The notes under the pieces are model-generated. The model made no database searches and was not told the DNA's origin. It saw only the letters and a program-made list of their open reading frames with translations. Below, one piece after another: positions 1 to 64,000 of a stretch of DNA of 64,000 nt (position 1 is its first letter; every line of letters starts with the position of its first letter). A program made the translations under genes and the position numbers. Origin of the DNA: an uncultured delta proteobacterium (GTDB taxonomy: Bacteria; Desulfobacterota; Desulfobacteria; Desulfobacterales; SG8-13); contig CAWGUE010000031.1 in assembly GCA_963825595.1 (NCBI GenBank), forward strand, positions 2,270 to 66,269, written 5' to 3'.

Positions 1-45
1 TCAATGTCAGTGTCCAAAATCTATTAACTCGTTACAAAGGAGAAA

Positions 46-562
46 ATGACCATGAAGAACAACACGTTAACCAAAGGGAATTGTCATTCTTGCGGCCATC
101 GCTACGGTGGGACTTATCGCCACGGCCTATGCTGGTTGGGGCAGCGGCGGCTACGGTCACATGGGTCGCGGCTGGGGCCACATGGGATGGGGCGGGCCCG
201 GAAACGGTGGAGATTACCCGGCCTTGACCGACGAGCAGCGCCAGACTATGGAGCAAGAACGCCGGACATTCTTTGAGGAAACCAACGATCTGCGGCAAAA
301 TCTGTATACCAAGGAACTCGCGCTGAGGAGCGAACTGGCCAAATCCGATGCGGATGCGCAAAAGGCCGCTGCAATTCAGAAAGACATATCCAAACTCGAG
401 GCGGAATTGGACCAGAAACGGTTGAATCACGTCGTCAAAATGAAACAGGTTAACCCCGATGCCGGGCGCGGATTTATGATGGGCGGCAGAGGCCGTGGTG
501 GAAGAATGGGCTATGGTCCGGGAACCGGGCGCGGTCCTGGAGGCGGATACTGCTGGGATTGA
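46..562 (+). CDS. ZraP/Spy/CpxP-like periplasmic heavy-metal sensor/chaperone (apparent +1 frameshift near nt 75-80)
   Basis: AAGGAG RBS before ATG46. MTMKNNTLTK(G)IVILAAIATVGLIATAYA signal peptide is restored by removing one G in 'aaagggaatt'. Core LTDEQ..FFEET..LRQ.LY.KELAL.SEL..PD with Gly/Met/His-rich ends. Confidence 0.8.
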
Positions 563-590
563 TACAGACGGAATTCATAGTTCAGTCTGC

Positions 591-616
591 GGGGCGGTTT
601 CATGATAAACCGCCCC
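591..616 (+). terminator. stem-loop, probable terminator
   Basis: GGGGCGGTTT-catgat-AAACCGCCCC perfect 10-bp stem just after the ZraP-like gene. Confidence 0.55.
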
Positions 617-1026
617 CCATAGGACTTTCGAAATAGTTGATCCATAAACGTCCTGGGAACCCATTGGGGCAAATAATCTGGAACTCGGTGATATAATTCA
701 TCGCCACTTCTCATTTATAGGACATCTTACCGAACAACGCCTCGACACCCTGGTCAATCAGACAGCCCCAAGAACCACTGATTTACTGAAAGAAGACGGC
801 ATCGACTGTCCCGTCCGCAACGCTTAGAAGCAAACCTTTACCGGGATATGATCCCGGTTCGACATTTCCGCTTTAGCAATCTGCAGATGTCTTTCCCGAC
901 ATTCCATCGATACACTGCGTGACTTCCCGGGCATCAGGTCTTATACTTCTATCGGGGTGTCCCAATTGAGGTTGATAAATCTATAACACGCCCAGTGGGA
1001 CGCCACCCCCTAAGGAGAATCGAATA

Positions 1027-1287
1027 ATGATACCAAAATCAAACAACACGGCGACGGTCATTGACCCGGTGTGTGGAATGACTGTGGACCCACAAGACCG
1101 CTCGTTCGTAGCCAACTACAAAAACAGCGTCTACCACTTCTGTGCCGAGGCCTGCCGGATAGCTTTCGACAAAAACCCGGAAGAATATCTGACTGACAAA
1201 GCCCATAAGCCGAAAGGCTTCTGGAAGCGTTACCTCGACCGATTGAACAAAGCTACCGGTGGCAAGCCCCCCCAATGCTGCCAGTGA
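1027..1287 (+). CDS. YHS-domain metal-binding protein
   Basis: DPVCGM..YHFCAEAC..F..NPEEY motif, C-terminal PQCCQ, AAGGAG RBS. Confidence 0.85.
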   Translation: MIPKSNNTATVIDPVCGMTVDPQDRSFVANYKNSVYHFCAEACRIAFDKNPEEYLTDKAHKPKGFWKRYLDRLNKATGGKPPQCCQ

Positions 1288-1337
1288 CATATGACACCGC
1301 GATTGCGCCGGGTGCCGTCTTCCGGGGAGATTGAACC

Positions 1338-1889
1338 ATGCCGTACAAAAACGGAAACGTCGTCAACGTAGAAGGGAACGGATGGGCTGAGGTGGTCACC
1401 GATAAACTCGACGCATGTGCCGACTGCGTGTCGGCACGCAATTGTCCATCAGACTGCAGAAGTGCCAAGATGGTGACAAGGGTCAGGGATGAGATCGGAG
1501 TCCGGGTCGGTGATACTGTCTCTATCTACATCAGCAGAGGATCGATGTTGAAGAGTGCAGCCATCCTCTATCTGGTTCCGGTTGTATTTCTTCTGATCGG
1601 TGCCGGTATAGGTTCAACTATCGCACATCGTCTTAGTTTGGGGAACACCTCGGCAGCCATCATGGTCGGTTTGGCGGGTCTTTGCTTGGGCTATTTTTTG
1701 GTAAAAGCTTTCTCCATGCGCCTGTCGTCGGAAAGCGGCTTTTTCCCAAAAATCGACCGCATTCTGTACGGAAGTACCGACACCGACCCCGTGGCACCGA
1801 CCCGTATCAGTATCGGCGTCGTGGGCCCGATTGAAGATTGGAGGGAGACAGCGAACAACCAGCCGCCCCCACCTCAAAACATCGAATAA
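1338..1889 (+). CDS. SoxR reducing system RseC family membrane protein
   Basis: ACADC..RNC motif, 'VGDTVSI', 'AAILYLVP', two TM helices. Confidence 0.8.
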   Translation: MPYKNGNVVNVEGNGWAEVVTDKLDACADCVSARNCPSDCRSAKMVTRVRDEIGVRVGDTVSIYISRGSMLKSAAILYLVPVVFLLIGAGIGSTIAHRLSLGNTSAAIMVGLAGLCLGYFLVKAFSMRLSSESGFFPKIDRILYGSTDTDPVAPTRISIGVVGPIEDWRETANNQPPPPQNIE

Positions 1890-2375
1890 TACGATCCCTA
1901 CACCGCGTTGCCGCCATCAGGGTAGAGTTGCTTTAATGATGATGCGCCGCGGCATAGCTGGGGATGGTGCCGCATTGTGACATAAACCCCAATTGAGCTA
2001 TTTTTAAGGCTTGCTCGCCTTTGGCGATGTTGCTGCAGATACAGCGTAGCGAAATCCCGCCCCAGCGGGAGAAACTGACGCTCCGCTAATCTCTGCTATG
2101 CGGGTCCCGCTTACGGGGAGGTGCGGTGACCCGCCTGAGTCGGATAAAAATTGTAAATCTCATAAGGGCTATATATTTACGAAAATATGAAACGCTCGAA
2201 TTGGGGCACCACCGAAAGGTAACCGGTGAAACGCCTCGTGGCCTATCTTTCAGGATAATCCAATGCCCTGGTTTTAACCAAACCTTTGCGGGAAGTTTTT
2301 CAGGCAACTAGGAAATCTTCAAAAAAATATCCACTATCGCCACTTATAGAAAATTCAAATTAGTTGAGGGTGCCA

Positions 2376-4539
2376 ATGCGCATTCGCTGGAAGCTTCTTA
2401 TAGTTCTGTTGAGTCTTTCACTGGTTCCCATACTCATGCTTCGGGTAAACGGACAGCGCGGCATGCAGAGAATGGGCAACGACCTGGCATCAATTGCCCG
2501 TGAGGTTCTCATTAAGAAAGCCGGTCTCGAACTGACCCTGCTGGTTGAGGAGCATGCATGGGCGTTGCGGCTCGAGAGAGAATTGATCGAGATGATCCTA
2601 CGCGTTCAGGCCTCTGAGCTTGAAAAACGAATCGCCGGTGCCCATCACACCACCTCGTTCGGCAATGGTAAACTCACAGCCCAGACCGAATTGGCTCGAA
2701 GCGCAAGCGAAAAATCGGCCCCACGATTTCGAATCACCGGCATGGGACGTTTTGCACCGCTGTCGGTCGACTACGATAGTCTGAGCCAGAAATTCACCAA
2801 TGAAACGGTAAGGGAAAACGGTGAAATATCGTCCGTTCTCCTCTCGATGGTACCGGTATTCCACGACCTTGTCCTTTCTCATCCGGATCTCATTCATTGG
2901 CAAATTGTGGCTTTGAATGACGGGACGCAAGGCGTTTATCCCGCATTGTCCAAAATTCCCATGGCATACAATGCCTTGCACACGGAATGGTATCGGTCGG
3001 CTGTAGACGCAGAAACGGGTCGTTTGGTCGCAAGCCGTCACCGGACCCCTTCACGCGCCAGTTCAGCTTCACTGTATCGATGCCCCTTTACTCTCCCGAC
3101 CGGTCAAATCCTCGGCGCCACTGCGATTTCCGTTCCGGTCAGCGTCCTTGCTGCAGGAGGACGAACACTTCCGACTTTTCTCGGAAAACATCCAGCTTTT
3201 CCTCGTCCGCGCAGAATCGTCAACTGATACAGACACCCCCACCATCGAGTCGTTGCCCGGGAACACAAAGTTGAACAGAGGCACCATCATTGGTGGACAC
3301 TCACTCGATTGAAAGCTTGCCGATTAATGATCCGGAAATCGTTCGCAAGATGACCTTGGACTTGCAGGCCCAGCGCACGGGGGTCGTCGAAACAAAATAC
3401 GACGGTGTCGATAGTCTATTGGTCTATGGCAGCATCGATGAGTTCGGTACGGCCCTGCTTTTGATCGTTCCCAAGGTCGACTTCGTTGCCGAGGCCGTCG
3501 CCATGGAAAAAACCGTTCACGAACGGGTAGAGGCAAACATTCAAATTACCGGTATCATCCTCATCCGCCATAATTGTACTGGTTATCGTCCTCGCCTTCG
3601 TGCTGGCCAAGTCGATGACGATGAACATTCAGAAACTGGTCGAGGTCACACGCAGAGTTGCCGACGGGGATTTCAACAGCCAGGGCCGAGATCCGCTCTC
3701 GAGATGAGATGGGGGAACTGGGCCGAACATTCGATCAGATGGTGCCCGCCCTGGATGAGCGGGTCCGTATGAAGCAAGCGTTGGATGTGGCCATGCAAGT
3801 ACAGCAGAACCTGTTGCCGAGGAAACTACCGCAACCCGACGGATTGGAGGTTGCCGGACGCAGTATGTATTGCGATGAGACCGGCGGCGACTTTTTCGAT
3901 TTTATGGATTTCTGCTGCCGGGAAGACAGCACCCTGGGGGTTGCCGTGGGTGATGTCTCGGGGCACGGCATATCGGCCGCACTGCTGATGTCGACCACCA
4001 GGGCGTTCCTGCGAAGTCGGGTCAACCAGCCCGGCGGTCTCGGTGATATTGTCAACGATGTCAATGTGTTGCTATCTAAAGACACCGGCAACTCGGGAGA
4101 ATTTGTCACGCTTTTTTACACCGAAATCGACCGATCCCGTGGTGAAATCCGCTGGGCCCGTGCCGGGCACGATCCGGCGCTGCTGTATGACCCGCAAAGC
4201 GACCGGTTTGACGAACTACAGGGGGAAGGCCTGGCGATGGGAATCGATCCATTCTTTCAGTACGCGGAAAATGTTAAAAACGGCCTGGCGGAGGGGCAGA
4301 TCATTGTTATCGGTACCGACGGCATCTGGGAAACCCGTAATGACTCCGGTGAAATGTTCGGAAAAAATCGCCTGGAGGGTTTGATACGGTTAACATGCCA
4401 ACGATCCGCCGACCAAATTGCGACTGCAGTGTTTGATGAGCTCGAGGCTTTCCGGGCGGGGACAAAACAGTCAGACGATGTCACCCTGGTGGTGATCAAA
4501 ATCAACGGTGCCGATGGCCGTGAACGCTTGCCAGGTTAG
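2376..4539 (+). CDS. membrane-bound Cache/HAMP + SpoIIE (PP2C-type) phosphatase, broken by several frameshifts
   Basis: N-terminal TM, HAMP (DEMGELGRTFDQM), SpoIIE motifs GGDFFD, GDVSGHG, TDGIWE, DDVT. Pieces lie in frames 2364, 2987, 3290 and 3658. Confidence 0.8.
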
Positions 4540-4601
4540 TCCGTATATTTCATGAATATTGTTTTAACCACTTCTGAACAGACGGCCTGGCAGGTACCAA
4601 T

Positions 4602-6056
4602 TCACAGCACGGGCCCAAGCATGGCAATGGCGTTATTCCAGAGCTGGCGACGCAAGGTCCAGCGCGCGACTATTTCGGCGGTAACCGGTTTGGATTTGGC
4701 GATGTAACTGTCCTGCCGCTGACGCATGACATCCGTCAGCGTTGGGTCGTAGAACAAGATGTTGTTCTCGTAATTGAGTTCGAAACTTCGACGGTCCATG
4801 TTGGCGGAACCGATCAGCGTTATCTCCCCGTCAAGGGTCAGGGACTTAGTGTGCAACAGCCCGCCCTCGTATTCGAAAATTCGGACACCGGCTGCGAGCA
4901 GATCGCCGTAGTAACTTCGACTGGCCGCTCCGACGATCCATGAGTCGTTCCTGGCCGGAAAAATAATGGTCGTATCGACCCCGCGACGGGCGCTCGCACA
5001 CAAACCGACCTGCATGGCTTCATCGGGAACGTAATACGGGGTCGAGATAACCAACTCTCGGCGGGCGGTGTACATCAACGACTCGAACATCTCGGGCATG
5101 GCGGAGTAGCGAATTGTCGGCCCGGTCCCGACCACCTGGGCCGGCAACCCGGGTTGAACCGGCGCAAGCGGCTGCTTCAACAGATGGCTGATATCTTCGT
5201 CCACGCCGGACATCCAGTCACCGATGAACAGATATTGGTTCTGGCGGGCGATCGGCCCCTCGAAGCGCATCATGGCGTCCACCCATGGGGCATACTTCGC
5301 CTTGACCAGAAACTCCGGGTCGGCGCAGTTCTGGCTTCCGCAATACGTGATGTGATTGTCAATGACGACGATCTTGCGGTGATTGCGCAAGTCGATACGC
5401 CCCTTCAGCGGTCGCAACAACGGGTTGCCGATCGGCAGGGCGTCGGCCAGATGGACGCCCGCTTTGCGCATGGCCGGCCAATGTTCCGAGTGGATCATGG
5501 TGCGCGAGCCCAGGCTGTCCGCCATGGCCCGGCAGGTGACGCCGCGCGCAGCAGCCCGCTTGAGCGCCTCGACCACCTTGAGACCGTTATTGTCCGGCAG
5601 CCAGATGTAGAACAAGAGATGGACGTGGTCTTTGGCGGCATCGATGTCGGCGACGATAGAGGTGATGGACGCGTTCGAATCCTGCATTAACTGCGCCCGG
5701 TTGCCGCCCACCGGATCGAACCCGTTGATGGATTTTCCGACTTGAAACAGATGGGCATAGCGTTGCGGCACATCGACTTGCAGATTCGTCGCGTCCGCTC
5801 CTGCCGCGGCGGCCACATCCGGCAGCCGAGAGAGAACCGCATGCGCCCGCTCCACTCGGTGTCGGCCGATGTTCGTTTCACCAAACAGGATATATGCCAG
5901 AATGCCCAACACCGGAACGGCAATAATGACCACGATCCAGGCGATCCGCGACGCCGGTTCCCGATGGGGTCGCAGCAGTACCCTCACAATAAGAGCGATC
6001 TGGATGAGAATGTGTAGGGTCACGAACATGGACGTTGTAAATGAGCTTTCGCTCAT
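4602..6056 (-). CDS. cls: cardiolipin synthase
   Basis: two HKD motifs (NHRKIVVID, LHTKSLTLD), GSANMDRRSF.LNYE, N-terminal PLDc_N TM pair. Confidence 0.9.
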   Translation of the reverse strand: MSESSFTTSMFVTLHILIQIALIVRVLLRPHREPASRIAWIVVIIAVPVLGILAYILFGETNIGRHRVERAHAVLSRLPDVAAAAGADATNLQVDVPQRYAHLFQVGKSINGFDPVGGNRAQLMQDSNASITSIVADIDAAKDHVHLLFYIWLPDNNGLKVVEALKRAAARGVTCRAMADSLGSRTMIHSEHWPAMRKAGVHLADALPIGNPLLRPLKGRIDLRNHRKIVVIDNHITYCGSQNCADPEFLVKAKYAPWVDAMMRFEGPIARQNQYLFIGDWMSGVDEDISHLLKQPLAPVQPGLPAQVVGTGPTIRYSAMPEMFESLMYTARRELVISTPYYVPDEAMQVGLCASARRGVDTTIIFPARNDSWIVGAASRSYYGDLLAAGVRIFEYEGGLLHTKSLTLDGEITLIGSANMDRRSFELNYENNILFYDPTLTDVMRQRQDSYIAKSKPVTAEIVARWTLRRQLWNNAIAMLGPVL

Positions 6057-6129
6057 CGATCGAATTCTCCCTTCACGAGCGATCTCTCCGTTTATATTAT
6101 CTTGTCCTTTTTAACCCAAATCGATTCAA

Positions 6130-6818
6130 TCAGGGTTTTCGGTCTTCCACTAATGGTTGTCCATACCCGGGCAGGTCGAGCCAACTGATGACCCGTGTAT
6201 TTTCGCGGGTGTAACTTTCATCGCCGCCATAAACAACATTGGAATTTCAAACGTTGATAAATCTTTTACATTGATCAGAATCCTGAGATCGCGTTCCACA
6301 TAAGTATTAACATAAAACATCATAGCATCAACAGCATCCAAGTTTTGATCAAAAATTCGTGGATAGAAACCTGTATGCAATACCTTGTTGATGCTAACGT
6401 CCTTGAGTGAATCCGCATATGCCTCTGTCAAGGTAAACGGAAGGAGGCGAATAATTGCAGTTCGACCGGCAAGGGATTGCGAAATACTTTTTAGCAGATC
6501 AAACTGTTGGCTACCTGTTAAAATGTAAAAACCTGCCTCTTGTTTCTCATCCACTATGGTTTGTATATAGGACATCAGGTCCGGAGCTCTTTGAATCTCA
6601 TCTAAAACAACACCATTGAGATATTGGTTTAAAAAACCGCGGGGGTCGTTTTGGGCATACTGGCGTTTGTCTATATCTTCGAGGGATACATATGCTTTGT
6701 TTTTAAAAAGCATTTTGCACAGTGTTGTCTTGCCTGATTGCCTGGGACCGGTGATCGTTACAACAGGATATTGGCTGGCATACAACAGCGTCTTGGTTGC
6801 AATATCTCTTGGTATCAT
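6130..6818 (-). pseudogene. AAA_14/DUF4143 ATP-binding protein with internal deletion
   Basis: GPRQSGKTT, LDEIQ, TGSQQF, SLAGR and TYVERD are present. After KDLSTFE the sequence jumps to the family C-terminus (VVYGGDESYTRENTRVISW) in another frame. The 3' boundary is approximate. Confidence 0.75.
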
Positions 6819-7322
6819 ACAGGCACCTGATATCCTTTTTGGGTTATGCTGGAGTATTTTTCCAATCGAGGCATAGAAATATTACATATAATTTCAGAAT
6901 GTTCAATAGATTCTTACAAATTGGGAATCGAATTCCCAATCTGTACGCAGAAATAAACGCAGAGAATTCGGAACAGTCGCCTGGAATCCGATGAAAATGT
7001 ATTGACAAAAGGCACACGTATATCTTTGTTAAAGGATATCTTCAAATGTGAAAACAAGGGTAGCATTTTGATGACGGCTTTGCGCGTTGAAAAGGGCCGG
7101 AATCGACAGGTGAAACAAACGGAAATGAGACCGGATACTTTTTACCCACCCGCCCTGTTTATCTGGATACTTTCAACGCAGTATCATGGTCTCGTTGCCC
7201 AAAACCGCGGAACTCATCTTTCTCTCCGACAAGATCAGATTTTTCTTTTTTCTTAACAATATAGATACCATACAAAATCGGGTGCCTCTGCAACCACATA
7301 CCCCACCCTCATCTCTACCTGA

Positions 7323-7338
7323 TGGCACGGTATATGCT
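7323..7338 (+). promoter_or_regulatory. sigma54 (-24/-12) promoter
   Basis: TGGCACG-GTAT-ATGCT upstream of a ZraP-like gene; paired enhancer-like boxes at 7132-7148 and 7164-7180. Confidence 0.7.
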
Positions 7339-7449
7339 CTACTTGAAGATATGAATTCCGATCCATTACGAAAACCTGTTGGAATTACTATTATTGATTT
7401 CAGAAGTTTCACGAAAGTTCAAAAAAACTTAACCCAAAGGAGATAGACA

Positions 7450-8299
7450 ATGAAAGTCATATTCAAATCGACACCCCTTCTCGTCGCAGCTTTTCTGATG
7501 TTAATGGGCATTGCCGACACGGCGACAGCCGGCCGGGGGATGGGATATGGGCACCGCGGCGGGTACGCCGGCGATCTCAGCGAAGACGACATCAAAGCTT
7601 TGAATAAAGAACGCCAGACCTTTTTCGAGGCCACCCGCGACCTGCGCCAGGACATGTACCGCAAAGAACTGGAACTGCAAACCGAACTGGCACAGAAGAC
7701 TCCGGATGCCAAAAAAGCCGCCGCTTTGCAGGAAGACATTTCCAAGCTTGAATCAGAGTTCGACCAGAAGCGTCTATCGCACATGATGAACATGCGAAAG
7801 ATCGCTCCTGAAGCCGGTATGATGGGACCGGGTATGATGGGTCCAGGCATGATGATGGGACCGGGAATGATGGGCGACGATGACGGAGACTGGAACTGCC
7901 CGTACGGCGGCGGCACCATGGGTCGGGGAGGCGGACACGGCATGATGGGACGCGGTTATGGAGTAGGGAAGCGGAATGATGATGGGACGCGGATCTGGTA
8001 TGGGTCCCGGTATGATGGGGCGCGGTTACGGCGCAGGCAGAGAATGGATGCGTGGTACCCCTGAAGCGGGAGAATCAGGCCAACGTTCCGGCGGGACGCA
8101 AACGCCCCTCAAAGAGGACGACGCCCGATCGGTTGTCGAGAAATATTTGACATCCACCCGCAACCCGAACTTGAAACTTGGAAAGATCACCGAAAGGGAA
8201 GATGTTTTTGAAGCCGAAATCGTCACCAAGGACGGCTCCCTGGTGGACAAGGTCATCGTCGACAAATCCAACGGGTGGATGCGTCCAGCCTACGAATAA
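7450..8299 (+). CDS. ZraP/Spy-like periplasmic protein with Met/Gly-rich repeats and a C-terminal PepSY-like domain (frameshift near 7960-7980)
   Basis: signal peptide, ZraP-like helical core, GPGMM repeats; continues in frame 7976-8299 (FEAEIVTKDGSLVDKVIVDK..GWM). Confidence 0.7.
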
Positions 8300-8325
8300 C
8301 GCAATGCAACTATTTGAGGACGAAC

Positions 8326-9808
8326 ATGGGCGACACGTTTAACGCCGGCATCCCCATCACCAGACGAAAATTCCTGAAAACCTCAGCGGGCGTCGTGCTC
8401 GGCACCTGCCTGCCGACACCCCTGCTGTCACTGGCTGAAGCGGCGCCATCGAAAAGGATCAAAGAATTTCACTTCTCCGCTTCTCCGGCCAGGGTCCATC
8501 TCGGCCAGGGGCCGGAATTTACCGCCTGGACATACAACGGTCAGGTTCCGGGACCGGAAATCCGGGTCACGGAAGGTGACATCGTCAGGGTATATCTGAA
8601 GAATTTTTTGCCTGAAGGGACAACCATTCACTGGCACGGCATTCCACTCAAAAATGCCATGGACGGTGTTCCCCACGTGACCCAGCCGCCGGTCATGCCG
8701 GGTGATAGTTTTGTCTACGAATTCGAAGCCCGAACCCCGGGCAGTTTCATGTATCATTCGCATGCCGGGTATCAACTCGATCAGGGGCTCTACGGGCCCC
8801 TGATCATCGAACCGACAAGGATGGATGAATCCTACGACCGGGAATACACCCTCGTTCTGGAAGATTGGGTCATGCGCGACGGGGGCGGTACGGCCCGCAC
8901 CGAGCGCCGCCCGCCCATGGGAATGATGCACGGTATGATGGGAAGAAGGCGCCGCTTCTCCAGTCCCGATGGTGGGACTCTTTGGGAACCGGTTTACGAC
9001 GGCTATGCCGTTAATGGTAAGGTGGCCAGGGCAATCGAACCGATATCGGTCGTCCGGGGCGATCGGGTCAAATTGCGGTTGATCAATGCGTCTTCAGCGA
9101 CGGTTTATTATTTGAGACTGTCGGGTCACACGCTGACAATCACCCATGCCGATGGCAATCCCATCCGTCCCATCGTTTCCGATGTGGTGCGTATCGGAAT
9201 GGGTGAGCGCTACGATGTCATGTTTACCGCCGACAATCCCGGCCGCTGGATGCTGGCCGCCGCCGACACGGGCCTGGGTGAAAACCGACTGCGGGTTCCG
9301 GTCGTCTACAAGGGCGTTAACTCGAAAGAAGAAGAGCCGCCGCTGTTTCACCGGGGCTTGTATCCCGCTGCGTATGCAGATTTCGAAGCCCGTCACCCGA
9401 GAAATGAATCCGAAGACACGTTCGACAAAGCCTACGATCAGATGCTCAGTGGCGGCATGCACGGATCTTCATGGACAATCAACGGTCAGGTCTATCCCGC
9501 TGCCGATAACCTTGTTGTCGCAAGCTGGCGAACGGGTGCGCCTGCGCTATGGAAACCACAGTATGATGGCCCATCCCATGCACCTGCATGGCCATTTTTT
9601 CAAGGTAGTGAACCCGGAACTTCCCCGCAGCCGTTGGGTACTGAAGGATACGATCATTGTCGATCGCATGCAGCGCATCGAGGTGGAGTTCCTGGCCGAC
9701 AACCCGGGCCGCTGGTTTCATCACTGCCACAACCTCTACCACATGGAGGCCGGGATGGCCAACGTGGTGGCGTACAGCGGTGGTACGGTTGATTCGGGCA
9801 ACGCCTGA
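8326..9808 (+). CDS. multicopper oxidase, Tat-exported (frameshift near 9520)
   Basis: TRRKFLK Tat motif, IHWHG, MYHSH; HPMHLHGH and HCHNLYHMEAGM in frame 9146-9808. Confidence 0.9.
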
Positions 9809-9961
9809 TCGAACGATATAACAGGGAGGCTTTCTGCTGTGAACATCGAAGGGTAACGATACCGTTTGTATTTGGCGGTAGCGGAAAGGCGTCGTTTTGA
9901 CTCCAGGGAGCAAATCGTCTATAATTCGACAAATTCATGTAAATCAAAGGATTTACTCAAT

Positions 9962-11482
9962 TTGCCGCCACCACCCAGAAACCCCAAAGCCTGCCGCTTC
10001 CCACTGTTCACTGTCGTTTTGACGGGGCTTTTGGTTGCCCAATTCGTGGCCATGGCCCAGGTATACGGGTCCAATCTGCGGCTTTTCCAGGACGTCTCCG
10101 CCCTGAACCGGGCGGGCTACCTGTCCATCCCCACACTTAAATCTCTTGAGGCATTGAAAACAATCGGTCCAGTAGTTTTCGGCGGACTTTTCTTCACCTT
10201 GAGCACCGGTGCGGGGCTCACCCTGGCCACCATCATCGGTATCTGGATCTGGCACAATCTGTCGCAGCGCAATCGGCCCATCATGATCCTGTTGCTTATC
10301 ATCTGGGTTGCCGGCCTTCTGATGGTCAACATCAACGGCTTTAACCTCTTCGGCTCGCTTTACTTTGCTTTGGTCCCAGCGGCCGTCTCTCTCGTTTATC
10401 TTCGCTGTCTGCCGCAGGCGTCCGACCGCAAAGGATTTTTGAACCGGCTGCTGCCCCTCTACCCGCTGGCATTCCTGGCCGTCATCTGGGGCATGCAAGC
10501 CGACAACCGCCTCTTCGTCAATATCAGGGATTTTCTTTTGCTTTCCAACCCGGTCGGCAAGTCAGTCAATGACTTTTACTACCGCTACACGCTTTATCCG
10601 GCCGAGGCGTTCAAATCGCTGGAACAGAAACTGCAGCGACCGATCAGGCTGACCGATATCCGGCCCGCCGCACTCGGTCGCAGGGTGGCGTCCCAATTGC
10701 GGTCCCGTGATTATCTGGTGGTGGGTAGCGATGAGCCGGTCGATTTGCAGATTAAACAGACGGGAGATCATCTGGACTGGCTGAATGACGGCACGCGAAT
10801 CCTGGCCGTCACGCCCGAATCGTTCCTTTCGAACCCGAACGCCGCACTTGCACAGGTCAGCCGCCAAACGGACCGATCGGCGTTCTTGCGCACATTTACC
10901 TTTTTCGGCATTCTGTTTGCATTTCCTGTCCTTCTCTACTGTGGCGTTTACGGTATTCTGCGGCTGCTGACGGGCCTTTTTCTGAAGCCTTCCGGTGCCA
11001 TCCTTCTCTCCAGCATACTGTGCTTTCTGATCGGAGTCGTGCTTCTGGTACCCGTATACCAGGGCGGTCGACGGCCGGTGAACACAGGAAACCTGGCGGC
11101 GGCATTAAACTCTGCCGACTGGCGTGATCGGGTAGCGGCCCTGAAACTGATAGAACAGCAGCAGCTGGAAATCAAGGCATACCCGTCCTATGAAAAATCG
11201 ATTTCCAGTCGGCATCTTCCCGAGAGATACTGGCTGGCCCAAGCACTGGGTTCGAGTAAAGAGGACCGCACGATTGACGAGCTATTGACGCTTCTGAACG
11301 ACCCTCAGCCCAATGTCGTGTGCCAGGCCCTCTATGCCCTTGGCAAGCGGGGGGGAGACAGACGTCCCGATATCGTCGAAACGATACTTGCAAAAATCGG
11401 CTCGACCGACAACTGGTATGTTCAGCGATACGCATACCTTGCCTTGAGGTCTCTCGGATGGCGTCAGCCCGCATCGAGCTGA
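9962..11482 (+). CDS. multi-TM membrane protein with C-terminal HEAT repeats
   Basis: long ORF with several TM segments and HEAT-like 'ERYWLAQALG..LLNDPQPNVVCQALYALG'; TTG start after AAAGGA is a best guess. Confidence 0.7.
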   Translation: MPPPPRNPKACRFPLFTVVLTGLLVAQFVAMAQVYGSNLRLFQDVSALNRAGYLSIPTLKSLEALKTIGPVVFGGLFFTLSTGAGLTLATIIGIWIWHNLSQRNRPIMILLLIIWVAGLLMVNINGFNLFGSLYFALVPAAVSLVYLRCLPQASDRKGFLNRLLPLYPLAFLAVIWGMQADNRLFVNIRDFLLLSNPVGKSVNDFYYRYTLYPAEAFKSLEQKLQRPIRLTDIRPAALGRRVASQLRSRDYLVVGSDEPVDLQIKQTGDHLDWLNDGTRILAVTPESFLSNPNAALAQVSRQTDRSAFLRTFTFFGILFAFPVLLYCGVYGILRLLTGLFLKPSGAILLSSILCFLIGVVLLVPVYQGGRRPVNTGNLAAALNSADWRDRVAALKLIEQQQLEIKAYPSYEKSISSRHLPERYWLAQALGSSKEDRTIDELLTLLNDPQPNVVCQALYALGKRGGDRRPDIVETILAKIGSTDNWYVQRYAYLALRSLGWRQPASS

Positions 11483-12099
11483 GAGTTTTACTCCTCGCGG
11501 TTCTGAGTATCTCTTTTATCGAGATCCTCGCTTCCGCTGCCGTGACCCGTTTCACGGCGAACGGGCTCGTGATCACCGGCAGCGCCCGGTTGCTGGAACT
11601 CTCGGCGATGGTCGCTATCCTTATCCATGCGAATCGCGGATTAACCGTCATCGGCCTAACGAAAGCCTCCGCCTTGCAAGGATTGTGGCGTGGCCTTTAC
11701 TGGTCGGCAGGTTTCGGGCTCCTTGCTTTGTTTGCCGGTATCGCTCTGTTTATCTCGGGAATAAACCCGCTCGACTTGATCGGCACGGCCCCGCAGACCG
11801 CACCCTCCCAAATTTTTCTGTTGTTCCTTGTCGGTGGTTTGATCGGACCGGTGGCCGAAGAATTTTTTTTCCGGGGCATCATCTACGGCTATTTCAGGCG
11901 ATGGGGAATACTGCCGGCCCTGCTTCTCAGCACCCTTCTATTCGTTCTCATGCATCCGGTCTTGACCTTTGCCCTCACCCAAACTATTGGCGGCATCGTC
12001 TTTGCGCTGGCTTATGAACGTGAAAGAAATCTGATGGTGCCGATGACAATTCACGTGCTGGGTAATGGTGCGATATTCGCCTTGACATTTTTAGTGTAG
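11458..12099 (+). CDS. CPBP (Abi/CAAX) family intramembrane glutamic endopeptidase
   Basis: PVAEEFFFRG, F..MH, H...N motifs. Confidence 0.85.
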   Translation: MASARIELRVLLLAVLSISFIEILASAAVTRFTANGLVITGSARLLELSAMVAILIHANRGLTVIGLTKASALQGLWRGLYWSAGFGLLALFAGIALFISGINPLDLIGTAPQTAPSQIFLLFLVGGLIGPVAEEFFFRGIIYGYFRRWGILPALLLSTLLFVLMHPVLTFALTQTIGGIVFALAYERERNLMVPMTIHVLGNGAIFALTFLV

Positions 12100-12304
12100 T
12101 TGATTGCAATTATGGTTTTCGGTCTTACAATAATCGATGACTGAACAGCAATAGCGTACGATTTAACGAACCCTCGGTGAGTTTTCCTAACTCGGAACTG
12201 CCGGGACGGAGAATGATCAACGACTTCAGCGCGCCTTGCGCGATAATATTGGAAAATAATAGCCAAAACTGAGCGTTTATGGCATTTTAAAAGGATTATT
12301 CAAA

Positions 12305-12718
12305 ATGAAGAAATTAGTCGGAAAGCTTATCACTGCCATCCTGATATTTTCGGTCGTCAGCGGATGTGCCACTTCGCCGTTTGCCGACGATGCGGTTCCG
12401 CGGATGAGCAAGGAAGAACTCAAACAGCGGATTGGTGCACCGGACATCATCATTCTGGACACCCGCACGGGCAGCGATTGGAACGACAGCGATCGAATTA
12501 TATTAGGGGCAGTGCGCGCCGAACCCAAGGAATTCAGCAAGTGGGCCGAAGCATACCCCAAGGATGCCACCATCGTATTGTACTGAGCGTGACATGACGA
12601 ATACACCAGTGCCAGGATGGCACGGCAACTCATCGGCAGAGGATACAATAAAGTGTACGCGCTTAAAGGCGGTTGGATCGAATGGCAAGGTTCCGGTTAC
12701 CCGATGGAGAAGAAATGA
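12305..12718 (+). CDS. rhodanese-like seleno-lipoprotein with U-x-U motif (Sec94, Sec96; 137 aa)
   Basis: lipobox VSGC. Reading through TGA 12584 and TGA 12590 gives IVLY-U-A-U-HDEYTSARMARQLIGRGYNKVYALKGGWIEW, a complete rhodanese fold. Hairpin GTGCCA-GGA-TGGCAC at 12609-12623. Confidence 0.85.
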
Positions 12719-13376
12719 TCGTAAAAATGGGTATGGGCGAGGGGCAGAGATCGTTCATTTCCAATAGATCTTTCTCGCTGCAGTACCCCTTGGAAGCATA
12801 ACCCTTCTCCAGGCCTTTTCGAGTGATCACCTGGATATGCGTGTGGTGGAACCAATTGCCGTTTTCGTGAAAATCACCGATCTCGGCAAAGGGTACACCG
12901 GCTGGGAACGTTTGACCGACTGCCGGCAGGTGGTCCCTGCACAGATGACCGTAGAAGCTGTAAAACGCCTCGAAATTGGGGCTCTCGTGCTTCAAGAGTA
13001 CGAAGCCGCCATAGTTACCTTCCCCGCTCTCGTAGCCGCTCCCTGAAACGGTGGCATCAAGCGGCGCATGCAGCGGTGTGCCCAAGCCCACGATGACATC
13101 CAGGCCCAGGTGGATGAATCGTTTTTCGGCCACCATCTGCGGGCAGTCCCCGAGCAGGGTGTCGCGTCGCTCGAAATAGGGCGAAACCCCCCATCGGTAT
13201 TCGGATCCCATCTTCTCCTCAAGGACCCGTTGGAATCCTTTCTGGTCCCGCACATTCTTCCCTTTGAGCAGTGGACTGTTGGTTGAGAGATCCGCGATAA
13301 AGGGATCTCCCTTCAGTCCCGGAAAGACAGGCCGGTGTTGGATCTTCTCACTGTAAAGCAAAAAAGGATAGTACAT
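12663..13376 (-). CDS. M23/peptidoglycan DD-metalloendopeptidase-like domain protein
   Basis: HLGLD, GTPLHAPLD, YGHL, ENGNWFHHTHIQ; no signal peptide. Confidence 0.75.
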   Translation of the reverse strand: MYYPFLLYSEKIQHRPVFPGLKGDPFIADLSTNSPLLKGKNVRDQKGFQRVLEEKMGSEYRWGVSPYFERRDTLLGDCPQMVAEKRFIHLGLDVIVGLGTPLHAPLDATVSGSGYESGEGNYGGFVLLKHESPNFEAFYSFYGHLCRDHLPAVGQTFPAGVPFAEIGDFHENGNWFHHTHIQVITRKGLEKGYASKGYCSEKDLLEMNDLCPSPIPIFTIISSPSGNRNLAIRSNRL

Positions 13377-13388
13377 GCGGCCTCCGGG

Positions 13389-15851
13389 TCAGGATAACGC
13401 AAAATCGGTGGTTTTCAGCAATCCGGCAACCGCAACGATCGGCTTGCCGTCATCACCTTCTTTGATATCATCGGGCCAGGTGAAATCCGGTGATAGGCCC
13501 CTGAAGTAGGAGAGCTCGTAGGGAAGCAGTTTTATCGACAGATTCTCACCTTCACCGATAATGGTGGATGACAAACCGAAATCAACCTCACCCAGGACCG
13601 TGCGGATAATGTAGCGCGGCACCTCCCTGCCGCTGCCTTCCCGGCGGACCCGTGTGGCGATGTCCACCACATCGTAAAGCGCCACCGGGTTGCGCTTATT
13701 CCAATGGTCTTGCACGGGAAGTCCGGCCACGTACAGGTGGTGAAACTCGATGCCGGCCTTCCGGCAGCTGTAGGCGAGGTGGTGAATGGCCTCCGGCGTG
13801 TCGTTGATTCTGCCCAGCAGGGGCGTGTTGTTATAAACGGTGATGCCCTTGTTGTTCAGCAGGCGCGTCAACCGGGTGTGCGCCGGCCGAAACTCGTCCG
13901 CAACCAGAAATTGGGTTTCAATTTCCAGCCGTTGCGGATTGACGATGGTCAGTTTGTTCAGGCTGGCCAGCTTGTCGATCACCACCGGCGAGTAGCGATC
14001 CGGTTCGTAGTTGAATTTCAGGCTGCGCAACCGGACGGCATTGACATGCGGGATGTCTTCCAGGGCCCTGATGATTTTACTGATTTGGAACAGAGATTCG
14101 GTGGCGTCTATCTCGGAAACGATCACCACGTCGGTAATGCGTTCGTCACCCTGGATGTAATTTAGATCCGCTTCGGTGCCATCGGCATCGATCTCGACCC
14201 GGGTTTCGTGGACGCGTGACATCGTCGAAGATCCGGTATCGACAAGCGATGGCGCAATTTTTTCATTTTTCAGTACCATTGGCAGAATCGCATCGGTACT
14301 TTCTGTCTTCATTGTCACGCCGTCGCCAAGTCTAGACGGCCGCGCTCCCAGAAAGAGCGATTGATCCCCGATCTGCGCCATGTACTGAATGTCGATGGTC
14401 CCCTCCTCGTTGACCCGGATATTTTCCAACTTGTTGGCAACAGGTGCAAATTGCTTGAAATAGTCCGGTGTGTAAGGACTTCGGATCCACATGAAGTTGT
14501 CGTTTCCCGCCACCGGCTCCACGGCCCAGCCGCTGGTGTGCCAGTCCATCTTGCCGATGGGGGTGGCCGTGCAGATCCTCGGAATAACGCGGTCAGACAG
14601 GTGCGCCCGCAGGTATTTTCCTGCGGCCAGACCTTTTGATATCGGCGACCAGTAGACGCTGTTTCCATGGATGGGACTGCAGGGGATGTAAATATAATGG
14701 AGTTCGGCCCCGGCGCCACGCAGCAGACTGAACAGCCGGACCAGTTCAGGGCCTTCATCGTTGCAGTTATTTAAAAACGGTGTCTGAACGTATACTGCAA
14801 TGCCGCTTTTCACCAGATCGGTGATAATCATCAGGCTCTGGGGGGAAATCTCGTCGGGATGGATGAAGTGGGTGGCCACCTCCATGCGTTTGCCGCGTTC
14901 CTGAAGCGCGAGGTTTTTGCGCTTCAGATAATTCAACAGTTTGGCATCCTCGGACAGGAACATATGCGGGTAGTAGGCAATGGAACGGGTGGCCAGGCGC
15001 AGGGTCTGGACATGTTCGATCTCCATGAGGCCGTCGATGGCGCTGGCCATGTTTGCCCGGTTCATGAAGGGATCGCCCCCGGTGATCACGATCTCCTTGA
15101 TGGAAGGCGAATTTTTAACATGCGCCACCGCCTTTTTGACTTCCGCAGGGGTGGGGTTGGTTTCGTTGCGAGATTCCTTGTGCTTGCGGAAGCAGAACCG
15201 ACAGTACACCGGGCAGCTCATGTTCAGCAGAAAGATGACACGGTTCTGGTACATCTGCTCCAGCAGCCCCTGGTGGAACTGGCCGATCCAGGTGTTGGTG
15301 TGTCCGGCGACATCCAGTTCCTGGGTGAACGGTAAATATTGATAGGTGACATCTCGAGATACGCGCATCTGGCGGATGGTATGCATGGAGAGCCTCACCG
15401 GATAGGTGTCGATCACCTTTTGCATATCCCCCCGCTTCGCTTCCGCAAATGAGATGTTGGCGAACTTTTCCAGCTGATCGGTCGTCTTGATGGAAATGAA
15501 TGCATTGCCGGGAAGAACAATCTCCAGAATCGCCATCAGCATCAGGTGGGGCAGTTCAATACCGTTAATACAGATCTTTTGGGTGCCGTTTGCTTTTCCC
15601 AGCAGCATGAGCAGTTCAGAGAAAAAACCCTTTGGATTGTCGCTATGCCCGCAAGCGTCGAGCAGTCTTGAAAGTTTTGTTCGCCCGTCACCGGTCTGTA
15701 TAATGTCAAAAAACGTTTTGCCGACAAGTGACATCACGCCCATATGGTCGAGGAAACCGGTGAGGGCGGCAACCAAATGTGCGAGGGGCACCTGGTTCTC
15801 TTCGCCTGAATTTTCGTAAACAATCTTTAAAAATGGTTCGTCTCGCGACAT
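13389..15851 (-). CDS. KamA (lysine 2,3-aminomutase)-like radical SAM protein with a duplicated degenerate second domain
   Basis: CPVYCRFCFRK, ITGGDP, THFIHPDE, QTPFL..CND, PIGK; second half repeats NTPLL..IND/LYVA/VPRY without the CxxxCxxC. Confidence 0.85.
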   Translation of the reverse strand: MSRDEPFLKIVYENSGEENQVPLAHLVAALTGFLDHMGVMSLVGKTFFDIIQTGDGRTKLSRLLDACGHSDNPKGFFSELLMLLGKANGTQKICINGIELPHLMLMAILEIVLPGNAFISIKTTDQLEKFANISFAEAKRGDMQKVIDTYPVRLSMHTIRQMRVSRDVTYQYLPFTQELDVAGHTNTWIGQFHQGLLEQMYQNRVIFLLNMSCPVYCRFCFRKHKESRNETNPTPAEVKKAVAHVKNSPSIKEIVITGGDPFMNRANMASAIDGLMEIEHVQTLRLATRSIAYYPHMFLSEDAKLLNYLKRKNLALQERGKRMEVATHFIHPDEISPQSLMIITDLVKSGIAVYVQTPFLNNCNDEGPELVRLFSLLRGAGAELHYIYIPCSPIHGNSVYWSPISKGLAAGKYLRAHLSDRVIPRICTATPIGKMDWHTSGWAVEPVAGNDNFMWIRSPYTPDYFKQFAPVANKLENIRVNEEGTIDIQYMAQIGDQSLFLGARPSRLGDGVTMKTESTDAILPMVLKNEKIAPSLVDTGSSTMSRVHETRVEIDADGTEADLNYIQGDERITDVVIVSEIDATESLFQISKIIRALEDIPHVNAVRLRSLKFNYEPDRYSPVVIDKLASLNKLTIVNPQRLEIETQFLVADEFRPAHTRLTRLLNNKGITVYNNTPLLGRINDTPEAIHHLAYSCRKAGIEFHHLYVAGLPVQDHWNKRNPVALYDVVDIATRVRREGSGREVPRYIIRTVLGEVDFGLSSTIIGEGENLSIKLLPYELSYFRGLSPDFTWPDDIKEGDDGKPIVAVAGLLKTTDFALS

Positions 15852-15970
15852 TCCCCCACCTCATACGTTGGATGAAAATTAGGAATTGACATTCATTCCG
15901 GGATCTGGTTTTAACTATAATAGTAATGCTGTTCACATTATAGTACGATACTAAATCGCCCCTCCACAGA

Positions 15971-16765
15971 ATGTCAAAAGGAAAATACTATTTCTCAAAA
16001 TCGCTGGAAAAAGGGCTGAAGATTTTAGCCCTTTTCAACCGAGAAACCCCTGTGACGACCCAGAGTGAAATCGCCAGGAGGCTGGGTCTCAACATGACCT
16101 CAACCTATCGTTACATCAACACACTGGTGGAATTGGGTTACCTGGAAAAAGACGCAAAAACAAAAGAAATCCGACCTTCCGCTCTTTGCCTTCTGTTCTG
16201 CGCCAATTTGATGCGAGCCACCGATCATCTGAAGATGATCAAGGAGATCGTGGACCGGATCCACAGTAAAAATAATATCAGCATCGATGTGGCCTTTGTG
16301 GTCGATGACACGATAGTGCATATCTATCATCGGGAGGCGGAGGAGACCCTCACCTACAGCCTGCCGGATTTCTCGAGAAATTGCCTGCACAACACGGCAT
16401 TGGGTAAAGCGTATCTTTCCAGTCTTCCGAACGGACTTATCGCTGACAAAATCGAGACGATGCCCCTTACCGCCAGGACTTCAAAGACCATCGTCGACAA
16501 AGATGCGCTCTTGGCGGAGATACAAGTAACCAAGGCGCGTGAGTTCTCAATGTCCGAGGAAGAGTATCTCCCCGGCTTGCTGGCCATCGGCGCACCCTTG
16601 ATTGATCCCATTAGCGGAAAGGGCGTCGGTGCGGTATCATTTGATTTTTCGGTGCTGCAGCAGAGTGCAAAGGAAATCGTGGTGAGGTACAGCGAAATGA
16701 TCAGGGAAACGGCCAGGTCACTGTCCGAGATCTTGATAGCGGGAAATGGCCGCAGGTCGTCATAA
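15971..16765 (+). CDS. IclR family transcriptional regulator
   Basis: SLEKGLKIL HTH, TALGKAYL, EEYLPGLLAIGAP. Confidence 0.9.
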   Translation: MSKGKYYFSKSLEKGLKILALFNRETPVTTQSEIARRLGLNMTSTYRYINTLVELGYLEKDAKTKEIRPSALCLLFCANLMRATDHLKMIKEIVDRIHSKNNISIDVAFVVDDTIVHIYHREAEETLTYSLPDFSRNCLHNTALGKAYLSSLPNGLIADKIETMPLTARTSKTIVDKDALLAEIQVTKAREFSMSEEEYLPGLLAIGAPLIDPISGKGVGAVSFDFSVLQQSAKEIVVRYSEMIRETARSLSEILIAGNGRRSS

Positions 16766-16846
16766 TCCGACGCGAACATTGTAGTTTAATTCGATTAGGC
16801 TCTGAATGGTATCACTTTACACGCTTAATTCTTCAAGGCGACACCC

Positions 16847-17713
16847 ATGAAATCGGTCCGCTGGAAACCATGGGCACTTCTGGCACCATCCATGAGTGCT
16901 GTTTTTTTACTTCTGGTCATACCGGTTTGCTTCGTCGTTGTATACAGCTTCTGGCTGCGTGCCCCCAGCGGAGCAGATATTCCTGCGTTCCAGTTTGGTA
17001 ATTACGCCAAGTTCTTCGAAGACTTCTTTTATCCCAAAATTCTTATTCGTACGATTCGCATTTCCTTTGAGACGGTCATTCTCTGCGTTGTCATGGGCTA
17101 TGTCCCGGCCTATTTTTTCTACCGCAGCGAAAGCCGCTATAAACAGGCTTTTCTTCTGCTCATCATGCTGCCGTTTTGGGTCAGCTTCATCATCCGCACC
17201 ATGAGCTGGATCAACATCATGGGGGATTCGGGACTGATCAACCATTTCCTGTTGAAGATCGGGCTGATTCACGCGCCTATATCCATGTTATACAACGAGT
17301 TCACCGTGCTCATGGGATTGATCATGTATCTGCTGCCGTTCATGGTTCTGAATATCTACGTCAGCCTGGAAGGCATCGACAAGAGCCTTCTCGAAGCCGC
17401 ACGCTGCATGGGCTGCACCGAATGGCAGGCGTTTCGGGAAGTAACGCTCCCCTTGAGCCTTCCCGGGGTCAGCGCCGGCTGTTTGCTGGTCTTCGTGCTG
17501 ACGGCCGGCACCTATCTACCGCCCATGATATTGGGCGGTCCGGGCAACGACATGATCGCCAATCTGATTTTCAAGCGGGTGATCGGCACGCTGGACTGGC
17601 CGTTCGGCTCGGCCATCAGCGTGATCCTTATATCCCTTTTGTTCGTGATCGTATGGACCTACAACCGATACCTGGGAATCAACCAGATCTTCAAAAGCTT
17701 TCAGGGTAATTGA
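16847..17713 (+). CDS. ABC transporter permease, PotB-like
   Basis: LPFWVSFIIRT, EAA motif LLEAARCMG, DWPFGSA. Confidence 0.9.
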   Translation: MKSVRWKPWALLAPSMSAVFLLLVIPVCFVVVYSFWLRAPSGADIPAFQFGNYAKFFEDFFYPKILIRTIRISFETVILCVVMGYVPAYFFYRSESRYKQAFLLLIMLPFWVSFIIRTMSWINIMGDSGLINHFLLKIGLIHAPISMLYNEFTVLMGLIMYLLPFMVLNIYVSLEGIDKSLLEAARCMGCTEWQAFREVTLPLSLPGVSAGCLLVFVLTAGTYLPPMILGGPGNDMIANLIFKRVIGTLDWPFGSAISVILISLLFVIVWTYNRYLGINQIFKSFQGN

Positions 17714-17716
17714 CCC

Positions 17717-18514
17717 ATGAAACAATTTTCACCGGGATGGACGTTAATGAAAATTTACACGGTTCTCGTCTACGTGTTCATGTTCACCCCCATCGTCGTC
17801 GTTATCGTGCTGGCATTCAACCCCAAGCAATTCGGCATTTTTCCCATGGAGGGCATCAGCTTGCGGTGGTTTATCAAACTGGCTCAAAATGAATCGATCA
17901 TCGACGCTTTTAAAAACTCGCTCGTTTTGGGCTCGCTGACCGCGGTCATAACCACCGCCATCGGCATCCTTGCCGCCCTGGCATTCATCCGTTTCGAATT
18001 TCCCGGCAAAAACACCCTCAACACCCTGCTGCTTTCACCGATCATGATTCCGGAAGTGGTTTTGGGTGTCGCGCTGCTTCTTTTTTTGCGGTTTCTTCAG
18101 CAGCCCAAGAGCTTTGCCCTGTTGCTGATCGGCCACGTAGTGTTGACCCTGCCCTATGTCCTTTTGATCGTCCAGGCCCGTCTGGTGGGCATTAAAAAAG
18201 AGTACGAAGAGGCGGCCAAATCGCTGGGCGCCAATGCATTTCAAACCTTCAGGGAAGTCACCTTCCCGCTTTTGCTGCCGGCCATACTGGCCGGTGCCCT
18301 TTTTTCCTTTACCATTTCTTTTGATGACATCACGGCAACGCTTTTCTGGGCCACGGCGCAGAACCAAACCGTTCCGGTCAAAATTTTCAGCATGCTGAGA
18401 AATTCGATCAGCCCGGAAATCAACGCCCTGGGCGCCGTCATGATCGTGCTGACCGTGGCCACCCCTCTGCTGGCCGGTTACCTGTCCCGCAAGTTTTCAA
18501 AGGTAAAAGCATAA
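17717..18514 (+). CDS. ABC transporter permease, PotC-like
   Basis: SLRWF, PEVVLG, EEAAKSLGA, FTISFDD, SPEINAL. Confidence 0.9.
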   Translation: MKQFSPGWTLMKIYTVLVYVFMFTPIVVVIVLAFNPKQFGIFPMEGISLRWFIKLAQNESIIDAFKNSLVLGSLTAVITTAIGILAALAFIRFEFPGKNTLNTLLLSPIMIPEVVLGVALLLFLRFLQQPKSFALLLIGHVVLTLPYVLLIVQARLVGIKKEYEEAAKSLGANAFQTFREVTFPLLLPAILAGALFSFTISFDDITATLFWATAQNQTVPVKIFSMLRNSISPEINALGAVMIVLTVATPLLAGYLSRKFSKVKA

Positions 18515-18544
18515 CCATAAAACCATCAACCGGAAGGAGAAACA

Positions 18545-19708
18545 ATGGCCATCGTAACCAAAGAAAAACTGGATCGGGTGTATGACGCGTATAAAAACGG
18601 CAAGCTCAGCCGGCGTCACTTTCTCAAATACCTCGGCCTTGCCGGCGCCTCCATCGGGTTGGTGGGATCACCCTTCGCAAACGTCGTAAGGGACGCTTGG
18701 GCCGCCAAGTCCATCCGGTTCGACGGTTGGGGTGGATCGGTTTCCGAAGCATTTCGTGAACACGCATTCAAGCCTTTTACCAAAGCGACGGGTATCGAGG
18801 TCATCGATGGTGAATTCGGTGACATGAACTCCTATCTGACGCGCGTCAAAGCCTCATATCCGCCGGGTGGAGAGTTCAATATCGCCCATCTTAGTGCTGT
18901 TTTCGACTATGCCCGTTATGTGGAATTGGGTTTTTCATCGGTTTTGGATGAATCGAAAATTCCCAATCTCAAAAATGTCATGCAGGCCATGATCAAACCG
19001 CTGCGGGAGATAACCAAAGGCACCCTGTCGGCTGTTCCCTACGATCTGGGGCAGACCGGCATCGCCTATAACACCAAGCATGTCAGCAAAGAGACGGCCG
19101 AGAAGCTCGGTGCTTCCCTGTTGTGGGACAAGGCCTTGAAAGGCAAACTGGGCAGTTGGGGCGGCGACTTCAGGACCAACATGTGGTACGCGGCGCTACA
19201 CACCGGTCAGAGCCCCAACAATATGACCGACCTCGAGGCCATCTGGGCGGCATTGCGTGAACAGCGCGGCCTGATGAAAAAATATTGGAGTTCCGGCGCC
19301 GAACTGATGAGCCTGCTGGCCAACGAGGAGATCTTTGCCACCGTGGCCTGGTCCGGACGGGTGGCCGCGCTTCAGCAGGAAGGTCATCCCATTGGCTACC
19401 TCTCTCCCAAGGGCACCTACTCCTGGATGGAATATCTCTTCGTCCTGAAAGGCACCGATCTGGAAGTCGCCCAGCAACTGCTCAATTTCATGCTGGAACC
19501 CAGCGCGGCCATCGCTGTGGCCGAGGGACAGAATTATCCGCCCAGCCTTGATCCGTCCAAAGTGGAATTGACCGAGAAGATCAAAAAGATGCCGGCCTTC
19601 GACCCCACCGGTAAACTGGACGGGTACCTTTTTGCGAATCCTTCCTACTGGAACGCCAACCAGGTGGATTGGACCGAAAAATGGGATCGCATCAAAGCCG
19701 GCAGTTAG
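18545..19708 (+). CDS. ABC transporter substrate-binding protein, PotD/PotF-like, Tat-exported
   Basis: SRRHFLK Tat motif, GWGG, PF.KATGIEV, GIAYN, WSGR. Confidence 0.85.
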   Translation: MAIVTKEKLDRVYDAYKNGKLSRRHFLKYLGLAGASIGLVGSPFANVVRDAWAAKSIRFDGWGGSVSEAFREHAFKPFTKATGIEVIDGEFGDMNSYLTRVKASYPPGGEFNIAHLSAVFDYARYVELGFSSVLDESKIPNLKNVMQAMIKPLREITKGTLSAVPYDLGQTGIAYNTKHVSKETAEKLGASLLWDKALKGKLGSWGGDFRTNMWYAALHTGQSPNNMTDLEAIWAALREQRGLMKKYWSSGAELMSLLANEEIFATVAWSGRVAALQQEGHPIGYLSPKGTYSWMEYLFVLKGTDLEVAQQLLNFMLEPSAAIAVAEGQNYPPSLDPSKVELTEKIKKMPAFDPTGKLDGYLFANPSYWNANQVDWTEKWDRIKAGS

Positions 19709-19716
19709 TGCCGATC

Positions 19717-19834
19717 TTTAAATTTCCGTGTCCCCCCGCGCAGAATAAAGCATGAGGCTCGGGTTAATACCGAAATGCCACTCTAAGCCTTTGCTGGTTC
19801 CCCCTTTGACAAAGGGGGACACGGGGATTTTAAA
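19717..19834. repeat. intercistronic palindromic (REP-like) element
   Basis: CCGTGTCCCCC ... GGGGGACACGG outer inverted repeat overlapping TCCCCCTTTG-A-CAAAGGGGGA; a partial related motif lies near 29184-29200. Confidence 0.5.
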
Positions 19835-19901
19835 AGCGGCACCCATTGGAATAAATTTCTGAGATTCGCTTTAAGCATTTCAAAACGGGGAGACAGGGCC
19901 A

Positions 19902-21002
19902 TTGGCGACCGGTAAAAAACAACCCATAGTGCAGTTCCGGGGCATATTGAAGCGGTTCGGAAACGTTGTCGCCGTGGAGAAAATGGATTTTGATATCGAA
20001 GAGGGCAGCCTGGTGACGCTGCTGGGCCCTTCCGGATGCGGCAAGACCACCTTGCTGCGCATGGTGGCCGGACTGGAGAAACCCACCGAGGGCGATATTT
20101 ACATCAAAGGGGTTCGAATCAACGACACACCGATCCACAAGCGAAACCTGGGCATGATTTTTCAGAACTATGCCCTGTTCCCCCATAAAACCATTTATGA
20201 CAATGTGGCCTTCGGACTTAAATACCGGGATGTGTCCAAGGAAGCGATCAAGGAAAAGGTGAAGCGGGCCCTGGAGATGGTTCGCCTACCCGGTGTGGAA
20301 AACCGTATGCCGAGCCAGCTATCCGGCGGGCAGCAGCAGCGCATCGCCATGGCGCGGGCGATCGTGATCGAACCGGACGTGCTGCTGATGGACGAGCCCC
20401 TTTCCGCCCTTGACGAAAACCTGAGGGAGGAAATGCGGCGCGAGGTGGACAACCTCCAGCAGATGCTCGGCGTCACCACGATCTTTGTCACCCATGATCA
20501 GCGTGAAGCATTGAGCATGTCGGACAAGATCCTCGTCATGGAAAATGGCCGCAAGCAACAGGAGGGCAGTCCCGAGGCGGTCTACAATGAGCCGGCCAAT
20601 CATTTTGTGGCCGATTTTCTGGGCCACTCCAATTTCATTCCGGGCGATGTCGTAGAGGTCGATAACAACCGTGTCAACGTCAAGATTGAAACCGGCGATA
20701 TCCTCATTGCGGAGAACAAAGGCGGATTCTCGATCGGTGACCCGGTGGAGATAATCGTCCGCGCGCAGCGGTTCGATGCCTTTTCCATGGATGCATACAA
20801 ACCGGTGGAGGGAATGAACCACTTCACGGGCCGCATCAAAGACCGCAGTTACATGGGCGGAGAGGTCAGTTACTTCGTTGAACTGGGTACCGACCGTGAA
20901 ATTCATGTTATCAGTATGATGAGAACACGGATCTACGACATCGGCGAGGAGGTCAGCATGAGGGTATCGCCACACCACTGCCATCTGATTCCCAGGGAGT
21001 GA
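19902..21002 (+). CDS. ABC transporter ATP-binding protein, PotA-like
   Basis: GPSGCGKTT, LSGGQQQR, LMDEP, VTHDQ, TOBE tail. Confidence 0.92.
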   Translation: MATGKKQPIVQFRGILKRFGNVVAVEKMDFDIEEGSLVTLLGPSGCGKTTLLRMVAGLEKPTEGDIYIKGVRINDTPIHKRNLGMIFQNYALFPHKTIYDNVAFGLKYRDVSKEAIKEKVKRALEMVRLPGVENRMPSQLSGGQQQRIAMARAIVIEPDVLLMDEPLSALDENLREEMRREVDNLQQMLGVTTIFVTHDQREALSMSDKILVMENGRKQQEGSPEAVYNEPANHFVADFLGHSNFIPGDVVEVDNNRVNVKIETGDILIAENKGGFSIGDPVEIIVRAQRFDAFSMDAYKPVEGMNHFTGRIKDRSYMGGEVSYFVELGTDREIHVISMMRTRIYDIGEEVSMRVSPHHCHLIPRE

Positions 21003-21148
21003 GCTGGCAAACCGTTTTTGCCGCAATCCTGTCGACCTGAAACCTGAAGGCAGACCCTGTCGTTTTCAGGTTTTGTTTTTTTGTGCGGTTGTGGGCCGAC
21101 CTGAACGTGATGATGCTATCCAATTGACCAAGGGAAGGGGGTACGCGC

Positions 21149-22186
21149 ATGCTCAAACTGGATCGGATCGAAAGCGGATTTTTCGATCGCTATCCGGATC
21201 GAATCGTTACCATCGATTCTCATACCCAGGGGGAACCGACCCGATTGCTGATTAACGGCGTGGGCCCCCTGCCCGGCAACACAATGAAAGACAAACGAGA
21301 CGCTTTCGAATCCCATTACGATCATGTCCGCATGCTGTTGACCCGCGAACCCAGGGGGCATCGGGGCATCATGGCGGCCGTGGTGACCGAACCGGTCAGT
21401 CCGGAAGGAAAGTTCGGGCTGTTTTACATGGATGCCCGGCGCTACCCTTATTTGTGCGGCCACGCCACCATCGGTGCGGTGACCACTCTGATCGAAGCCG
21501 GGGCCCTGGACGCCGAAGACGGCGACACGGTTATCACGGTAGACACCCCGTCCGGACCGCTGGATGCCCATACCCGGATTCGATACGGCCGTGTGGCATC
21601 CGTGGCCATTGACATGGTGCCGTCATTCGTTTTTGATACCGGTCGTGAACTTGAGATCGCCGGATTCGGCAGGGTTCCCGTAGACCTGGTCTGCGTGGGC
21701 GGGTTTTTCGCCATGGTGTCGGCCCGGTCGGTCGGCATCGACCTGGTCCCGGAAAACAGCCACCGCTTGATTCCATTGGGGATGGAAGTCATCGCGGCGG
21801 CCAATCAGGCCTTTGGCGTTTACCATCCAGCGCGGCCGGAGGTGAACACGGTGGATGTGACCGAATTCTATGATGAAGACCCGGAAACAGGAACCGGCAA
21901 AAGCGTGGTGATCTACGGCGAATCCCACATGGACCGTTCACCATGCGGTACCGGCACCACAGCCAAGATGACGCTGCTCCACCACAGGGGAAAGCTCGCT
22001 CCCGGTCAGTTCTACAAAAATGCCAGCCCATTGGGCACGGCGTTCGAGGGACAAATCGTTAAAACATTGTCCATCGGAGAATTTGCCGGCATCGTAGGCC
22101 AGGTTCGGGGAAACGCCCAGATTACCGGGTATCATCAATTTGTTCTGGACGCCAATGACCCCTTTCCCAAAGGATTTTTATTGTGA
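21149..22186 (+). CDS. proline racemase / hydroxyproline epimerase family protein
   Basis: DSHTQGEPTR, EPRGH, LCGHATIG and DRSPCGTGT (both catalytic Cys present). Confidence 0.9.
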   Translation: MLKLDRIESGFFDRYPDRIVTIDSHTQGEPTRLLINGVGPLPGNTMKDKRDAFESHYDHVRMLLTREPRGHRGIMAAVVTEPVSPEGKFGLFYMDARRYPYLCGHATIGAVTTLIEAGALDAEDGDTVITVDTPSGPLDAHTRIRYGRVASVAIDMVPSFVFDTGRELEIAGFGRVPVDLVCVGGFFAMVSARSVGIDLVPENSHRLIPLGMEVIAAANQAFGVYHPARPEVNTVDVTEFYDEDPETGTGKSVVIYGESHMDRSPCGTGTTAKMTLLHHRGKLAPGQFYKNASPLGTAFEGQIVKTLSIGEFAGIVGQVRGNAQITGYHQFVLDANDPFPKGFLL

Positions 22187-23811
22187 ATAGAGCCAAACCC
22201 TCTCCCGCAATCATCCTCTTTAACGGCAGCATTGCCACTCAAATTCCCCAAAAGCCACTGGCACAGGCCGTGGCCGTCGGTCAGGGACGCATCCTGGCCG
22301 TCGGCAACAACGACGATGTGCTGCATCTGTCCGGCGCAGGCACCGAAAAGATCGATCTCCACGGTCGCCTGGTGATCCCGGGGTTTATCGACACCCATAT
22401 CCACTTCTATGAATGGGCTCTCAAGCGTCAGGATATGAAACTGGATGACATCACCTGCCTTGAGGACCTGCTGGAACGCGTTCGTCGAGCAGTCAAAGAC
22501 CGGCGGCCAGGCCAATGGATCATGGGACAGGGATGGAACGAGACGGACTGGACCGTACCCCACATGCCCACTCGCGAAACACTGGACCAGGTGGCCCCGG
22601 ACCACCCGGTGCTGCTGTGGCGCTGCGATCTTCACCTGGCCGCCGCCAACACCACAGCCCTGAAAATGGCCGGGATCGACGCCGGCACACCGGATCCACC
22701 CGAAGGCCGGATCGAGCGCGACGCCGCAGGAGAACCGACCGGGATATTAAGGGAACTGGCCATCAATCTCGTGCGAGAGGTCGTCGCCCCCCCCCAGGCG
22801 GCCCAGGTGATGGAAGCCTTTGAAGAAGCGGCCGGGGCCCTTCACCGCCGAGGGGTGACCGGCATTCACGACATCCGTTTGATGGCGGATAAAGACGGCG
22901 CCAGAGCATTTCAGACCTTTCAAAAGCTCGAACGGGACAGCCGCCTCGATCTTCGTTGCTGGGTGACCCTACCCGGGCACCAGTTAGACGACATCATCGG
23001 TCTCGGGCTTCGTACGGGATTCGGCAACGACAGGCTGCGCGTCGGTCATGTCAAATTTTTTTGCGACGGCGGGATGGGCGCCCGCACCGCCTGGATGATC
23101 GATCCCTTCCTGGATGCAGGGTGCGGCATGCCCCTGATGGACATGGCCTCTCTGGCAAGGGATATCGACAAGGCGGATGATGCCGGTCTATCGGTGATGG
23201 TTCATGCGGTGGGGGATCGCGCCAACCGGGAACTGATCAACATTTTTGAAGCCCTTGCATCCCGCCGCGCCCACTCCGGCTCACCGTCCACTCCCATTCC
23301 CCATCGTATCGAACACGTGCAGATGATCCGGCCTGAAGATGCCGATCGACTGCGAAGACTCAATCTGGCGTTGTGCGTGACACCGGCCAACATGATTCTG
23401 GACATGAATCTGATCGATTCGGCCGTCGGGGAAAAGGGCAAGTGGGCCTATTCCTTTCGTCAACTGATGGATACCGGTGCGCCGGTCATGTTCAGTTCCG
23501 ACTGCCCGGTTTGCGACCCTGATCCGTTGTTGGGCATTCATGCCGCCGTAACACGACAACGGGCCGACGGAACACCAAAGGGCGGCTGGTATCCGGATTC
23601 GCGGGTGACGACAGTCGAGGCGCTGAAAGCGTATACATCGACGCCGGCATCCGTTCACCAAACGACCGACGTCGGCGCCATTGCCCCAAACAAAAAGGCG
23701 GACCTGGTGGTTCTCAGTGAAAATATTTTAACCCGGCCACCCTCGCGGATACCGCATGTGAAAGTGGATCTGACCCTGTTTGACGGTCGGATCGTGTATC
23801 GGAACGATTAA
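22183..23811 (+). CDS. amidohydrolase, YtcJ-like (Amidohydro_3)
   Basis: PGFIDTHIH, HAVGDRAN, RIEH, SSDCPV, GAIAP.KKADLVVL. Confidence 0.9.
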   Translation: MNRAKPSPAIILFNGSIATQIPQKPLAQAVAVGQGRILAVGNNDDVLHLSGAGTEKIDLHGRLVIPGFIDTHIHFYEWALKRQDMKLDDITCLEDLLERVRRAVKDRRPGQWIMGQGWNETDWTVPHMPTRETLDQVAPDHPVLLWRCDLHLAAANTTALKMAGIDAGTPDPPEGRIERDAAGEPTGILRELAINLVREVVAPPQAAQVMEAFEEAAGALHRRGVTGIHDIRLMADKDGARAFQTFQKLERDSRLDLRCWVTLPGHQLDDIIGLGLRTGFGNDRLRVGHVKFFCDGGMGARTAWMIDPFLDAGCGMPLMDMASLARDIDKADDAGLSVMVHAVGDRANRELINIFEALASRRAHSGSPSTPIPHRIEHVQMIRPEDADRLRRLNLALCVTPANMILDMNLIDSAVGEKGKWAYSFRQLMDTGAPVMFSSDCPVCDPDPLLGIHAAVTRQRADGTPKGGWYPDSRVTTVEALKAYTSTPASVHQTTDVGAIAPNKKADLVVLSENILTRPPSRIPHVKVDLTLFDGRIVYRND

Positions 23812-23824
23812 TGATCGTGGAATA

Positions 23825-25723
23825 ATGAGTAAATTCTCTTTTTTCGGAAAGCACATTTTGATCACCGGTGCCGGTGGCGGGTTGGGTTCGGCCCTGTCAC
23901 GCGCACTGGTCGAATTGGGTGCCCGTCTGGTGCTGTCGGACCGGTCGCTCGAAAACATCGCGGAGTTGAAATCGACTCTCCCCGAAGACGCTGCGATTAT
24001 TCCTATCCCGGCAGACCTGTCGGTCCCCGGTGAGGCCGAAAATCTCGCTTTAAAAACGATCGACGTTCTCGGGCATATTGACGTTCTCATAAATAATGCC
24101 GGTGTCGGTTACCATGCGTTGATGCAGGAAACGACCGAAGACAGACTTCGGACGGTCTATGAAGTAAACACATTCTCTCCTCTGGCTCTGGTCAAATCCC
24201 TATTGCCCTCGATGCAACGCAGAGAATCCGGCATGGTCATTAACGTTCTCTCCTGTGCCGGTTTCATTCCGATCCCGACTGCAGGCGTTTACAGCGCCAG
24301 TAAAGCCGCTTTTTCAACTATGGCACGGGCGATGCGCCTCGAATTGGAACCGGCGGGAGTGAAAGTTTTCAACTTTTATCCCGGCCCCATCAATACCTCT
24401 TTCAATGAAAATGCATTTCGCGAAAACGAGCGCCTTGGCCTGCATGCCTGTGGTACCGCCGGTACCCAACCGGAGATAATTGCCCAAAAAATTCTTTTAG
24501 AGGCAACCGGTCGGCCGGGTGATATCTGGCTGGATCGCCGATCCAAATGGTTGGCACTCATAGGAACGATCTGGCCCAAACTGTCTGATCGCCGTCTCCT
24601 CCCTCTGCGAGATGCGGCGCTGCTGCACAGAACGGGACAACCACCACCAGTCCAGAGACGCTGGCGGTTGTGGCAGCTGGAAACTTCTATCGCCTGCAAT
24701 CTGGATTGTATCATGTGTCCCTGGAAAGAAGAGCGCCGGCAAAATTTCAAGACCGGGGATATGACGGCCGAAACATGGGCGGCACTTCGTCCCTATCTTC
24801 CGGAAACGCGCTCGATCGATTTTAGCGGCGGGGGGGAACCATTGCTCCAGCCGCGGCTGATGGAATGGCTCCAGGAGGCGAGTGCCGCCGGATGCGAGAC
24901 GGGTTTTCTGACCAACGGTATCATCCTGAATCGTGAAATGAGCCGTCGTTTTATCCAGGCCGGGCTTGACTGGATCGGGTTTTCTATAGACGGGGCCACG
25001 GCAGAAATCTACGAAAAAATCCGCAAAGGCGCCGATTTCAGAAAATTGTGTGAAAACATTTCTGCCTTATCCGGCATGAGAGGGGAGAAAAATCCCTTCA
25101 TCATGATAAATTTTGTGCTCATGCCGGAAAATATTCACCAGCTGGAAGAAATTGTAAAGCTTGCCGCCCGGCTGGGTGTCGATCAGGTCAACTTCAAACA
25201 GTGCGATGTCGTCAGGGGCGAGCATGGCAAAGGTCACGGGCTCTTTGCGTCAAAAGAAGACCGGTCCATCCGCCGACTTAAAAAAGCATTGGGAAAGGCA
25301 CGCCGCCTGGCAAACAGATTAGACATAAAAACAACGGCATTCAAATTCGTTCCGGATGAACTGCCTGTGTGCGATCAGGATCCGAGGAATTCACTGTTCG
25401 TTGGACATGACGGCCGTGTCGCCCCGTGTATCAACCTCACCAATGGCGGTCCCAGCTTTTTTCTGGGCAAGGAGGTTACGATACCCTCGGTGCATTACGG
25501 TCGTCTATCGGACCGAGATTTGATGGAACTCTGGGAAACATCGACCTGCAGGTTCTACCGCACGCGGTTCGAAAAAAGGGAGCAAGCGTACAATGCGGTC
25601 ATCGCTGATAGCTCGATTGAATCTTCACTGATCAAACTTAAAGAAACCCTGTCGGCTGCAAGGGAAGCCATGCCCCAGGCGCCGGAGGGATGCGAGATCT
25701 GCCATTACTTGTACGACATTTGA
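23825..25723 (+). CDS. SDR oxidoreductase fused to a radical SAM/SPASM domain
   Basis: TGAGGGLG, NNAG, YSASK, then CNLDCIMC, SGGGEP, FSIDGA and SPASM Cys (CDQDP, PCI, CEIC) in one uninterrupted frame. Confidence 0.8.
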   Translation: MSKFSFFGKHILITGAGGGLGSALSRALVELGARLVLSDRSLENIAELKSTLPEDAAIIPIPADLSVPGEAENLALKTIDVLGHIDVLINNAGVGYHALMQETTEDRLRTVYEVNTFSPLALVKSLLPSMQRRESGMVINVLSCAGFIPIPTAGVYSASKAAFSTMARAMRLELEPAGVKVFNFYPGPINTSFNENAFRENERLGLHACGTAGTQPEIIAQKILLEATGRPGDIWLDRRSKWLALIGTIWPKLSDRRLLPLRDAALLHRTGQPPPVQRRWRLWQLETSIACNLDCIMCPWKEERRQNFKTGDMTAETWAALRPYLPETRSIDFSGGGEPLLQPRLMEWLQEASAAGCETGFLTNGIILNREMSRRFIQAGLDWIGFSIDGATAEIYEKIRKGADFRKLCENISALSGMRGEKNPFIMINFVLMPENIHQLEEIVKLAARLGVDQVNFKQCDVVRGEHGKGHGLFASKEDRSIRRLKKALGKARRLANRLDIKTTAFKFVPDELPVCDQDPRNSLFVGHDGRVAPCINLTNGGPSFFLGKEVTIPSVHYGRLSDRDLMELWETSTCRFYRTRFEKREQAYNAVIADSSIESSLIKLKETLSAAREAMPQAPEGCEICHYLYDI

Positions 25724-26289
25724 TCAGGGCCCTTGGCGCCTTTGCCGGTGGGGCAAATGTAATGATCGGAATACAAACAGCATCGGCGACAACACAGTAC
25801 GGCATCCTTGGCCAGACAGCCCCGGAGCTAAAGCTAAAGACATGGATCGATGGAAACGGAAAAGAAATGGAGCCCATCAGTCTTAACGACTATCGTAGTA
25901 AAGTCGTTTATCTCTATTTTTTCCAAGACTGGTGACCGGGATGTCGGAAGGTGGGGTTCCCAACACTTAAAAAAGTAACAGAGGCGTTTGAAGGTGACGA
26001 TCAGATCCAATTTATTGCCATACAAACTGTGTTCGAGGGATACAATTTCAATACGCAGGATAAACTTCGGCAAAACCAGTTAAAATACGACCTGAAGATC
26101 CCCATGGCACATGTGGCCGGTAATCCTGAAACCCATGGAGTGCCGGAGATTATGCGAAAATATCGGGCGGGCGGGACGCCTTGGACGGTTATTATCGACC
26201 GATCCGGAAAAGTCGTTTTCAACGATTTTCATATTAAGGTTGCCCGGGCTATTTCATTCATCGAACTGTTGACAGAAAAACGGGACTGA
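25690..26289 (+). CDS. peroxiredoxin-like/TlpA (AhpC-TSA) thioredoxin-fold selenoprotein, U-x-x-C
   Basis: ORFs 25690-25935 and 25951-26289 share a frame; read-through of TGA 25933 gives FQDW-U-PG-C-RKVGFPTL..AIQTVFEG..GTPW. Start may be 25762. Confidence 0.85.
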
Positions 26290-26309
26290 CATCCATTCAT
26301 ATCATGAAA

Positions 26310-27161
26310 TCAGCGGGCGAATACCTTTTCCAATCGATCGGGTTTGAATTTTCTCGATACAAGCGGTCCATCAGAGAGAGCGGCAATTTGATCCGTAAAA
26401 TGCGGCTTTTCTTTCTGAAAAAATATTCCGATCGGTATCTTGCTTTCCTCCCGGGTGGCCATCATCAAAGCTTTCTCATAATCTCCAGGATCATGCTGAC
26501 TGTCGTCAAGCGGATTGACGCGCTGCTTGTACCACTGGTAAATATCCTTGGGGTTAAATGAAACACAGGGCTGAAGTATATCAATGATACTAAACCCCTT
26601 GTGTTGAACGCCGGCCCGGATCAATTCACTCAGATGTTGGCTGTCTCCCGAAAAACCTCGGGCGACAAAACCGGCACCTAAAGAAAGGGCCAACAGCATC
26701 GGCTTCAGAGGGGTATTTATGACACCCTTTTGCTGCATCTTGGTCACCATACCGATCTGAGCGGTTGGTGATGCCTGCCCTCTCGTCAAACCGTAAACCG
26801 TATTGTTATGAACCAGTACGGTAAGATCGATATTCCGCCTGATGGCATGCAGCAAATGATTGCCCCCTTCGGCATAACAATCCCCATCGCCGGTGTTAAC
26901 TATTATGGTTAACTCATGATTGGCGATTTTGGCACCTGTGGCCAAAGGCAGCGCGCGTCCGTGCAATGAATGAAAAAAATTACACTTCAAAAAATGGGGG
27001 GTCTTTGCCGCTTGTCCGATTCCCGAGACAAGTAAAATTTGATGCGGTAAGATGTTTAGTTGAACCAGCGCTTCCTGCATGGCTTTCAGGATACCGAAAT
27101 TGCCACAACCGGGGCACCACTGGTTGTCATAATCCGACTCGTAGTCCTTGATACTGACCAT
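26310..27161 (-). CDS. 2-oxoacid:ferredoxin oxidoreductase beta subunit
   Basis: WCPGCG, SGIG, LHGRALP, GDGD, YGLT.GQ.SPT, QPCVSFN. Confidence 0.92.
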   Translation of the reverse strand: MVSIKDYESDYDNQWCPGCGNFGILKAMQEALVQLNILPHQILLVSGIGQAAKTPHFLKCNFFHSLHGRALPLATGAKIANHELTIIVNTGDGDCYAEGGNHLLHAIRRNIDLTVLVHNNTVYGLTRGQASPTAQIGMVTKMQQKGVINTPLKPMLLALSLGAGFVARGFSGDSQHLSELIRAGVQHKGFSIIDILQPCVSFNPKDIYQWYKQRVNPLDDSQHDPGDYEKALMMATREESKIPIGIFFQKEKPHFTDQIAALSDGPLVSRKFKPDRLEKVFAR

Positions 27162-27164
27162 GGT

Positions 27165-28865
27165 TCACCTCAAATGTCGCTGAATGTCCTTTGTAATTTC
27201 GATCGGGAAAAACGGTCGTCCATCATATTTTAAAATGGCTCCGGCGGCACGAAGACCTGTTTGCATCTGAATGATCTGCCCTAACTGTGCGCCACTATTT
27301 TGCTCTACCATGATAAAAGACCGCGCCTTTTGAAGCGCTTCGGTGGCGAGCCGGCCAGGAAAAGGCCACAGATCGCCGAAGATTACCGCTCCTACGTTTT
27401 CCCCATCGGATCTAAGGATGTCAATAGCTTCTAAAATGGCCCCTTGCGTCGATCCCCAACCAACCAGAAGAGCGTCGCTATCGCCGTAATAAACATCGGG
27501 AGCCTGCATTTCATTGAGCATGTCTTTAAGCTTGGCATTGCGCTTATCAACCATTTTTATCCGCTCAGTGCTGTCTTCGGTAATGTGACCGTCTTCGGAG
27601 TGCTCATCGCTACAAACCATAACCAGTGCTTTGCCGCGACAGGGCAGCGCGCGGGGTGACACGCCTGACTTTGTCACTTTAAAGCGTCTGTAGTTGGATG
27701 GATTATCCAAATCTTCATCGGTCGCATAAAACAATTTTACAGCCGACGGTATGTCAAAAGACTGTTCCGTGGTGAACCATGAGTCACAAAGGAATTGGTC
27801 GGCCATGATGATAGCAGGCACCTGATATTTATCCGCGAGATGAAACGCGCGGGCAGTGGTCGCATATGCATCGTAGACGTTTCGTGGAGCAAACACAAAA
27901 CGAGGAAATTCATCTTGCGAAGCGTGGATAACAAATAGTAAATCCGCCTGGGCTGTTCTCGTTGGCAAGCCGGTGGCGGGACCCGGGCGTTGGGCGTTAA
28001 TGATGACAATGGGGGTTTCGGTAATTGCAGCGAGTCCCAAAGCTTCGGTCATCAGGCAAAAACCACCCCCGGATGTGGCGGTCATGGCTCTTACCCCTGC
28101 GAAGGCTGCACCGATCGCCATGTTTATCGCCGCGATCTCATCCTCGGCCTGCTCGACCACCAGGGGTAAATGGTCCATCTGCTCAACGAGATGGCCCATA
28201 ATACCGGTGGCCGGGCTCATGGGGTAAAAAGCCCCGAAACGACAATCTGCTGACAAAGCCCCCAGGGCGATGGCCTCGGAGCCTTCAAACAGTCTTCCTC
28301 TGGATTTGCCGGACACGCCTGTAAAAACGCCTTCAAAGGCCGCCGCTTCGACGAACTGATAACCCAGCCGGGCCGCTTTCAGATTCATCTTTAAAATTGC
28401 TTTAGATTTGGCGGCAAAGCGCTGCGTGAGGACCTCGTCAATCAATTGCTTCGGCGCCCCCAGCAGTGCCAGACACACACCGGCCGCCACAGTGTTTGAC
28501 GTAATCTTTCCGCCGGCATCTTGAGCGAGCTTCTCAAAGGGTACGCCTTTCAATTTGTCATCCTTAATATTGGCGTCCTCTTCGATGAGGATAATGCCGC
28601 TCGATACGACTTCATTTTTGTGAAGCGTGTATGTATTTTGATCCATGGCAACCAGTATGTCGATCGCATGATGCGGCGCATGAACAGGTTGATCGCTGAT
28701 TCGAATTTGAATGAAGCTGTGACCACCGCGAATGCGAGATTCAAAATCATTGATGGCCATGACGTAAAGACCGGCTCGCTGGCAAACCCAAGACAAAAGA
28801 CTGCCAACCGTTTGAATACCTTGACCGGCCTCTCCGCCGATTTTAATCGTTATATCAAATGCCAT
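27165..28865 (-). CDS. 2-oxoacid:acceptor oxidoreductase alpha subunit (gamma-alpha fusion)
   Basis: GGEAGQG, ESRIRGG, YPMSPAT, QAEDE, ATSGGG, QRPGPATGLPT. Confidence 0.92.
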   Translation of the reverse strand: MAFDITIKIGGEAGQGIQTVGSLLSWVCQRAGLYVMAINDFESRIRGGHSFIQIRISDQPVHAPHHAIDILVAMDQNTYTLHKNEVVSSGIILIEEDANIKDDKLKGVPFEKLAQDAGGKITSNTVAAGVCLALLGAPKQLIDEVLTQRFAAKSKAILKMNLKAARLGYQFVEAAAFEGVFTGVSGKSRGRLFEGSEAIALGALSADCRFGAFYPMSPATGIMGHLVEQMDHLPLVVEQAEDEIAAINMAIGAAFAGVRAMTATSGGGFCLMTEALGLAAITETPIVIINAQRPGPATGLPTRTAQADLLFVIHASQDEFPRFVFAPRNVYDAYATTARAFHLADKYQVPAIIMADQFLCDSWFTTEQSFDIPSAVKLFYATDEDLDNPSNYRRFKVTKSGVSPRALPCRGKALVMVCSDEHSEDGHITEDSTERIKMVDKRNAKLKDMLNEMQAPDVYYGDSDALLVGWGSTQGAILEAIDILRSDGENVGAVIFGDLWPFPGRLATEALQKARSFIMVEQNSGAQLGQIIQMQTGLRAAGAILKYDGRPFFPIEITKDIQRHLR

Positions 28866-29440
28866 CTGGTAAACCTTTCGGAAGAAATATTTCGTAGGAG
28901 GAACAACAACATTTCTAATATTGGCTTATGGTATTCTGAGATTTGTAAAGGATAATAAATTTATGTATAATTATTACATTAAAGTTTTGCAACTCTTTAT
29001 CCATAAGGCCTCGACCCAAAATCCAGTAGTTAGTGCCCATCCACTGTTTTATGATAAGCCCAGATAAGTTTCCGATTCTGAAATTATATTATGTCCCGTT
29101 TAATCTAAGTCGATTATACTGAATATAAAAATTTTCTTCCGATGGGCTCTTTTTTAAATCCCTATGTCCCCGAATCTATACATCTTTGTCAAAGGGGGAA
29201 TGGTAATTGCCGGAAGTGCTTTCAACACAGGTATTGCGTCAAAAGGAAATGCCGGTGAGCAAGTGTTGCCCTCTTTTTTACAAGAACGCAGAGGAGAAGT
29301 TCTACTCGGTGTACTCACCCTCTCATCTTTATATATTTATGACAACACCTATAAAGGAGAAATTCTGGATGGATGGGAAAGTGCAAAAAGGAATTATCGA
29401 AAAAATGGATGGATATCCAAATTGCGATTCGATCTAAATT

Positions 29441-29923
29441 TTATGGAAAAAAGTTCTTCACGATCACTAAACGAATTGAACGACTGGAATTATAGGTCTC
29501 CCGGACGCGATAGGTCTTTTTCCATGGCTGCTGCTTAATGTTGTTGTAATCGGCGAGGGCGCGATACAAAGCGCCCACCGCAAGTTCGGCACAATGGAAG
29601 TGTTCCACCGGCAGGGTTTCCAGGAAATTGATGACAGCCTCAGGAGTGATTTCCCAGGCTTCGTTTATTGTTTTCCCTTCTGCCAAGTTTGCAACGGTGT
29701 TGGCGCAGGCGTTGGTATGCAGGCAGCCGTTGGTTTGATACGCAACCGACTGGATAGTCCTTTCACGAACGATCAGGTAAACTTCGACGGTATCTTTGCA
29801 AGCGCCGGTATGCTTCCCATATCCATCGGGGTTTTCAATGGATTCGCGGCGATCAGAACGAAAAGCCATTTCGAGAAATTGTCTTGAGTGATCCTGCCAG
29901 AAATTAAAGGTTCTTCCGGTCAT
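29441..29923 (-). CDS. IscU/NifU N-terminal-like Fe-S scaffold protein
   Basis: GACKD, GC..TNAC, HCAELA. Confidence 0.85.
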   Translation of the reverse strand: MTGRTFNFWQDHSRQFLEMAFRSDRRESIENPDGYGKHTGACKDTVEVYLIVRERTIQSVAYQTNGCLHTNACANTVANLAEGKTINEAWEITPEAVINFLETLPVEHFHCAELAVGALYRALADYNNIKQQPWKKTYRVRETYNSSRSIRLVIVKNFFP

Positions 29924-29997
29924 TTTACGAATACCAGCCCGCCAAAGACGTCAGAAACGAAGAGCAAACCACTTTACAACAACCCGGGCGTATGAAG

Positions 29998-30864
29998 TTA
30001 ACACCTAATGTTTTCCAGCAGGCCTTCCCATATTGATTTTACCGCTTTCCCCGCCGCGGTGGCTGGGTCGTATTCGAAAATCGCCTGGCCCTGAACCATG
30101 GCGTGGGTGAATACCGGGTCAAACGGGATGTTTCCCACCATGGTCAAACCATTTTGTAACGCGTGGGATTGTATTCTTTGGGTCATTTCCGGGTTGAGAT
30201 CGTGCTTATTCACACTGACCATGGCCGGTATGTTAAAGTGGGCGGCCAGTTCCACGACCCGCTGCATGTCGTGTATGCCCGACACTGTCGGCTCGGTAAC
30301 GATCAGTACGGCGCTCGCGCCGCCAATGGCGGCAATGACCGGGCATCCGATACCCGGTGGTCCATCTGTTATAATGAGGGGAAATTCCAATTTTTCAGCA
30401 AGTTTTCTGGCTTCCTGACGGACCAGGGTCACCAACTTGCCCGAATTTTCCTCGGCAATCCCCAGACGTGCGTGTACCATCGGTCCAAACCGGGTGGAAG
30501 ACATAAACCATTGCCCGCATGTATTCAATGGAAAATCCACTGCCTTCTCGGGGCAGAAATGATGGCACACACCGCAACCCTCGCAGGCCGTCTTATCCAC
30601 CACAAAGTCGTCGCTGATGGCCTCAAAGAGGCAGAGATCTTTACATATCCCGCAGCTTGTGCATTTTTCGCTGTCAATGATGGCTGTATGACCGGACTGA
30701 AAATCATGGCGCTCTTTAACATCGGGGGCCATGATCAAGTGAAGATCGGCCGCGTCGACGTCGGCGTCGCAAAGAACCTTGTTCTGGGACAACGCGGCAA
30801 AGGCGGATACAAGACTGGTTTTTCCCGTCCCCCCCTTTCCGCTGATAACAATCAACTCTTTCAT
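29998..30864 (-). CDS. MinD-superfamily P-loop ATPase with inserted 2x[4Fe-4S] ferredoxin domain
   Basis: SGKGGTGKT, DADVD, CTSCGIC/CEGCGVC, DGPPGIGCP, VTEPT. Confidence 0.9.
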   Translation of the reverse strand: MKELIVISGKGGTGKTSLVSAFAALSQNKVLCDADVDAADLHLIMAPDVKERHDFQSGHTAIIDSEKCTSCGICKDLCLFEAISDDFVVDKTACEGCGVCHHFCPEKAVDFPLNTCGQWFMSSTRFGPMVHARLGIAEENSGKLVTLVRQEARKLAEKLEFPLIITDGPPGIGCPVIAAIGGASAVLIVTEPTVSGIHDMQRVVELAAHFNIPAMVSVNKHDLNPEMTQRIQSHALQNGLTMVGNIPFDPVFTHAMVQGQAIFEYDPATAAGKAVKSIWEGLLENIRC

Positions 30865-30928
30865 TCGGTTAGCTCCTGTTTGCGGAATCACATTCTGGAT
30901 GTAATCTGAAGTATAAATCTCCGGAATT

Positions 30929-31774
30929 TCAGCCTAGCTGAACTATTTCGTTTATGTGTCGATAAAGATCCAGAAACTTTTCTTTGTATTCCGGCAACGC
31001 GTGGACAATCATTTCACCGTTTGAATATGCTTCGGCGATCCGGCGATCAAACGGGATCTCCATTAAGACTGGCAAGCCGACTCGATCCGCATAGTCGCGC
31101 ACCTTATCATCGCCCAGCCCCATGCGGTTGACGACCAGCCCGGAGGGTATGTTCAGGGTTTGTACCGCCTCAAACGCCAGTTTCAAATCATGCAGGCCAA
31201 ACGGTGTGGGCTCGGTCACCAGCAATACGAAATCCGTATCGCGCATGGATGTGATGACCGGACAGGACGTACCAGGCGGTGCATCGATGATGGTCAGCTT
31301 GTCAGGATTGGCGTAGGAACGCACCTTTTTGATCAGCGGTGGTGCCATGGCTTCACCGACCCTCAGGCGCCCGTGAACGAATTCGAGCCGGCCGTGATGA
31401 CCGCGTTCAACCGTGCCGATGTCACGTTCTCCCTTCCTGATGGCATCCACCGGGCAAACCTCCCAACATCCTCCGCAGCTGTGGCAAAGTTCCGGAAAAG
31501 TCAAGATGGCTGTGTCGGGCATGACCGCAATGGCTTTGAACTGACATAGTTCACCGCATTCTCCACAAAAGGTGCATTTTTTTTCATCAATTTCCGGAAC
31601 CGAAACGGTAACACGCTCTGTTGGTTCGAATTCGGGCCGAATAAACAAATGGGCATTGGGTTCCTCAACATCACAATCAAGAAGCTGAACGCCCTTTTCA
31701 ATCGTAATGGCCAGGTTGGTGGCGACCGTGGTTTTGCCGGTACCCCCTTTCCCGCTGGCTATACTGATAATCAT
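30929..31774 (-). CDS. MinD-superfamily P-loop ATPase with inserted 2x[4Fe-4S] ferredoxin domain
   Basis: ASGKGGTGKT, DCDVEEPN, CTFCGEC/CHSCGGC, DAPPGTSCP, VTEPTPFG. Confidence 0.9.
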   Translation of the reverse strand: MIISIASGKGGTGKTTVATNLAITIEKGVQLLDCDVEEPNAHLFIRPEFEPTERVTVSVPEIDEKKCTFCGECGELCQFKAIAVMPDTAILTFPELCHSCGGCWEVCPVDAIRKGERDIGTVERGHHGRLEFVHGRLRVGEAMAPPLIKKVRSYANPDKLTIIDAPPGTSCPVITSMRDTDFVLLVTEPTPFGLHDLKLAFEAVQTLNIPSGLVVNRMGLGDDKVRDYADRVGLPVLMEIPFDRRIAEAYSNGEMIVHALPEYKEKFLDLYRHINEIVQLG

Positions 31775-32232
31775 GCACCGCCTCCTCTTCGACCAGCGCC
31801 ACCCATGCCTCTACCGCCACCCATGCCTCTACCGCCACCCAGCCCCTGACCGCCACCCAACCCCTGACCGCCGGTTCCGGCATGCAGAGGCGCATTTGCC
31901 GCGGTGGACGAATCCATCTCACCCTTTTGGCAGGCTTTGACAAGATCTTTGATCGTGCCGGCTTGGCCGGTATACAGGATGATGCCGGCCGCATTCAAAG
32001 TTTGCACGGCATTGGGACCGCAATGCCCGGTGATGAGTGCTTCGGCCCGCTGGGAAGAAATAAACTGGGCTGATTGAATGCCGGCACCGCCGCCAAGCAT
32101 GGCGTTTTTGTTTTCTAAGACCTCAAAGCTCATGTCCTCGGAGTCGACGATGAGAAAATAGGCGCATCTTCCGAACCTGGGATCGAGTTGGGCATTAAGG
32201 TCTTTTCCGGACGAACTGACTGCGATTTTCAT
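31771..32232 (-). CDS. NifB/NifX family (Orange-protein-like) metal-cluster-binding protein with Gly-rich tail
   Basis: KIAVSS.G, DPRFGRC.YF, GAGIQ, TGHCGPNA. Confidence 0.88.
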   Translation of the reverse strand: MKIAVSSSGKDLNAQLDPRFGRCAYFLIVDSEDMSFEVLENKNAMLGGGAGIQSAQFISSQRAEALITGHCGPNAVQTLNAAGIILYTGQAGTIKDLVKACQKGEMDSSTAANAPLHAGTGGQGLGGGQGLGGGRGMGGGRGMGGAGRRGGGA

Positions 32233-32275
32233 TTTTCATTCCTCCTGTGTTTTCAATTACGGATGTTCTATCCCG

Positions 32276-32348
32276 TTATGAGTATATTCCCATAATAGGA
32301 TCGCGAGACCGTTCCGTCAAGCAAAATATTTTTGGCATATGCTCATAA
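32276..32348. promoter_or_regulatory. two palindromic operator sites in the divergent promoter
   Basis: TTATGAGTATATTCCCATAA (32276-32295) and TTTTTGGCATATGCTCATAA (32329-32348) flank divergent TTGAC -35 boxes. Confidence 0.6.
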
Positions 32349-32410
32349 TAAAATTGACAGCCGGATGAAGGGAACTATATTATGGTCAAATGATCAAAAA
32401 GGGTTTACCT

Positions 32411-32746
32411 ATGACACGACCCAAGAAGCCAAGATGCGTATCCACTTATCCTCTAACGGCATCATTTGTTCCGAGGGGAATACCTGTGACAGGTGAGCTC
32501 CACCTGACGCTGGAAGAGCTCGAGGCCATCCGTCTCAGTGACGTTGAAGGTCTGGATCAGCAGGCAGCGGCAGATCTGATGGAGGTATCCCGCCAGACTT
32601 ACGGCCGGGTATTGTCCAGAGCCAGAAACATTGTCGGAAAAGCTCTGATTGCAGGGCAAAAAATTAAGATCGGCGGCGGCGTGTTCAAGTTCCGCGGAGC
32701 GCAAAGGCGCTGCCGCAGAAGGGGAAACAGAAGACCGGGTGAGTAA
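32411..32746 (+). CDS. DUF134 family HTH DNA-binding protein
   Basis: RPKKPRC, LTLEELEAIRL.D.EGL.Q..AA..M.VSRQT. Confidence 0.88.
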   Translation: MTRPKKPRCVSTYPLTASFVPRGIPVTGELHLTLEELEAIRLSDVEGLDQQAAADLMEVSRQTYGRVLSRARNIVGKALIAGQKIKIGGGVFKFRGAQRRCRRRGNRRPGE

Positions 32747-32859
32747 TACAATAAGCATGGCATGCTCCGCGTGTAAAATGCACTCGGATCCAGCTGGCCC
32801 GAATGGCCATTTTAATCACACGAAAGAAACAGGCACGTATCAGGAAGGAGGTGAAACAA

Positions 32860-33042
32860 ATGCCGCAAAAAGACAGATCCGGTCCGCAAGGTCAAGGTTC
32901 TAAAACCGGCCGCGGTCTCGGCAGATGCAATCCTCAAGGCGGATCCAACCCAACGAAAGGAAGAGGCGGATTGGGCTCCGGTCGAGGTGCCGGCAAAGGC
33001 CGGGAAAAGGGTCGCGGCAAAGGTGGCCGGAAGGGTAGCTAA
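32860..33042 (+). CDS. DUF5320-like Gly/Arg-rich small protein
   Basis: MP..D.SGP.GQG..TGRGLG.C, AAGGAGGTG RBS. Confidence 0.75.
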   Translation: MPQKDRSGPQGQGSKTGRGLGRCNPQGGSNPTKGRGGLGSGRGAGKGREKGRGKGGRKGS

Positions 33043-33144
33043 CGGCCTGTGCTCAATGTGAAACGAAAGTGCACCGGTATACACGGACACTGTAGTAACT
33101 ACGATAAACAATTATTCATTTGGAGTAATCGCTGTATGCCAATC

Positions 33145-33183
33145 TATCGACATTGGATCTAATATCGACATTGGATCTAATAT
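33145..33183. repeat. 18-bp tandem direct repeat
   Basis: TATCGACATTGGATCTAA x2 + TAT. Confidence 0.8.
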
Positions 33184-33279
33184 AGTACCCCCATCCAACA
33201 CCTCACCAGTTTCAGGTCAAATTTTTTCATTCTCGGACATCAAAAATATTGACACACTATTGTCTGACGCGTATAGAGT

Positions 33280-33299
33280 TTATGAGTATATTCTCATTA
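33280..33299. promoter_or_regulatory. third copy of the palindromic operator
   Basis: TTATGAGTATATTCTCATTA just downstream of a TTGACA..TATAGA promoter of the DsrE gene. Confidence 0.6.
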
Positions 33300-33413
33300 A
33301 ATCATGTTAGCGGCCGTATTAAGTTCAGAATCAAAGATTCAGGGTCAAAACGATGACGAAATTTGCGGCTATGTAACGGAATATTTTAATGGAAACATGC
33401 AAGGGAGGTTAAT

Positions 33414-33764
33414 ATGGCTAATTTTCTATTCGTGCTCAGCAAAGATGATAATGAAGCTGCGACAAGATGTTTTCAGTTTGCAAACATCGCCCACACAAAG
33501 GGGCATCATGTCGATTTGTTCTTCATTGACGGTGGGGTTATGTGGGCCAACAAGGAAAGGGATTTTACGATCAAAACCCCGACAGGGGATTGCCCCCAGG
33601 ATTACATCAACTACCTTGTCGAAAATGAGGTCAAGATCGGGATTTGTACACCCTGCGCAAAAAATCGCCATCTGGACGAGGCCGATTTTTTCTCAAATAT
33701 GCAGCTGGACGGCGGACCCCATCTGATTGATATGGCCGCTGAAGCGAAGGTGTTCAATTTTTGA
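33414..33764 (+). CDS. DsrE/DsrF-like family protein
   Basis: LFFIDGGV, ICTPCA..R, GGGAGG RBS. Confidence 0.85.
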   Translation: MANFLFVLSKDDNEAATRCFQFANIAHTKGHHVDLFFIDGGVMWANKERDFTIKTPTGDCPQDYINYLVENEVKIGICTPCAKNRHLDEADFFSNMQLDGGPHLIDMAAEAKVFNF

Positions 33765-33843
33765 ACAAGGTCCTGTTTACGCGTCAATTCGCAACGTGGA
33801 AGAGACGACCCTGAATGGTGCCTGATTCGATAACACAACGATT

Positions 33844-35262
33844 TTAGGTCGTGCTGTTGTCTTTTGGCTGAAGTGGAATGTCGAACTTTTTCATGAATTT
33901 CCAGATGGCAGTCCGACTCCAGCCTGTCCGGCGTGCGACTTCGGCTTTGTTCCAGTTGGTTTCCGCAAGTAGAGCGAGCAGGTCCTTTTTTGACGGTTTT
34001 TTACGCGTCACCTGTCTGTGCACAGGTGGGGACGGTAGGTCCGAACAGGCGGCAGTGTAATCGGGCTGATGGATTTCAATCGGCAGGTCGAACGGTTCGA
34101 TCTGGTCACGATTGCAGAGCACAAAGGCGTGTTCTATGGCGTTTTCGAGCTCGCGTACATTTCCAGGCCAGTGGTAATCCATGAACAACCGCAAAACCAT
34201 TCGTGACAGACCCTGAACGTGTTTGCCCGTTTTCTGGTTCATCACCTGAATGAAATGATTGACGAGCAGCGGAATATCCTCTTTGCGGTCCCGAAGCGGG
34301 GGGATGAAAATCGGAAATACCTTGAGCCGATAGTACAGGTCATCCCGGAAATTCCCTTCGCGCACCATACCGTAAAGGTCTTTGTGTGTGGCGGTGACAA
34401 CCCGAATATCGATCTTGCGTTTTTTCGATTCCCCGACACGTTCGATTTCCCGTTCCTGCACCACCCGCAACAGCTTGACCTGGATGAGCGGACTCATTTC
34501 ACCGATCTCGTCCAAGAAAATGGTGCCGCCACCCGCCTCTTCAAAACGACCGGCCCGATCTCGAACGGCGCCGGTGAAAGCACCTTTTACGTGCCCGAAC
34601 AGCTCGCTTTCCAAAAGCGTTTCTGACAATGCACTGCAGTTGACAGTGATCAACGGGCTGTCGCGCCTTTCACTGTTGTAGTGAATCGCCCCTGCCACGA
34701 GTTCCTTGCCCACGCCGCTCTCTCCCTGGACCAGAATGGTTGCGTCGCTGGCGGCGGCGGCCCGGATAGCCGCAAACACCTGGCGCATGGCATTGCTCTT
34801 GCCGATAATGTTGTCCATTCGGTGAACTTCACCCAGTCGACGGGTGGCTTCTTCAGCCTCCTGGCGAGCCCGGGTCAGTTCGGTAATGTCGGTTACGGTT
34901 TCGACCACCCCGATGATTTTATTGTTCTCGTCTGTGACCACACCGGCATTCTTGATGACCGGCACATCATGACCGTCTTTGTGGCGCACGTTGCACTCCT
35001 TGGCCTCCGATGTTCCGTGTTCAATGACACCGCATTTCTTGATGCCGGCCGGGCATTTTTTCCCAAAGCAACGGCTGCATTCTAACAGTTCGCAAGTTTG
35101 TCCCAATGCTTCCCGGGCCGTATAGCCGCTGATACGCTCCATGGATCGATTCCAGAATGAAATCCGTCCGTCGATATCCAAGGTAAACACACCATCTGCC
35201 ATGGAGTGGACAATCTGATTGGCAAATTGGATATTCCAGATTTGGTGGGTTTGTTCGTCCAT
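33844..35262 (-). CDS. sigma54-dependent activator with Cys-rich PAS domain (OrpR-like)
   Basis: PAS with CELLECSRC..KC...KKC, GESGVGKE, GAFTGA, WPGNVRELEN, Fis HTH. Confidence 0.9.
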   Translation of the reverse strand: MDEQTHQIWNIQFANQIVHSMADGVFTLDIDGRISFWNRSMERISGYTAREALGQTCELLECSRCFGKKCPAGIKKCGVIEHGTSEAKECNVRHKDGHDVPVIKNAGVVTDENNKIIGVVETVTDITELTRARQEAEEATRRLGEVHRMDNIIGKSNAMRQVFAAIRAAAASDATILVQGESGVGKELVAGAIHYNSERRDSPLITVNCSALSETLLESELFGHVKGAFTGAVRDRAGRFEEAGGGTIFLDEIGEMSPLIQVKLLRVVQEREIERVGESKKRKIDIRVVTATHKDLYGMVREGNFRDDLYYRLKVFPIFIPPLRDRKEDIPLLVNHFIQVMNQKTGKHVQGLSRMVLRLFMDYHWPGNVRELENAIEHAFVLCNRDQIEPFDLPIEIHQPDYTAACSDLPSPPVHRQVTRKKPSKKDLLALLAETNWNKAEVARRTGWSRTAIWKFMKKFDIPLQPKDNSTT

Positions 35263-35697
35263 TGATTTGAATGCTCCTGATGCTTTGTAGGACGTTACTG
35301 TAACGTTACGGACCGATTGCCTATCTCTAATTAACATTCGTCGGTTCTGTCAATAACGAAAAAAAGTGGTACGCCGGCTTAATCCATGAATGACCGAGAA
35401 CCGGGGAACTCGAAGAATCGAGTTTAACATCCCTTTCTCCGAGATACGAGCTTAACAGATCATAAACCAGTCAAGGGCCGATGTTATTCATTGGTGCGAT
35501 TTTTTCGCACCCATCTAAGAAATGGTCGGGCATGTTTGGATATTTTGCGTTACATGAACGTTACTTTCCGGTGAATTCAACAACCGTAACGCCTTGTAAC
35601 GCCAGGAATTCACCCCGAATTTCCTCAGCAACCCTTCTCTTGAATTCTAACACACTGAAATCAATATTAATTATTTCAAACCAATTCTCGTAAGTTT

Positions 35698-35713
35698 TGG
35701 CATGATTGTTGAT
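35698..35713 (+). promoter_or_regulatory. sigma54-like promoter, divergent from the PAS activator
   Basis: TGGCATG-ATTG-TTGAT; perfect 7-5-7 palindrome GGTGCGA-TTTTT-TCGCACC upstream at 35493-35511. Confidence 0.5.
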
Positions 35714-35781
35714 ATACATGAGTGTATGCAATCGATCTTTATCAGTACCCTGAATAACACTTTGACCCGAAAGAACCGACG

Positions 35782-36096
35782 ATGCTCATTGTTACACCAT
35801 CAGCAACCGAAATGATCTCAACATACTTCGAAGGTAAAGAAGTTTCACCGATTCGTATTTTTCACCAGTCCGGCGGGTGAGGTCCGCCATCATTAGCAAT
35901 GGCTCTGGATGAGCCCAAAGAAACAGACGCAGTCTATAACATCGACGGATTTGAGTATATCATCGACGATGATCTGCTGAATGCGTTTCAGCCCATTACA
36001 ATCGATTACAAAGCCGTCGGTTTTCTAATTACCGGCGGCAATAAGACGGCGGATTCCCGTTTCGGCTGTAGGACCGAGCGCCCCTGCAGCTGCTGA
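35782..36096 (+). CDS. IscA/HesB-like selenoprotein (Sec33; 104 aa)
   Basis: MLIVTPSATEMI..PIRIFHQSGG-U-GPPSLAMALDEPKETD via in-frame TGA 35878; hairpin GGCTC-TGGAT-GAGCC at 35901-35915; C-terminal C..CSC. Confidence 0.88.
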
Positions 36097-36222
36097 TTGA
36101 CGACCCCAAATTCTGCGCCTGCTGCTCGGACGATACACATAGCCTGCGTCATTAAGTGAGGGCGGATATATACACAAGGATTCTGTTCAGCTTTTTCGAT
36201 AGTAACCGCTGGGAGAAATACG

Positions 36223-36546
36223 ATGATTGAATTAGATCAGTTATCCCACAGAGATTTTAAAAACACGATCTCAAAGGGCGTGAGCATCGTTGATTTCAAC
36301 ACTCCCTGGTGCGCTCCGGGTCGCGCCCAGGAGCTCATTATCGCAGAACTGGGAAAAGCTTACCAGGGCACAGCAACCGTTGCCACGGTAAATATCGATC
36401 AAAGCCGGGAAATTGCATTGAACCTAGAAATACAAAGTATACCGACAATCATTATTTTTAAGGATGCGATAGAAGTGAAACGTTTTGTCGGCCTTCAAAC
36501 CGCAGAAACACTGAACAGGGCCTTAAAAAGCCTATTGGCGGTGTAG
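36223..36546 (+). CDS. thioredoxin family protein with atypical WCAPG site
   Basis: VDFNTPWCAPGR, VNID, IQSIPT, G.Q. Confidence 0.8.
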   Translation: MIELDQLSHRDFKNTISKGVSIVDFNTPWCAPGRAQELIIAELGKAYQGTATVATVNIDQSREIALNLEIQSIPTIIIFKDAIEVKRFVGLQTAETLNRALKSLLAV

Positions 36547-36576
36547 CTGTTAACGATTACAAGAAAGGAGGAAGGC

Positions 36577-36840
36577 ATGTATGCACTAATATACGACGAA
36601 TATGATCTTCAAAAACCCAAGAAAAAGGTTATTTCAGTTCACAGAAAAAGGCAGACAGCGGAAAAAGCTTTGGAAAAACGTCAAAGGGATCTGGGCCGGT
36701 CAATTGAAGAGTGCAACACGCGGATTGTTTGGGTGAAAGGCACAGTCAGAAAAGGCAATTATCTTACCGCGCCCGATTTTGAAACTTGGCGCCCGGGAGA
36801 AAAAATCCCCGTCGGTGAGCTTTATTCAGACACGGACTAG
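36577..36840 (+). CDS. hypothetical protein
   Basis: AAGGAGG RBS, 87-aa ORF within the operon. Confidence 0.7.
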   Translation: MYALIYDEYDLQKPKKKVISVHRKRQTAEKALEKRQRDLGRSIEECNTRIVWVKGTVRKGNYLTAPDFETWRPGEKIPVGELYSDTD

Positions 36841-36947
36841 GATTTTTGCCGTATAGCTACATTGAATTATTTTTGACAAATGCTGTCGTCTAAATTTCAG
36901 CCGAGCGATTATCTTTGTATCGTTGAGAGTTATCATTCAAAAGGGAG

Positions 36948-37175
36948 ATGAATCGGATGGGTTCGTGCGCGTGCCACCCTGAAATCGATACCAATTTCTT
37001 GTGTATGAAGCACAATATCTACCTCTGCAAGGATTGCCTTTCCTGCCGGGATCCTAAAATTTACTGTAAATACCGGTCGTCCTGTCCGATCTGGTTCATG
37101 CAAAAGCGCAAGGAGGGTTGGGATCATTTCCATACCAACTCGGCGATGTCAGATTCCCGTATTACATCGGCGTGA
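36948..37175 (+). CDS. small Cys/His-rich (zinc-finger-like) protein
   Basis: C..HP....C.KH..YLC..C..CRDP..YCK.R.SCPI; GGGAG RBS. Confidence 0.7.
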   Translation: MNRMGSCACHPEIDTNFLCMKHNIYLCKDCLSCRDPKIYCKYRSSCPIWFMQKRKEGWDHFHTNSAMSDSRITSA

Positions 37176-37299
37176 AAAACTGTGCCAACGAACCGGCAAG
37201 GATTATTTACTCTCAGCTGGGCCAAATTACAGACCCCGATAAATTTGTTAAATTGATCCTTCGCCGTTCAGAAGACATTAAACCATAGGGAGTTCACAT

Positions 37300-38283
37300 A
37301 TGCCATCACTATCGCGCAGAAAATTTCTCAAACAAGGACTGGCGGCGGCCTGCGCCGCCTGTGCGTCTCAGGTTCCTCTCCCTGCCTCAGCAAAACCGAC
37401 CGAGCCGGGAGAGCTGGCCACGTTAATCGACATCCGTAAATGTATCGGGTGCGAATCGTGCGTCGAAGCGTGCCGCGAGGTCAACGACTTCAAATACCCC
37501 GAGCCGAAGCAGCCTTTCCCCAAAATGTATCCCCGTCGCGTGAAGGTGGCGGATTGGTCCAGTGCTGAAAAACGAGAGGTGCGGGATCGTCTTACCCCTT
37601 ATAATTGGTTGTATATTCAAGAAGCTACCGTAAGCATCGATGGTGAAGAAACAACGCTCAACATTCCCCGACGCTGCATGCACTGCCAGAATCCGCCGTG
37701 CGCCGACCTCTGCCCCTGGGGGGCATCGCGAAAACTCGAGAACGGGATTACGCTGATTGATTCGGACCTCTGTCTTGGCGGGCGTAAGTGCCAGGTGGTT
37801 TGTCCCTGGGACATTCCCCAACGCCAGACCGGTGTTGGTCTTTATCTCGACCTGCTGCCCAATTTCGCCGGCAACGGTGTGATGTATAAGTGCGATCGCT
37901 GTTACAATCGTATCGAAAATGGCGAACTGCCGGCCTGCATCGACGCATGTCCCGAAAACGTCCAATCCATCGGCCCGCGGCATGAGATTATTAAAGAAGC
38001 GCATCGAATTGCAAAGGAAGAAGGCGCCTACATTTACGGAGAAACGGAAAATGGCGGCACAAACACCATCTACCTGTCACCGGTTCCTTTCGAAATGCTG
38101 AATGGAGCTGTCGCCAAGGGGAAAGGACAGCCGCATTTAGACAAGGTCAGGAACCAGATGGCGAGCGCCGATAACCTCGCCAAGGCCATGTTGATTGCAC
38201 CCTTAGCAGGTTTGGCAGCCGCCGCCGGCCGGATCTACAGCGCGACCAAAACCAAAAGCTCTGAAAAAGGAACGGTAGCATGA
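37300..38283 (+). CDS. Tat-exported 4Fe-4S dicluster protein (HybA/NrfC-like)
   Basis: SRRKFLK, CIGCESC, CMHCQNPPC, CLGGRKC, KCDRC, PACIDACP, GGTNTIYLS. Confidence 0.88.
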   Translation: MPSLSRRKFLKQGLAAACAACASQVPLPASAKPTEPGELATLIDIRKCIGCESCVEACREVNDFKYPEPKQPFPKMYPRRVKVADWSSAEKREVRDRLTPYNWLYIQEATVSIDGEETTLNIPRRCMHCQNPPCADLCPWGASRKLENGITLIDSDLCLGGRKCQVVCPWDIPQRQTGVGLYLDLLPNFAGNGVMYKCDRCYNRIENGELPACIDACPENVQSIGPRHEIIKEAHRIAKEEGAYIYGETENGGTNTIYLSPVPFEMLNGAVAKGKGQPHLDKVRNQMASADNLAKAMLIAPLAGLAAAAGRIYSATKTKSSEKGTVA

Positions 38284-38780
38284 AACCAAAATCCGTCGAA
38301 TATATCTTTGCCGAGCAGAAGTTTATCAAACCGATCTATCTTTTCCTTCTTTTCCTCATGGGGCTCACAGGCTTTGCCCAGATGCCGATATTTAAAAGAT
38401 ACTACGTTGCCGATATTCCCGGCTTGGGTTGGCTGGCTCAATTTTACGTCACCCATGCCCTCCACTACATCGGCGCGATTTTGCTTCTGATCGTCATGAT
38501 TTACAGCGCCGCTATCTATCTGGGGGTGATGCGCAAGCGGTTTGATCTGACAATTGCCGCATACGTTAACATAATCCTTCTGGGAGCTATCGTTGGTACA
38601 GGTATTTTTCGCGTTCTGAAAAATCTGCTGGATGTGGTTTTCTCGTCCGGTTTTACCATGTTTATCGATATTGCTCACCTTGGATTCATGTTGGCACTGT
38701 CGCTTTGCGGTGTTATTACCTTGATCACCAAAAGCCCATGGTTACGACAAATTCAATGTATCGAAAAGGGGCAAGCCTGA
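38280..38780 (+). CDS. membrane partner of the Fe-S protein (cytochrome-b-like TM subunit)
   Basis: four TM helices with His (HALHY, DIAH), QMPIFKRYY motif, ATGA overlap with upstream gene. Confidence 0.7.
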   Translation: MKPKSVEYIFAEQKFIKPIYLFLLFLMGLTGFAQMPIFKRYYVADIPGLGWLAQFYVTHALHYIGAILLLIVMIYSAAIYLGVMRKRFDLTIAAYVNIILLGAIVGTGIFRVLKNLLDVVFSSGFTMFIDIAHLGFMLALSLCGVITLITKSPWLRQIQCIEKGQA

Positions 38781-38906
38781 TTCCCGAACAGAAGGATGTT
38801 GAAATACTCTAACCGAAAAGTCGTTCTGTTTTTCAAGTTGAGGTTGCCGAGCACCAGGCAAACCCATGTCCCAAGGGCTCGTAAAGAAATGAGGAGCATA
38901 AACTCT

Positions 38907-39752
38907 ATGAAAATTCGTAAATTAACCTCTTTGACCGTGTCGCTGGCCTTCATCCTGATGGTGCTGACCAGCATCGTTCTCTATATTGTTCCCCAGGGCC
39001 GGGTGGCCTACTGGGCCGACTGGCGCCTGTGGGGGCTGACCAAAACCGATTGGGGAAACATCCATATCAATATGGGCTTGCTGTTTCTCATCGCCCTGTT
39101 TCTGCATATTTACTACAATTGGAAGCCCCTGATGTCCTACCTCAAAAACAAGGCCAAGCAGATGAAAGTGTTTACGCCCGAGTTCAATGTGGCCTTGGTC
39201 ATTATGGTGGTATCGATTGTGGGCACTTATTTCCTGGTGCCGCCTTTTAACTGGGTCATGGCGTTGAATGACAATTTCAAAGATGCCGGCGCAGAAAGAT
39301 ATGGTGAACCGCCATACGGACATGCCGAATTGTCTTCGCTGAAAACGTTCAGTAAGAAGATGAACCTCGATCTCGAAAAAAGCCTGACGCTGTTGACGCA
39401 AGCAGGATACCCCGTCGAGAGTGGAGAGATGACCCTGGAAAAAATAGCGCGGATGTACAACGTTCCGCCCCAGAAGATTTACGAGACCATCAAAGCGGCG
39501 CAAGTCATAGCGGAGCAACAAACAGAAGAAAAAAGCCTGTTACCGCAATCTCCACCTCCGGGATCGGGCAATCTAACACTGGCCGATTTTTGCACACAGT
39601 TCAATTTAAAAATGAAATTGGTGGTTCGGGAACTGAAAAAACTGGGAATTACAGCAACCGAAAAATCGACCCTCAAAGAGATCGCGACGGTCAATGGTAC
39701 CAGCCCGATAGACATTTACGAAAGTATTAAAGAAATTGTGAATCGGAACTGA
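38907..39752 (+). CDS. DUF4405 domain membrane protein
   Basis: TSIVLYIVP.GRVAYWADW, W.NIH, HIYYNW, PPYGHAE. Confidence 0.8.
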   Translation: MKIRKLTSLTVSLAFILMVLTSIVLYIVPQGRVAYWADWRLWGLTKTDWGNIHINMGLLFLIALFLHIYYNWKPLMSYLKNKAKQMKVFTPEFNVALVIMVVSIVGTYFLVPPFNWVMALNDNFKDAGAERYGEPPYGHAELSSLKTFSKKMNLDLEKSLTLLTQAGYPVESGEMTLEKIARMYNVPPQKIYETIKAAQVIAEQQTEEKSLLPQSPPPGSGNLTLADFCTQFNLKMKLVVRELKKLGITATEKSTLKEIATVNGTSPIDIYESIKEIVNRN

Positions 39753-40138
39753 TCTGGAATACGGCTGATAAAGCGTCCTATAGGAAACTGAGTTGCTGCA
39801 TTGTCATCACATTTTGACGGGATAACTCAAGGTGTTTCAGGCATTTTTAGCAATGCATTCTCGATGATCCGAGGCCTTCACCTGATCGGAAGTCCCTATT
39901 ACTTCATTATTTTGCCAGATATCTTGCCTTTCAGATTCAATACCTTCACGCCGTGTTTATACGTTCAGCAAAACCCATCATCATGTGAAACAATTGGGAT
40001 CTTGAAACTAGAGACGTCGACGTTGGCGTTCTTAGAGAAGTAGCATTCAGCTGACTCGCATTACTCTAATATTCGAGATTTATTACCTTCACGCCGGTTT
40101 TTATCGATCCGGAAAAAGATTGGCAGAAGTTTTCAGGC

Positions 40139-41362
40139 TTAAAATTCACACGTCGCCCGCACCCCGGCAATCCAACCGTCCACGTTGTTTCCACTGGCAG
40201 CGGCCACATACCGGTCCTTCATGTACTGCAAATCGAAAGTCAGAGACAGGTATTCGTACAGACCGAAGTTGACGTAAGCTTCGGCCACGTGGGTATTCTT
40301 GAGGCTCTCCTCGGTCTGTTCGGCGCCGTCGAGATAGCCGTAACCGATACCGATGTTGTCCTGTTCGCGGTCCCACAAATTACCGCTGATGTTGATGCCG
40401 CCCGAGTAGACGCTCTTGTAGTTGATCAATGCTTTTGGTTCCTGGAAGCCAAATCGGATCCAGGTGCCGAAAACGTCGCCCAAAGCCTGATCAAAGGAAA
40501 ATATCAAACAGCCGCACCGCTCCTTTAATGACCCCTCCGGATCGAGAAACGCCTCACTAGACCAATTGTAACTCACCCGATAGTGGCCTTGCCCCAGCGA
40601 GGTGTCCAGGGTGTAATTAAATTGAACGCCGTAAAAATTGAAATTGTTGCCGTCGTCGTTTTCCCCAATGTTCATATAGACACCTCTGAGTCCAAAATGG
40701 CGGTAGTCCCACTCGACGGCACCGCCAATATCATCGGACGGTAGAAAGGCGTTGGGCGCATTGACAAGGGCCTCATTCATGAATTGTGTATACTCATCGT
40801 TGGAATATTCGTTGTCGTCCAGGTAGTCGGTAGCATCGATGATTCCACCGGTCAGTCCGAGTGTGTGTTCTTGGCCCAAAGTGAATTCGTGTTTGTACCA
40901 GACCTGAAGCAGGTAATCACGGTTGCGACCGTTGATGTCTTTAACATCATCTTCCAAAGCCGCTGCCCAAGGCGCCAGGCTAAATGCGGTCACACCGGTC
41001 AGGCCGTTGCCGGCCGCGAAGCCGAACTTGATGAAAATCTCGTCGTTTTCGGTGGGTGTGATGCTGATTTCCGGCTTAAAAGACAGCGCTCCACGGCCAT
41101 TGTCATCGATGCCTGAAGGACCGTCAACCCATTCGTACTGATAGGCGCCGGATATGACGCCCCCGAGGGACACGTACTTGGCGATAGCCGACAATCCGTT
41201 GGGCTCGTGAGATTCCGCATCTTCGGTTGCCTGTTTCTTCTCCAGTTCTTCGATCCGCTGCCTGAGGTCTTCAATCTCTTCTTTTCGCGCGTCATCTTCC
41301 GCCCAGGCATTCAATGTCAGAACCATGCCGAATATCACCGCCATCGCAAGGTACTTTTTCAT
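40139..41362 (-). CDS. OprB-like (carbohydrate-selective) outer-membrane porin
   Basis: signal peptide + coiled coil, DATDYLDDN...DE..QFMN, E.Y.N, FDLQY, C-terminal Phe. Confidence 0.75.
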   Translation of the reverse strand: MKKYLAMAVIFGMVLTLNAWAEDDARKEEIEDLRQRIEELEKKQATEDAESHEPNGLSAIAKYVSLGGVISGAYQYEWVDGPSGIDDNGRGALSFKPEISITPTENDEIFIKFGFAAGNGLTGVTAFSLAPWAAALEDDVKDINGRNRDYLLQVWYKHEFTLGQEHTLGLTGGIIDATDYLDDNEYSNDEYTQFMNEALVNAPNAFLPSDDIGGAVEWDYRHFGLRGVYMNIGENDDGNNFNFYGVQFNYTLDTSLGQGHYRVSYNWSSEAFLDPEGSLKERCGCLIFSFDQALGDVFGTWIRFGFQEPKALINYKSVYSGGINISGNLWDREQDNIGIGYGYLDGAEQTEESLKNTHVAEAYVNFGLYEYLSLTFDLQYMKDRYVAAASGNNVDGWIAGVRATCEF

Positions 41363-41485
41363 CTCGTTGCAATCCTCCTGACATCAACAACGGTTGTCGA
41401 AACTTAAATACCAGCAATCAGACCGAGCTTTTGTTCCGCAAAAAGCCTCGCAATACGCCTCATACACCAGAATAGAAGTGAACCG

Positions 41486-42367
41486 TCAAAAGTGGCTCAG
41501 TGGGCCGCCGGCGTGGTCGACCCAGATATCGACGAAAGGATCGTATTCCGCGGTTCCTTTGAGAATGGGAATGCATTCGATCCCGGCCTTTGTTAGGACC
41601 GACTTCCATGAATCGTCTTCGTCACCGGCCATGTCGTTCTTGGCGTGGTCACCAGCGACGGACATAAACGGCATCAGGTAAGCTTTTTTGATTTTCCTTT
41701 TAAGCAGCAGATCCTTGATCAAATCGACTTCGGGGTAGCCTTCCACCGTGCCGACGAAAACGTTCGGGTCCTGCAGTTGCAGCTGAAACATGAGGGCGGC
41801 ATAAAACGCATTAGACGGGTGATGCGTGCCGTGGCCCATCAGAACCACAGCGTCGATTTTTTTACGGTCTTCGGGAATAATTTTCAAGATCGCGTCCACG
41901 GTCCGCTGCATATCCTGCTGGGTCGCCATCAGGGGGTAGCCCAGGATGATGCTTTGAAAACCGCCCATCATTTTATATGCCCCGACAGTGCGGCGTAGAT
42001 CATGGTATTCCTGCCCGGCAATCGTGTGCAGTGACTGCACGGCCACGTGAGTAAATTTTTCATCCTGCATTTTGGCCAAGGCGACTTCAGGCGAATCCAA
42101 ATACTTTCCTTGCTTGGCCAGTTTTTCGCGTATGATGTGAGAAGTATACGCCCAGCGTACCGGGATGTCGGGATATTTACTTTTAACCTTCCGATCGATA
42201 TTTTCGAAGGAAACTTGAGCGGAAGCTTCACTTGACCCAAAAGCAACGAGGAGAATACCGACCTTCTTGGGATTTTGATGACCATGCCCGCCGGAAGTGA
42301 AACTATTAACGGCAAAAAGAACGATAGCAGCAAAAACTATGACCCCGATCCATCGTTTGCTCTTCAC
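41486..42367 (-). CDS. cbiK: sirohydrochlorin cobaltochelatase CbiK (exported CbiK-P type)
   Basis: LLVAFGSS, AYTS.II, QSLH..AG.EY, MGHGT, GTVEGYP, PFMSVAGDHAKNDMAG; N-terminal signal peptide. Confidence 0.92.
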   Translation of the reverse strand: MKSKRWIGVIVFAAIVLFAVNSFTSGGHGHQNPKKVGILLVAFGSSEASAQVSFENIDRKVKSKYPDIPVRWAYTSHIIREKLAKQGKYLDSPEVALAKMQDEKFTHVAVQSLHTIAGQEYHDLRRTVGAYKMMGGFQSIILGYPLMATQQDMQRTVDAILKIIPEDRKKIDAVVLMGHGTHHPSNAFYAALMFQLQLQDPNVFVGTVEGYPEVDLIKDLLLKRKIKKAYLMPFMSVAGDHAKNDMAGDEDDSWKSVLTKAGIECIPILKGTAEYDPFVDIWVDHAGGPLSHF

Positions 42368-42421
42368 TTTTTTCCTCCTTTATTTAATGCTTTATACTCA
42401 ACGGTATAATGAAAAATTTTT

Positions 42422-42716
42422 GTCCTTATTCAGAGGGTTAATTTCACCGCCCATTCGCTGCGCTCATTAGAGGCATAATGTTCGCAGAGAATTTTCTTTC
42501 TATTTCTTTTCGCTGAAAGGGCAAAAAGAAATAAACCACAGCCCTTACGGGCAGGAAAAGCTATATTTATTTTGCCGAAGGTATTCTGGGTTTCATTTGC
42601 CGGCGTCTCAGCGGCAAATAAAGGATGAAAATTCACTCTGCGCCCTCTGCGACTCTGCGGTGAACAAATGGTCAAATTGACAGCATAGATTACATCGTTA
42701 CCCCCTGAACAAATAC
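42422..42716. mobile_element. MITE-like insertion (295 bp)
   Basis: absent from copy 2; imperfect TIRs GTCCTTATTCAGAGGGT / ACCCCCTGAACAAATAC; 9-bp direct repeat AAAATTTTT at 42413-42421 and 42717-42725. Confidence 0.75.
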
Positions 42717-42736
42717 AAAATTTTTGATGAGAGAAC

Positions 42737-42772
42737 AAAAAAGCCCTTCAACCACCAGCGGCTTGAAGGGCT
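42737..42772 (-). terminator. intrinsic terminator (riboswitch expression platform)
   Basis: minus strand AGCCCTTCAA..TTGAAGGGCT followed by a T-tract, between aptamer and cbiK. Confidence 0.7.
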
Positions 42773-42837
42773 GCACCCAGTTTACTTAACCCTATTGTCT
42801 ATCCGTGCGGTCCCATCTTCCGAAGTTGCACGGCGTA

Positions 42838-43008
42838 TCGTCAAGGCAGGTCTTCTGGCTCCCGGATCAACCGACGATCTGCGCCTTCCCATCCCGCTGA
42901 ATCTCGAAACAGTGGTATCTGCAGATTTCGTCCCCGGTGACAGCGGCGGGACCGCTCCCGATTCACACGGGATTCCCTATTAAGCCGCAAGCGGCACCTT
43001 GATCGATG
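42838..43008 (-). ncRNA. cobalamin riboswitch
   Basis: minus strand AAGGTGCC..AATAGGGAATCCCGTGTGAATCGGGAGCGGTCCCGCCGCTGT..CCACTG..GGGAAGG..GAGCCAGAAGACCTGCC upstream of cbiK. Confidence 0.92.
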
Positions 43009-43055
43009 ACGTACTAATCATCTTATATTCTGTCAATAGGAAACCAAAAATGAGT

Positions 43056-43094
43056 TTGACAAAATTACAATCAACATATAAATAAACATTTATA
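43056..43094 (+). promoter_or_regulatory. sigma70 promoter with overlapping palindrome (candidate ArsR-type operator)
   Basis: TTGACA at 43056; TATAAAT-AAAC-ATTTATA inverted repeat at 43077-43094 over the -10. Confidence 0.55.
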
Positions 43095-43141
43095 CATTAA
43101 TAAATCGTAACGTACCTCTACGACGATGCCATTTAGGGGAG

Positions 43142-43498
43142 ATGCTCCCTGATTCAACGGAAACCATGCTTTTAGAAAAAAACAAAGACAAAAAGGATGC
43201 GCCGAATCTCCAGCATCCTGCTTTTCTTGCGAAAAGTCTCAGTGACGAAAACCGGCTGCGAATTTTGCTTTCAATCAGTGTGCACAAAAAGTCGGTGTCG
43301 TCAATTGTCGAAGAACTCGCCCTGTCACAACCGCTGGTTTCCCATCACCTTAGAGAATTAAAGCGCGCCCTATTGGTTAACATCGAACGCAACGGCCCTT
43401 TTGTATTGTATAAACTTGCCGACAAGCGCGTCATAGAAATCGTTGCCAAGTTGCAAGGTCTGGCAAATGACCTGATCGCCAACAGAACCGGTTTCTAG
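43142..43498 (+). CDS. tsoR: ArsR/SmtB family metalloregulator heading the selenoprotein operon (TsoR-like)
   Basis: KSLSDENRLRIL, LSQPLVSHHLRELK, R.G..V.Y; symbol recalled from memory and assigned by operon context. Confidence 0.85.
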   Translation: MLPDSTETMLLEKNKDKKDAPNLQHPAFLAKSLSDENRLRILLSISVHKKSVSSIVEELALSQPLVSHHLRELKRALLVNIERNGPFVLYKLADKRVIEIVAKLQGLANDLIANRTGF

Positions 43499-43595
43499 TT
43501 CGTGCCATCCACGAATGTTCGCTGGCGTTTTTCAGCGTCCAGCGTAAAAATGACCTTTTGGGATTGATCACGAAGTCTATAGGAGTCACACATAG

Positions 43596-44045
43596 ATGAA
43601 AGAGCTTGAAAGTTTGATAGACCGCATGGACCCGGAAGCGGCGATGGCCGCGATTATCGGCATCGTCAGAAAACTATTTCCTCAAGTCGGCGAATCGTCA
43701 CAGCTGAACTTCGTTTATGCCCTCACCGGCGGCGCCGAGGGAGGCAGTGCTGCCGACCTTGTGCATCTCTGACTGGCCGAGTGCATGGACGAAGGTGTCG
43801 ATCCAACGAAAATGTGCCAGAGTCTGGTAAACAAAGTCGCCCAATCGAAACAGCTTCAGGCGGTTACCGACCCTGAAATCCTTGTCTTGTTCGAGGACTG
43901 GCTGAATGAAATCGAAAATGAAGTGGTGTCATCGGTAAAGAAAACCGGCTCTGACAATCACGCCCAAATTGCCGAACAGACGGGGCTCTCCCGATCGGGT
44001 GCCAATTTCATCATTACCAAGTTGAAACGCGAAGGACGCCTTTAA
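43596..44045 (+). CDS. tsoA: LULAxC-motif selenoprotein (TsoA-like; Sec59; 149 aa)
   Basis: AGGAG RBS + ATG43596 in frame with ORF 43785; TGA 43770 gives VHL-U-LAE-C-MDEG; hairpin TGGA-CGA-AGGTG-TCG-A-TCCA follows; TGA retained in copy 2. Confidence 0.82.
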
Positions 44046-45788
44046 ATGACCACAGGATCATCGCGTTCAAGGACAATGTGGATCGCTCTGGCGGCAGTTC
44101 TGGCGACTATAGCCGCAGTCTGGAGCATTAACCTGCCGCCGGAAATCGTTAAGGCGACAATGGACGATGTGCGGGTCGAAGCCGAGAAGGGCGGCTATCG
44201 ACTCGTGGACATAGACACGCTGGCTGACCTTTATGAAACCCGCCGCGACCGGATCCTGCTTATCGATACGCGACAGCAGTGGGAATATCGCAGCGGTCAT
44301 ATTTCCGGCGCGATTGTTTTCCCAATGGAACCGACGTGGTGGGCGAGATGGCGCAAGAAGGGCGAACTGAAGGCACTCCTGGGTCCGGATAAGCAGAAAT
44401 CGATCGTCTTCTACTGAGCGGGGCTGGCATGAGTCCGCAGCGACTCGGCGGCTCGGGTAGCCGTTCAACTGGGATATCAGAACGTGTTTCGCTATCCGGA
44501 AGGGTATCCGCAGTGGCAGTCAAAAGGGTTGCCGGTAGCCGAAAGTAAGACGAAACCCCTGGCAGATGGTCCCAAATCAGACCTCGCCGGTTCTTTTACT
44601 GGCTGGCAGCTCGTCTGGACGCTCCTCGGCATTTTTGCCGGAGGGTTGGCCTTGAACTTGACCCCTTGTGTCTATCCGCTGATACCCATCACCGTTTCCT
44701 ACTTCGGCGGCAGGAGCGGCACGGGTAAAAGCGGGCTTGTCGGACACGGTATCTGCTACATCGGCGGGCTCTCCCTGACGAATTCGTTTCTGGGCGTCAT
44801 GGCCGCGCTGACCGGCGGCCTGATGGGGGCCATGCTCCAGAATCCTCTGGTGCTTGTCGCCATCGCGGCAGTGATGATCGTCTTTGCATCGAGCCTGTTC
44901 GGGTTATGGGAACTCAGGCTGCCATTCTGGCTGACCCAGGCGGCATCAAAATCATACACGGGATTATTCGGTTCTTTCTTCATGGGGATAACCCTGGGAG
45001 TCGTGGCCGCGCCCTGCATCGGCCCGTTCGTGCTGGGGTTGCTGACCTGGGTGGCCGCCCTAAGTGATCCTCTGGTGGGTTTTGTCGTCTTTTTCATCCT
45101 CAGCCTCGGATTGGGTGCACCGCTTTTCGTGTTGGCCCTTTTTTCGGGTCGGCTGACGCAACTGCCGAAATCCGGCGAATGGATGAACTGGGTCCGGCGG
45201 TTAATGGGCTGGGTTCTTGTGGCCATGGCCGCTTATTTTCTCAAACCGATCCTTCCGGTGGTCATGCAGAAGTATTTGCTGCCGGCAATCGCCATTGCGG
45301 CTGGATGGCAATTGGGATGGCTGGACAAAACCACCGCGACGTTTCGATCGTTTGCCGTGATCAAGATTTTGGTCTCCATTGTCTGCCTGGTTGCCGGCAC
45401 GTATCTGGCCGGCAACCAGTTTTTCAAAGGCCCATCGGTCAGGTGGCATCAATATTCAGATCAACTGTTGGCGGATGCAGTAGGTCAAAACAAACCGGTC
45501 ATCATCGATTTTTATGCCACCTGGTGCGCCCCCTGCCGCGAACTCGACGACATCACCTTCCATCATCCCGATGTGGTCAAATTTTCCCACGATGATTACA
45601 TCATGGTGAAAGTAGATCTGACCAAACAGGGTGATCGACAATATGACCGGTTGTTGGAGACGTACGCGGTCAAAGGGGTACCCACCGTCATTTTTTTGGA
45701 CACCTCGGGACATGAAAGGCAGGACCTACGGCTGGTCGATTTTATTGGACCGGATGCATTTTTGAATCGGATGGTTTCATTGCGGTGA
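44046..45788 (+). CDS. tsoB: rhodanese + DsbD/CcdA membrane domain + thioredoxin fusion selenoprotein (TsoB-like; Sec124, Sec129; 580 aa)
   Basis: ORFs 44046 and 44484 share a frame; SIVFY-U-AGLA-U-VRSDSAARVAVQLGYQNVFRYPEGYPQW completes the rhodanese; LTPCVYP and AAPCIGP (DsbD-beta); WCAPC (Trx). Confidence 0.88.
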
Positions 45789-45857
45789 CACCGGGCAACT
45801 GAACAATAACCCGATGAACCGAATACTGCCCGCAACCCTTACCTAAGGAGACAGCCA

Positions 45858-46175
45858 ATGCTGACCGTGCACTTTTTTCTCAACGAACCCAACGGCAAAC
45901 CGTGAAAGCATTTTAAAAAGATGATGCCCGGTCTGGGCAATACATATGACATTCGAATCGAAACGACATCCAAGCCCAAAGCGGATTACATGACGGACGC
46001 GTACTTCGAGCTCGACCTGCCTGTGGCCCCGGCCGTCATGGTGGGCGAAGAGATCGTGGTGGAAGGAGCGGATCTGGCCCAGAGTGAAATAGAGGCGGCT
46101 ATCTGTAGGCATTTGAATTTGCCGCTCCCGGAAAAGGAAGAAAAGAGGTTTTTTCGAAAAATATTCAAAGAATGA
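45858..46175 (+). CDS. tsoC: NEPxGxxU-motif thioredoxin-like selenoprotein (TsoC-like; Sec16; 105 aa)
   Basis: AAGGAG RBS + ATG45858, MLTVHFFLNEPNGKP-U-KHFKKMMPG via TGA 45903; hairpin TGCCC-GGTCT-GGGCA at 45925-45939; cis-Pro-like VAPAV. Confidence 0.88.
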
Positions 46176-46325
46176 AATGCTCGGATTGTCATTATCTATC
46201 TAGTACCCATCCACGAATATGAGATGGCACCGTTGAGTGTCCCTTAATTTTGGGATGGGAGAGGTCATTAGCGACTTCAGCGCGCAACCCATGCATAAGG
46301 CAGCCTAAGGAAAGGATTCACGGGA

Positions 46326-46628
46326 ATGGATCGTCGAAGGGTTATGGTTGAGATTGTTGCGAAAAAAAAAGGGTGTATGATGTGCGATCTTGCGATTGGC
46401 ATTCTCGAGGAAATCACTCCTGAATTCGATGCTGGGATTCTGCAGTGGCAGGTCGTCGATGTCGGTTCGCGTGAAGGGGTTGCACGCCATGCCGAACTTG
46501 GTTCCATTTGCGGGCGTATGCCGGCTGTACCTTCGATTGTGATTAACGAAGCCATCGCCTTTGACAACATACCAGACATGGCGTCCTTGACAGTGGCGGT
46601 GCGAAAGGCAAGCCACTCGAATGCTTGA
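46326..46628 (+). CDS. small thioredoxin-fold protein, CMMC
   Basis: VEIV..KGCMMCD, AVPSIVIN. Confidence 0.75.
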   Translation: MDRRRVMVEIVAKKKGCMMCDLAIGILEEITPEFDAGILQWQVVDVGSREGVARHAELGSICGRMPAVPSIVINEAIAFDNIPDMASLTVAVRKASHSNA

Positions 46629-46707
46629 ATTTTAACACTGAATAAGGGATAGATAATGCTGAAAAGATATTTTAGAAGGAAGTGAGGCAGATGTGGTATT
46701 ATGGAAT

Positions 46708-47048
46708 GTGTGCAGTGACTCACGGCCACGTGAGTAAATTTCTCATCCTGATTTTGGCAAAGGTTCTTCAGGCGAATCCAAGTACTTTCCCTGCTTGGCC
46801 AATTTTTTGCGTATGATGTGAGAAGTATACGCCCAGCGTACCGGTATGTCGGGATATTTACTTTTAACCTTGCGATCGATATTTTCGAAGGAAACTTGAG
46901 CGGATGCTTCACTTGACCCAAAAGCAACGAGGAGAATACCAACCTTCTTGGGATTTTTATGACCATGTCCACCGGAAGTGAAACTATTAACGGCAAAAAG
47001 AACGATAGCAGCAAAAACTATGACCCCGATCCATCGTTTGCTCTTCAC
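46708..47048 (-). pseudogene. cbiK: cbiK 5' fragment (duplicate, truncated and frameshifted)
   Basis: first ~94 aa nearly identical to 41486-42367, then breaks at the duplication junction. Confidence 0.85.
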
Positions 47049-47217
47049 TTTTTTCCTCCTTTATTAATGCTTTAAACTCAACGGTATTATGAAAAATTTT
47101 TTACTATGAGAGAACAAAAAAGCCCTTCAAACACTATCGGTTTGAAGGGCTGCACCCAGTTTACTTAACCCTTTTGTCTATCCGTGCGGTCCCATTCTCG
47201 CGAAGTTGCACGGTGTA

Positions 47218-47390
47218 TCGTCAAGGCAGGTCTTCTGGCTTGCGGATCAACCGACTATCTGCGCCTTCCCATCACGTTGAATCACCAAACAGTGGTGTTT
47301 GCAGATTTCGTCCCCGGTGACAGCGGCGGGACCGCTCCCGATTCACACGGGATTCCCTATCAAGCCGCAAGCGGCACCTTTGATCGATGA
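47218..47390 (-). ncRNA. cobalamin riboswitch (copy 2)
   Basis: same conserved elements as 42838-43008; terminator at 47116-47151. Confidence 0.88.
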
Positions 47391-47545
47391 CCTACTAATC
47401 ATCTTATATTCTGTCAATAGGAAACCAAAATTGAGTTTGACAAAATAACAATCAACATATAAATAAACACTTATATATTAATAAATAAAACGCGCCCATA
47501 CGACGATGCAATTTAGGGGAGATGCTCCCTGATTGAACGGAAGCC

Positions 47546-47880
47546 ATGCTTTTAGAAAAAAACAAAGACAAAAAGGATGGCGCGAATCTCCAGCATCCTG
47601 CTTTTCTTGCGAAAAGTCTCAGTGACGAAAACCGGCTGCGAATTTTGCTTTCAATCAGTGTGCACAAAAAGTCGGTGTCGTGCAATTGTCGAAGAGCTCG
47701 CCCTGTCACAACCGCTGGTTTCCCATCACCTCAGAGAATTAAAGCGCGCCCTATTGGTTAACCATCGAACGCAACGGCCCTTTTGTATTGTATAAACTTG
47801 CCGACAAGCGCGTCATGGAAATCGTTGCCAAGTTGCAAGGTCTGGCAAATGACCTGATCGCCAACAGAACCGGTTTCTAG
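47546..47880 (+). pseudogene. ArsR/TsoR-like copy 2, frameshifted
   Basis: indels near 47680-47700, 47760 and 47815 relative to copy 1. Confidence 0.75.
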
Positions 47881-47977
47881 TTCGTGCCATCCACGAATGT
47901 TCGCCGGCGCTTTTCAGCGTCCAGCGTAAAAATGGCCTTTTGGGATTGATCACGAAGTCTATAGGAGTCACAAATAG

Positions 47978-48427
47978 ATGAAAGAGCTTGAAAGTTTGAT
48001 AGATCGGATGGACCCGGAAGCGGCGATGGCCGCGCTGGCCGGCATCGTCAGAAAACTCTTTCCTCAAGTCGGCGAATCGTCACAGCTGAACTTCGTTTAC
48101 GCCCTCACCGGCGGCGCCGAGGAAGGCAGTGCTGCCGACCTTGTGCATCTCTGACTGGCCGAGTGCATGGACGAAGGTGTCGATCCAACGAAAATGTGCC
48201 AGAGTCTGGTAAACAAAGTCGCCCAATCGAAACAGCTTCAGGCGGTTACGGACCCTGAAATCCTTGTCTTGTTCGAGGACTGGCTGGATGAAATCGAAAA
48301 TGAAGTGGTGTCATCGGTAAAGAAAACCGGCTCTGACAATCACGCCCAAATTGCCGAACAGACGGGGCTCTCCCGATCGGGTGCAAATTTCATCATTACC
48401 AAGTTGAAACGCGAAGGACGCCTTTAA
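47978..48427 (+). CDS. tsoA: TsoA-like selenoprotein, copy 2 (TGA 48152)
   Basis: same frame and VHL-U-LAEC motif as copy 1. Confidence 0.8.
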
Positions 48428-50171
48428 ATGACCACAGGATCATCGCGTTCAAGGACAATGTGGATCGCCCTGGCGGCAGTTCTGGCGACTATAGCCGCAG
48501 TCTGGAGCATTAACCTGCCGCCGGAAATCGTTAAGGCGACAATGGACGATGTGCGGGTCGAAGCCGAGAAGGGCGGCTATCGACTCGTGGACATCGACAC
48601 GCTGGCTGACCTTTATGAAACCCGCCGCGACCGGATCCTGCTTATCGATACGCGACAGGAGTGGGAATATCGCAGCGGTCATATCTCCGGCGCGATTGTT
48701 TTCCCAATGGAACCGACGTGGTGGGCGAGGTGGCGCAAAAAGGGCGAACTGAAGGCACTCCTGGGTCCGGATAAGCAGAAATCGATCGTCTTCTACTGAG
48801 CGGGGCTGGCATGAGTCCGCAGCGACTCGGCGGCTCGGGTAGCCGTTCAACTGGGATACCAGAACGTGTTTCGCTATCCGGAAGGGTATCCGCAGTGGCA
48901 GTCAAAAGGGTTGCCGGTAGCCGAAAGTAAGACGAAACCCCTGGCAGATGGTCCCAAATCAGACCTCGCCGGTTCTTTTACCGGCTGGCAGCTCGTCTGG
49001 ACGCTCCTCGGCATTTTTGCCGGAGGGTTGGCCTTGAACTTGACCCCTTGTGTCTATCCGCTGATACCCATCACCGTTTCCTACTTCGGCGGCAGAAGCG
49101 GCACGGGTAAAAGCGGGCTTGTCGGACACGGTATCTGCTACATCGGCGGGCTCTCCCTGACGAATTCGTTTCTGGGCGTCATGGCCGCGCTGACCGGCGG
49201 ACTGATGGGGGCCATGCTCCAGAACCCTCTGGTGCTTGTCGCCATCGCGGCAGTGATGATCGTCTTTGCATCGAGCCTGTTCGGGTTATGGGAACTCAGG
49301 CTGCCATTCTGGCTGACCCAGGCGGCATCAAAATCATACTCGGGATTTTTCGGTTCTTTCTTCATGGGGATAACCCTGGGAGTCGTGGCCGCGCCCTGCA
49401 TCGGCCCGTTCGTGCTGGGGTTGCTGACCTGGGTGGCCGCCCTGGGTGATCCTCTGGTGGGTTTTGTCGTCTTTTTCACCCTCAGCCTCGGATTGGGTAC
49501 ACCGCTTTTCGTGTTGGCCCTTTTTTCGGGCCGGCTGACGCAACTGCCGAAATCCGGCGAATGGATGAACTGGGTCCGACGGCTAATGGGCTGGGTTCTT
49601 GTGGCCATGGCCGCTTATTTTCTCAAACCGATCCTTCCGGTGGTCATGCAGAAGTATTTGCTGCCGGCAATCGCCATAGCCGCCGGTTGCCATTTAGGAT
49701 GGCTGGACAAAACCACCGCGACGTTTCGATCGTTTGCCGTGATCAAGATTCTGGTCTGCCATTATTTGCCTGGTTGCAGGCACGTATCTGGCCGGCAACC
49801 AGTTCTTCAAAGGCCCATCGGTCAGATGGCATCAATATTCGGATCAACTGTTGGCAGATGCAGCCGGTCAAAACAAACCGGTCATCATCGATTTTTATGC
49901 CACCTGGTGCGCCCCCTGCCGCGAACTCGACGACATCACCTTCCATCATCCCGATGTGGTCAAATTTTCCCACGACGATTACATCATGGTGAAAGTAGAT
50001 CTGACCAAACAGGGTGATCGACAATATGACCGGTTGTTGGAGACGTACGCGGTCAAAGGGGTACCCACCGTCATTTTTTTGGACACCTCGGGACATGAAA
50101 GGCAGGACCTGCGGCTGGTCGATTTTATTGGACCGGATGCATTTTTGAATCGGATGGTTTCATTGCGGTGA
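48428..50171 (+). CDS. tsoB: TsoB-like selenoprotein, copy 2 (TGA 48797 and 48812; +1 frameshift near 49758)
   Basis: same U-x4-U motif; the Trx domain continues in frame 49851-50171. Confidence 0.8.
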
Positions 50172-50240
50172 CACCGGGCAACTAAACAATAACCCGATGA
50201 ACCGAATACTGCCCGCAACCCTTACCTAAGGAGACAGCCA

Positions 50241-50558
50241 ATGCTGACCGTGCACTTTTTTCTCAACGAACCCAACGGCAAACCGTGAAAGCATTTTAAA
50301 AAGATGATGCCCGGTCTGGGCAATACATATGACATTCGAATCGAAACGACATCCAAGCCCAAAGCGGATTACATGACGGACGCGTACTTCGAGCTCGACC
50401 TGCCCGTGGCCCCGGCCGTCATGGTGGGCGATGAGATCGTGGTGGAGGGGGCGGATGTGGCCCAGTATGAAATAGAGGCGGCTATCTGCAGGCATTTGAA
50501 TTTGCCGCTCCCGGAAAAGGAAGAAAAGGGTTTTTTACGAAAAATATTCAAAGAATGA
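50241..50558 (+). CDS. tsoC: TsoC-like selenoprotein, copy 2 (TGA 50286)
   Basis: same NEPNGKP-U motif and GGTCT hairpin. Confidence 0.85.
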
Positions 50559-50708
50559 AATGCCCGGATTGTCATTATCTATCTAGTGCCCATCCACGAA
50601 TATGAGATGGCACCGTTGAGTGTCCCTTAATTTTGGGATGGGAGAGGTCATTAGCGACTTCAGCGCGCAACCCATGCATAAGGCAGCCTAAGGAAAGGAT
50701 TCACGGGA

Positions 50709-51011
50709 ATGGATCGTCGAAGGGTTATGGTTGAGATTGTTGCGAAAAAAAAAGGGTGTATGATGTGCGATCTTGCGATTGGCATTCTCGAGGAAATCAC
50801 TCCTGAATTCGATGCTGGGATTCTACAGTGGCAGGTCGTCGATGTCGGTTCGCGTGAAGGGGTTGCACGCCATGCCGAACTTGGTTCCATTTGCGGGCGT
50901 ATGCCGGCTGTACCTTCGATTGTGATTAACGAAGCCATCGCCTTTGACAACATACCAGACATGGCGTCCTTGACAGTGGCGGTGCGAAAGGCAAGCCACT
51001 CGGATGCTTGA
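50709..51011 (+). CDS. small thioredoxin-fold protein CMMC, copy 2
   Basis: differs from 46326-46628 only near the C-terminus. Confidence 0.75.
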   Translation: MDRRRVMVEIVAKKKGCMMCDLAIGILEEITPEFDAGILQWQVVDVGSREGVARHAELGSICGRMPAVPSIVINEAIAFDNIPDMASLTVAVRKASHSDA

Positions 51012-51178
51012 ATTTTAACACTGAATAAGGGATACGATGAGCGACCGTCTATCCAAGATCGATGAACACATATAGAGAAATCTTTAAAACAGATCAATTT
51101 CGATACTGTGACTGTCGCGGACAGGAGATCGACTAAGCGGGAACCGGGCAGGATGACGATATCCGCGCCGGTCTAATG

Positions 51179-51229
51179 GTGGTTGTCAAAAAAACGTTCC
51201 GTTATTCGAACGTTTTTTTCTACAACCAC
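51179..51229. terminator. long hairpin between convergent units
   Basis: GTGGTTGTCAAAAAAACGTTC-N7-GAACGTTTTTTTCTACAACCAC. Confidence 0.5.
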
Positions 51230-51330
51230 TTATACCACCCTTCCGTATTTCGGAATTTAATTCTTAAAAGCGGTATAAATGGCCGATGCCGCGATTCGAA
51301 GCGGGGGAGGCGGTTAGGATTTTAGGTGAT

Positions 51331-51504
51331 TAGAAGTGGTTTCAAAACCTTAGATCACGCCCAAGGACAAGGCGTGGGCCGACGAAAAAACGCAGCATAC
51401 ATGAGGGTATGTCTTTATTGTCAGGGGAAGGGCCCCCTGACAATGACCGAAGAGGACCACAAAACCGCAATTGGGTGTTAGATGGGGTTTTGAAACCACT
51501 TCTA
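51331..51504. mobile_element. MITE-like element (174 bp)
   Basis: perfect 19-bp terminal inverted repeats TAGAAGTGGTTTCAAAACC / GGTTTTGAAACCACTTCTA, no transposase. Confidence 0.7.
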
Positions 51505-51915
51505 TTCTATTTGTCCGTCCATCTCAACCAGATTGCTGCAGCAAGGCCCCAAATTGCATTGAAAACAATTACCAATAAAGGTGTGAGCAGGCCAAGATCT
51601 AGTCCCATAACTCCCTTTGCCTGCTTTGATGGGAAAGACAATGAAAAGCTGAACGATGGTCGGCCCTAAGCTGAAAATCAAACCTCTGTATAAAAACCGT
51701 TTTTCCATGAGTGGGAGCAAAAATAACACACCCCAAATCCCTCCCCAGACAATGCGAGGATACAACCAAGTGGCGGAGAGTTGAGGCGCAATCTTTACCC
51801 CAAATGCAGAAGTAATCCCTATTTCTCCGAATATCCAAACAGCCAAACTGTTTAAAAGGCCACCGATGCAGCCCGCGGCAAATACGAGACTGAGTTTCTT
51901 TGCGAGATTTTTCAT
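51502..51915 (-). CDS. hypothetical membrane protein (frameshift near 51610)
   Basis: GGAGG RBS; TM-rich, WLYPRIVWGGIWG; hydrophobic C-terminus GLDLGLLTPLLVIVFNAIWG in the alternative frame. Confidence 0.7.
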   Translation of the reverse strand: MKNLAKKLSLVFAAGCIGGLLNSLAVWIFGEIGITSAFGVKIAPQLSATWLYPRIVWGGIWGVLFLLPLMEKRFLYRGLIFSLGPTIVQLFIVFPIKAGKGSYGTRSWPAHTFIGNCFQCNLGPCCSNLVEMDGQIE

Positions 51916-52179
51916 CTACACCCTCCAACTGTCTTTGAACATCTATTTTGTTTGAGCAAAATTAAAGCTATTTTAATACAAGATGATGGATATTACACTG
52001 GATGAATGCCACCCTATCGTCCGTTATCTACACATATATTAGGAAGATTACTGGGCTCTCGATATTTTGAGGGCGGAAGGAAGGCCGAAACAAACGCAAA
52101 ATAAATAGGGAAGGCATTCCGGTTGCGTTTGGGGGCTTTATGTTCTTTCCCAATCACTTATAAATTTAACCCAAAAAGG

Positions 52180-52743
52180 TCACTGAAGTTGCATAGTGGT
52201 TATGCAGGTGTTGCTACCGTCTGTGGTCGTTATTATGCCAGCAACTGAACGGCTGAGACCCTCGATGGTTAGATTGATCGTACGATCTCTTGGCAACCAA
52301 AGTTCCATGAATCCGTTTTTCAAAGTAGAGACAGGCATATCAGTAATAACAGTGCCTGATTGATCGACGGCTTTGACATTGAATTTCGTCTGAGTCAATT
52401 CCCCCTGACAGGAGGACATGAAGTGAACGCCTCATTTGTGGGTCTTCCTGATAAAGGGAGCGACGGCAATCATGACCTTTTCTTCAGGAAGTGCAATTTT
52501 TTTGGCATTACCGCTTTCAAACTGAAAAACAACTTCTTGGGTGGTGATATGAGTTTTCACGGGCTGCTTTTCCCAGTGCCACTGGTTAGCAAGGGCCAGT
52601 GCTTGGTACGCGTCTATCCCATCAAGTTGCTTTATCAGCTTGGATTCCACCATTGAATGAGAGGCGGTAGACAAAATAACCAATGAGAGTGCCGTCAAAG
52701 GCACTATGATAAACAGCTTGTTTATAGAACATCTTATGGTCAT
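52180..52743 (-). CDS. cueP: CueP family periplasmic copper-binding protein containing Sec (Sec104; 187 aa)
   Basis: ORFs 52432-52743 and 52180-52419 share a frame; AVAPFIRKTHK-U-GVHFMSSCQGE..NGFMELWLPR..SNTCITT matches the CueP pattern TH.C..H...GCQGE. Confidence 0.85.
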
Positions 52744-53111
52744 GAGATTTTTCTCCTTTAAAAGACGAAATCAACCCGATTCTTTTCGGCGTTAATGAAC
52801 GTAATATTAGTGGTGATGGCAATTTTGTCAATTCTGTGACCTCTATTGCCAATTCAGGATCAGGCCGCCTGAAAATCAGAAACCTTTTTTCTCGACTTGA
52901 GATATTTTGATAGTACCAGTCCCAAAACAAAAAATGCCATACGGACTATCATGTAAACCTGTGTAAAACATACACGGTCACGACTGAATGAATGAAAGCG
53001 GTGGGTCATTATTACGCAGATTCAATGACCTCCGCGAAGCCGGAGAAATGGCTTGTGAACCGATAAAGGGGAACTCTTAAACCATTAATTCAGGCAAAAC
53101 ATTTATATGCA

Positions 53112-54053
53112 ATGAACATGAATTCGACACTTTACCAAACAGATCAAATCCGGTGTTATGATGTCCGTGGGCAGGAGATCGACTGCACAGGAACCGGACA
53201 GGATGGGGACATCCGTGCCGGCCTTATCTGGCCGAAGCCGCGCTTCAAAGAGCAAGAGGCGATGGTAATAGATTCCCTCAGTGGCTTGATGTGGACGATA
53301 AACGCCACACCGGCTGAGTTCCCCCGGACGTGGGGGGAAGCTTTTGAATATATCAACCAGATGAATGCGTCTTGCAGCCATGGATATGAAGACTGGCGGC
53401 TGCCGGATCGGCGCGAGTTGTTCAGTCTGATCAGCCACAGCCGAATCAATCCGGCCCTGCCGGCCGCTCATCCTTTTACTAATGTCTTTGCAGGATATTA
53501 CTGGACGTCCAGCCCGTGCGCCCAGTGGCCCAAACAGGCATGGTATGTAAATCTCGGCGGTGGTAGGGTATTTAAGGGTATGAAGCAGGGCTCCTATCTG
53601 GTTTGGCCGGTGAGGCGATTGCAATCACCAAACCCGATTGCCCCTGGTGATCGCTTCGAAATCTCCGACCATCTCGTTTCCGATCGATTGACCGGATTGG
53701 TGTGGTTGCGTTCGACAATGGGGTCGAAAGACGTTTTGAACTGGCCAGCAGCCCTGTTAGACGTAGAGCGCTTGAACGCAAATAGCGCATACGGTTATAA
53801 TGACTGGCGGCTGCCAAATATCCGAGAACTTGAGAGTCTGGTTGCGCTCGATCAACACAGCCCGGCACTTCCCGAATCCCATCCCTTCCAAAATATCGGT
53901 GAAGGGTATTGGTCTTCCACAACGAGTGTTTACGACCCTTCATATGCCTGGGTTCTGTACAGTGGCGATGGCAATGTGGGGGTGGGGTTCAAGGCAAAAG
54001 CAGATTTCTCTATCTGGCCCGTCCGTAGTGGGACTTCTTCCCGTTTTCGATGA
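53112..54053 (+). CDS. DUF1566 (Lcl C-terminal) tandem-domain protein
   Basis: two repeats of D..[S/T]GL.W..G[Y/H].DWRLP..REL.SL..YW[T/S]S. Confidence 0.85.
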   Translation: MNMNSTLYQTDQIRCYDVRGQEIDCTGTGQDGDIRAGLIWPKPRFKEQEAMVIDSLSGLMWTINATPAEFPRTWGEAFEYINQMNASCSHGYEDWRLPDRRELFSLISHSRINPALPAAHPFTNVFAGYYWTSSPCAQWPKQAWYVNLGGGRVFKGMKQGSYLVWPVRRLQSPNPIAPGDRFEISDHLVSDRLTGLVWLRSTMGSKDVLNWPAALLDVERLNANSAYGYNDWRLPNIRELESLVALDQHSPALPESHPFQNIGEGYWSSTTSVYDPSYAWVLYSGDGNVGVGFKAKADFSIWPVRSGTSSRFR

Positions 54054-54784
54054 AATGGTCATTATTTGCCGATACAAGCAACCTATCAATGAAATCCTTC
54101 TTCCGAAAAATCGCTAAAAATCCGCAGCGAGGGATACTGCCCCTGGACAGACAGATCAAAGCATGGCGCAAGGCAAACCGCAGAATGAACTGGGAGATCG
54201 GACAGGTTCAATTCGAAGCGATCGGTCTGGAACCGGAGTTGTCGCAAACGGACCGTCGCGATGGGTTTTCAGGCGTCATCCTGTCCTATGGTTTCGGTGA
54301 TGACGGTCACGGCAATTCCGACGCCAAGTTGTCCAGTCGAAACACCTGGGATTTTGCTGCCAAGCGAAGAAAACCGAAAATCTGGCAGTGCGAATACATC
54401 GATTTCGAACACAGCGAGCATTTGCGTCTTCGGCCAGCCGCACCACTGCGACCCAAAGGCTTTTACTTCTCGAAGTTCCGGCATGGGGACCGGTTTCAAC
54501 ATGTAACAGTTGCCGAGTTCCGGAAACGGATAGGCCCGCAAGACGCCGGTTGCGGTCCGGAAGGGTTTCAGCTATTGACCATCACCCATCCGCACTTCGC
54601 TTCCATGATGAATTCGCGCCAGATGATGTTCATGACAATTGCCGACTTCGATGTCGCCCCATACGGCTACGGCGATTTCTTCGATGCGCCCCAAATATTC
54701 TGCAGCAATGACACCTTGGGGCTGGGCATCGGTCATGTAGACCGGGTTTACCCTCTGTTCGGTATACCAACCCTGAGATTTTAG
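54050..54784 (+). CDS. hypothetical protein
   Basis: 244-aa ORF with ATGA overlap to the upstream gene; start uncertain. Confidence 0.6.
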   Translation: MKWSLFADTSNLSMKSFFRKIAKNPQRGILPLDRQIKAWRKANRRMNWEIGQVQFEAIGLEPELSQTDRRDGFSGVILSYGFGDDGHGNSDAKLSSRNTWDFAAKRRKPKIWQCEYIDFEHSEHLRLRPAAPLRPKGFYFSKFRHGDRFQHVTVAEFRKRIGPQDAGCGPEGFQLLTITHPHFASMMNSRQMMFMTIADFDVAPYGYGDFFDAPQIFCSNDTLGLGIGHVDRVYPLFGIPTLRF

Positions 54785-54947
54785 CCTATCGGATCCCCAT
54801 CTTGATACCACCCCGCGGCTCCATAGATAAGTACAGGAACCAAAATGCGCATTTGTAAATTTTAGATGGGTGATTAAAGTGTGAATTGACCTCCCTTGCC
54901 GGCGGGATAATAATTCCGACAAGTCAAAACGTTAATAAAGGATTGAT

Positions 54948-56288
54948 ATGCAAATCATCGCAAAAATAATTTTGTTGCTCATGGTTATCGGTTTTTCAAC
55001 GCCGGTATCGGCAGTCAGTGCACAAAAGTTAAAGCTAACAGCAGAACAATCATCACATCAATTTCCGTTTTTCGACGCGCAAACCCCGGTCTGGTCGTAC
55101 AATGGTTCGATACCCGGCCCTACCATTCGCGGCCAGGTGGGACAAACCATCGAAGTTGAATTCATCAACAATCTGGACGAGCCTTCCAGCATCCATTGGC
55201 ACGGATTGATTGTCGATAACGCCATGGACGGTGTCCCAGGCGTCACCCAGGACCCGGTAAAAGCCGGAGATCGCTTTTCCTATCGGCTTAAACTCCGGGA
55301 TGCCGGAACATACTGGTATCACCCCCACCTCAATGGCAGCGAGCAGTTGGGGCGCGGACTTAAAGGTGCGCTTATCGTGGAACCGAAGGAAAAACTTCCC
55401 TGGTCTCAGGACATTGTCTGGCTTATCGACGACTGGCTCCTTGAAAAAAGCGGAGATATCTTTCCAAGCTTCAACACCGGCCGCGACCTGATGCACGACG
55501 GCCGCTGGGGAAATGTCGTCACTATCAACGGTAAATATCAACCCAAGGTTTCGGTAACTCCGGGTGAACGCATCCGCATCCGCCTCATAAATGGTGCTAA
55601 TGCACGGGTCCTTATGCCCCTCTTTAACGGAATCGATGCCCATGTAATCGCAGTGGATGGAAAACCGGTTTCACAAATTTTCAAATACAACGGCTTCGAT
55701 CTCGCCCCAGGCAACCGAATCGATCTGGACATCATCATACCGACCGAAGCGCAGGGCCACACCTACGTTGTTGAAGATGGGTTCACACGAAACAAGTTTC
55801 CGTTGGCATCAATAGAGGTAAAAGAGGTTCAACCGGTCCAGACACCGGTATTCGATCCAACGACAGCTGAAGATTTTTTACCGGCAAATGTTTTTTCAAA
55901 GGTCACACCTTCAAAAACGTGGGATCTCGATGCCATCCGAGGAGGAAAATTCGGCATCGGATGGGCAATGAATCGTCTGCTGTGGCCCAATAGCGACACG
56001 GCCGACATTCCGATGGGACAACCACAAAAAATTGTGTTCAGAAACAATAGTTCGCGGCTGCATCCGATGCACATCCACGGAACATTCTTCAGGGTGTTGG
56101 AACGCAACGGAAAACCTGAAGCAGAGCCATTTACGAGGGATACCGTTCTGCTGAGTGCCCGGGAATCTGTTGTCATCGGGCTTGTGCCGACTGAACCAGG
56201 CATTTGGATGTCGCATTGCCACATACAATCTCACGCGGAAGCGGGTATGATGACTACCGTCAATGTGGCCCCCCAACGCTCAGATTAA
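54948..56288 (+). CDS. multicopper oxidase
   Basis: signal peptide, IHWHG, WYHPH, HPMHIHG, HCHIQSHAEAGM. Confidence 0.92.
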   Translation: MQIIAKIILLLMVIGFSTPVSAVSAQKLKLTAEQSSHQFPFFDAQTPVWSYNGSIPGPTIRGQVGQTIEVEFINNLDEPSSIHWHGLIVDNAMDGVPGVTQDPVKAGDRFSYRLKLRDAGTYWYHPHLNGSEQLGRGLKGALIVEPKEKLPWSQDIVWLIDDWLLEKSGDIFPSFNTGRDLMHDGRWGNVVTINGKYQPKVSVTPGERIRIRLINGANARVLMPLFNGIDAHVIAVDGKPVSQIFKYNGFDLAPGNRIDLDIIIPTEAQGHTYVVEDGFTRNKFPLASIEVKEVQPVQTPVFDPTTAEDFLPANVFSKVTPSKTWDLDAIRGGKFGIGWAMNRLLWPNSDTADIPMGQPQKIVFRNNSSRLHPMHIHGTFFRVLERNGKPEAEPFTRDTVLLSARESVVIGLVPTEPGIWMSHCHIQSHAEAGMMTTVNVAPQRSD

Positions 56289-56559
56289 TTTCGGGCGGTT
56301 CTCATTGAAAATGCCTGCCCAAGCCAAATCCTCATCGAGCCCTCTGGTTATGCCTGTCTGATACTATTCCGGCCCTCTCTTCCCATTTTCTATAACCGTC
56401 TCGGCCGATCTCAACCGCGCATTTTTTACCCGCTTTACCCGACAGATTGTTAATGTGGGTAATTTTTACTCGTTTTAAAGCCACCTATCCCTGAAGTCTT
56501 ATTTACGAAAATAAAAAAATATCATTAATTCAGAACACTTAAACAGGCATGCCACAATG

Positions 56560-56575
56560 TGGTATGCTTTGTGCT
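56560..56575 (+). promoter_or_regulatory. sigma54-like promoter
   Basis: TGGTATG-CTTT-GTGCT with paired enhancer-like boxes at 56416-56432 and 56456-56472. Confidence 0.55.
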
Positions 56576-56651
56576 TAATTATTGGCTACCGTGATAAAAT
56601 ACGGAAAAACGGCATCAACGCTTAGCGTTAACCCGATTTAAACCCCATAAG

Positions 56652-56960
56652 GAAAGTGGCGTCCGGGTAGATGCCAAACCCGTGGAACTGAAATAGGGGC
56701 GTAACGCCCGCTTCGAAGTTCGATTGAACACGCATTCGGTTGAGCTCGATCAGGATCTGGCAGCTATCAGCAGTCTCAAAGACAACAAGGGCAACACCTT
56801 TCAAGCGACCGGTTGGGACGGATCGCCGCCCGGTGGCCACCATCGCAGCGGCACGCTTTCCTTTCCAACTCTCGCGCCGGGCACCGAATCCGTCCCTCTG
56901 ATTATCAGAAGTTTCGGCAATGATTCGGAGCGCATCTTTTCCTGGCAAGTACAACCATAA
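56652..56960 (+). pseudogene. remnant of an exported hypothetical protein (5' lost, in-frame TAG at 56694)
   Basis: GVRVDAKPVELK*GRNARFEVRLNTHSVELD..WDGSPPGGHHRSG.L.FP; no start or signal peptide. Confidence 0.55.
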
Positions 56961-57034
56961 TTCAACCGGTAATCGCACCATGTCGACTGCCGCTTACAAC
57001 AGCATCACTTAGAGCGTAAAAGGAGGTGATTACA

Positions 57035-57538
57035 ATGGCCGAACGAACCGGATTAATTCTCCATACTTTTGACAATGGCATGGCGGAGGTGGTTACCGAC
57101 CGCAAAAACGCCTGCGGAGGGTGCGAGCACTCGCACGGATGTCGATCATGTCTGACCAGCGCCAAAATGGTCGCTATGGTGAAAAACCCCATTGGGGCCG
57201 ATCAAGGGGACGTGGTTTCGATCTACCTGAAGGAATCCGCGCTCTGGACCGGCGCCGTTTTCCTTTACATCATCCCGGTCTTGTGGCTGATGGCCGGGGC
57301 TTTTGTCGGCGCCAGCGTGGGCAGCGAGTGGCAGATGGGTGAAACCGGTGCTGCCATCTTGGTGGGCCTATTAGGACTCGCCCTTGGTTTTATGATGACC
57401 ATGGCCATCTCAAAGTCAGCGAGCTTTGGCCTGAAGCTCGTCCCTCAGATCACACGGGTCATCGAGCGTGCAAAAACAGCTGTAGTTAAGGGCACCACCG
57501 GCATCAATACAACCCCGAATGCCGCTTGTTGTGGATAG
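57035..57538 (+). CDS. RseC family membrane protein (second copy)
   Basis: ACGGC...GC.SC, N.IGA..GD.V, LYIIP, C-terminal ACCG; AGGAGGTG RBS. Confidence 0.82.
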   Translation: MAERTGLILHTFDNGMAEVVTDRKNACGGCEHSHGCRSCLTSAKMVAMVKNPIGADQGDVVSIYLKESALWTGAVFLYIIPVLWLMAGAFVGASVGSEWQMGETGAAILVGLLGLALGFMMTMAISKSASFGLKLVPQITRVIERAKTAVVKGTTGINTTPNAACCG

Positions 57539-57694
57539 AGCAAGAGCAATATCCATTGTCGAGAACAATAAAAGCAATACGCTGGACCTTTTTTCGACAG
57601 TCACTGCCGATAACTGGACAAATATGAGTGCGCACGTTCCCACCCGGCGGACAGGGTATTATTATGGATAAAGATGAATTGAAAAATCGCTTGA

Positions 57695-57883
57695 CTGGAT
57701 ATCATGCATGGAGACTGTTTCCTCTTGTCCTCCGACGGACTTCATGGTTTGGTTCCAAGGAAAACTATCCAAGACACACGCAAACGCCATGCCGACTCGA
57801 GGCAATCCGCCCAAAAACTCCTGCAAGCGGCGCTGGAAAACGGCGGTAAGGACAACATTACCATAATTGTTATCCAAATCTGA
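57695..57883 (+). pseudogene. C-terminal remnant of a PP2C (Stp1/PrpC) phosphatase
   Basis: GDCFLLSSDGLHGLV...LLQAALENGGKDNITIIVI* with no N-terminal half. Confidence 0.7.
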
Positions 57884-57912
57884 TCAAGAAAACCTTTGGA
57901 GCGGTACGTACT

Positions 57913-58461
57913 GTGAACGTTTATGAAACCGGATTGATCGCCGTGTCTCTCGGCTGCGATGCTTTTGCAGTCGGGCTTGGCGTGGGTACGCGCTGTGGTG
58001 CGCCCCGGCAGGTATTTCGGCTGTCGTTTCATTTCGGTCTCTTTCAGTTCATGATGCCGCTGATCGGCTGGATGGCCGGCCATTACTTAATGGACTGGAC
58101 GCAAAGGTGGGGAGGCTGGATAGCTTTCGGTCTCCTTATTTTTATCGGTGCCAGGATGGTTCGAGAAGGCGCGTTACATGATGAAGAAAAGGTATCATGC
58201 CCCGACCCCACAAAAGGCATGAGTTTGGTGATGCTTTCCCTGGCCACAAGTATCGATGCCCTAGTCGTCGGATTTGGCATCGGTATTATGGGACAAAGCT
58301 TTTATTGGATGGCGGTGTGGATCGGCATCACGGCAGCCGGGATGACCTGGCTGGCCATGAAGTTGGGCAACAAACTATCCGGCAGATTTACCCAGCGGAT
58401 GGAAATTTTTGGGGGTCTTCTCCTGATAGCGATCGCTTTTAAACTGCTGCTTGCCGGATGA
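57913..58461 (+). CDS. mntP: manganese efflux pump MntP
   Basis: DAFAV, FGLFQ..MP.IGW, LATSIDAL.VG, E..GG..LI. Confidence 0.9.
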   Translation: MNVYETGLIAVSLGCDAFAVGLGVGTRCGAPRQVFRLSFHFGLFQFMMPLIGWMAGHYLMDWTQRWGGWIAFGLLIFIGARMVREGALHDEEKVSCPDPTKGMSLVMLSLATSIDALVVGFGIGIMGQSFYWMAVWIGITAAGMTWLAMKLGNKLSGRFTQRMEIFGGLLLIAIAFKLLLAG

Positions 58462-58632
58462 TTCCCCTGCGGTATTGCGGGTAATTTGGAATGATATCCT
58501 GTTTACGCAATTAAAGGAAACCTGTGCCGACATCATGATGAGCCCCGCCGTGTCATGCAATCGCCACGTCGGTTTCACATGTTAACAGCATTAGTGATTT
58601 GGATGTTTCCTGAATTAGAGAAACGGGGTCAA

Positions 58633-59112
58633 ATGGTGACAGACGATTTGCAATACCCTCAGATTCTGCAGCACCGGACATGGTACGGGGTCAACGCAAC
58701 CGTAACCCTTGCGTCTAAATTTATTCATAAGACGGGTTTCGGGAATATTTTGATTCCTCATCCAGCCGCGGTGAACTGGCTTCTCAGGCGGGGACTGAAA
58801 TTGAAGAACGGGGTTTCCCTGTGCATCCAACATGAGGTGGGGCATCTACAGACCGTGCCTTTAGCGCTGTTATATGTAGGCATACTGCTGTCGATGGCTA
58901 TTGGGGAAGGTAGAATATCCTGGTTCAAGATGCTGTTCTTGGTGGTGTCTGCGCAAGCCGTCTGGGAGATAATGTCCGAGTTTTTCACTATGTTCAGCGA
59001 TATTGAAAGTTACCGCGCCTGTTACGCCGGTGTCACAAAACTCCCAAGGATCATTTTTTGGTTGACGTCCGTCTTGGCGGCCCTCACCGGTGCGCTCATC
59101 CTCTTGAATTGA
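58633..59112 (+). CDS. hypothetical membrane protein with HExxH
   Basis: QHEVGHLQ followed by TM helices and a WE..SE motif; start uncertain. Confidence 0.6.
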   Translation: MVTDDLQYPQILQHRTWYGVNATVTLASKFIHKTGFGNILIPHPAAVNWLLRRGLKLKNGVSLCIQHEVGHLQTVPLALLYVGILLSMAIGEGRISWFKMLFLVVSAQAVWEIMSEFFTMFSDIESYRACYAGVTKLPRIIFWLTSVLAALTGALILLN

Positions 59113-59336
59113 TAACTTTGATTTGACGATGATTTTTCTCACTGTATGGTTTTAGCAAGAAATCTAATAAACATTGATTATTCTCCGTTCGTTCATATAC
59201 TTTCCATTCTTAAAGAAAGGCAGCATCGGTTGGTGCGGCGGGCTCGATAGGCACCACACCCCTCAACAAACCAAGCCGCCGGTCGATGGAGAATTCTCGC
59301 ATTAATAGAATGCATCGGCCATCGAACTTGGCAAAT

Positions 59337-60215
59337 ATGACTATGAGGTCGTATCAATTGAGAAAAATAAACAGATTTGAAGCGCCTGTAGCAATAAGAA
59401 GACTCATTCATCAGGGAATTGCCCGCCTGACGACCTATTGGCCGTACCTCTCCAATAAGCTGATAGAAGCATTTAAGCCACTGGCACTCGACAACATCCC
59501 ATGGGCACAGGTGACCAAACCGCTGAATGAATCCAAGATCGCCGTCGTCACCACTGCCGGTTTACACCACCGAAACCAGGCAGCATTTAACATGGCCGAT
59601 TCCCAAGGCGACCCGACGTATCGCATTCTCGATGCCGCCAGCATAGAAAACGACTACACGATCACCCACGATTACTACGATCACCGCGACGCCGACAAAG
59701 ATATCAATATCGTGTTTCCCATTACCCGCCTCAAAGAGATGGCCGCAGCCGGCTGCATCGGAGCCCTGGCCAAACGGCATATCAGCTTCATGGGCCATAT
59801 TGACGGCAACCATGTCAATACGTTGAAAAACCAGACAGCTCCCAAAGTGGCGGAACTCCTCGAAAAAGATGCGGCGGATGTGGTTCTGCTGACGCCAGCC
59901 TGAGGTATATGCAATCAATCCGTTGGATTGATTCAACGAGTCATCGAAGCCGTCGGCATCGCCACCATCAGCATATCCATCGTGCGAAAATACACCGAAG
60001 CCATCAAACCACCGCGATCGATCTTCTTGCGTTGGCCGTTTGGGCATCCGTTAGGAGAAGCCCACAACATCCCGCAACAGGCCGCCGTACTTGGAAAGGC
60101 CTTCGAAGCCCTCTATCAGATCGACAGGCCGGGTGAGATTATCGATGTGAACTGGCGCTGGCGCAGGAAATCGTATCCTCCGGCCCCTTGGATGGTTGAT
60201 CCGCCGAGTTGTTGA
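59337..60215 (+). CDS. GrdB/PrdB-like (glycine/betaine/proline reductase selenoprotein B family) selenoprotein, U-x-x-C
   Basis: KIAVVTTAG, GDPTYR, H.YYDH, D.NIVFP, VLLTPA-U-GI-C-NQSVGLIQR.IE..GIAT, PPRS...WPFGHPLG via TGA 59901; 9-bp hairpin at 59913-59933; start uncertain (59286 or 59337). Confidence 0.9.
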
Positions 60216-60623
60216 AAAACCTGGTCTCAATCCCTCTATGCGGAAAGCACCCACCTTTTCTGGGTGTAAAGTTTTGCTTATTCTATGTATGATGCCATAG
60301 GCATGGCTCGTAGCAAAAAAAATGTTATCCCCTTTTGCCTGTCGTTGTTCTTTCTCCAAAATCTATCCGTCTGAATATAAACTGAAATTTTACTACCTAT
60401 TTGTGGTGTTCTCGCTACAACGGCACCTGAAATCGATTTCGACGACATAACGATTGGACTAAGGTGTGTAATCTATACACAGCAGCAGTATAAGGTTTCC
60501 ACAAATGTGGGTATAAACTATCCACTCGGCCAAATCACCCAAACATCCATCAAGCACTTGCTCTCTAAATTGTTATTGGTCAGTCAAGTACTTGCACGAA
60601 TGATTGCCACAACGTGGTAGTGT

Positions 60624-60639
60624 TGGCACGCTTTATGCT
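60624..60639 (+). promoter_or_regulatory. sigma54 (-24/-12) promoter
   Basis: TGGCACG-CTTT-ATGCT; paired boxes at 60465-60481 and 60508-60524. Confidence 0.7.
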
Positions 60640-60776
60640 CATACATAGTGGTAAAGGACAATGGAACAGGTTGGAAATAAATGACAATGGAAAATTTCCA
60701 TCCGATATTTAAACTGGTAATCGAATGAGTCAACGCCCAATCTCCAGGGTAGATATCAACCAACAGGAGGCAAAAA

Positions 60777-61274
60777 ATGAACACGAAAGCAAAAGGAATA
60801 ATGATACTAATGATTTTAGCAATCTTTGGCATAACTACCCTGTCGATTGCCGGTTGGGGCCGGGGATACGGACATATGATGGGTCCGGGTTGGAATCAAA
60901 TGGGTGGATATGGGTATGGCCAAGAAGGATACTCGGGCAACCTTTCAAGTAAGGAGATAGCAAAACTGAATCAACAACGTGCTGAATTCTTCAAAGCGAC
61001 TGAAAATACCCGGCAACAGCTTTACGAAAAAGAGCTTGCCCTGAGAAGCGAGATGGCCAAGGAAAATCCGGACATCGCGAAAGCATCGAGTCTGCAAGGT
61101 GAAATTTCCAAGCTTCAAGCTGACCTCGATAAGAAAGGGCTGGATTATGAACTTCAGGCCAGAAAATCAGCACCCAATTATGACCGTGGCTATGGAGGAT
61201 ATGGCCCAATGATGGGAAATGGCCCGATGATGGGCTATGGTCCCAATAGTGGTGAATATTACTGCAGGTGGTAA
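60777..61274 (+). CDS. ZraP/Spy-like periplasmic heavy-metal sensor/chaperone
   Basis: signal peptide, GWGRGYGHMMGPG, LYEKELALRSEM..NPD, C-terminal YCRW; paralog of 46-562. Confidence 0.85.
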   Translation: MNTKAKGIMILMILAIFGITTLSIAGWGRGYGHMMGPGWNQMGGYGYGQEGYSGNLSSKEIAKLNQQRAEFFKATENTRQQLYEKELALRSEMAKENPDIAKASSLQGEISKLQADLDKKGLDYELQARKSAPNYDRGYGGYGPMMGNGPMMGYGPNSGEYYCRW

Positions 61275-61301
61275 ATCTAATAACGCAGTGAACACTTGTA
61301 A

Positions 61302-61330
61302 GGGGGCGGCGACAGTCGCCCCGTTCATTT
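61302..61330 (+). terminator. probable intrinsic terminator
   Basis: GC-rich GGGG..GCGAC-A-GTCGCCCC hairpin followed by a T-rich tract. Confidence 0.45.
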
Positions 61331-61443
61331 TTATAATATTATACGGCCAGGTAAAACCAAAAAAAATAGTTCTGTGATCTTGTGAAAATGGTCAATTTAC
61401 GGCCTATTTATGGCATTTGGCGATTTCGTTCAGGGTGTATAAA

Positions 61444-61812
61444 ATGAAAGACAAAAACAGGTTCCGAAAAGTGTTGGCGGGATCCTTATCCGTGTTGGTA
61501 CCAGGCAGTTTATTTTTAGCAAATCCCACTTTGGCCCAATCAGGCCGGTACAATGACTGGCACATGGGGCGTTGGATGATGGACGGGTGGGGAATGGGAT
61601 GGTTCGGTATGATTTTTATGATTATATTCTGGGGCCTGATTGTTGTCGGCCTCGTGTCGCTGATTCGATGGCTGATTCAGAAAACGAGCCGTAAAGGGCA
61701 TTCTGGTGTAAGCGTGGGCCCTAAAGCGATTGATATTCTCAAAGAGCGCTATGCCAAGGGAGAAATCTCCCAGGATGAATTTGAAACCATGAAAAAGGAC
61801 ATACTCCAATAA
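61444..61812 (+). CDS. SHOCT-domain membrane protein (Met/Gly/Trp-rich)
   Basis: HMGRWMM..WGMGWFGM TM segment; ILKERYAKGEISQDEF. Confidence 0.85.
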   Translation: MKDKNRFRKVLAGSLSVLVPGSLFLANPTLAQSGRYNDWHMGRWMMDGWGMGWFGMIFMIIFWGLIVVGLVSLIRWLIQKTSRKGHSGVSVGPKAIDILKERYAKGEISQDEFETMKKDILQ

Positions 61813-61831
61813 ACTTTACAGGGATTTAAAA

Positions 61832-63427
61832 ATGAAAAAGAGAACTGCGGGTAAATGGAATGAGGACAGGAATAACAGAAGACAGTTTCTGAAACTGGCC
61901 GGATTCGGAACGCTGGGCATGTTAACAGGTGGGGCTTGGCCCCTATTAAAGCAATCAGTTGCAAGTCAAAATCAAGAGACGAATCCGGGAACAGAATTTA
62001 ACCCTGACCTTGATATTTCACTCACAGCGCGACCTGGAGAGGTAACTATTTTCCCAGGAGATCCCACACGGGTTTGGCAGTACCATGCGACTGTGAATAA
62101 AGGCGATAAAAACCGGGTGATCGAGCTCCCGCGAAGCTATCTTGGCCCGATCATAAAAGTTCATCAGGGAGAGAATATACGAATTCGTTTCTTCAACTCA
62201 ATCCAGGAAGAATCTATTGTGCATTGGCATGGCCTTCATGTCCCCGCGATTATGGACGGTCATCCGCGCTACGTGATTCCACAAGGACAATCTTACTTAT
62301 ACGAGTTCGAGGTCAATAACAGAGCCGGTACATATTGGTACCACCCCCATCCCCACGGTAGAACAGGCCCACAGGTTTATAAAGGGCTGGCGGGCCTTTT
62401 TCTTGTTTCTGATGAGGAAGAACAGGCCGTGGGCTTGCCCGATGATGAATATGATATTCCCCTGGTGTTGCAAGACCGCATGTTTGATCCAGACAATCAG
62501 CTCGTATACACCTCAGGTCACAGGATGGAGCAGATGACCGGGTTTTTGGGTGATTGGATAATGGTTAACGGTATGGTTGATTTCACCCTGCCTGTAGCGA
62601 CCAGTGCCTATCGATTACGCCTGTTAAATGGTTCTAATTCACGAATTTATAAAATAGCGTGGAAAGATGGCCGCCCTCTTACCATCATCGGTACGGACGG
62701 AGGATTGTTGGAAAGACCTGTGTACCGAAAGTATGCGTTTTTAAGCCCTGGGGAAAGGTTGGAGATCTGGGCCGATTTTAGTGACAGTCCGATCGATTTT
62801 GAGACATCCCTAATAAGCCTTCCTTTCGACGTTGGAGGAATGGGTGGGGGACGGATGGGGCGTGGAATGATGATGGGCGGAGGAATGAGTCAGAATCAAA
62901 GCCTTCCAAACGGGGCTGGCTTTACTGTATGCAAAATTAAAGTTTCAAAGCGTGTGGCAAAAAAACAGTCGCTGCCGGAATACCTTTCTGAAATTACACC
63001 CCTCCGAATAGATGAAGCTGTTAACTATTACAACCCCCGGCAATTTTATCTCACGATGCGGCATATGCAATGGTCGATCAATGGTCGAGTGTTTCAGATG
63101 GAAGGTGTGGCGGATGACGAGATTGTTCAATTAGGCTCAAAGGAGATTTGGGAATTCCATAATACCGGCGGTGGAATGATGAACATGATGAATATGCCGC
63201 ATCCCATTCACCTCCACGGTAAGCAGTTTCGAGTCCTTGAACGTAGCGGTGTCAGGCATCAAGGCTATGTGGATGAGGGATGGAAAGATACTGTTTTACT
63301 GATGCCCGGTGAGCGAATAAAAATCTTGGTGGACTTTGATGATTACCCCGGTATGTTCCTGTACCATTGCCACAATTTGGAACATGAGGATATGGGAATG
63401 ATGCGCAATTATTACGTGAAGGTATAA
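61832..63427 (+). CDS. multicopper oxidase (CueO-like, Met-rich insert), Tat-exported
   Basis: NRRQFLK, VHWHG, WYHPHPH, HPIHLHG, YHCHNLEHEDMGMM. Confidence 0.92.
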   Translation: MKKRTAGKWNEDRNNRRQFLKLAGFGTLGMLTGGAWPLLKQSVASQNQETNPGTEFNPDLDISLTARPGEVTIFPGDPTRVWQYHATVNKGDKNRVIELPRSYLGPIIKVHQGENIRIRFFNSIQEESIVHWHGLHVPAIMDGHPRYVIPQGQSYLYEFEVNNRAGTYWYHPHPHGRTGPQVYKGLAGLFLVSDEEEQAVGLPDDEYDIPLVLQDRMFDPDNQLVYTSGHRMEQMTGFLGDWIMVNGMVDFTLPVATSAYRLRLLNGSNSRIYKIAWKDGRPLTIIGTDGGLLERPVYRKYAFLSPGERLEIWADFSDSPIDFETSLISLPFDVGGMGGGRMGRGMMMGGGMSQNQSLPNGAGFTVCKIKVSKRVAKKQSLPEYLSEITPLRIDEAVNYYNPRQFYLTMRHMQWSINGRVFQMEGVADDEIVQLGSKEIWEFHNTGGGMMNMMNMPHPIHLHGKQFRVLERSGVRHQGYVDEGWKDTVLLMPGERIKILVDFDDYPGMFLYHCHNLEHEDMGMMRNYYVKV

Positions 63428-63631
63428 AAGTAAAAATTCAGATTAAATCCTCAAGATTAAAGATACTTGTGCCGCATATACAAATAGCCGCTGAGCATTT
63501 TGTTTAAATCGTCACGGTAGCCTTCGATATCTCCTGCAGTATCTTGATACTGCCACCAATTGTGATTAAAGTTATAGCATTTACTAAAACAATAGACTTG
63601 GTATGAAAACAGGTAAATGGGAGAAATCTAA

Positions 63632-64000
63632 ATGATTCGCGATAATACCAAACCTATACGAGGCAACTCCATTCGAATAACTCTATTTATGTTTTTGATT
63701 TTGTTATTTGCAGCGGCAGTTGTCTTCGCCCACGGTGGTAAAACACACGCAATGGGCGAATTCACACATCTGGCCGCCCTAAAGAAAGCCACTGAGCTTT
63801 ACGACAAGTTGATCGACAGCCAAAAATTGGATCCAGCCTGGGAAACCGGTCTTGAAAGGGTCGAGGTTTCTCATCGGCAGAAGGGAAACGATACCGAGGT
63901 GGTCGTAGCCTTCCATCGCGCAGAGGGCGACCCGAAATCAGTCTTTATATTTTTTACTCTAAATGGAGAGTATGCCGGTTCTAACTTTACGGGCGAATAG
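63632..64000 (+). CDS. DUF6488-like exported protein
   Basis: signal peptide then AHGG..H, KLD..W, C-terminal FF...GEY..SNFTG. Confidence 0.65.
   Translation: MIRDNTKPIRGNSIRITLFMFLILLFAAAVVFAHGGKTHAMGEFTHLAALKKATELYDKLIDSQKLDPAWETGLERVEVSHRQKGNDTEVVVAFHRAEGDPKSVFIFFTLNGEYAGSNFTGE

Follow-up and report, generated by a model that had tools for sequence, protein, structure and literature searches.

We propose that a CueP-family gene on the minus strand of the window, by which we mean the whole 64,000-nucleotide stretch of DNA that was analysed, encodes a true selenoprotein that is exported and handles copper, and we rate the probability of this reading at about 0.9. Five of its elements are inferred: that selenium is incorporated, that the protein is exported, that it binds copper, that it works through a selenenylsulfide, and what reduces it. 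As the initial annotation had noticed, two minus-strand open reading frames, 52743..52432 (103 codons, ending with the TGA at 52434-52432) and 52419..52180, form one frame, and their coordinates and translation confirmed that they are joined by this TGA, the single internal one of the CueP-family gene. Reading through it gives a product of 187 residues, ...IRKTHKUGVHFMSSCQGELTQ...DGSNTCITTMQLQ. The gene and its flanking signals are listed here.

52180..52743, minus strand: coding sequence of the selenocysteine-containing CueP (Sec-CueP), 187 codons with TGA codon 104 taken as selenocysteine (Sec), plus a terminal TGA stop
52432..52434, minus strand: in-frame TGA, codon 104, proposed selenocysteine and equivalent of Cys96 of Salmonella CueP, from the frame and the alignment with PDB entry 4gqz
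52180..52182, minus strand: terminator of Sec-CueP, TGA in the window copy
52753..52757, minus strand: putative Shine-Dalgarno-like AGGAG, 9 nt 5′ of the ATG at 52743, read from the sequence
52804..52831, minus strand: weak promoter-like TTGACA-16-TAATAT, 10/12 matches
52654..52743, minus strand: probable signal peptide, approximately residues 1-30, by inspection

The region holds 4 promoter-like sites against 2.9 ± 1.6 in shuffled sequences, and the number is thus not above that of shuffles. By eye, the N-terminus of Sec-CueP resembles a signal peptide, with basic residues, a hydrophobic core and ...TASHS, and in the structure model residues 7-39 are predicted as a helix with low pLDDT.

The read-through protein scored above the cutoffs of both the Pfam CueP model PF21172 (108.7 bits, cutoff 27) and the NCBIfam CueP_fam model NF038094 (133.9 bits, cutoff 60). 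Because the strict Salmonella-type model NF038095 (exception-level) gave only 94.2 bits against its cutoff of 195, we filed the window protein as a CueP-family member and not as a Salmonella orthologue. Its sole solved sequence relative was Salmonella CueP (4gqz, E 4.4e-18), and the two family scores together with this alignment bear out the earlier assignment to CueP. An AlphaFold2 model of Sec-CueP, built from an alignment of 17 sequences, reached a pLDDT of 85.4 and a pTM of 0.73, and in a Foldseek search of this model the matches at E <= 0.001 were three chains of 4gqz only (TM 0.73/0.86, rmsd 2.4 Å). The window protein is accordingly predicted by the model to have the CueP two-domain fold.

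In the pairwise alignment with 4gqz, the query segment thkCgvhfmssCqge was paired with thpCfnhslsgCqge, and the TGA column fell on the Cys of THPCF. The passages of PMC3935622 on the Salmonella protein describe the peptides 93-THPCF-97 and 98-NHSLSGCQGE and a site made of His94, Cys96, His99, Cys104 and Cys172; the comparison with TH-P-C-FN-H-SLSG-C-QGE drawn in the initial annotation therefore holds, as does its pairing of Sec with a metal-site Cys, since the TGA column is that of Cys96. The conserved His/Cys cluster is complete in the window protein, with all five positions aligned to the Salmonella site by 4gqz and invariant in our alignment A3.

52438..52440, minus strand: codon of His102, Salmonella His94
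52432..52434, minus strand: TGA codon of U104, Salmonella Cys96
52423..52425, minus strand: codon of His107, Salmonella His99
52408..52410, minus strand: codon TGT of Cys112, Salmonella Cys104; its G and U are also bases 1-2 of the hairpin loop described below
52204..52206, minus strand: codon of Cys180, Salmonella Cys172

The TGA at this column was found widely among relatives. The same genome carries a second CueP paralog (contig C30, ∼73% identical) with one TGA at the same column. One TGA was likewise present in all nine above-cutoff CueP matches from a sample of relatives (61 genomes), in all 11 CueP matches from a sample of the class (401 genomes) and in four of the five from a sample of the phylum (401 genomes), the fifth of which, in G502, has Cys in THTCATHYISSCDAE; combined, the three genome samples gave 17 TGA-bearing CueP copies in 15 genomes. 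Beyond the source genome, TGA stood at the column in all above-cutoff CueP matches from 14 other genomes belonging to the phylum. In total, 41 related loci have TGA at the Cys96 column, representing 28 distinct 60-nt segments, and this recurrence at one column is far above chance. The TGA column is kept down to ∼48% protein identity, and neither TAA nor TAG was found there in any classified homolog. Where the initial annotation had allowed for a TGA confined to this assembly, with TGC or TGT in relatives and no SECIS element, we found the opposite, with both TGA and hairpin kept.

A one-genome-per-species scan gave 80 CueP loci, the closest of which came from Desulfobacterales MAGs and all had TGA; next were Spirochaetota MAGs with TGT, and then ∼70 Bacillota with TGT or TGC. 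Among 62 loci from a metagenome scan, 21 had TGA (20 of these being Desulfobacterales-like), 32 had TGT/TGC and nine were unclassified, several of them fragments; about six of the nine miss the column by their match range, and L172, L173 and L183 cover it. TGT/TGC at the column is represented by 73 one-genome-per-species loci together with L042, L082 and L122, and by the 32 metagenome loci. These surveys bear out the proposed Desulfobacterota origin. In the protein database, ∼25 CueP clusters are fragments of 103-116 aa, and the sole one aligned (P0010) ends in ...THK; three full-length relatives have W at the Cys96 column, which we interpret as a TGA that the gene caller rendered as Trp. Because callers split or mistranslate the gene in this way, a Sec flag for the CueP family models is possible. 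One relative at 69% identity (P0003) has Cys at the column and an SSCLGE motif, and thus Sec is not obligatory.

Three independent metagenome runs, from sediment or salt marsh, yielded contigs that match the window at ∼96% identity and leave positions 52432-52434 and 52400-52416 unchanged. In the contigs from runs X1 and X2 the terminal stop was TAA instead of TGA, and the depth-3 contig of run X2 had a 1-nt insertion at 52496. Metatranscriptome X20 provided three short contigs that are 90-95% alike and derive from a relative; the TGA is spanned by none of them, and this library may contain DNA; one RNA contig stops 3 nt beyond the TGA.

Downstream of the TGA lies the stem that the initial annotation had placed ∼15 nt away (TCCTCCT, GTC, AGGGGGA), and we found it at 52416-52400, beginning 15 nt after the TGA.

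52400..52416, minus strand: SECIS-like hairpin, 7-bp stem UCCUCCU/AGGGGGA with apical loop GUC, within the Ser-Ser-Cys-Gln-Gly-Glu codons of the metal-site motif

Its 5′ arm is formed by the Ser-Ser pair and its 3′ arm by the conserved Gln-Gly-Glu codons. The bacterial SECIS model set out in section 5 of PMC13188914 has a loop of 3-9 nt with G in the first two loop positions, an upper stem of 4-16 bp, a UGA-loop distance of 16-37 nt and an MFE <= -7.5 kcal/mol; the window hairpin agrees with this model at every point, with a 3-nt loop GUC, 7 bp, 22 nt from UGA to loop and a core MFE of -8.3 kcal/mol. The core MFE was also -8.3 in 20 of the 28 distinct variants, and in the other eight it was between -4.7 and -6.5, weaker than the -7.5 of the model. 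RNAalifold on the 28 distinct segments returned one consensus structure, which was the same 7-bp hairpin, with 98.5% of the alignment cells paired (the decayed L034 and the Bacillota-like L171 were left out of this alignment). Pair 3 was CG in 22, UG in three and UA in three sequences; the middle U-G was changed to U-C in two, and the closing U-A to U-G in three and to U-U in one.

Covariation in the hairpin was thin, with double changes at one pair only and in three related sequences that possibly reflect one event; in controls, 248 of 500 shuffles reached one covarying pair and an alignment slid by +1 scored equally. The stability of the window hairpin was also unremarkable (z = -1.28; 23 of 200 shuffles folded as well). 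For these two reasons we relied instead on the suppression of synonymous change. Codon diversity was 0.074 in the six hairpin codons (TCC TCC TGT CAG GGG GAA) and 0.543 in 49 comparison codons with equally conserved amino acids (17 distinct genes, Mann-Whitney p = 6.6e-5; L047, which has an internal TAG, was left out of the codon statistics). Together with the RNAalifold consensus and the agreement with the bacterial SECIS model, this synonymous freezing supports a SECIS element. The codons of the xxCQGE motif vary freely in the Cys forms, which lack the hairpin and have Thr-Gly or Ser-Gly where the Sec form has Ser-Ser; Spirochaetota Cys sequences (e.g. TCC GGA TGT CAG GGA GAA) are a few substitutions away from the hairpin. 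Two other genes also have such hairpins: SelD of the same genome, with a 7-bp stem and loop GGUC, and a GRDB-like gene in the window, with a 9-bp stem and loop GUU. The CueP loop is 3-4 nt farther from its UGA than in these two hairpins. Bacterial SECIS elements of the E. coli fdhF type are likewise hairpins within the coding sequence after the UGA, with a small loop starting with G-U and a GC-rich stem, whereas the CueP hairpin has a loop of only 3 nt and showed neither a conserved lower stem nor a bulged U.

The gene downstream of the TGA is maintained as coding sequence. All 33 distinct Sec-form genes run for exactly 83 codons from the internal TGA to the terminal stop, which is TAA in 24, TAG in five and TGA in four. 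Median dN/dS was 0.177 upstream and 0.215 downstream of the TGA (17 genes, 50 of 136 pairs with usable dS), and purifying selection thus acts on both halves of Sec-CueP. A pseudogene, in which a recent nonsense mutation or a sequencing or assembly error placed a TGA that ends a broken CueP, is extremely improbable against these data: neither the constant 83 codons to a real stop nor the downstream dN/dS would be expected of it, nor would an identical TGA column in 41 loci (28 distinct) that reaches ∼48% identity and is never TAA or TAG, and the TGA is present in both paralogs of the genome and in three independent metagenome assemblies. Some related copies do look decayed (L034, truncated and with a broken stem; L047, with an extra TAG at codon 42; and L033, a fragment), and the absence of a tRNA-Sec gene from the assembly, discussed below, would also suit such a reading. 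Alternatively, the gene might give two products, with termination at the TGA yielding a 103-residue N-terminal protein and a second start, the ATG at 52419, yielding the C-terminal metal-binding domain on its own. An in-frame ATG (Met110) 3′ of the TGA exists in the window and in 20 of the 28 distinct sequences, and some termination at UGA is expected under selenium shortage in bacterial Sec decoding. However, six of the 28 have no in-frame start codon from the TGA to the end of the stem, the Met being replaced by Phe, Val, Ile or Leu, and the C-terminal half is therefore not generally initiated independently. Moreover, no Shine-Dalgarno motif lies 5′ of 52419, the fragment would have neither signal peptide nor His102 nor residue 104, and the constancy of the TGA and the synonymous freezing of the hairpin would be left unexplained, so we consider two products very unlikely.

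Decoding of the TGA as Sec is matched by the machinery of the genome, as the earlier reading implied: it encodes SelA, SelB and a SelD with its own single TGA. No tRNA-Sec gene (selC) turned up in the 36-contig, 95%-complete draft. With Rfam RF01852 the best matches in the genome were tRNA-Ser and tRNA-Trp; ARAGORN reported no tRNA-Sec at default settings and, at lowered thresholds, one candidate with a poor acceptor stem; a regular expression for anticodon loop plus T-loop and Rfam searches around selA, selB and selD returned nothing credible; and blastn with the tRNA-Sec genes of relatives gave no match >17 nt. Relatives carry tRNA-Sec as a 94-nt gene that hardly differs between them; of 21 genomes searched, 15 gave a match above cutoff, often at a contig end, and these 15 include all five Sec-CueP-bearing relatives that were covered (G001, G002, G006, G011 and G013). 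We take the gene to be unassembled in this draft rather than absent, and it is the main gap of the reading. This gap, along with the W that gene callers gave in three relatives, would also suit a standard amino acid (Trp, Cys or Gly) at the TGA, inserted by near-cognate read-through or under a changed genetic code. Such a decoding is nevertheless most improbable. The sole tRNA-Trp anticodon in the genome is CCA (ARAGORN) and no other tRNA with a UCA anticodon was found, and TGA also terminates the window gene and is the terminator in 4 of the 33 genes; a changed genetic code is thus unsupported. In addition, SelA, SelB and the TGA-containing SelD are kept in the genome, the homologous residue is a Cys in a redox/metal site, which is a classic Sec position, and a SECIS-type hairpin is conserved at the place that SelB requires.

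The surroundings of the gene, in the window and in relatives, comprise functions in copper handling and periplasmic thiol reduction.

54948..56288, plus strand: multicopper oxidase (Cu-oxidase_3, _2, Cu-oxidase), by domain search
61832..63427, plus strand: second multicopper oxidase
48428-48799, plus strand: rhodanese, at the start of the 48428..50171 unit
48866-50017 and 49851-50171, plus strand: DsbD transmembrane domain and thioredoxin domain, respectively, in two frames
60777..61274, plus strand: heavy-metal resistance (Metal_resist) periplasmic protein

Sec-CueP is flanked by the unit of rhodanese and DsbD-TM/thioredoxin and by an Lcl_C protein, and an intact DsbD_TM+Trx fusion paralog is encoded at 44484-45788. 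In L048, Sec-CueP lies between a Cu P-type ATPase with HMA and YHS domains, directly upstream, and a multicopper oxidase; it also adjoins a multicopper oxidase in L027; and L046, an ortholog of the second paralog, has rhodanese and DsbD-Trx downstream. By analogy, the rhodanese/DsbD-thioredoxin unit could possibly supply reductant in the periplasm. The passages of PMC10907172 on Salmonella report that CueP is co-regulated with CopA and CueO (CueR/Cpx regulon) and interacts with the DsbD-like Scs system, and the multicopper oxidase and DsbD-like genes of the window, with the Cu-ATPase in L048, parallel this set.

We suggest the following mechanism. The hairpin at 52416-52400 would recruit SelB with Sec-tRNA(Sec), the UGA at codon 104 would be read as Sec, and the full 187-residue chain would be exported. 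In the periplasm, Sec104 with His102, His107, Cys112 and Cys180 would make up the CueP copper/redox centre, in which Sec104 would reversibly form a selenenylsulfide with either Cys112 or Cys180 as it reduces or holds copper. For Salmonella CueP, PMC3935622 describes, in the passages on its disulfides, that Cu(II) leads to a Cys96-Cys104 disulfide and air oxidation to a Cys96-Cys172 disulfide. The selenenylsulfide would replace these disulfides, with Cu(II) or oxidants being reduced, and re-reduction would probably be carried out by a DsbD/thioredoxin-type system such as the nearby one. The initial annotation had seen in the Sec a soft Cu(I) ligand; its place in the metal-site column stands, but because Cys96 is the redox-active partner in both of the disulfides described there, a role in redox catalysis would account for the Sec with no less likelihood than soft ligation of Cu(I), and we have refined the proposal to that extent.

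In Salmonella, CueP is a major copper protein of the periplasm, and it is still debated whether it acts as chaperone, Cu(II) reductase or ROS scavenger. A natural variant with selenium in place of Cys96 suggests that this position holds the catalytic nucleophile, and the Sec and Cys forms offer a ready-made pair with which redox chemistry could be separated from ligation in CueP. The low pKa of Sec, its character as a soft ligand and its easy re-reduction would suit thiophilic copper stress. More speculatively, and as a proposal that we hold to be possible rather than probable, Sec-CueP might be a periplasmic copper selenoenzyme in which the Sec104 selenolate is a direct ligand of Cu(I) in a natural Cu-Se site and gives fast reduction of Cu(II) or oxidants through a DsbD-recycled selenenylsulfide. 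It might then be an adaptation by which sulfate reducers meet thiophilic copper stress at oxic-sulfidic interfaces, with the SECIS built inside the codons of the metal motif, tying the RNA structure to the active site, and with a convergent second origin perhaps represented by L171. A SECIS element assembled from active-site motif codons is itself a consequence of the reading that we prefer.

Compared with Salmonella CueP (4gqz), the window protein belongs to the same family and shares the fold predicted for it, the motif His-x-Cys/Sec-x2-His-x4-Cys-x-G-E and the C-terminal Cys. It differs in that residue 104 is specified by TGA, in an overall identity of ∼30%, in the residues before the second Cys (Ser-Ser, the 5′ arm of the SECIS, instead of Ser-Gly) and in its host, which belongs to an anaerobic sulfate-reducer lineage from sediments and is not an enteric pathogen. 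In the Cys CueP proteins of Spirochaetota and Bacillota (e.g. L049-L051, L052-L123) all five site columns are orthologous; unlike the Sec form, they have TGT/TGC at the column, free synonymous variation in xxCQGE and no hairpin.

Predicted selenoproteins that handle metals are described in parts of PMC13188914, namely a cation-transporting E1-E2 ATPase with UxxC, a MerT-like protein, a CopZ-family 2Fe-2S protein and the SO_0444 Cu/Zn efflux transporter. According to those parts, Sec likewise stands there for a metal-ligand or redox Cys, mostly in Desulfobacterota-type anaerobes, whereas CueP has another fold and family and the motif HxU...C...C instead of UxxC. A literature search gave no report linking CueP with selenocysteine or selenoproteins, and supplementary selenoproteome tables could list one; CueP, PF21172 and NF038094 have 0 mentions in the main text of this 2026 catalogue review (PMC13188914), and the searched passages of a 2022 review and of deep-Sep name none of the three either. 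Sec in metal-handling proteins is thus already known, and Sec-CueP appears to add a well-supported, uncatalogued family. CueP would join the few predicted selenoproteins of metal homeostasis, outside classical redox metabolism, and as an exported one.

A quick maximum-likelihood tree (IQ-TREE) of 128 sequences grouped L042, a Cys form on a long branch, with the 33 Sec forms of Desulfobacterota type (SH-aLRT 82). Together with L145 and the Cys forms of Spirochaetota, this group fell in a clade of support 100, apart from the Bacillota Cys forms. The topology would fit one Cys-to-Sec change, possibly with a reversal, and L042 may lie inside the Sec group, a placement that comes from a quick tree and a long branch. 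In the lone Bacillota-type CueP L171, the Cys96 column is likewise TGA and there is a GGU-loop hairpin of its own; this form may represent a second, convergent origin of Sec.

The source genome carries a second CueP-family gene with a proposed selenocysteine codon (Sec-CueP), on contig C30, and the window itself holds a further gene that is interrupted by an in-frame TGA:

Contig C30 of the source genome (G000), about 199505-200068 (equivalent to L011:1336-1899): second Sec-CueP paralog
Window 59286-60269, + strand: GRDB-family (glycine/sarcosine/betaine reductase B-like) ORF, in-frame TGA at 59901-59903

The C30 paralog has the same TGA as the window gene and an identical hairpin, and a desulfoferrodoxin-like ORF lies downstream of it. 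In a relative, the ortholog of this paralog (L046) is preceded by an Lcl_C gene and followed by genes for ArsR-rhodanese, rhodanese and DsbD-thioredoxin proteins. The GRDB-family ORF is probably a second selenoprotein gene of the window, because its reading frame stays open across the TGA (...LLTPAUGICNQSVG...) and a 9-bp hairpin with a GUU loop is located 3′ of this codon. Among draft genomes of the order, several (for example G019, G016 and G011) have their tRNA-Sec gene (selC) no more than about 250 nt from the end of a contig, and selC may therefore occupy a spot that is hard to assemble; such a location would explain why it is missing from the source assembly.

A TGA at the column of Salmonella CueP Cys96 is also present in a Bacillota-type gene from a metagenome:

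L171:1339-1887 (metagenome contig), + strand: Bacillota-type CueP lipoprotein, TGA at 1633-1635

The motif around this TGA reads THPUQAHNLTGCQGE and the remainder of the gene is intact, and the downstream sequence TTGACA-GGT-TGTCAA could form a 6-bp stem with a GGU loop. The minimum free energy fold of the segment pairs the UGA region itself instead of this stem, and the TGA could represent either a convergent selenocysteine form or a nonsense mutation. In the Sec-CueP gene of a Desulfobacterales MAG chromosome (L047), an additional in-frame TAG is found at codon 42, where relatives have Gln, and an MttB-family methyltransferase gene is immediately upstream; the gene may have decayed into a pseudogene, or the TAG may be a second recoding event, provided that pyrrolysine is used by this organism. 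Two other CueP copies are in decay: L034 (genome G011) keeps the TGA, with the 3′ arm of its hairpin altered (GGT AAA) and its C-terminus gone, and of L033 (genome G008) just the C-terminal part is left, with its reading frame broken.

The window also contains a tandem duplication of ∼4.4 kb, whose two copies (about 42071-45790 and 46752-50171) are 94-97% identical and each include a rhodanese gene, a DsbD_TM-thioredoxin gene and a cobalamin riboswitch:

Window 42828-43016, - strand: cobalamin riboswitch, first copy
Window 47210-47396, - strand: cobalamin riboswitch, second copy

The DsbD-thioredoxin gene of the first copy encodes an unbroken 434-aa fusion; that of the second copy is broken across two frames (48866-50017 and 49851-50171), and the spacing between the repeats shifts from 4382 to 4383. 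This two-frame arrangement could reflect a frameshift or a sequencing error.
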